This document shows, piece by piece, positions 1 to 36,312 of a stretch of 36,312 bases of DNA. A program made the position numbers and the translations under genes. Positions within the stretch are counted from its first letter, which is position 1. Every line of letters begins with the position of its first letter. A model generated the notes under the pieces. The model was not told the origin of the DNA and did not search any database. It saw nothing but the letters and a program-made list of their open reading frames with translations. Source of the stretch: Fonticula alba ATCC 38817 (taxonomy: Eukaryota > Protista > Nucleariida); assembly GCA_000388065.2 (NCBI GenBank), contig KB932201.1. The stretch is one strand, 5' to 3'.

Positions 1-809
1 GTCCCAATTAGCCCCCCCTCGCCGGGCCGTGCGCGCCTGGGGGGGGGGGGGGGGGCCGGACGAGGGCGGGGCGATCTACGCATCTCGCCTCCAGAGATGC
101 GCGGGCCTTTCCTGCTCCCCCGCGCCCGCGCAGACGCGAGCATGCGGCAGCCCACCATTGTTCCAGTGGCCCAGGGCCACCATCCGGCCGTGCCGACAGC
201 CGCGCGCGCGCGCACGGCCGGGCCTGGGAGATAATCCCGGTCCACTCTACCTTGGAGCGAGGGGGGGGGGTGGCTGTAGTTGCGGGGGAAGGTGGGCCGG
301 GGGGGGTGGGGGGGGGGGGGGGGGGCCACCCACTCCCGAAGGCATGCGCCCCTCCCATCGCTTGTCGAGATGATGGGCCCGCATACGGTGACACTCACGA
401 ACACACACCAGGATCGTGGCGCGAGATCCTGCCTCGCCCTGCCCCCCCCCCTCCCCCGGAGGGTCTCTCTGGCACTTGCTGGGTGCAACTAGATGCGTCA
501 AATCCCGGCCGAGATCCCAGCTGCCCGGGGCGGGGTGTTGGCTCGGGATCTCCCAGGCTTGCGCCTCTCAGGCCAGGCATAGGGAGCCGGCCCCCCATCT
601 TGGTGGCAGGGATGCGAGCGAATGCGTGCGTGTGTCGGCCGCCGCCCTGGCTGGGCCCCTGCACCGATGGACCCGGCCCGGCGCCTCCTCTTCAGCCAGC
701 GGTCTTTGGCCCCATTCACCCCGGTCCCACCATTCCCCCCCCCCTTCTCCCCCCTCCTGTCTCTCTCTTTCTTCTCCCCCCCCTCCCCCCCCCCCCCCCC
801 CCCCCCCCA

Positions 810-975
810 NNNNNNNNNNNNNNNNNNNNNNNNNNNNNNNNNNNNNNNNNNNNNNNNNNNNNNNNNNNNNNNNNNNNNNNNNNNNNNNNNNNNNNNNNNN
901 NNNNNNNNNNNNNNNNNNNNNNNNNNNNNNNNNNNNNNNNNNNNNNNNNNNNNNNNNNNNNNNNNNNNNNNNNNN
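810..975. other. Assembly gap (N run). Other gaps: 8079-8088, 9294-9303, 15665-15785, 21769-21801
   Basis: N runs, each at or next to a homopolymer or microsatellite tract. Confidence 1.
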
Positions 976-991
976 CCCCCCACCGCATATC

Positions 992-2668
992 ATGACTTCC
1001 ACCGAGCCCGGTGTCCCCATGACCACGGCCATGCGCGCTGGCGTCTACGCGCGGCGGCCGCCCCCCAAGACCCCTCTCGATCAGCTGGCCTTGTCTGTGG
1101 CCATGCGCGAGGGTACCCGCAAGGCGCACGATCGTGCCGAGTCCGCCGGCTTCTTTGAGTGCGTGAAGAATGCCATGCATGCCTCCCGGCACTTTCTCGG
1201 TTCCTCCGCACTCCCCCTCTTCCTCCCGCCTGGACATTTGCTCACCTTCTCTGCTCCCTTCGCCCCCCCCCCCTCTCCTTTTTTATTGTCAAACACACGC
1301 AGACGCCTCTTCAAGACCCCGGCCTCGGGCGCGAAGCCCTTCCGCCAGGAGGACTTCGGCCACTTCACCCTGGCCCTGTACTACGTGTACCAGGCCCTGG
1401 AGGAGGTGCTTGATGGGCATGCCAGCCATCCCGCGGTCAGCGGGATCTACTTTCCGCGAGAGCTCCGCCGCGCCGGGCGTCTGGCCGCCGATGTGGACTT
1501 CCTGCTTGCCGGCCGGGACATCACGGCCGGCGCCCCGAGCGCCGACGCCGAGGAGGCCCTCTTCGCCGAGGCCGGTCGCCTGGCCGAGGCGGCCCTCAAG
1601 CAAACGCCCCCTGCCAACTTGGATGCGCTCGGCCTCAAGGCGGATGACTGGCGCCTGAGCGGGCCGACCCCGGCGGCGAAGGCCTACGCCGCGCGCCTGC
1701 GCCTCATCGCCGAGAAGGACCCCGCCCGGCTGGTGGCGCACGCTTATGTCCGGTACCTGGGGGACCTGTCCGGCGGGGCGCAGATTGCCACCCGCGCCCG
1801 GCGCCTGCTGGCCTTGCAGACGGCCACCACGGCCAACAGCGACCTTGGCGCCGAGTCGACCCAGCACCGGCGCGGGTCGCCCGGGCTGCGGTTCTTCGCC
1901 TTCCCAGCCGTGGACCATGTCAACTCCTTCAAGGAGTCCTTCCGCGCGGCCCTCGACGCGGTTCCGCTTTGCTTCGACTTCGACCCGGCGGCCGCGCTGG
2001 CGGCCGAAGGAGGCCCCGGCGCCCCGCCGGCCGGCTGGTGGGTCGAGGGCGAGGAGGAGGACTTCCTGGCCGGCTACGGCCAGGAGACCGGCTTCGCGGA
2101 TGGCCTGACCGCCGACGCGCTGCCGGCCACCATGGCCCCCGGCGCCGCGGGGGGGTGTCCCTTTGCCGTGGCGGCCGGCGGCCGCAAGGGCGTCCCCACC
2201 GCCGACCAAGCCGCGGCCGATTCCCCGGCCGCCGGCACCACCGCCGGCCCTTCGCCCTCCGACGACACGCCGGCCCCCCGGGCGAGTGGCTGCCCGGTGA
2301 CTGCCGCACGAGAGCTTCACCGGCGCCGGCGTCTGCGCACCCTGGTGGCCGAGGCCGCGCGTGCCTTCGACCTGTCGGCCGACCTGCTGGCCGAGGCCGA
2401 GGCACGCGCCGTCGAGCACGACGCCCGGGCGGCTGTTTCGCCGACCCCCGCTGCTGCTGCTGCTACTGTGGCCGCCCGGGAGCCACCGGCGCCGCGCATC
2501 TCGCCGGCCGCCATCGCCGCGCACCACATGACCAAGCAGCAGCAGCAGCAGTCCGCCTGGCCATTCTCCACCACCCAGGCCGTTTCCCTTGCCATTGCCA
2601 TCTCGGTTCTCGTGTATGCGTACTTTGTCCACTCGGCGGATCGGAGTGCCGGGCTGATCCTCTCGTAA
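992..2668 (+). CDS. HMOX: Heme oxygenase, HO-1/HO-2 family, with C-terminal membrane anchor (exons 992-1158, 1303-2668; ~510 aa)
   Basis: Proximal-His helix LSVAMREGTRKAHDRAESAGFF, then LYYVYQALEE and IYFPRELRR. Distal helix AHAYVRYLGDLSGG, final helix LVAEAARAFDLSADLL, C-terminal hydrophobic segment AVSLAIAISVLVYAYFV. A 144-nt GT-AG intron (1159-1302, GTGCGT...GCAG) is in frame and stop-free, so the ORF track reads through it. The start codon is uncertain because an N gap (810-975) lies just upstream. Confidence 0.9.
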   Translation: MTSTEPGVPMTTAMRAGVYARRPPPKTPLDQLALSVAMREGTRKAHDRAESAGFFECVKNAMHASRHFLGSSALPLFLPPGHLLTFSAPFAPPPSPFLLSNTRRRLFKTPASGAKPFRQEDFGHFTLALYYVYQALEEVLDGHASHPAVSGIYFPRELRRAGRLAADVDFLLAGRDITAGAPSADAEEALFAEAGRLAEAALKQTPPANLDALGLKADDWRLSGPTPAAKAYAARLRLIAEKDPARLVAHAYVRYLGDLSGGAQIATRARRLLALQTATTANSDLGAESTQHRRGSPGLRFFAFPAVDHVNSFKESFRAALDAVPLCFDFDPAAALAAEGGPGAPPAGWWVEGEEEDFLAGYGQETGFADGLTADALPATMAPGAAGGCPFAVAAGGRKGVPTADQAAADSPAAGTTAGPSPSDDTPAPRASGCPVTAARELHRRRRLRTLVAEAARAFDLSADLLAEAEARAVEHDARAAVSPTPAAAAATVAAREPPAPRISPAAIAAHHMTKQQQQQSAWPFSTTQAVSLAIAISVLVYAYFVHSADRSAGLILS

Positions 2669-2757
2669 TGCGCTGGCGCGCCGTTGATGGATGGTCTCCT
2701 GCGTGGCCCCCCCCCCGCCCTTCCTCTCCCGATCATGGAGAGGGGGGACAATAAATG

Positions 2758-2801
<44 letters not shown>

Positions 2802-3735
2802 CCCCCGCCCCGCGGCGATGTGTGTGCAACATGAGGGGTGGATCTTTCGCCCTCGCATTTCAGCTTTCCTTCGGTGGCCGGCTCGCCAGCGCGCCCCCCG
2901 CGCGGAGCATGGTCGCAAGAAAGGCCCCGCTGGCGAGGGCGCCGGCCGTGTGTAGGGCCGCTGTTCGTCGGTGTCTCGACCGGGGGGCGTGGGGGAGACT
3001 GGCATGGAAAAAAAAGAGAAAGTCCCTGGCGCATGATTCGAACCCATGGCATATGGCCGCCCGGGACGGGGGGCTCCGGGGCCGTCCGGACCTGCGAGGG
3101 TTGTGGGGGCATGGTCTGGAAGAAGCCGAGGGAGGGGAGCCAAGTGATGCGCACTTTTTTTCTGTTTCGCGAACACCCCGGGCGGACCACGGCCACCCTC
3201 GGCCCCCCGCGAGAGAATCCCTGGGGCCCTGGAGAGGAAAGGACGGGCGGGGGGGTCCGTGCCCCCAACGGGCGGAGGCCGGGGACCGGGCCATGCGTTG
3301 GCACTTTTGCCCTCAGGACGGGTGTGCTTGTTCTGGCGGCCGTCGGGGGGCGGGGGCGGGGGCGGGCCAAGGATCGGCCGCTTCGCAGCGCCCTGTGCGA
3401 GAGAGGGGCAGCTGGCGCGAGAAGACACACTAGGCCCGGCCCCGGCGGCCCCCGGGCAGGCCGAAGGGGCAACCTGAGGCCAAGCCCCAGGACGGGCGCC
3501 GGCGGCGGAGGCCTTCCACCGACCCCGGGCCGGTGCCCGATGTCTTGTCCCCGGCCCCCCCCCCCCCCCCCGGAAGGTCCCTGGCCCCGATGCAAGCATT
3601 CAAATGCTGGGCGGGTGTGGCCTCGGCCCGGCCCCGATGGCCGTCCCCATCCCCGTGCTTCACACCCCCCTATCCGGTATCTTTCTTGCTGGTCTCCCCG
3701 CTCGCTCCTCCCTCCCCCTGCCTCTTCTTCTTGGA

Positions 3736-3791
3736 CCACCTCCCTATCCTGTCCTCATTTCCACCTCCCTATCCTGTCCTCATTTCCACCT
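3736..3791 (+). repeat. 25-nt tandem duplication (CCACCTCCCTATCCTGTCCTCATTT x2 plus a partial copy) upstream of the beta-adaptin start
   Basis: Identical units at 3736-3760 and 3761-3785, with CCACCT at 3786-3791. Confidence 0.9.
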
Positions 3792-3929
3792 CGCTCACCC
3801 GCCCCCCCCTCCCCCCTTCCCTCTCCCGCCTCCCTTTCCCCTCCTCATCCCCCCCCTCCCCAAACCCAGACCACTTCTGGACCCACATCATCCCGTGTGA
3901 GTCCCCCTGTGCGCACATCGGCACCAAGC

Positions 3930-5646
3930 ATGTCTGGAAGCAAGTTCTTCGCCACCACCAAGAAGGGTACGCCTTCGCCCGCCGACTCATCGCCTCCTGG
4001 CCCGTCTTTGTGCCAGCATCCCGTCTCTTACCTTCTTTCCTTCCTTCCGCGTCTCTCTCTCTCTCTCTCCCCCTCCCTGCCTCTCTCTCCCTCTCTCTCC
4101 CCCCCCTCTCTCTCTCCCGGCCCCGGGCCCCCCTCCTTGGCACCTGCCAACAGGTGAGATCTACGAGATCAAGGCCGACCTCAATGGTGACGACCGCCTG
4201 AAGATCAAGAATGCCGTGAAGAAGGTCATCGCCAACATGACCATCGGCAAGGATGTGAGCTCCCTCTTCCCGGATGTCATCAAGAACATGCAGACCGATG
4301 ACATCGAGCTCAAGAAGCTCGTCTACCTGTACCTGATGAACTATGCCAAGTCCCAGCCGGAGATCGCCATCCTGGCCGTCAACACCTTTGTCAAGGACAG
4401 CGAGGACATGTCCAACCCGCTGCTCCGTGCGCTGGCCATTCGCACTATGGGCTGCATTCGGGTGGATCGCATTGTCGACTACCTGTCCATTCCCCTGAAC
4501 AAGACCCTGGCCGATCCGGATCCCTATGTCCGCAAGACCGCCGTCCTGGCCGTGGCCAAGATGTTCGACATCAACCCCTCCCTGTGCGAGGCCCATGGCT
4601 ACATCAGCACCCTGCGCAACATCGTCACCACCGATGCCAACCCCATGGTCGTGGCCAATGCCGTGGCCGCTCTGACCGAGATGAATGAGGACTCCAACGG
4701 CACGGTCTTCCAGCTGAACCAGGCCACCCTGAACAAGCTGCTCACTGTGCTCAATGATGCCAATGAGTGGGGCCAGATTGTCATCCTGGACGCCCTCTCC
4801 AAGTACACCACCACCAACCCCCGCGAGGCGGAGAACATCTGCGAGCGCGTTCTCCCCCGCGTGGCGCATGCCAACGCGGCCGTCGTGCTGACCGCGGTCC
4901 GTGTGCTTCTGCGCTTCGCCGCCATCATGGACAAGCATGGCATGGAGCAGCAGCTGCGCGCGGTCTACTCGAAGCTGGGTCCGCCTCTGGGTGCGTGCCG
5001 CTGGGTGTCTTTCCTTCCCTCCTCCTCTTTCCCCCCACGTGCTGCTGCTGCCCGCCTGATGGGCGGGGGAGGGGGTTTGCCGCGCTGCCCCATCTGACCT
5101 TTCTCCCTGTCTTTCCCCCCTGTCTTTCTCCCCTCAGCCTCCCTGCTGTCCAACGAGCCCGAGGTGCAGTATGTGGCCCTCCGATGCATTCGCCTGATCC
5201 TGCGTCGCCTCCCCAGCGCCATGACCCAGGACATTCGGGTGTTCTTCTGCAAGTACAACGACACCCCCTATGTCAAGCGCGAGAAGCTGGACATCATTGT
5301 TCGTCTGGCAACCGAGAAGAACGTCGCGCAGGTCCTCTCGGAGCTCAAGGAGTATGCTCTGGAGGCGGATGTGGAGTTCACGCGCCATGCTCTGGAGGCC
5401 GTCGGCCATGTGGCCCTGCGCCTGGGCCCCACGGCCGCCGAGCGTGCGGTCTCCATCCTGATGGAGCTCATCCGCACCCGGGTCAGCCATGTTGTTCAGG
5501 ATGCCATCGTCGTCATCAAGGACATCTTCCGCAAGTACCCCAACCGCTATGAGCTGGTCATCCCGACCCTGTGCGACAACCTTGAGTCGCTGGATGAGCC
5601 CATGGCCCGTGGTGCGTCTTCATCTTGCTCTCTCTCTCTCTCTCTT

Positions 5647-5699
<53 letters not shown>

Positions 5700-7664
5700 T
5701 CTCTGCTCTCTCTCTCTCTCTCTCTTCTCTGCTCTTCCTCTCTTCGCTCTTCTCTCCTCTTCTCTCCTCCCGTCAAACTGATTGTTCTCTCCCCCGCCCT
5801 TCGCCCCTTGCCCATCGAACAGCCTCGATCATCTGGATTATCGGTGAGTACGGTGAGCGCATCGAGAATGTCACCGAGCTGCTGACCCAGTTCCTGGACA
5901 CCTTCGCCGAGGATGCGGTGGTTGTCCAGCTGCAGCTGCTGACGGCCGTGGTCAAGGTCTTCCTGAAGCTCCCCTCCGTGGCCAAGGACCTGGTCCAGCG
6001 CGTTCTGCAGCTGGCCACCACGGCTTCGGAGAACTCGGACCTTCGCGACCGCGGCTACATCTACTGGCGCCTGCTGTCCAGCGACCCGTCGGCCGCCAAG
6101 AGCATCGTCCTTTCGGAGCGTGCGCCCATTTCGCTGGACATCGATGATGATCTGCACCAGGCCGGGCCGGCCCTGCTGGACGACCTGATTGCCAACATCG
6201 GCAACCTGGCCTCCGTGTACCATGTGTCTTCCGCGTCGCTTGTTGACCCGGACAAGGTGGCTCCGGTGGTCTTCCTTCGCCAGGGCGAGGGCGACGAGTC
6301 GGTGTCCTTCGGTGATGCCGGGCAGACCCCGGGCGAGGGGGTCTCCCCGGCGGTCGGTGTCAGCGCCGGGCCCTCGGCCACCGGCACCCCGGCCGCTGCC
6401 CCCAAGGAGACGCCCATGCTGTTGGATCTGCTCAGCCTCGATGACCCGGTGCTCCCGGCGGCCGGCAGCTCCACCGGCGGGCCCGCCACCACCGCCTCGG
6501 GTCTGGAGGATCTGCTTGGCCTGAGCATTTCTTCCACTCCAGCCCCGACGGCCAGCAAGTCCCCTGCTTCCGGGGGCATTGATGACCTGCTGGGTCTGAT
6601 GTCTTCCAACCCGGCTCCGGCCCCGGCTGCTGTCACCAGCGGCGGCAGCCCCCCCCACATGATGATGGGGTCCATGATGATGGGCGGCTCGCCGGTCATG
6701 GCCGCGGCCACGCCGGCCGGCCAGACTGTGGTCCTGCAATCGCAGCTCGGCCTCGGCCTGGAGGTGGCGGTGGCCTTCGAGCGCCAGACCCCCCAGGATG
6801 ATGGTGCCCGCCTGGGGCTGACCCTGACCAATCGCTCCGGTGCGCCGATCGACGGTGTGGCCATCTCCCTGGGGAAGAACTCCTTCGGCATGGCCATCCA
6901 CCCTGCGGACCGGGCTCTCATCCCGGCGGCCCTGGCTCCCGGCCAGCAGGCGGCCCTGACCCTGCGTGTGGTTTTCGGCGATGCCGAGTCCCGCCAGCGT
7001 GTTGAGCCGGCCGACCAGCTGACCATCGGCATCCGCTCCGGCCAGCGTACCTTCACCTCGACCGCCATCTCCGTGCCCTTCGAGCGTATCCTCGCCCCGA
7101 CCGCGGTGGCGGACGCCGGCCCCGGCGCGGCCATCCCCGCTGGCCAGTATGCCTCCATGTGGGCCCAGGTGGCCGCCGGCGAGCTGGCCCACACCGTCGG
7201 CCAGCTGCCGCACCTCGGCTCGGTGGCCCGTGTGGTCGAGCATCTGAACGCCCACCGGTTCTTCGTCAGCAACACCCAGAAGAGTGGCAACCTGGTACGC
7301 ATGCACATACCTTTCATGCCACTTCTTTTCATGTGTGCCCCTTTGCTATTCATGCCTTTCTGTCTGTCCACTCGCACGCCACCTGTCCATCGACTCCATT
7401 CCCTCCCTCCCTCCCTCCCTCGCTCTCTGTCTCTTCCTCCCCACTGACCATCGCCTACCCCCCTCTCAAAAAAACCCTTTCCCCGAACCACGCGCACAGG
7501 ACGTCATCTCCGTGTCGGTCCGGATTGGCGGTGTCCTGGTTGTCCTGTCAGATATCGCCCTCCACCCTTCGATGACCGCGATCAAGGCCCTCATCCGCAC
7601 TCCGGCTGGCGGCGTCGCGCCCCTGTTCGCCAGTGCTCTGGAGCGCGTCATGCGGAGCATCTAA
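3930..7664 (+). CDS. AP1B1/AP2B1: AP-1/AP-2 complex beta subunit (beta adaptin) with trunk, hinge and appendage (exons 3930-3966, 4154-4990, 5138-5611, 5823-7294, 7500-7664; 994 aa)
   Basis: Spliced N-terminus [22 protein letters not shown]. Also [64 protein letters not shown] and [14 protein letters not shown], all typical of beta1/beta2 adaptin. The four GT-AG introns preserve frame; the exon sum of 2985 nt is divisible by 3. Confidence 0.96.
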
Positions 7665-8058
7665 GCATGCGCGCTTGCCTTTTGTCAAGGCACGGAGCGG
7701 CAGCTGGCGCCCAACGCGCCGGGAGGGCGAGAGCCCCTCCGCGCGCGCAGTGCGACTCTCTTCTTTTGAATACTTGGATCCTCGTCCCCCCCGCCGGTGA
7801 TGCCGAGGCCCGTTCCCTTGCCGATCGGGTATTGAGAGCTGTCCTGCTGGCGGAAGGCAGTAGCTTTGGCAAGCGTGTGTGCTCCCTCGCCGTGTCGTCC
7901 TCCCCCCCCCCCTCCCCCGAAGGAAGGCACTCAAGCGGGGAGATATGCCTCTGTGGCCTGTCGTGCACTCTTGTCTTTCCGCCTCCTGCTCTCTGCATTT
8001 CCCATCTGTTTTCATTTGAAAATATATTCCCCCTTCCCGACATCTTTGCCCTCCGCGC

Positions 8059-8088
8059 TCTCTCTCTCTCTCTCTCTCNNNNNNNNNN

Positions 8089-8140
<52 letters not shown>
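8059..8140 (+). repeat. (TC)n microsatellite interrupted by a 10-N gap
   Basis: A TC run flanks Ns at 8079-8088. Similar CT tracts occur near 2759-2797 and 5628-5725. Confidence 0.9.
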
Positions 8141-8143
<3 letters not shown>

Positions 8144-9334
8144 CTCAGCGCCGCCGTACTGGCATATCAGAACACATATCACATGCCCGATCGTGCCCAG
8201 CTGCGGCTGATAGCCTTTAGTGTCTGGCCCCCGATCTGCCCCTTCTTTGTTTCGAATGTGCATGCCTGCGCCCCGCCTCTCATCGGAGATGCGCGGGCGA
8301 GTCGTGTACGGCGCTCGCCCCGGGGCGCACTTCTTGCTCGGGGGGAGGGGGGAGGGGGGGGGAAGACCCTACTGCGTATGCTCCCCTCAGCCGGGGCTCT
8401 CATCGTCTCCGGTGTTTTCGGGCACTCTTCTTCTCAAGTGGTTTTCCATCCGGATATTCACATTCCCGCCCGGGCGGCGATATTCAACCCCGGGCGGGTT
8501 CCGTTCACAAGGGGGCACTCCACTCCTCGAGTCGCGTAATGTCCCCCTTCTCAGGGGCCGTGCAGAGGCCGATCGAGCACGGGCATCTGCGCGACCGAGG
8601 CTAGTGGGCGCAGAGAGGCAGTCAGGATCTTTCCACTTCCCTCTGGAAAAGGTGCACGTGGGTGGGGGGGGGGGGGGGGGGGGGGTTCGTGTGCCGATTT
8701 GCTTGTCGGGTCGTTTGCTCGTCCATCCGTCTGCATTTGCAATCCGGGCTCAAATGCGCGGCGGAGTGGGCGAGAATTGTGGGCGCCTACGATCGGCCGG
8801 CGGAATCCCAACTTGCGCACGGGTGCACCCCGGGCGGGCTTGGCGTGTGGTCGACGGGTTCGCTGGCCCGGCCCTCGCGCCGGATCTCCATTGTCATCTC
8901 ACAGCGCGACCCTGTCCACGACCGAACAACTCCAAGACCACGGTGCCATTCGCCGACAGCCATGTGAAAGCCTTCACTTGCCCTCGGTCCCGGAGGGGGC
9001 GATTGAGGCCGAGCCGAAGCATCGGGATCGCGACTGATTCTTGGGGAAGTGCGCCCCCACCCTTCAGGCCGTACTTGCACCACCTTACTTCACTCATCTC
9101 TTGCCTTGCCTTGCCTCTCGACCCCATTCACCATTTCGTATACTTGCGCACGCAATCGCGCGTGCACCACCTAAAGCACACAGTCACACACACACAGCCA
9201 CACGCACAGCCACACACACACACGCACACACACAGCCACATACACATTTGCACGCCCCCCCCCCCCCCCTCTCCTGGCGGTGTGTGGAATCCCNNNNNNN
9301 NNNGGTGTGTGGAATCCCTCTCAGCTTCCCAGTC

Positions 9335-12300
9335 ATGAGCCTGTCAAATGTGGTCTTATCGGCCCTCTTTTCGATTGTCACCTCAGTGGCTGTATGCTAC
9401 CTGTTCATTTTCCCCTACCTGCTGGGGGTGAATACCTTCCCGAGCCCCGGGCGCCTGCTGCGCTTCTTGTTCTCTTCCTCCCGGAGTCCGGCCGGCGGCG
9501 CGTCGGACGGGTCCCCCGGGCGCGGAGAGGGCCCCGATGACCTGGAGCTTGGGGCCTGTGATCCCGGATCGCCGGCCGATCTGTCGCCTCTGCATTGCAC
9601 GCTGGCGGGAGCCGGGGCCGGTGATGCGGGTGACCTGCTGATTGGTGGCCCAGCCGGCCTGCCTGGCGGTCTGGCCAGTGGCTGGTGGACGGCCACCGTG
9701 TCCTTCCCGCTGTGGTCGATCTTGTCCATCGGCGGGCTGATCCTCGGCCTGCTCTGGCTGTCGGTGACCGTCACTCGGTTCCTCATGCGACGCATCTACA
9801 GCAAGACGTCGCGCGCGCGCCAGGCTCGGGCCGCAGCGCACCAAGCTCCTGTTGGCTCGGATGGGCTCCTGTACCCGGTACGCTGGTGCTTGTGGCTCCC
9901 CCCCCCCCTCCCCTCCCTCTCGCGCGGTCTTATATCGCCCTGCCCCGCCCCGATTGGTCTTCCTGTTGGGGGGGGGGGGGGGGGCAAGGCGCCTCCTCGC
10001 GCCGGGGTTGCCTGTGCTCCCTGCACGTCTCCCTCGCACTTGCCCCACATGCATGCTGACATGGATATGGGACTGCTTGAACGCCCCGCCCTCCCCACTC
10101 GCGCACTCAGGGCGATGGCGGAGCCTATGCCGGAAATAAGGTCCCCCAGGAGCTGGCCACTTTCCTGAAGTCCATCCAAGTTCTCGGGTATGTAGATGAT
10201 GCCATTGTCCTGGAGCTGGTCAAGCACACTTCCACCAAGAAGCTGCGCAAGGGGGATCTCCTTCTGCGAGCGGGCGAGCTGGATTCCGCCATGTTCGTGG
10301 TGACCTCCGGCCGCATCCACATCCACATTGTCGATGGCGGGACCGCAGACTCCAGTCCCGAGGATGGCCTGTCAGAGGTGTGTTTTCCGGGCCTTTCCTT
10401 GCCGGTGTCCGCACCCCGGACCATGCATCTGACCTGTGTCCCGTCTGATCGGGCCCAACTTCTCCTTCGCCCTCTCTCTGCCTCCTGTCTCTTGGGACCC
10501 TGCTTCCGACCTTCGTCCGCGCCCGATCTTCATCCATGCCGGGAAATAGGAAACCGTCATCAATGAGGTCGCCGCCGGAGGCAGCATCGTGTCGCTGTAC
10601 AGTGTGTTGGCTGTTCTGACCGGACAATATCCCCCCACCTTGCCGGTGACTGCTGTGCGTCTTGAATTTTGCGCCTCCAAGGTCCCCCCCCCCCTGCTTT
10701 GGATCTTGGCCCCGGGGCAATCTAACACATCTCGGACTTGTGGAAATGCCAGATTGCCGAAGAGGACACCGAGGTATTGCGTCTGCCGCTGGAGGCGCTG
10801 GCCTCCTTGCGGGAGAACCACAAGCGCGCCGTGCGGCACATGTTGCAGGTGATTGTCACGCGTTTCCAACGGGTGACCGTTCTGACGGTGAACAATTACT
10901 TTGGCCTGTCCGGGGAGCTGGCCACGATCGAGCGCCGCATGTCGGAGCTGAGCGTCCGCATGAGCCAAGATGCGCGGGCCCTACTTGGGGCCGATCTATC
11001 CCGTGGCGCAATGCCCGACCTTGCATCAGGTACGTCTTCTTTTTGTTCATTCACTTTCCCCCAGTCCGGGCATCGGTCCCTTCTTGGGATCTCTTTTTCA
11101 TTGACCTGCCTTCCTCCAACAAGCAGAGCCATCCAGTCCCGGACACACGCACGGGTCCAATGGCGGTGTCCATGGCGGCAGCGGCGGCAGCGGCAGCGGC
11201 AGCGGCAGCGGCAGCAGCAGGAGCAGCACCAGCACCAGCCTGTCATCACCTCCGGCCAGTGGGGATGCGCCCTCCTCGGCCACATCGGCCAGCGAGCTCC
11301 AGGCCGCGGCCACCGCCATTGCCGGGGTCCTGGGCCTCGAGGCGCTGGTTTCCCGATCTCCGCACTCTCCCCGGCTGTCGGTGACTGATGAGCTGGAGAT
11401 TGTAACCGCACAGCCCGGGGACCGCCTCACGGCGGCCGGGTCCCTCCGCCTGGGCTTGTATTATGTGATCGAGGTGCGGAAGCTGCCGGTCGGCATGTGC
11501 CTTCCTGCATTTCTTGTGCATGTCAATGTCCTTTTTTTTTTTGTGGGCTAACTCAAATGGCCCTTTGACGCCCCTCGCCAAATCTCCCCGGCACCCTCCT
11601 TCCACAGGGGCATCTTCGAGTGTACATGTACGAGCCGAGCGGCGGCCGGCGGCGGCTTGTGAATACCGCCGGCCCGGGCCGCTTGGCCGGGTTCCTGCCG
11701 ATCTTGACGAGTTTCCCCTCATTCCTGGAGATCGAGGCGGCCTCCGAGCCGGATGGCAGCGGACCCAACAAGGGCACCCTCAACTCGACGGCCTCCTCGG
11801 GCGCACACTCGGCCGAGGGCGCCACGAGTGCCTCTTCGCGGCCAGTCCGAGTGGCCTTCTTCTCACGCGAGAGGTACACACCGGCGCTGTCGCCCCGGAC
11901 ACGTTGCCCCCTTCCCGATGCCCCCATGTACTGACCCACTTCGATGGGCCACAGTTTCGAGGCCTTGATGGACATGCGCAATAGCAACGCCTGGACGGCC
12001 ATTGCGCGGCACATTCTTCACGGGGTGACGCCGCTGGTTCGTCAAATTGACTTCGGCCTGGAGTGGCTGCACGTTGAGGCCGGGCAGGTCCTTTACCATG
12101 AGGGGGAGGATCCCTTTGCCCCGTGTGGTCTCGGAGGGTCCATCTCCGGCCTGGGGGAGCGTTCTCCGGAAGGGAGCTCTCCCGGATCATCAAGCCCAGG
12201 CCCTGGGCTTGGCGGGGACTTGCGCGTGCCCTTCAATGCCGGGGTGCTGTCTGCGGCGGCGGCCTTCTCCTCGGCGGCCTCCCTTCATCGGGCGCGCCAT

Positions 12301-15300
12301 GGCGGGCCAATGACACGCGATGCTTCGCCAAGCCCCTCCGTCGCGTCGGAAAAGAGCCCCTCAGCCGCGAGTCCCGGTGGTGGCAGCACCGCCGGCGAGG
12401 CCGAGGGGCTGGGCTCCGACCGGTCCTTCTCGCGGGCACCCAATTCGCCGACCTCCTTCTCGGACAAGTCGCTCTTTAATTTGAGCTACTTCGCCTCGAG
12501 CCGCGAGTCACTTGGGCACACGGTTGGGAGTCCCTCCGGGGGGGACTTCCACCCCGGTGATCCGGCCGCCGGGCCAGCGGCATCCAGCGGCACTGGCACT
12601 GACTGTCGTGACCGGGGTGGAGTGTATGTCGTCCTGCATGGGCGTCTTCGGTCCCTCCAGCGTAATGCCATGGATGAGTTGATTGTGTGCGTCTCCACTC
12701 GATGGCGGTCTGTGTCTTATCCCAGCGGGACATGCGTTCTCTCTGTTTGTCTCCCTGTCTCTCCTCTCTGTCTCTGTTTGTTTCTATGTCTCTCCTCTCT
12801 CTCTCTGTTTGTTTCCATGTCTCTCCTCCCCCCCTTTCCCTCTCTCCATGTCCCTCCTCTCTCTGTTTGTCTCCATGTCCATCCCCCCCCCTCTCTCTCT
12901 CCCCCCCTCTCTCTCTCCCCTTCCCTCTCTGCTGACCGTTCACCATTTTACTTTCCTGTCCTCCTCTCTGCTTGTGTGTGTGTGTGTGACATGTAGCAAT
13001 GCGGAGTTTGGCCAGGGTGACGCGGTCGGCGACATTGAGCTACTCACCGCCTCGGCCTACACCTCGACCGTGCATGCGGTTCGCGATTCGGAGCTGGCTC
13101 GAGTGCCGCGCAAACTCTTCGATGCTCTCATCCGGCATGTCCCCCAAGTGACGATCCACATTTCGCGGGTGATCGCCTCCAAGTCCAAGGAGGCCTGGCT
13201 GAACAGCCTCTCGGCGGATGCCACTCCAAAGGTCATTGCCTCGCGTTCGCGGATGAAGAATGTCAAAACCATTGCCGTGATCCCCTCCAACCGCGATGTC
13301 CCAATCGACCAGTTCATCGATCAGTTTTCGGCGGCCCTGTCCAACATCGGGGCAACTCTGGTCCTGGACAGCACCAGTGTCCTGAGGGCCCTCAAATCCA
13401 ATGGTATGTTGAGAAGGAGGATTATCCCCCCCCCCCCCCCCACCCCCTCCTTTGTTTCTCCCTCGGCCCTTCGCAGCAACTTCCAGATGTGTCCTTTGTG
13501 CGGCTTCCGCCTTTTGGGTCTGCTGACAATTCGCCCCCCTCTGGCCTTTTGTTTTGGTTGTACTCCCTGGAAGCCTTCGAGCGTGTTGGGCACTTGCGTT
13601 TGCTTTCTTGGCTGGAAGAGCAGGAGGCCAAGCACACGACCATTCTCTTCAAGGTTGACCAATGGCAATCTCCCTGGATGACATTGAGCGCCCGGCAGGC
13701 AGACTTGATCCTGGTGGTTGCACAGGGCTCCAATGCACATGGGGACATGACCGACATCAATCCGGCCCCGGGGATCTTCGAGCGGGTGCTGGAAACGCGC
13801 CTGAAGCCGCGCGCTCGGCGAGAGTTGGTCCTGCTGCATCCCGATCGGTGTGTTTGCCTGGGCACCTGCTTCTTCTTTTCTCTTTGCCTCCCCCCCCCCC
13901 GCCCCCCCCTCCGGCGCGGCATCTTGGTGGCTGACCTGCGTTTCCCTCCCTCCCCCCCCCCCTCTCTCTCTCTCTCCCGTCCTTCGGTGACGAAAGTTCC
14001 ATCCAATCCGGCAGCACGGCTCCCTTCCTGGATGCTCGGCCCTGGATCCAATTCCATCACCATGTACGCGCACATTGCAACAGCTTGACCTTTCGCCCGG
14101 CGCTTTGTCCTTCTTGCACCGGTCTCCCCTCTGCTCACTGGCTCCCTGCGCACCGCCAGATCCTTCTCTGCCCTCGAAAGGTCCTCTACTCGACAACTCG
14201 GCTGTCCTCGGTTTCCTCGACCGATGACGATCCCTCCTTCCCGATCGGCAGCCCGAAGATGTCGCCTCTGGCGCCGATCGCCCGTGCGGCCAAGAAGACC
14301 TTCTCCTCGCTCATGCACAAAACCATGTCCCCGCTGTCGCTGTCGACATCGGCGCTGTTGGCTGCGCAGGCGCGCGACTTTGCCCGGCTGGCCCGACATG
14401 TGACCGGTACATCGGTGGGGCTGTCGCTCGGGGGCGGCGGCGCGCGTGGCCTGGCGCATCTCGGCGTCCTCCGAGCGCTGGAGCGTGACAACATCCCGGT
14501 GGACTTCGTGTCCGGGTCTTCGATGGGCGCCTTCATCGGGAGCCTCTATGCTAGCAACCTGAATCTGGTCGAGTCGCTGGCCCTGACGCGGAAGTTCTGC
14601 TCCCGTATGGCCTCGGTCTGGTACCAGTTGGCCGACCTGACATACCCCTTTGCGAGCTGGTTCTCCGGACGACAGTGCGTTTCGCAGCTCCTCCCCCTCC
14701 CCCCCTCCCCCCCTGGCCCTTATTGCGGGGGCCTTTGCCCACAGCCCGTCCGGTCCGCACACCTGTGCCTTTCCTTGGCTGACTCCCTCCGTCGCTGCTG
14801 CGGCTCGGCATGGCCCGGTCTGATATGCAGGTTCAACCGCGCCATCCAAAAGGTCCTCGGTGAGAAGCATGAAATCGAGGATCTCTGGCTGCCCTACTTC
14901 TGTGTGGCCACCAACATCACCAAGTCCCGGATGGAAATCTGCCAGCGCGGGTCCGTTTGGCGGTTTGTCCGCGCGTCCATGAGTCTCTCGGGCTATATGC
15001 CGCCCATTTGCGACACCAATGGCGACATGCTGCTTGATGGTGGCTACCTGAACAACCTGCCGGCCGATGTGATGCTCAGTACGCCGCCAGCCTCCTTAAC
15101 TCCGATGCCCCGATGGTCATGCGCCTCGCTTGCCGGCGACTTACCATTACCCGCTCGATGTGGCTCGCCCCTCGCTCCCTCCCCCTCGCTCCCCTGGTCA
15201 TTAGATCAATTCGGCATCAAGCGTGTAATCGCCGTGGATGTCGGTGCCGATGACGATACCAAGCCCATGGATTACGGCGACTCGCTGAATGGCTGGTGGC

Positions 15301-15562
15301 CACTGCTGTACTGGCTGGTGGGCTGGGAGTACCGAGCTCCCTCGCTTGCAGACATCCAATCCAAGCTGGCCTATGTCCAATGCGTCACGCAATTGGAGCG
15401 CGTGAAGCGCATGCCCGGCTGCTTCTACCTTCGGCCACCGGTGACCACGTTCCGGACGCTGGACTTTGACAAGGTCCAGCTCATTGTCAAGGCCGGTCGC
15501 GACTAGTGCGTTTGCCTCGGCCGCATTGCCTACCCTTGCCCTTCCCTTTTCCCTTGGGTCAA

Positions 15563-15602
<40 letters not shown>

Positions 15603-17261
15603 ACCCCCCCAACCCATGATCCGGCACCCTCCCCCCCCCCTCTCCTGGCGGTGTGTGGAATCCCNNNNNNNNNNNNNNNNNNNNNNNNNNNNNNNNNNNN
15701 NNNNNNNNNNNNNNNNNNNNNNNNNNNNNNNNNNNNNNNNNNNNNNNNNNNNNNNNNNNNNNNNNNNNNNNNNNNNNNNNNNNNNCAATCCCCCCCCCCC
15801 CCCCCCCCCCCCCCGCCATCGGTCCCTGGTCGTCACATCATGTGTGGCCTATCTGACACGTCAAGCCACGCCCCATCTCGGCCCCTTGTCTCTCTTCCGC
15901 TCTCCTCGCCTCCTGGCTGTGCGTCACCGCCGCACCTGGATAGTGGGCTTGAAATTGTTGAACGCTGGCGCTCCGAGGGCCACTTTGCGGAATTCCTGTC
16001 TGAACCCAGCGGCCATGTACATCCTGCATTGCACACCAGCCGTGCCGGCTCGGCGACCATCTTGTCTGGCGGCCGGCCTGGGCCGGAGAGCTTCCCCAAT
16101 AGCCCGTCCGAGTTGGGCACGCCACAGGCACACGCGAGCATCGCCCATCAGGCTCGCGGCCGGGCCAACGAGGGCCCACTGTCGGCGGCCGGCCGGGCCT
16201 CGCGACCGGATCTGACCCCCGGTCACTCGAATGCATCCTCCCTGTCGTTGGACTTTTCTCGGCCACCCGGTGGGCCTCGGCGGCCGGCGGCCGGGACCCC
16301 GGATCCGCTTCCCGGAACCGGCCGGCTCCGAGCCGGGGTCCTCCCCTTCGCCAACCGGCGGGTCTCCGTGTCCGGCTCACATGCGGATATGTCTCCCTCC
16401 TCCGGAGCAAAGGGGCCTCGCGGGTTGGTCGCGTCTCCCGGGTCGCCGATGGCCACGCTCGCGGCCACGGGGGGGCTTTTCGTTGGACGCACGCATGTGT
16501 CACTGCCTCCTTCGCCGCGCTTCGATCAGCGCGATGCTCCGGCCAGTGGGGCCGCGCGTGATGGGTCCCCTGCTTCCGAAGGAGTGACCCCCTCTTCCGG
16601 GACTCCGCCCGCGTTTGGGGCATCTGGCCAGCTTGTGGTACATGGCTCATCGGAAAAGGGCCATCCCGCTGGCTCGCTGGCTGATGGCGACACGCCGCGG
16701 GATCTCGAGGATGGGCTTGGCATGGGCCACGAGACCAGTGACCACGCCGGGTCCAGCGATGCCCATGGCCCGTGCGCAGCATCGCCAACCGAGTCGCCGG
16801 GCGGTGCCTCGGCGGCCACCGAGTCCGTGGCCGCCGACCTGGCGGCAATGCCGGCGGTCCATGCGGATGATCCCCCGGGTGACATTGCGACCGATGAGGA
16901 TGGCACGCAGACCGCCCAGGGCGACGACCTGACTGCCAGTTCCCCAGGGCCTGAGCAGGACATCCGCGGTGCCGAACCGGCCACGGGAGAGGCTGCCGAG
17001 GAGGAGTCTGTTGAGGCCGCGCTGCGCGAGGCCGCGGCCGATGCGGGTCTCGCGGCCCCGATCGCGACAGAGCCACCAGCCGCTGACCTGGCCGGCGACT
17101 CGACTGTCGATGCCCCGGCGGGCGGCGATGCGCCAGCCCCCGCGGAGGATGCCGACATCTCGATTGACTATGATTTTGCCTCCGGGCAGGACAACTCTGC
17201 CACCATCATGGCACATTACGGCGGCCGGCCGCAGATGATGCACCGGCGCAATTCCCTCTAG
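9335..17261 (+). CDS. NTE1/PNPLA6: Neuropathy target esterase / lysophospholipase NTE1-like: N-terminal TM, three cNMP-binding domains, patatin domain (14 exons: 9335-9877, 10111-10377, 10550-10654, 10753-11029, 11127-11473, 11608-11873, 11955-12686, 12997-13403, 13574-13847, 13997-14063, 14160-14674, 14831-15078, 15205-15505, 15944-17261; ~1888 aa)
   Basis: cNMP-domain segments MLQVIVTRFQRVT, LVRQIDFGLEWLHVEAGQVLY and STVHAVRDSELARVP. Patatin motifs GGGGARG, GSSMG (catalytic Ser) and LLDGGYLNNLPADV; also LADIQSKLAYV and YLRPPV. The exon sum of 5667 nt is divisible by 3. The exact acceptor of intron 8 (13574 preferred, with a CTGAC branch-like motif upstream) and the start codon are less certain. 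Confidence 0.92.
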
Positions 17262-17460
17262 AGTTGCACACTCCCGGGCTGGGACAATCGCCCGGTCTGT
17301 TCCCCCCCCCCCCTCCCTCTCAACGCGTCTGTCTGTGTGTGGGTGACTGTCACTGGGCGGTCGGAGTGCCTTCCGCCTGCATGTGCCGCTGCTGCTGAGT
17401 CAGGTGCATCTCCCAGCGCGTTCTTGTTCCTCCTGTCCCGCTGGTTGTGTCGATGTGCTC

Positions 17461-17493
<33 letters not shown>

Positions 17494-18795
17494 TGTCTGT
17501 GCCTTTGCACAATAAAGCTACCCCGTGAAGGATGGATCAAGCAGGCGGCGATCGAGTTAATGCTTAACCGCAAGCGCGCCGCATGACTATGCGCATGATC
17601 TTGCGACCTGACTCGTGGCGAGCCATGGCCCTGGGACATCTGGCGCCCCTGCCGTCCGGTGGCAGATGTGCCTTGAGGCTGGCGCATCCCCGTTGGCTCT
17701 AGGTGTCTTTTGGCGAGGGGGGGCGGACCTCCGACAAGGCGCGCACATGCGGCGCGCGCGTCCTTCTTTTGGGGGAAACTATGGCAGCGGGGCGCAGACT
17801 CACGCCGGGGCGCGGGTCAGCCTTACTGGGGTGCGACAGCAGGCGCCCCGGGGGGAGGGGGGCGGCGGGGGCCGAGGGCGGAGAATGGCGAGCGTGTGCC
17901 CTTGTCGGGGGTGATTTATTCACCGGGAACGCCTCGGGAAAAACAGACACCTGGGTGTGCTGCTACGCGGGATTATCCCCGGGAACGGGTGGGCAGATCC
18001 CCGACCTGGGGGGGGGGGGGGGGGGGGGGGGACCCCCGGCGCGGAGGCGACGCGCACACGCACACGCGCCCGCAGACGCCCTCACAACCCACCCTCTCTG
18101 GTAGACATGCTGGCGGCCGCCCGGCGTCGGGGGTGGAGGAGGCCGGGGGCCCGCTCTCGACGGGAAACCGGTGTGCACGGGTCATGGGTGCGGTGTTTGT
18201 CGGCGTCTGACCAGCCTACTGGCGCCCTGAGCACCCATCCCAGTTGGCTGACCGCCGGGAGGGCAAGCCAACCCAAGCAGCCCCACGTGTGTGTCGGCTC
18301 AGATTCGTTCTGTGCCCCCCCCCCCCCCCCCGCCCCGCCCCCCAGCCAGCCTTGCTTTCTTGTGGCGTATGCTTGGATATGCGGCGGGCTCGCCGCCCTT
18401 GGTACTTCACTCGGCGGGGCGCCTGGGATATGCTCATTTCAATGCATGCATGGCAGCCCTTTCCATCCGGTGCCGTGGGGAAAGCGCCCGGAGCTGGGGG
18501 GGGCCACGGCGTTGCGATCGGCGACGCTGCGCATGCCCATGGGGAGGTGGGGCCTGCCCACACCGCCCAATAATGGGGCATGGTTCACTGCCACTGTTCG
18601 GACAATTTTCCGCCCGCACCCTGTCCAGCCGGTGGCTCTCGCCATCAACGCGGGGGACCCCAGCCCCGGCTGATCTAGCACAGGGCGAGGCCCGGAACTC
18701 GGCCAGCCGCGAGGGCATTTTCAGGAGGCTCGCCTCCGGTCGCCCGGTGTAACGCCGGTGCTTGGCAGAGAACACCTCACATGTACATCCACCGC

Positions 18796-18870
18796 CTCGC
18801 CGCCTCGCCCCTCGCCGCCTCGCCCCTCGCCGCCTCGCCCCTCGCCGCCTCGCCCCTCGCCGCCTCGCCC
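18796..18870 (+). repeat. 15-nt minisatellite (CTCGCCGCCTCGCCC) x5
   Basis: Five perfect head-to-tail copies with no spacers. Confidence 0.95.
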
Positions 18871-20173
18871 CCCTCCCGCCTCCTCTCGTTCCCCCACGCG
18901 TCTCCTCCTCAGCGCCTCGATCGGTCAATCCGCGACCAATCCGCGACCTGTCTCCTCTGCCAGATCGCGTCTTGTCCTCCCACCGGCCTCCCTCCACGGC
19001 TCTGACACTCCAACGCCCTTGTCCGTTGTCCCTGCTACGTGATCAGCTTCTCCGTCTGCAGTGGCTATCTGCCTCTGTTACTGCTCTACTGCTCTGCTGC
19101 TGTCCTTGCAGACTCCCAAGATCAGGTGCGTGTCCTCCTTCGCCTTCGCCTTCCCTCCACCACCGTCCTTTTCCTTCATCCAAGGCCCCCTCCCCCCGGC
19201 CGCGGTAGGTGGAGCTGTGTGCATACGCACTGGTCCCGGATGTGCCAGAGTCAGGAGAAGGTGGAGTGCTTGGGTGGAGACACTACCGGCTCTGGTCGGT
19301 CCCCCTCCTCCTCACGGAAAGGGGACCTTGCCGGCCACCTCGGACCATGTATGCTTGCTGGCGGTCGTGCCTCTTTCCCTTGCTCTCTCCCTCTCTTCCA
19401 GTCTCTCTCCGCTCCGATGCTGCCCACATTGTCGAGGCCGAAAGCCGTGGCACACGCTCGTTCGGCTGTGACCGGGGCAGATCACATGACCCGCGATCTG
19501 GACTAGAACCCACACTCCGAGCCCCCAGCACCACTGCCATGGGCCGCGCGGATGCGGGGGCCGTATTTCCCGAGCCCCCCCCCGCCCCCGCCCCACACCC
19601 CTCTCGACTGGCTGGAGCACTAGTGAGTGTGTGTGTGTGTCTCCGTGCGGGGGGTCGCGCACTATACCCCAGGGGGGGGGGGTTCGGTGGACCAGTGTCC
19701 TGACTCGCAAGTCATCACATCTAGGGCCGATCAGCCCCTGCTCGCGCAAGATCGCCCCCCCGTTCTCCCGTTCTCCCGTCCATGTAGCGTCGTGCATTCT
19801 TATGTGTGATCTCCCACTAACGCCCCCGCTCCCTCCCTCCTCGCTCCCAACCCGTCGTTCCCGCCCCTCGGCCTGTGCCCGCGGGACATTCCATCTGCCC
19901 CCGGTCTGTGTGCCTTTCCGCAGTCACCTCTCCCTCGCAATGTGTGCGTGTGTGACCCTGCCCCTGTTCTCCCCCCTCCTTTCTGCTCGCAGCTTCAGGC
20001 CCTCTCCTTCCCCTTCTCCGGATGGGGAGGGGGGGGGGGCATTCATCGGGCTCGATGGCAACTCGCACCACCCCCCCCAGTGTCACGCACTTCCTTTCTC
20101 CCCCTGACAGACAACCCGCTCCTCTCATCGCTTGCTCTCTCTCTCTCTCCCTGCTGCTGGCAATCACCATAAC

Positions 20174-20677
20174 ATGCTCCGCTTTCGCGCTGTCGCCTCA
20201 GCTGCTCGCTCCTTCTTCTCCGCCATCCCTGCGGCCCCCGCGGACCCGGTGTTCGGCATTGCGCTGGCCTACAAGAATGACCCGGTCCCGGAGGCCCAGA
20301 AGGTCAACCTGGTGGTCGGCGCCTATCGTGACAGCGCCGGGCTGCCGGTGGTCCTGCCCTCGGTCGAGCGTGCGGCCCGCCTGCTCTCCGAGAGTGAGAC
20401 CTCCTCGGATGGCCACCACGAGTATCTGCCGATCGATGGGCTTCCGGCCTTCCGCCAGGGCGCTGCCCAGGTGATGTTCGGCGACGAGTGCATGTCCCTG
20501 CTGGCCGGGCGTGTATGTGCTTTCTCCTCTTGCTCGCTCCTGCGCCGCCTTTGCTCTTCTTTTTTTCCTCCCTTCCCCTGTCATCATCATTAACATTGGC
20601 CCTTCTCCCGGGTGTTGTTGCTGCTACTGCTGCTACTGCTGCTACTGCTGCTGCTGCTGCTACTGCTGCTGCTGCTG

Positions 20678-20713
<36 letters not shown>

Positions 20714-21521
20714 GCCCCCTCTGTCTCGGGGCCCATGGGCTTCCAGCTCTACACCACCCAAGCCATCTCCGGCACCGGCGCCCTGCGGGTGTGCCTGGAC
20801 TTTGTCCGGCGCCATCTCGGCGAGCGCACCGTCTACTACCCCCAGCAGACGTGGCCCATTCACCCGAATGTTTGCGCCGAGGCCGGGCTCCCGGCCAAGG
20901 CGTACCGGTATCTGGCCACCACCGGTGGCACCGTGCGTCTCGATGCGGAGGCCATGCTGGCCGATCTGACCGCCGCCCCCGAGGGGTCGGTCATCTTGCT
21001 TCACGTGTGCGCGCACAACCCCACCGGCGTGGATCCCACGCCGGCCGAGTGGGAGCGCATCGCGGATGTCATCGCCGAGCGGCGGCTGCTGCCCTTCTTC
21101 GACAGTGCTTACCAGGGCTTCGCCACTGGCGACCTGGCGCGTGATGCTCACGCGGTGCGGGCCTTCGCCCGGCGCGGGCTCGAAATGTTCGTGGCCCAGT
21201 CCTTCGCCAAGAACATGGGTCTCTATGGTGAGCGTGTTGGCGCCTTGCATGTGGTCTCCAACGATCCGACCGGCCTGGACCACATGGGGCAGCAGCTCCG
21301 TCGGGCCATCCGCTCGTCCTACTCCAACCCCCCGGCCTATGGGGCGCGCCTGGCGGCGGCCATTTTCCAGGACCCGGCGCTGTTTGCCCAGTGGTACGCA
21401 CGCGCATGGACATGTGCTCTTTTCCTTCCTCCCCCCTCCCCCGGGGGAGGCATCCTCCGGGCGCTGGCGTGCGCTCACTTGGCCACAAGCTGACCTTCGT
21501 TTGTCATGGTGTCTCCCCTCC

Positions 21522-21564
<43 letters not shown>

Positions 21565-22159
21565 GGATGCCACGTAAACCCCCCACAGGGACGAGGACAT
21601 CAAGCTCATGTCTGGCCGGATTGCCGGCCTGCGGCAGTCTCTGCGCAGCGCCCTCGAGGCCCGCCAGACCCCTGGTGATTGGTCGGTCATCACCTCGCAG
21701 ATTGGCATGTTTGCCTATCTCGGTCTGTCTGGTGCGTCCTCTTTTTGGCCCGCAGAGGGGGGGGGGGGNNNNNNNNNNNNNNNNNNNNNNNNNNNNNNNN
21801 NTTTTTTCTTTTTCCTTCCTCCTTTTTTTCGCCTTCTCCCCTGGCTCCCCCCCCCCCCCCCCCCCCCCCCCCCTCATCTGCAGGCACCATTGGATGGGCG
21901 AAAGCAGATCACCTGGTCCCGGCTTACTGACGGCCTCTCTCCTTCTCCCGCCCTTGGGCATGGTCCACCGCTTCCTGTGATGGTACACGCATGTGGGTAT
22001 ACAGATGCCCAGTGTGAGGTCATGATGAGCAAGCACCACGTCTACATGGCCAAGAACGGTCGCATCAGTGTGCCGGGCCTGAACGAGACCAACATCGCCC
22101 AGGTGGCCGACGCCATCCACGATGTGGTCACCGCTGCCAGCACTCGCGCCGCTCTCTGA
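20174..22159 (+). CDS. GOT2: Aspartate aminotransferase, probably mitochondrial (exons 20174-20512, 20747-21393, 21589-21731, 22005-22159; 427 aa)
   Basis: KVNLVVGAYRD, EYLPIDGL, QAISGTGALR, HVCAHNPTGVDPT, FDSAYQGFA, PLP-lysine motif SFAKNMGLYGERVG, YSNPP, QIGMF, GRISV. The N-terminus MLRFRAVASAARS is Arg-rich with no acidic residues, like a mitochondrial presequence. Confidence 0.95.
20621..20710 (+). repeat. Interrupted trinucleotide microsatellite (CTG/CTA)30 in aspartate aminotransferase intron 1
   Basis: Read directly from the sequence; it produces the spurious poly-Leu ORF at 20612. Confidence 0.95.
21522..21563 (+). repeat. (CCG)14 microsatellite in aspartate aminotransferase intron 2
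   Basis: Read directly from the sequence. Confidence 0.93.
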
Positions 22160-23112
22160 AGCACCGAGAGCCCCCTCCCCCTCCCCCCAGGGAGCCGTGT
22201 ATGTGTGGTAGCGTCGTGCTGACGGCAGGTGGCCCGCGCCCGGCATGCACAGCATGCCAGGCAGATTTTTCACAGCCAGCATCTCCCTCCTCCAAACAGG
22301 AGAATGACAGTCCGGTGTCCCGCCATCATATCATACCTAGACAGACACACGCCGGCCCTTCCGCCCTCATCTCCCTGGGCTCCCCTGCCTCCCTTGAATG
22401 CCCGGGCCTCCCTGCCTTTTACCTCATACTCCTCCTCCTCCTCCTCGCCCCCCTCCCTGTCCTTGATTTCCCGATGGTGAGAGACGGAAGGGAAGGCCGC
22501 TGCCATTCTCTGGGCGCGATCTCCCCTCAGACACGAATATACATAATTACACCTAAATGCATCCCAAGAAATGCACATCCCATCGTCGAGAGGGGGCCAC
22601 CACCATGTGCATCGCAAAGGGATTCATTTGCACTGGGCCTCCTCTTCCCGGGCCTGTGGCCCCAGCCAGATCGCGGCACTTTCTGCCCGGCGTCCAGATT
22701 ACATTTGCCCGCACCGCGGAATCCCTCGTCCAATTCTTGATAGACCCGGCTGGCGACACGGGGAAGATCGGGCACACCAGGGGGTGGGGGTGGGGGGAGC
22801 TTGTCAATCGGTGTCAGCACGAGGCGACCGCTCGCCAGTCACGGGAGGTGCCGCGGCGCGCAGGTCCAGTGAGCACCGAGCCGATGTCCGCCTGCTCCCG
22901 GGGTGGGTTGGCATGTGTACGTATTTTGCCAGGCAGTGCGCGAAGGGCGATCCCCGAGGCGTCAGAGTCGGGAAGCTCCTCATGTATTGGGTGTGCGTCT
23001 GGAGAGAGAGAGAGAGATAGATAGAGACAGAGAGAGAGGCGCATGTCGCGGCCCGCATAGCCGGCGAAGCGCAGGGAGCGGGGGCAAGAGGCGAGAGCCA
23101 GGCAGTGTCCCC

Positions 23113-24366
23113 TTACAAGAGCTGGATCGGGTCCCGGTCGACCTGGCTCACCACAACCGACACCTGGTCGCTCTGGAGCTTCTCCTATTTTCGACCGAGC
23201 CGGTGGTACCCAGCAGTCGGGGAGACAGGTGTGTCAGTGGACGGGCCATTGTTATCGCAGGCGGTTTCAGAGCGGCAGGAGGAGGGGGAGGTGAGCAGAA
23301 GAAGGACGAGGGAGACAAATAGGGAGAGAGATAGAGAGAGAGACGCACCTTCAGCAGCGGCTGCATCACGTCGGTCAGATAGCCGCGCTCGGAGTTGGAG
23401 TGCTCACAGAGGAGGACACTGACACCGCGAGCCGCGGCGCTGAGGGCCTCATGGTGGCCCATCTCGCCGGTGAGCCAGCCGTCAACACCGGGGCCGGCCG
23501 CGGCCAGCACCGAAGCGCCAGAGCCGGCACAGATGGCCAGCTGGCTGACGGTCTGCTGGCCAGCCGCGACCGGGGTCGCCTGGTCCGGAAGGACACAACG
23601 CACTGTTGGCGGCACGAGGTCAGCAAATGGGGGGGGGGGGGGGGCACGCGGCTGGCAAGGGAAAGCAGGCTCGGGGGAAAAGCAGGGACAGGGGACTTAC
23701 GGTACTCCAGCTTCAGGCCCGCCTTCAGGGCGTCGGCGATGGAGGACAGGGCAACCGGCTCGGCGAAGGTGACAATGCGGCCCTCGCCGGCGTTCGGCTG
23801 GCCGGCCTCCAGGGCGGCGGCCGCCGCGGCACCGGTGAACTGGCTGATCGGGCGAACGGAGGTGGGCTGGCTCGAGGCGCGGCCGACGATGGAGGCCAGC
23901 CAGTCGTTGACTGGATGGGGAGGAAGAGTGGCCAAAGGGGCCAGATGGTCAGTGGGAGGCAAGGTGCACAGGTGCGATGGGATAGAGAGGGAGATCGACG
24001 CACTGCCACCCTCGCAGCTGTCCCACGCGGTGTGCGGGCAGTAGACGCTGATGCCGAGAGCCGCACAGGTCAGGGCGATGCGCTGGCGGTCATCCTGCGT
24101 GGTCAGCCGGCGAGTCTTGCCGAAGAGAGCCGGGTGGTAGGCGACGATGACGCTGGCCCCGAGGGCGGCGGCCTCGCGGACCACCGGCAGCGTCAGGTCA
24201 TTAGTCAGGAGGATGCACTCGTGGGTGGCGTTGGCGGAGACCGGGCGCGGGGGGAGGAAGTCCAAGGTCTCATGGGGGGCCTCGATGATGAGGCCGACAT
24301 TGTCCCAGGACCCGGCGAAGGCCAGCGGCGCGTGGCGCTCCAGAATGGAGACAACGCTGGGTGCGT

Positions 24367-24436
<70 letters not shown>

Positions 24437-24521
24437 AGCTGCGGCACAGGGGGATGGAAGAGAGAGGCTGGAGGCGCAAAGCGCACCGCTTAAGGAGGGA
24501 AGGCTTGGCAAGAGTAGACAT
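23113..24521 (-). CDS. NIF3: NIF3-like protein / GTP cyclohydrolase 1 type 2 homologue (exons 24521-24487, 24356-24004, 23910-23701, 23602-23349, 23184-23113; 307 aa)
   Basis: MSTLAKPSLLKR-VVSILERHAPLAFAGSWDNVGL, LLTNDLT, AYHP, CPHTAWD, INDWL, AICAGSG, TGEMGHHE, EHSNSERGYL and C-terminal SQVDRDPI match NIF3L1/Nif3. The four GT-AG introns preserve frame (924 nt total). Confidence 0.94.
24368..24435 (+). repeat. (GT)34 microsatellite in NIF3 intron 1 (AC on the sense strand)
   Basis: Read directly from the sequence. Confidence 0.93.
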
Positions 24522-25475
24522 GTTGGCGGCTCGAGAGGAGGTGGACAAAAGGGAGGCACAGAGGGAGGGGGCAGGGCGGACATGCACAGTTGCCTGGTCG
24601 CGGGGCTGGGGGGCGCCCCTTCGATCGGGCGGCCGCGCCTGACCGCGAGGGGCCAAACGTGATCTCCCCTGCGGCTGGCTCCGTCGGCACACACCGGCGG
24701 AGTCACTGAGTTGTCAACAGATTCGTGTGTGTGTGTGTGTGTGTGTGTGTGTTGTCTATTATCCAGCCTCGCCGCCAGGAGGAGGGGCGATTGCGAGCCT
24801 CGCGCCGTTGGACTAGCAACATCCAGAAAACGGCGGAATGCTGGCCGGCTCGTCTGCTGCGGCCGGGCGATCGCACCCCCGCTGCAGGCACCGCTGGCGA
24901 CATATTGGAACGCCCCCGCTCGAGAGACCGTCCCTGGCCCCCCCCCCCACCGTACCCCCCCCCCCCTCTCCTCACCGGCCACCAGGAAGACCGACGAGGG
25001 CTGGAATGTGCCAACTCCCTTCGGTTGGAGGGCGACCCTGGGCTGGCTTCCGGGGCAGTAGGGGGTGCGCCCCTGGGGGCCGGTGGTGCCGCGGCTCCGA
25101 TTTCGTGGCCCAGGCGCCGGCTGCCTGGGAGCCTCTTCCCCCAAGGGGAGCAGCAATTCGCTCCCAGCGAGGAAGCCCCTGGCAGCTGGGGCAGAGGGGT
25201 ATTCCACACGGGCCCTACCCCTCGCTGTGCCGCCCTCTCCCTCTTTGTCGCCCCTGCCGAGGGGGCTGCCCGCTTGAGCAAGCAGTCCCCAGTATGGGGC
25301 CCGCACGATCGCGTGTCCCGAGGAAGGCCAAAAGCACCCGGGGCAGCTCTACAGGCACCCCAGGCCTCGGGCACATTTTCTTCCTTCCCCTTCTCCCCCC
25401 CCCCCCCCCCTCCCTACCCCCTCCCTCCGCTGAGCGACTTCCCGCGCGGCGTATCTTGCCCCCTTCTCCGCACCC

Positions 25476-28024
25476 ATGTCCCTCGATACTAGCTGCCCCA
25501 CTATCCTGGAGGCATACCATGCCGTCCGCAAGGGCGAGCAGGACTGGTTCGTACTTTGCTGCCCCTTCCTCCTGCTGGCACTCATGGCCCGGTTCTGACA
25601 CACTTCCCTGCTCGGGTCCCTTTCGGCGCTTTCTGTGCCCCCCCCCCCCCCTCCACGGCCGGCCGCCATTGCCAGGCTCGTCCTCGGCTACCAGGGCCAG
25701 CGTAACAAGATCTCTGCCCTCGGCACTGGCCGTGGGATCGATGCCTTTGTTGAGCAGCTCGGGGCCGAAGTGCGTGCACATGAGCTTCCCGCCCTCCTCC
25801 TCTCCCCTTCCCCGCCCCCCCCCCCCCCCCCCCCTGATGATCCCCCTGTCTCACGCGCCCCCACGTCGACTTCGCATTTTCGGCAGCTCATCACTTTTGG
25901 CTATGTCACGGCCCCCTCCACCCCAGGGAAGTATGTCATGGTCGGCCGCATCAGCGAGGAGGCTCGCGGCCTCCAGAAGTCCAAGGCCCGCACCCATCGT
26001 CACACCCTGACCGACCTGATGCCCGTTCGTGTAGCCCCCGGCTTCTGCCTTTTTTTTTCCACCCCTCCTTTGGCGCTCGGCGCCCATGCTGGCACACGCA
26101 CATGCCCACATGCCCACATGCTAACCCGTGCAAATCCCGGTGCCCTGTAGTTCTTCCACGCGGAGATGGACATCGATGACCCGCTGACCGTGTCCAAGGA
26201 CTCACTTGATGAGGCGGTGGAGAACTCCACCAAGCCGGCCCCGGCGCAGGACCTGGACGAGGAGGTCCTCGGTGGTGGTGGTGGCGCTGCCACCGTGGCG
26301 GCCCCTGCCCCGGAGGACACCCCGGCGCCGGTGGCTGCCGCCGAGCCGGCCACCGAGAAGCCGGTCGTCGCCGATGCCGCGCCGGCTGCCACCAAGGAGC
26401 CGGAGCCGGAGCCGGAGCCGACTCCTGCCGCTGCGGTGGCCCCGGCCGTCGAGGAGCCCACCACCCCGGCCGGTGTCACCATTGAGATCTTCCAGCCGGT
26501 GGCCGATGCCGAGGACGATTCCGAGGAGGCCCGGCTGGCCGCTCGTGTGCTGGCCCGGAACCAGCGCCGCGCGCGTCTGGCCGAGACCACGGCCGCCCTC
26601 ATTGGCGATGAGCCGGTCGTGGAGGAGGACAAGCCGGCCGTGTCCATCGACGTGGAGCCGGAGGCCGAGAAGACCCCGGTGGCCGCCGCGTCGCCGGACC
26701 TCCAGCCCGAGGCTGCGTCTCCCGTGCAGCAGCAGGAGCCCGAGTCCGAGGCGTCGGCCGCCGCCTCGCCCGTTGCCCAGGAGGAGGCGGCGGCCGTTGC
26801 CGCCACCGATGCCGAGGAGGAGGCCGCTGTCGCCGAGCAGCCCGCCGCCTCGGCCTCTGCTGATACCTCGGCCGAGGAGGCTGACAGCCACCCCTCCAGC
26901 CCGGCCGATGCCAAGACCCTGATTTTCTCCGACCCGGAGCTTGGCGATGTGGAGCTGACGGAGGAGCAGCTGGCCGAACTGATGGACGACCTGGGCCTCT
27001 ACGAGCCGCCGTCCGTGACCAAGGCCCCCAAGATGAATCTCACCGCGGAGGAGGCCGCCATGATGCACGGTGTGCGCAATGCGTCGGTCGATCGTGCTGC
27101 TGCTGCTGCTGCTGCTACTGCCGGGTCGTCGGCCTCCGCCGGCAGCCCGAAGCTGGCCGAGGCCCAGGCGGCCGCCGATGAGGCCACCACGGCTGCGCGT
27201 GCTGAGATCGATCGCATTGTCACCCTGGTGGAGCAGGACTCGCCGGACATCCGCGATCTGAACATGAACCACGCCGAGTGCGTCCTGCTTGTTGCTTTGG
27301 CCCCGGCGCTCCTCGTGTAGCACCCACAATGGTGCTGTGCTCTTTACTGACTCCCTCCCCCCCCCCCCCTCTCTCCCTCTCTTTTTGTACAGGCACATTG
27401 ACCAGGCTGTCATGGACCGTCTGGGCGCCGCGCTGGCCACCAACACCCGCGTGAAGACCATTTCCCTGTGCAATGTCAACCTGCGCTGCTCCATGGTCAA
27501 GCCTCTGGCCGAGGGTCTGGCCCTGAACAAGCATGCCGAGGTTCTCAACTTGGAGACCAATGCCATCGGTCCTGAGGGGCTGGAGCACATCGCGGCCATG
27601 CTGGCCGTCAATGAGAGCCTCACCGAGCTGCGCCTGGTCAACCAGCGCATTCCGAGCTCTCAGCGGGCGGGTGCGTCTCTTCTTCCCCAGGTCGCCCCCA
27701 GGGGCGCGAAGGGTGGCCATCGGGGGGGGGGGGGGGGATGTTTCCTTCCTCTTTTCCTGCATTCTTTTGGGCCTCCCTTTCCTGACCGCTCTGTCTCCCT
27801 CTGCCTCTGTCCTCTCGTCGACGCATCTCTGCGCTGGCCGGCGCTTCTGCCCCGCAGAGCGCTCCATGATCAAGGCCCTGGAGAACAACAAGTTCATCCA
27901 GCGCCTGGGCATGAACTTCCGCGACAACAACGCCCGTCAGACCTCGGACAAGTATGTCTTCCGGAACAAGGACCTGGCTCGTCAGCGCCGTGTTGCCGCG
28001 GCCAAGGCCGCCGCCGGCAACTAG
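25476..28024 (+). CDS. Actin-binding fusion protein: N-terminal coactosin/drebrin-type ADF-H domain, acidic low-complexity linker, C-terminal tropomodulin-type LRR domain (exons 25476-25546, 25676-25769, 25887-26024, 26151-27277, 27393-27670, 27858-28024; 624 aa)
   Basis: ADF-H part: ILEAYHAVRKGEQDWLVLGY...FGYV...KYVMVGRISEEARGLQKSKARTHRHTLTDLMPFFHAEMDI, resembling coactosin. Tmod part: DIRDLNMNHAEHI, LATNTRVKTISL, LNLETNAIGPEG, NESLTELRLVNQR, ALENNKFIQRLG, RNKDLARQRRV, resembling the tropomodulin/leiomodin LRR and C-terminal helix. The exon sum of 1875 nt is divisible by 3. Confidence 0.88.
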
Positions 28025-29240
28025 TGCGCGCAGGTGTCCTGTCTCTTTGTCTCTCCTCCCGCCCACAAATACACCTTCCCTCCGTGGGGAACGACGCACA
28101 TATGACAGGGGGAGAGAAAGCGCGCGGCGGTGCACATTTCTCCGCTCTCCTCCGTGTGACAAAAATGCAGAATCGTCAACAATGCATGCCCCCCTCGAAA
28201 AGGGAGGATGATGGACAGAGAGAATGTGTGAAAGCCGGACGTGGCGGGGGGGAGAGGGGGGCCCGTGCGGTGGCCAAAAAATAGGACAACAGGAAGGGAG
28301 AGTGCCGGCTCAAAAATGGTGCCCCCGCCCGCGAAGGCAGGTGGATGGCTGTGTGGAGGGGGGGGGGAGGCGGCGCGGACACCGATGACAAGACACACAC
28401 AACCAACTGGCCACGGCGAAAGGCATGGCAGAACAGGGAAGAGGAGGGGGGGGGGCGCGGAGAGGCCGCCGCGGCAGGGGACAGTCTGAGAGGGGGAAGT
28501 GCACAAACAAATGACATCGGGGGGGGGGGCTAACTATGTGTGCGGCGCTGTCTATTTTGGTTGTGGGTATGATATGGCTGGCGCCGCCAGGAGGGAGGGC
28601 GGCCTCCGCAGAGGGCTTCCTCCGTCCTGGCGCGATGCTCTTCTTGATGGGTTCCTTCTTTTTCGTGAATACATGGGGTCCATGCACATACGCGTGAGCG
28701 CGGCCGCACAAATGGGGCGCACACGGAGAATTCCCCGCGCGCGGGTGCCCCTCCCGAAGGAGGGGCGCGCGCACGCGGGGGAGGAGGAGGGCCTGGCGTG
28801 GGAGGAAAGGCGGCGCGCGTGCGAGCTCCGAAGAGAGCCAACACACACACCGTCCTCCCGCCCGCCCGGGCGCCGCTCCTCAAGAGGCGGACGCATGGCA
28901 CCGATGAGACGGGCTAGAAGGGAGCAGGGGAGGAATGTAAGTAAGAGGAAGGGGGGGAAGAAGGGCGGGCGAAGAGCAAGGGGGGAGAGGGAGGGCGGTG
29001 GCTCAAACTGAAACAATCAGTGAGTAACCGTTTTGTTTCAACAGCTGGGCCTTATAACACAGGCACATTCAGGCAAGTCTGATGAAGACATCTTCTTGTC
29101 CAGTCGAACACACGCGCACACTCGAGGTAGCAAGGGAAAAGGGGGGAGGGGAGGCGAAGGGAGGGACAGAGAAAAAAAACATACATCTCGTCAGGTGCGG
29201 CGTAACGAGGACATCCGGAGTCGCCGTCATCCAGACCCCC

Positions 29241-29247
29241 TTTTATA
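29241..29247 (-). promoter_or_regulatory. TATA-box-like TATAAAA on the minus strand, upstream of a candidate spliced transcript
   Basis: Exact TATAAAA in a GC-rich context, followed about 60 nt downstream by a GTATGT donor (29184) and a pyrimidine tract. Confidence 0.35.
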
Positions 29248-29564
29248 CCCGCAACATCCGGAACCAGCCTGCCCGCCCGCGCCCCCGCCCTGGACTTCGA
29301 GCCTGGAAAAGCCCGCTGTCCTTCTCGCCGGGCCCCCTCCCCACAGGCCGCCCCCCCCTCCCCCAGCCCCCAAGGAGCCTTTCCTTGACCTGACAGGCAC
29401 CGACAGGGGGGGGGGAAGTGGGTTGGGGCGCACCGGCCAATGGACTCGACCGAGGGTTCGGGTGCGCCCGCTTGTCGAGGGACCTCGAACGGCTTTTTGT
29501 CTAATATCTCGACCGCCCCGCCCCCTTCGTCAACCCTCAACTCAAACCGAGCCAAAGTGCGGGA

Positions 29565-29610
29565 TATAAAATAGTGGCATGCTGTGGGGACTCGGTTAAT
29601 AGTGGCATGC
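29565..29610 (+). promoter_or_regulatory. TATAAAA plus a 13-nt direct repeat AATAGTGGCATGC (29570-29582, 29598-29610) upstream of the orphan gene
   Basis: The motifs are seen directly; a regulatory role is inferred only from their position in an intergenic region about 450 nt before ATG 30037. Confidence 0.3.
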
Positions 29611-30036
29611 GCGCGTCCCGCGCGTGATCTCTTCATGGCGTGATCCACTCCCGATCGGACACTTTTCATTGTCGTCTCCGATCGCGCTCGCCTGCCCAAG
29701 TTGATTGGCAGCAGAAAGGGGGGCGGGGGGGGGGGGGGGGGGGGGCAGAAAAAATGGGGGTTGGCGGTTGTGTGTCCTGGCTGTCCAAAGCCACTTCTTC
29801 CCTCACACTGTCCCTTGTCTCGCCCCTCCACCCCCCGCCCCCGCCCCCGCCCCCTGCCTTTTTGTCCTCGCCCCCCATATCTAGCCGCCCGCCTGCCTGA
29901 CCCCCCTTGCGGCGTCCCTCCGGTACACAGGCGCGCCAGCGGCAGGCTCATCCTTCCCAGCTGCAGACGATACCATTGCTTGATAAAAGCCCACGTTCGT
30001 CGGGTCCTCGCCACGCGCTGCCTCTGAACGCCGGCC

Positions 30037-30931
30037 ATGTCAAGCGGCGCCGGCAGCACCACCCCCCCACTGGGCGCGACCCCCGGCGCATCGATCGAAG
30101 AAGAGTGGTCCTTTGTGCTGATCATTTCCGCCGGAGGCATTCGCTTCCAGCCGGTCCCCTTGCGCCCGACATCCGAGGCACCTGAATGGCCGCCCCGGGT
30201 GGGCGCGGCTGCCTCCTCGGACGCCTCGACCCCAACCTCGGCGGCGCCCCAGCACACTTCCTCGACCGGGGCCCTGCTCGACCGGAGCCCCGCCGTGCTG
30301 GGTCTCCTCCAGCAAGTAGCCCGTGCGGAGGCCCCCCCGATCGAAGCGCCGATGCGCCTTCTGATCCTCCTGGCTGCGGCCCCGGGATTTGCCGAGCGTC
30401 TGGAGGCCCTTGGCCTGCCGGCCTCCTCGATCCCCTCGCTCAGTGGGACCCCGGCTGCTGGTGGCGATTCGCTGGTTCGCACGGAGGACGGCCTGTTTTT
30501 CGCCCTGCGAGCCGAGGAAACCAGCCTCCTGTCCCAGCTGGTCGACATCCCCGGAGCCACCATGCTTCCAGCGCATGCCTGGCCTGGCGCCATGCTGTTC
30601 CTGTCTACCCAGAAGGCTGGCAGCGAGAGTGCGCACTTGCATGCATGCCTCCGCCGTGTGGGCTCTTCGACTTTCGCCCATGTCCCACTTTCCCTGCCCT
30701 CACTCACCCTCATCCCCCGGTGGCCACGCCCAAATGCATTCGGCACCCTTTCCGACAGCATGGTCCGCCCCTGAGCTGCCGGTCGCCCAGGTGGACTATG
30801 TCCATGCGTACCCGACCGAAGTGGAGTGCGCGCCGGCTGCTGGACAGGCAGCGCGCATGCCGGACTCGGCCGCCTCGTCGGGTGGCATTTTCTCCATGTT
30901 GGCCGACCTCGAGGCCGATCTTTCAAGCTGA
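30037..30931 (+). CDS. Hypothetical protein, no family recognised (exons 30037-30628, 30759-30931; 254 aa)
   Basis: GCC-ATG start context and codon usage like the neighbouring genes. One intron 30629-30758 (GTGCGC...GACAG) restores frame into TWSAPELPVAQVDYVHAYP...LEADLSS*. Confidence 0.6.
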
Positions 30932-31208
30932 ATCCCCCCCCCCTTCCCGTGCTCCGTGTATGTCGGGACACCTCCCCGCCCCCCTCCCCCTCCCCCTCCA
31001 CGGAAATACGCCTTGAGGCCAGGAATATGATTGTCATTCAAGGCCCGGCGTGTGTCCATTTGACAAGGCCCCGCGTGGACATGCGTGTGTGCGTGTGGGT
31101 GGGCGTGCTTTTATGTGTGCCTGTGGGTGGGTGTGGCTGCTTACATATGCACACTTTCTGTGAAGAAGCAGAAGAGATGCGGGCAAAAAAAAAGCGGCCA
31201 AGTGCACA

Positions 31209-32535
31209 CTAGTACGTCCCTTCCAAGACCTTCCCCCCGGCCCCGACACCGGGTCCGGGCCCGGTGGCGTTCAGCCGATCGCGCACGAGGAAGACAATCC
31301 GCCGAGCCGGCTCCAGGGGAACTACCCGCTGGCCGGCGCCCTCGGGCCAGACCGTCTCCTGGCCCGGGGTGACAGGCAAGATGGCGTGGGTATAGTCGTA
31401 ACGAAGTTTGTCGCTGTTTGATGGGGTTGTGTGTGTGTGCGTGTGCGTGTGTGTGTTTGCGCATGTTCGTGCACGCATGCGTGTGAGCAAGGAAAGCCAA
31501 AGGGAAAGTCCAAGCACTGGCAGGAGGGAGAAGGGCCATGGAGGAGGATGACCCGGCAGCTGGGAGAAGCGAAGGGAAGGGGGCCGGGAGAGGAAGAGGG
31601 CGGTCGTACCGCTGCATGTAGAAGGACCCCGGCGGGAGGAGGACATCCAGCACCCGACGCTCGGAGGGCTTCACGCTCTCGCGCGGCCGGGCATCGGTGT
31701 ACATCTGCTCGAAGCGCACCACGCGCCCGGACAACAGCGACACCCCGGCCACCAGGCGCCCGGAGGCCGAGAGATTGTCCACATGGGGCTGGATGTGCCC
31801 ATCGGCCCGGAGGTCCAAGGTGTGAAGCGGCAGGAAGTTGCCTTCCGCCATGTGGGCCAGGCTGTCCCCGGGAGCGAAAGACCGGACAATGGTCTGGTGC
31901 ATGATCCGTTCGATGCGCGCCAGTGCCTCAAGCTGACGATCGCGCTGCGATACATCCGGCCCGGGGGCCACATCGGCGTCACCCCGGTCCAAGCGCCGAC
32001 CGAGTGCCCGGACAATCGTTTCGCGATAGTGATGGATCACCGAGTCAAAGTGCGACCGAGAGTAGGAGGCCTGCTGCAGGCGGAGCAGCTCCCCGGCTGC
32101 CAGAAGGCCATCCAGGGCGACATCCCAGCCGACGAGGCCGCTGATCCCGCCCCCGGCCGTGGAACCGGCCGGAAGAGCCCCGAGGGCGCGCGTCGGGCCG
32201 AAGTGATCCTCCAGCCACCGGCCATCGGCCACCAGTGGCGGACTGGGGGACCGCCTGCCGGTGGCATCCGGCGTGTTTGACAGGAAGAGGTCCCGGATGG
32301 CAGGCAAGGTGGCCCGCACCAGAGCGCCCCCGCGCAGGAAGGCCCCCGGGTGGCATCCCTCAGCAAGCAGGGCGGCTCCAACATCGAACATGGCCAGGCC
32401 GTCGACCTCCACCGGGGCCAAGGCCTCCCGATTGTGGGCACTCACGGCCACGCTCGAAGAGACGGATCGACGGGTGGCCGAGGACAGAGCAAGGCCCAGC
32501 GTACGCGGTGCCAGGCCAATCGGGGCGCGGAGCAT
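31209..32535 (-). CDS. ALKBH7: Alpha-ketoglutarate/Fe(II)-dependent dioxygenase AlkB homologue 7, mitochondrial (exons 32535-31610, 31413-31209; 376 aa)
   Basis: YSRSHFDSVIHHYRE, LHTLDLRADGHIQPHVD (HxD), VAGVSLLS, LLPPGSFYMQR-DKLRYDYTHAI (distal His) and RRIVFLVR (2OG-binding Arg) match ALKBH7. The N-terminus is Arg/Ser-rich and presequence-like. Confidence 0.92.
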
Positions 32536-33213
32536 GGTGTCGGTGGAAAAGGAAGGGAGAGGATGGCTGACAGCCGGGAAACAGGAGGGCTCGGGGATCG
32601 GAGTGTGTATGTATGTGTGGGTGTGTATGCGCGTACGCCGTGTGTATGTGTGGGTGTGTATGCGTGCCGAAAGGTGCCCTCCACAAAAAATCTATATTAA
32701 AAAACGATGGTCCTGTGGGGTGCTCCTCTGGCGCCCAGCATGCCGGAGACTCTCGCCCTCCGACGGTGGCCTCCTTCCCGGGCGCAGGGCGGGTCCACGG
32801 CCACAGAGGAGGCGAGGGGCGGCCTGGTTCGTGAGATCGACGCCAGATCGCCCCTGTTGTGCCCCAGGCCCGGCGGCGGAAGGGGGGGGGGGGGCTCGTG
32901 TTGCTCACTTTCCGTGGCCTATGAAGCAGTCCCGTGGCGTTGGCACTTGGTGGGGCAAGTGCCACCTCTTCGCCGGGGGCGGCCGGGCCACATTGCCCGC
33001 GACCACGCCCCAAGGCACCCGAGGAAGGGATTCCCTTTTTGGCCCCCCGGGAGGCGGGGGACCGGGAGATCCCCGACCACCTCCCGTCGCCGCACGGTCC
33101 TCCTCCCTCCCCCCCCCCTCCCACCCCTCCCCCCTGCCCCCCTCACTACCTCTCTCCCTCTCCCTCTTTCCCCCTCCCTTCCGTTCTTTCTGCTTTTTTA
33201 GTTCCATCTCATC

Positions 33214-34379
33214 ATGTCTGGACCGCCTGAAGATCGCTGGTCTGGCTTCATCGCCGGGACGCCTCTTAATCGTGATGAGCGCGTGCCCATCTTCGGCGGC
33301 CCGCCGCGACGGGAGCCCGGCACCGAGGCCGACACCCCGCCGCAGGGGAAGCCCCAGGACTCCTACACCGGCCAAGACAAGAAGGACTACGAGACGTGCC
33401 TCTCGCGTGTTCGCTTCCTTGCCAACAGCTCGCATTCGAAGTTTTTGCTGCACTCTATCGCGGTACGCGCCCGCGAGTGCTTTCCCGCATGTGGTCCATG
33501 CATGGCTTTGCCGCCAGACGATGGGTTTTGGCCCTGCGCTAACAGGCTCCCCGCCTCTCTACGGCTTCCCTCCTTCCAGGACAAGGGCTGCGCCCTGGGC
33601 ATTGAGCACTTCATCTGCCAGCGTTGCCCGCCGGAGATCGCCGCCGGCTTCGACCCGGCCAGTGCGTTTCCCATGCCCATCCTTTCCTCTTGGCGATGCC
33701 TTTCGCCCACATTTCCACTAACACACATGCCAATGTGTGCATTGCCGGGCGCACCGCACCGCACCGCACCGCACCGCACCGCACCGCAGTGGGCATTTTG
33801 CTGTGCCAAAACAATCTTCGCAAGGCCGAACACTTCCGTGAAGCCATGAATCACCAGCTGGTGCATGCGTATGACCACTGCCGGGCGCAAATGGACTGGA
33901 CTGACTGCAAGTCGCATGCGTGCTCGGAAGTCCGCGCGGCGGCCCTCAGTGGGGATTGTCGCTTTGGCAACGAGCTTGCTCGGGGGAATCTCTTCAGCGG
34001 CTTCGCCGGCAAGTTCAAAGAGTGTGTTCGCCGGCGAGCGGTGCTCAGTGTCCGCGCCAATCCTGCCTGTGTGGGAGGGGATTTCGAGTCGACGGTGGCT
34101 GCTCGTCTTGCGGCTGCCGACGCGGCTGCAGCCAGCACCGGTGACGCCATCCCCCTGAGCATGCCGACGGCCGGTGCTGTGGCCGCCTTCGAGGCCAGCG
34201 AGGATGCCCGGACGGCGGCCGCCGCCGCTGCTGCTGCTGCTGCTGCTGCTACTGCCAACAGCTCGCCTGACAATGGTGCCGCTCCTCAGCCTGATCTGCG
34301 GGACCACGCGGAGCGCGCTGTGGATGCTGTGCTCGAGGTGTGCCTGGCCGATACCTCGCCATACATCATGCTCCCCTGA
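33214..34379 (+). CDS. ATP23: Mitochondrial inner membrane protease/chaperone ATP23 with a variant HQxxH zinc motif (exons 33214-33462, 33580-33661, 33790-34379; 306 aa)
   Basis: FICQRC, AGFDP, GILLCQN, HQLVHAYDHCR, HACSEVRAAALSGDC, FKECVRRRAVLSVRANPAC and AVDAVLEVCLADTSPY follow the conserved Cys pattern of Atp23/KUB3 (peptidase M76). Confidence 0.93.
33751..33785 (+). repeat. (GCACC)7 pentanucleotide repeat abutting the acceptor of ATP23 intron 2
   Basis: Read directly from the sequence; followed by GCAG, the acceptor at 33788-33789. Confidence 0.93.
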
Positions 34380-34589
34380 GCCGAGCAGGGCAGGGAGAGC
34401 TCGTCAGATCAGGAGAGGGCGGGCCTTTTCCTGCCTGTGCACCCCTGCTTCTTGCTTGACCCTGGGAATGCCTTGCGTGGGCATATTCATGCAGATTCCC
34501 CCCGCCCCCTCCCCTGGCTCTGCCCCATCGCACTTAGAAGAGTTTTATCTCGCCCAATATAGATGAACGTTGAACAGAGAACGAATTCA

Positions 34590-36296
<1,707 letters not shown>

Positions 36297-36312
36297 CTAA
36301 GCTCGGGGGGGG

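What the first reader, a model, noticed from the sequence alone, without database searches (positions are those of the whole stretch)
25476..28024. Coactosin-type ADF-H domain fused to a tropomodulin LRR domain: candidate new actin pointed-end regulator outside animals
Seen: the spliced ORF starts with a coactosin/drebrin-like ADF-H domain and ends with a tropomodulin-like LRR cap and terminal helix. The end of the ADF-H domain and the start of the LRR lie in one uninterrupted 1127-nt exon (26151-27277), so the fusion does not depend on my splice choices. Established: tropomodulins cap actin pointed ends and are normally regarded as animal proteins; their LRR (ABS2) binds actin at the pointed end and drives nucleation in leiomodins; coactosin binds F-actin. 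I know of no described ADF-H plus Tmod architecture. Inference: the ADF-H domain could replace tropomyosin as the filament anchor, giving a tropomyosin-independent pointed-end capper or a leiomodin-like nucleator in an amoeboid opisthokont. That would bear on the origin of Tmod.
Basis: partly seen in the sequence, partly recalled or inferred. Interest (0 to 1): 0.85.

Follow-up and report, generated by a model that had tools for sequence, protein, structure and literature searches.

The report
ADF-H fused to tropomodulin-type LRR
The amoeba Fonticula alba expresses one gene that joins an actin-filament-binding ADF-H domain to the actin pointed-end-binding domain of animal tropomodulins and leiomodins, an undescribed combination showing this pointed-end module is older than animals.

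Summary
Window 25476-28024 (+) is Fonticula alba gene H696_00078. It has six exons and encodes 624 aa, and my model is identical to the deposited protein. Transcript contigs of 1.85-2.09 kb in four RNA runs cover all six exons with the five introns removed exactly as modelled, so it is one mRNA.

- **N-terminal domain:** residues 10-122 are an ADF-H domain (Pfam E 1.9e-7). It is closest to drebrin-like/Abp1, then coactosin.
- **C-terminal domain:** residues ~449-624 are a tropomodulin/leiomodin ABS2 domain. Sequence matches to solved structures give Lmod2 4e-21 and Tmod1 8e-18, against 1e-9 for the next LRR and 0.66 for CARMIL. The AlphaFold model has pLDDT 95-98, and its twelve best PDB matches are all Tmod/Lmod ABS2 (TM 0.93, rmsd 1.2 Å).
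- **Linker:** a 325-aa acidic, probably disordered stretch joins the two domains.
- **Second organism:** the same architecture is expressed as a poly(A) mRNA (P0028) in several metatranscriptomes.
- **Other lineages:** Tmod-type LRR proteins with different N-termini exist in chytrid fungi and an amoebozoan.

Function is untested. The canonical Tmod N-terminus, the capping loop and a WH2 domain are absent, so an ADF-H-anchored, Lmod-like pointed-end binder is an inference.

The parts
25410..25475 (+). 5' UTR; the transcript contigs start at 25410-25460, just after a C16 run at 25395-25410
25476..25546 (+). Exon 1 (start codon, residues 1-24 in part); the ADF-H domain begins at residue 10 (nt 25503)
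25676..25769 (+). Exon 2, ADF-H domain (residues 24-55)
25887..26024 (+). Exon 3, ADF-H domain (residues 56-101)
26151..27277 (+). Exon 4 (1127 nt, residues 102-476). One uninterrupted exon holding the end of the ADF-H domain, the whole linker and the start of the LRR domain
25503..26213 (+). ADF-H domain, residues 10-122 (spliced over exons 1-4). Drebrin-like/Abp1 then coactosin type
   Evidence: Pfam E 1.9e-7; PDB 1x67 at 3.5e-7 for the single sequence and 7e-10 for the profile
26214..27191 (+). Acidic Ala/Glu/Pro-rich linker, residues ~124-448 (net charge -49, low pLDDT). The sequence is not conserved in P0028, but the composition and an (EP)n stretch are
26955..27002 (+). Conserved short helix LTEEQLAELMDDLGL (residues 370-385), shared with P0028. 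It weakly resembles the animal Tmod motif 'DDQLAELAQELGIHG'
   Evidence: hhalign E 0.0038, probability 8.7%; helix, pLDDT ~85
27192..28021 (+). Tmod/Lmod-type ABS2 domain, residues ~449-624: N-terminal helix, five LRRs and a long C-terminal helix (spliced over exons 4-6)
27393..27670 (+). Exon 5 (LRR repeats 1-4, residues 477-570 in part)
27858..28024 (+). Exon 6 (LRR5, terminal helix, stop codon 28022-28024)
27926..28018 (+). C-terminal helix, residues 593-623, with the conserved basic end RNKDLARQRR. R611/R613/R614 align with Tmod1 R340/R342/R343
   Evidence: PMC4571291 for actin contacts reaching Arg-343
28025..28204 (+). 3' UTR as covered by the transcript contigs

Best explanation
Shown: H696_00078 is one expressed Fonticula alba gene. 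Its 624-aa product has three parts: an N-terminal ADF-H domain of the drebrin/Abp1/coactosin branch, a ~325-residue strongly acidic, probably disordered linker, and a C-terminal domain that is a bona fide tropomodulin/leiomodin ABS2 fold (five LRRs plus a basic terminal helix).

Inferred: the ADF-H domain docks on the side of an actin filament, as Abp1, drebrin and coactosin do without severing. It would thereby hold the ABS2 domain close to filaments. ABS2 would then insert its ascending loops and terminal helix into the groove between the first three subunits at the pointed end, as in Tmod and Lmod.

The protein has no ABS1, no TMBS1 and no Tmod-type capping loop before the LRR. The most likely activity is therefore a filament-anchored, Lmod-like 'leaky' pointed-end binder or stabiliser, not a tight tropomyosin-dependent cap. 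The ADF-H domain and linker would take the anchoring role that the tropomyosin-binding N-terminus has in animals.
For: - **Gene and mRNA:**
- **ADF-H domain:** Pfam 31.3 bits over the full model. Among solved structures only drebrin-like and coactosin ADF-H domains match (7e-10 and 3e-4). No cofilin, twinfilin or GMF matched at E<1.
- **ABS2 sequence:** phmmer to Lmod2, Tmod1, Lmod1 and TMD-1 gives 4e-21 to 2e-13, with a gap of 1e4-1e12 in E-value to the next LRR.
- **ABS2 profiles:** profiles built without the query score 156 bits (animal Tmods) and 145 bits (chytrids), against 119 and 92 bits for the nearest other LRR modules.
- **ABS2 fold:** the AF2 model has pLDDT 95-98. Its 12 best PDB matches are all Tmod/Lmod ABS2, with TM 0.89-0.93 and rmsd 1.2-1.9 Å. 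AFDB and ESM Atlas agree.
- **ABS2 alignment:** it is gap-free with animal Tmods through all five repeats. The conserved features are the ESN.I...G loop, NQ, E570, R596, the RN.D..R.RR helix end, and G539, which aligns with Tmod1 G268 / Lmod3 G326, the residue essential for both cap and nucleator function (PMC10665800).
- **Second organism:** the same architecture and the same linker helix occur in a 43% GC organism, expressed as a poly(A) mRNA in at least 6 samples. Selection has therefore kept the two domains together.
- **Role of ABS2:** PMC4571291 describes ABS2 alone as the pointed-end/nucleating element.
Against: - No biochemical or localisation data exist.
- Identity to animal Tmods in the ascending loops, which contact actin, is only ~32%.
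- The AU test does not reject a position of the ADF-H-LRR pair next to the large non-Tmod LRR clade (p 0.14). The Tmod-type grouping has 95/79 support only.
- Similar LRR-plus-helix modules occur in many uncharacterised protist proteins with no known link to actin.
- The Lys that corresponds to coactosin K75 is K70 in Fonticula but His in P0028 (the role of K75 is from memory).
- The ADF-H model was of low confidence.
Confidence: 0.45

Rival explanations
1. Lmod-like nucleator. ABS2 recruits two or three actin subunits and the ADF-H domain stabilises the nascent filament, so the protein seeds new filaments instead of regulating existing pointed ends.
For: - The best solved match is Lmod2, at 78.8 bits against 67.8 for Tmod1.
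- The Tmod capping loop and ABS1 are missing, as in Lmods.
- PMC4571291 shows that Lmod-type ABS2 alone can nucleate and that 11 loop substitutions turn Tmod ABS2 into a nucleator.
Against: - There is no WH2 domain and no polyproline stretch.
- ADF-H domains of the Abp1/coactosin branch are known as F-actin binders, not G-actin binders (established knowledge, from memory).
- The tree does not place the protein with Lmods. No vertebrate Lmod was in the tree, so this is not resolved.
Confidence: 0.17
2. Abp1-like adaptor. The ADF-H domain binds F-actin, and the LRR domain is a generic protein-protein interaction module that recruits a non-actin partner, taking the place of the SH3 domain of Abp1/drebrin-like proteins.
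For: - The ADF-H domain is closest to drebrin-like/Abp1, and like Abp1 the protein has a long acidic/proline-rich middle part.
- PF27087-like modules are widespread in proteins without a known actin role.
- The AU test leaves a basal position open.
- Chytrid homologues carry no recognisable actin-binding N-terminus.
Against: - The LRR is much closer to Tmod/Lmod than to any other solved or sampled LRR.
- Repeat number, loop lengths, the basic terminal helix and the critical Gly are all kept.
- Fusion to an actin-binding domain in two distant organisms argues for an actin-related role.
Confidence: 0.27
3. Artefact: a chimeric gene model or mis-assembly joins two neighbouring genes.
For: None found.
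Against: - One 1127-nt exon links both domains.
- Spliced transcript contigs at uniform depth (~60) span the whole CDS in four runs.
- An intron-less poly(A) mRNA with the same architecture exists in another organism.
Confidence: 0.01

Closest known systems
Tropomodulins (Tmod1-4; C. elegans TMD-1/UNC-94)
   Same: The C-terminal ABS2 domain has five LRRs plus a terminal helix, aligns without gaps, has the same fold (TM 0.93, rmsd 1.2 Å to 1io0), and keeps Gly (Tmod1 G268) and the basic helix end up to the residue equivalent to R343.
   Different: There is no PF03250 N-terminus (TMBS1, ABS1, TMBS2) and no conserved pre-LRR capping loop (Tmod1 164-186). An ADF-H domain and a 325-aa acidic linker stand in their place. 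Only a weak TMBS2-like helix is present.
Leiomodins (Lmod1-3)
   Same: Lmod2 is the best solved sequence match (3.9e-21). Like this protein, Lmods lack ABS1 function and the Tmod capping loop, and have an extra actin-binding element appended to ABS2 (PMC4571291).
   Different: The Lmod extra element is a C-terminal proline-rich region plus WH2, whereas here it is an N-terminal ADF-H domain. Lmods keep TMBS1, and none is detected here. Lmods are vertebrate muscle proteins.
Abp1 / drebrin-like protein (DBNL) and drebrin
   Same: The N-terminal ADF-H domain is of the same branch (1x67, 7e-10 with the profile), followed by a long acidic/proline-rich region.
   Different: The C-terminus is a Tmod-type LRR instead of an SH3 domain, and no SH3 is detected.
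Coactosin / COTL1
   Same: The ADF-H domain is related (E 3e-4 to 1e-3 with the profile). The Lys aligned with COTL1 K75 is present (K70).
   Different: Coactosin is a ~140-aa single-domain protein. The similarity is weaker than to drebrin-like.
Chytrid 'Tropomodulin/Leiomodin-1/RNI-like' hypothetical proteins (Chytriomyces, Physocladia, Entophlyctis, Zopfochytrium, Phlyctochytrium, Caulochytrium)
   Same: They have the same Tmod-type LRR domain at the C-terminus (89-115 bits to the query) and are non-animal opisthokonts.
   Different: Their N-termini are acidic or Ser-rich with their own conserved DGPPVPI..VR.TNP motif. They have no ADF-H domain and no PF03250.
CARMIL (LRRC16A)
   Same: It is an LRR-containing actin regulator.
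   Different: There is no meaningful similarity: phmmer E 0.66 and Foldseek 2e-4 with TM 0.39. There is no PH domain and no CPI motif.

Membership tests
Tropomodulin/leiomodin family | ABS2 domain: five-repeat LRR followed by a long C-terminal helix, same fold as 1io0/4pki/4rwt | tested here: met
   AF2 pLDDT is 95-98. The top 12 Foldseek PDB matches are all Tmod/Lmod ABS2, with TM 0.89-0.93 and rmsd 1.2-1.9 Å.
Tropomodulin/leiomodin family | The LRR sequence is closer to Tmod/Lmod than to other RNI-like LRRs | tested here: met
   PDB phmmer gives 4e-21 to 2e-13 against 1e-9 for the next LRR. Independent profiles score 156 and 145 bits against 119 and 92. The tree groups it at 95/79, but the AU test of the alternative gives p 0.14, so the alternative is not rejected.
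Tropomodulin/leiomodin family | Conserved Gly of LRR3 (Tmod1 G268 / Lmod3 G326) and a basic end of the terminal helix (Tmod1 R340-R343) | tested here: met
   G539 is invariant, and R611, R613 and R614 align with them (PMC10665800, PMC4571291).
Tropomodulin/leiomodin family | N-terminal Tropomodulin region (PF03250: TMBS1, ABS1, TMBS2) | tested here: not met
   There is no PF03250 hit at E<=1. Only a 19-residue resemblance to the TMBS2-region motif was found (hhalign E 0.0038, probability 8.7%).
Tropomodulin/leiomodin family | Pre-LRR loop that covers the second subunit's D-loop (Tmod1 164-186; Tmod-specific, absent in Lmod) | tested here: not met
   The region is an Ala-rich helix without similarity to the animal or chytrid pre-LRR motifs.
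Tropomodulin/leiomodin family | Lmod-specific C-terminal extension with WH2 | tested here: not met
   The protein ends 10 residues after the helix's basic motif, and there is no LKKV-type motif and no polyproline.
Tropomodulin/leiomodin family | Binds actin pointed ends (capping or nucleation) | not testable with these tools
   This needs biochemistry or complex modelling.
ADF-H domain superfamily | Full-length match to the Cofilin_ADF profile above the gathering score | tested here: met
   31.3 bits against 22.4, model positions 1-124 of 125. P0028 scores 35.3 bits.
Abp1/drebrin-like subfamily | ADF-H domain closest to the Abp1/drebrin branch | tested here: met
   1x67 (drebrin-like) scores 3.5e-7 and 7e-10. 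Coactosin scores 3e-4 at best, and cofilin, twinfilin and GMF are not found. This compares solved structures only.
Abp1/drebrin-like subfamily | C-terminal SH3 domain (Abp1/DBNL) | tested here: not met
   There is no SH3 hit. A Tmod-type LRR stands in its place.
CARMIL | PH domain plus a 16-repeat LRR plus a CPI motif | tested here: not met
   phmmer E 0.66, Foldseek TM 0.39, and no PH hit.

The most novel reading that the evidence does not exclude
The ABS2 pointed-end module is ancestral to opisthokonts, and possibly to Amorphea. It was combined independently with different filament anchors: a tropomyosin-binding N-terminus in animals, an unknown Ser-rich/DGPPVPI region in chytrids, and an ADF-H domain in the Fonticula lineage. 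On this reading H696_00078 is a working pointed-end cap or nucleator that needs no tropomyosin. That would make it the first non-animal pointed-end regulator of this family and a natural experiment on how Tmod function is assembled from modules.
Probability: 0.35. Interest if true: 0.8.

Novelty: new variant of a known kind. Interest (0 to 1): 0.62.

Why it matters
Apart from the Arp2/3 complex, tropomodulins and leiomodins are the classical proteins that act at the slow-growing (pointed) end of actin filaments. The reviews I could read treat leiomodin as lineage-specific (PMC11853071). A 2024 survey of actin-regulator evolution does not list tropomodulin at all (PMC12050087).

Three consequences would follow if the function holds:
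- A transcribed non-animal gene keeps the ABS2 domain almost unchanged in shape but replaces the tropomyosin-binding half by an ADF-H domain. Together with a separate chytrid branch, this moves the origin of the module to before animals.
- It offers a simple test of whether ABS2 is by itself a pointed-end binder that only needs some filament anchor.
- It gives cell biologists working on amoeboid holomycotans a candidate regulator of filament length and turnover.

Tried and rejected
1. **Word-indexed homologue searches.** Searches with exon 4, the C-terminal region and the ADF-H region returned essentially only the protein itself. The exhaustive representative search was needed.
2. **Metagenome scan.** A scan for more loci with the architecture found 600 pattern matches, none confirmed.
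3. **ADF-H model.** The AF2 model from a 3-sequence alignment was poor (pLDDT 54.8). Its fold search gave only noise, so it was discarded. ADF-H identity rests on sequence profiles.
4. **Exon-by-exon Pfam scan.** It found nothing but one weak LRR_6 hit, because the domains are split by introns.
5. **PF27087 as a diagnostic.** PF27087 (LRR_TMOD-LMOD) also hits DRC5, LRRC74B, NLRC3-like and PPP1R37-like proteins. Membership was tested by other means.
6. **AU test.** Forcing the protein next to the non-Tmod LRR clade was not rejected (p 0.14), so tree evidence alone is moderate.
7. **Actin-contact residues.** The 11 Tmod-to-Lmod loop residues and the interface table could not be obtained (no supplements held). 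A cap-versus-nucleator residue comparison was therefore not possible.
8. **Literature.** No paper combines tropomodulin with Fonticula or chytrids, names H696_00078, or combines Fonticula with ADF-H terms. Several key subscription papers were not held.
9. **WH2 or polyproline motifs.** None found.
Full report
**What is there**

The window is from Fonticula alba (65% GC). At 25476-28024 on the + strand I rebuilt a six-exon gene. Its exons are 25476-25546, 25676-25769, 25887-26024, 26151-27277, 27393-27670 and 27858-28024. All five introns have GT(G/T)CGT donors and AG acceptors, and the CDS is 1875 nt. The 624-aa product is letter for letter the deposited protein H696_00078, named 'hypothetical protein' by NCBI and 'ADF-H domain-containing protein' by UniRef.

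**Is it one transcript?**

Four public RNA runs (two samples, one study, 2012) each contain one assembled contig of 1850-2094 nt. These contigs lie on 25410..28204 and skip exactly the five modelled introns, at a uniform word depth of about 60. Four joints are listed as GT..AG. The fifth (27277|27393) is visible in the table of contig pieces for all four runs. Exon 4 by itself carries the end of the first domain, the linker and the start of the second domain. A two-gene or chimeric-model explanation is excluded.

**N-terminal domain**

Pfam Cofilin_ADF matches residues 10-122 over the whole model, at E 1.9e-7 and 31.3 bits against a cut-off of 22.4.

Among solved structures, the single sequence finds the ADF-H domain of human drebrin-like protein (1x67, 3.5e-7), then coactosin-like proteins at 0.03-0.17. 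A profile of the Fonticula and P0028 domains improves these to 7e-10 for drebrin-like and 3e-4 to 2e-3 for Entamoeba coactosin and the COTL1 entries. Cofilin, twinfilin and GMF were not found at E<1. The domain therefore belongs to the Abp1/drebrin/coactosin branch. From established knowledge (my memory), this branch binds filament sides and does not sever.

The AlphaFold model of this domain came from only three sequences and was poor (pLDDT 54.8). Its fold search returned only noise, and I do not use it.

**C-terminal domain**

- **Sequence.** phmmer of residues 350-624 against all PDB chains gives Lmod2 3.9e-21, Tmod1 8.5e-18, chicken Tmod 8.4e-18, Lmod1 ABS2 1.7e-17 and C. elegans TMD-1 2.4e-13. 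Each is a gap-free alignment of about 165 residues that runs to the end of the terminal helix. The next LRR proteins start at 1e-9 and cover only part of the domain. CARMIL scores 0.66.
- **Fold.** An AlphaFold model of residues 340-624, built on 48 aligned homologues, has pLDDT 95-98 from residue ~449 to the end. It shows an N-terminal helix, five beta-alpha repeats and a 31-residue C-terminal helix. Foldseek against the PDB returns twelve Tmod/Lmod ABS2 entries first (1io0, 4rwt, 4pki, 5wfn, 8f8t, 8iai, 4z8g, 4z79, 8iah, 4z94, 1pgv), at E 6e-14 to 8e-12. The isolated domains score TM 0.89-0.93 with rmsd 1.2-1.9 Å. DRC5 follows at 1e-6 and CARMIL at 2e-4.
- **Predicted-structure libraries.** AlphaFold DB clusters and the ESM Atlas likewise put leiomodins and tropomodulins first.

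**Relatives in sequence space**

The exhaustive search of 1.8 billion representatives lists many long multi-repeat LRR proteins by summed score. Ranked by best single domain, the order is as follows:

| Rank | Relatives | Best-domain score |
|---|---|---|
| 1 | P0028, a 560-aa environmental protein | 122 bits |
| 2 | Chytrid proteins: Physocladia, Chytriomyces, Entophlyctis, Zopfochytrium, Phlyctochytrium (auto-named 'Leiomodin-1'), Caulochytrium | 89-115 bits |
| 3 | Sponge, placozoan and hemichordate tropomodulins | 87-101 bits |
| 4 | Everything else | at most 71 bits |

P0028 is the only other protein of the set with an ADF-H domain: phmmer E 3e-17 to the Fonticula domain and Pfam 35.3 bits.

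In a maximum-likelihood tree of 55 domains, Fonticula and P0028 pair at 99/96. They sit in a 23-member set (95/79) with a chytrid clade (100/99), the animal Tmods (93/89), a Stenamoeba (Amoebozoa) sequence and two unknowns. A 28-member clade of other LRR modules is split off at 100/96.

An AU test does not reject moving the ADF-H pair next to that other clade (ΔlnL 3.9, p 0.14). The tree alone is therefore moderate evidence.

Profiles built without the query are clearer. Animal Tmods score 156 bits, chytrids 145 and both together 179, against 119 and 92 for the two non-Tmod groups.

The Pfam family PF27087 (LRR_TMOD-LMOD) is precomputed for the protein. It also hits DRC5, LRRC74B, NLRC3-like and PPP1R37-like proteins, so it is not diagnostic on its own.

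**Conserved features**

The alignment of Fonticula, P0028, four animal Tmods, five chytrid proteins and two others has no gap inside the five repeats or the terminal helix. The following are invariant or nearly so:
- the LRR asparagines;
- the E-(S/T)-N-x-I-x-x-x-G ascending loop of repeat 3;
- N560-Q561, E570 and R596;
- the helix end R-N-x-(D/E)-x-x-R-x-(R/K)-R.

G539 aligns with Tmod1 G268 / Lmod3 G326. Mutating that residue to Arg abolishes both capping by Tmod and elongation by Lmod (PMC10665800). R611, R613 and R614 align with Tmod1 R340, R342 and R343, and actin contacts of Tmod1 extend up to Arg-343 (PMC4571291). Identity of Fonticula to the animal sequences is 62% in the beta strands but only 32% in the ascending loops, which are the part that contacts actin. 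Retention of the actin interface is therefore plausible but not shown.

**What is missing**

- There is no hit to the Tropomodulin N-terminal family PF03250 (TMBS1, ABS1, TMBS2). Bona fide animal members in the same set score up to 2.5e-52.
- The region before the LRR, which in Tmod1 (164-186) covers the D-loop of the second subunit and is needed for capping but absent in Lmods (PMC4571291), is here an Ala-rich helix with no similarity.
- There is no WH2-like motif or polyproline.

In these respects the protein resembles the Lmod condition more than Tmod.

**The linker**

Residues ~124-448 are 26% Ala, 14% Glu and 11% Pro, with net charge -49 and low pLDDT. P0028 has a different linker of (R/K)REPEPEPEP repeats (net -28). 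Composition is conserved but sequence is not.

One exception is a short helix, LTEEQLAELMDDLGL (370-385, pLDDT ~85), which is conserved in P0028 as LTEAELAKLLEDVGV. It aligns with the animal motif 'DDQLAELAQELGIHG' / 'TEDELVELAAVLGLHS' upstream of the LRR (hhalign E 0.0038 for the single comparison, probability 8.7%). From my memory of the human Tmod1 sequence, this motif lies in the second tropomyosin-binding site. The match is weak and I treat it as a lead. If it is real, tropomyosin independence cannot be assumed.

**Second organism**

P0028 and its near-identical cluster members are encoded on full-length contigs of about 1.8 kb. Each has a single intron-less ORF, 43% GC, an AATAAA signal and a terminal A run. 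They come from at least six JGI samples of one series. A distant relative (34-43% identity) thus expresses the same fusion as one polyadenylated mRNA, which argues that the combination is functional and maintained. The organism is unknown. Among the representatives scoring above about 86 bits, only these two clusters show the architecture, so it appears rare.

**Mechanism**

*Shown:* the architecture, its expression, the fold and its conservation.

*Inferred:*
- The ADF-H domain binds the side of a filament.
- The long acidic linker acts as a flexible tether.
- ABS2 engages the groove between the first three subunits at the pointed end, as described for Tmod and Lmod (PMC4571291).

Because ABS1, TMBS1 and the capping loop are missing, I expect a filament-anchored, Lmod-like leaky cap or pointed-end stabiliser rather than a tight cap (confidence about 0.45). 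A variant of the same idea is that the two domains bind different filaments, tying a pointed end to the side of a neighbour.

Rivals are a true nucleator (0.17), an Abp1-like adaptor whose LRR binds something other than actin (0.27), and an artefact (0.01).

**Novelty**

Databases already annotate both domains automatically, and some chytrid homologues are auto-named Tropomodulin or Leiomodin-1. In the searchable literature I found no paper that links tropomodulin with Fonticula or chytrids, names the locus tag, or links Fonticula with ADF-H proteins. A recent review calls leiomodin lineage-specific, and a 2024 survey of actin-regulator evolution does not mention tropomodulin. Several subscription papers could not be read, so a prior mention cannot be fully excluded.

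I rate it a new variant of a known kind: a new domain architecture within the Tmod/Lmod ABS2 family. The side result is that the module predates animals.

Earlier notes of this scan show other unusual actin-regulator fusions in the same genome, such as a CARMIL-villin fusion. None concerns this gene.

Noticed in passing
window 25395-25410, 25638-25651, 25815-25834, 27357-27369, 27722-27737: Homopolymer C or G runs of 13-20 nt lie in four of the gene's five introns and directly at the transcript start. The 36-kb window holds 46 C/G runs of 10 nt or more. They also break short-read assemblies there.
   Followed up: partly
proteins P0037, P0039, P0055, P0057, P0059, P0084, P0108, P0119, P0125 (chytrid fungi): Chytrids carry a clade of Tmod-type LRR proteins without the PF03250 N-terminus. 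They share a conserved pre-LRR motif (…SYRP.SP…RRSS..P.AR…DGPPVPI.A.T..VR.TNP) and apparently have not been discussed in the literature.
   Followed up: partly
protein P0128 (Stenamoeba stenopodia, EukProt transcriptome): A 189-aa amoebozoan sequence groups with the Tmod-type LRR set. This hints that the module may predate opisthokonts, although the sequence may be a fragment.
   Followed up: no
proteins P0008, P0024, P0019, P0022, P0025, P0027, P0018 and others: Large uncharacterised eukaryotic proteins, mostly environmental, contain tandem copies of a Tmod-like 'five LRR plus helix' module spaced about 175-190 residues apart. One is from the green alga Cymbomonas. Only LRR Pfam hits were found.
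   Followed up: partly
L001-L006 (JGI samples 3300050363-3300050388): The P0028-type ADF-H-LRR mRNA comes from an unidentified 43% GC eukaryote and recurs in a whole series of samples. Its linker is a striking (R/K)REPEPEPEP repeat array.
   Followed up: partly
window 23375-25306 (-): The upstream neighbour on the opposite strand translates to NIF3-like sequence (…GSWDNVGLIIEAP…), flanked by (CA)n/(GT)n microsatellites near 24711-24760. It was seen only in the ORF list.
   Followed up: no
window 27724-27824 (intron 5), run X2: One RNA run has a contig covering part of intron 5 (depth 39). This could be unspliced pre-mRNA or DNA carry-over. The spliced form dominates.
   Followed up: no
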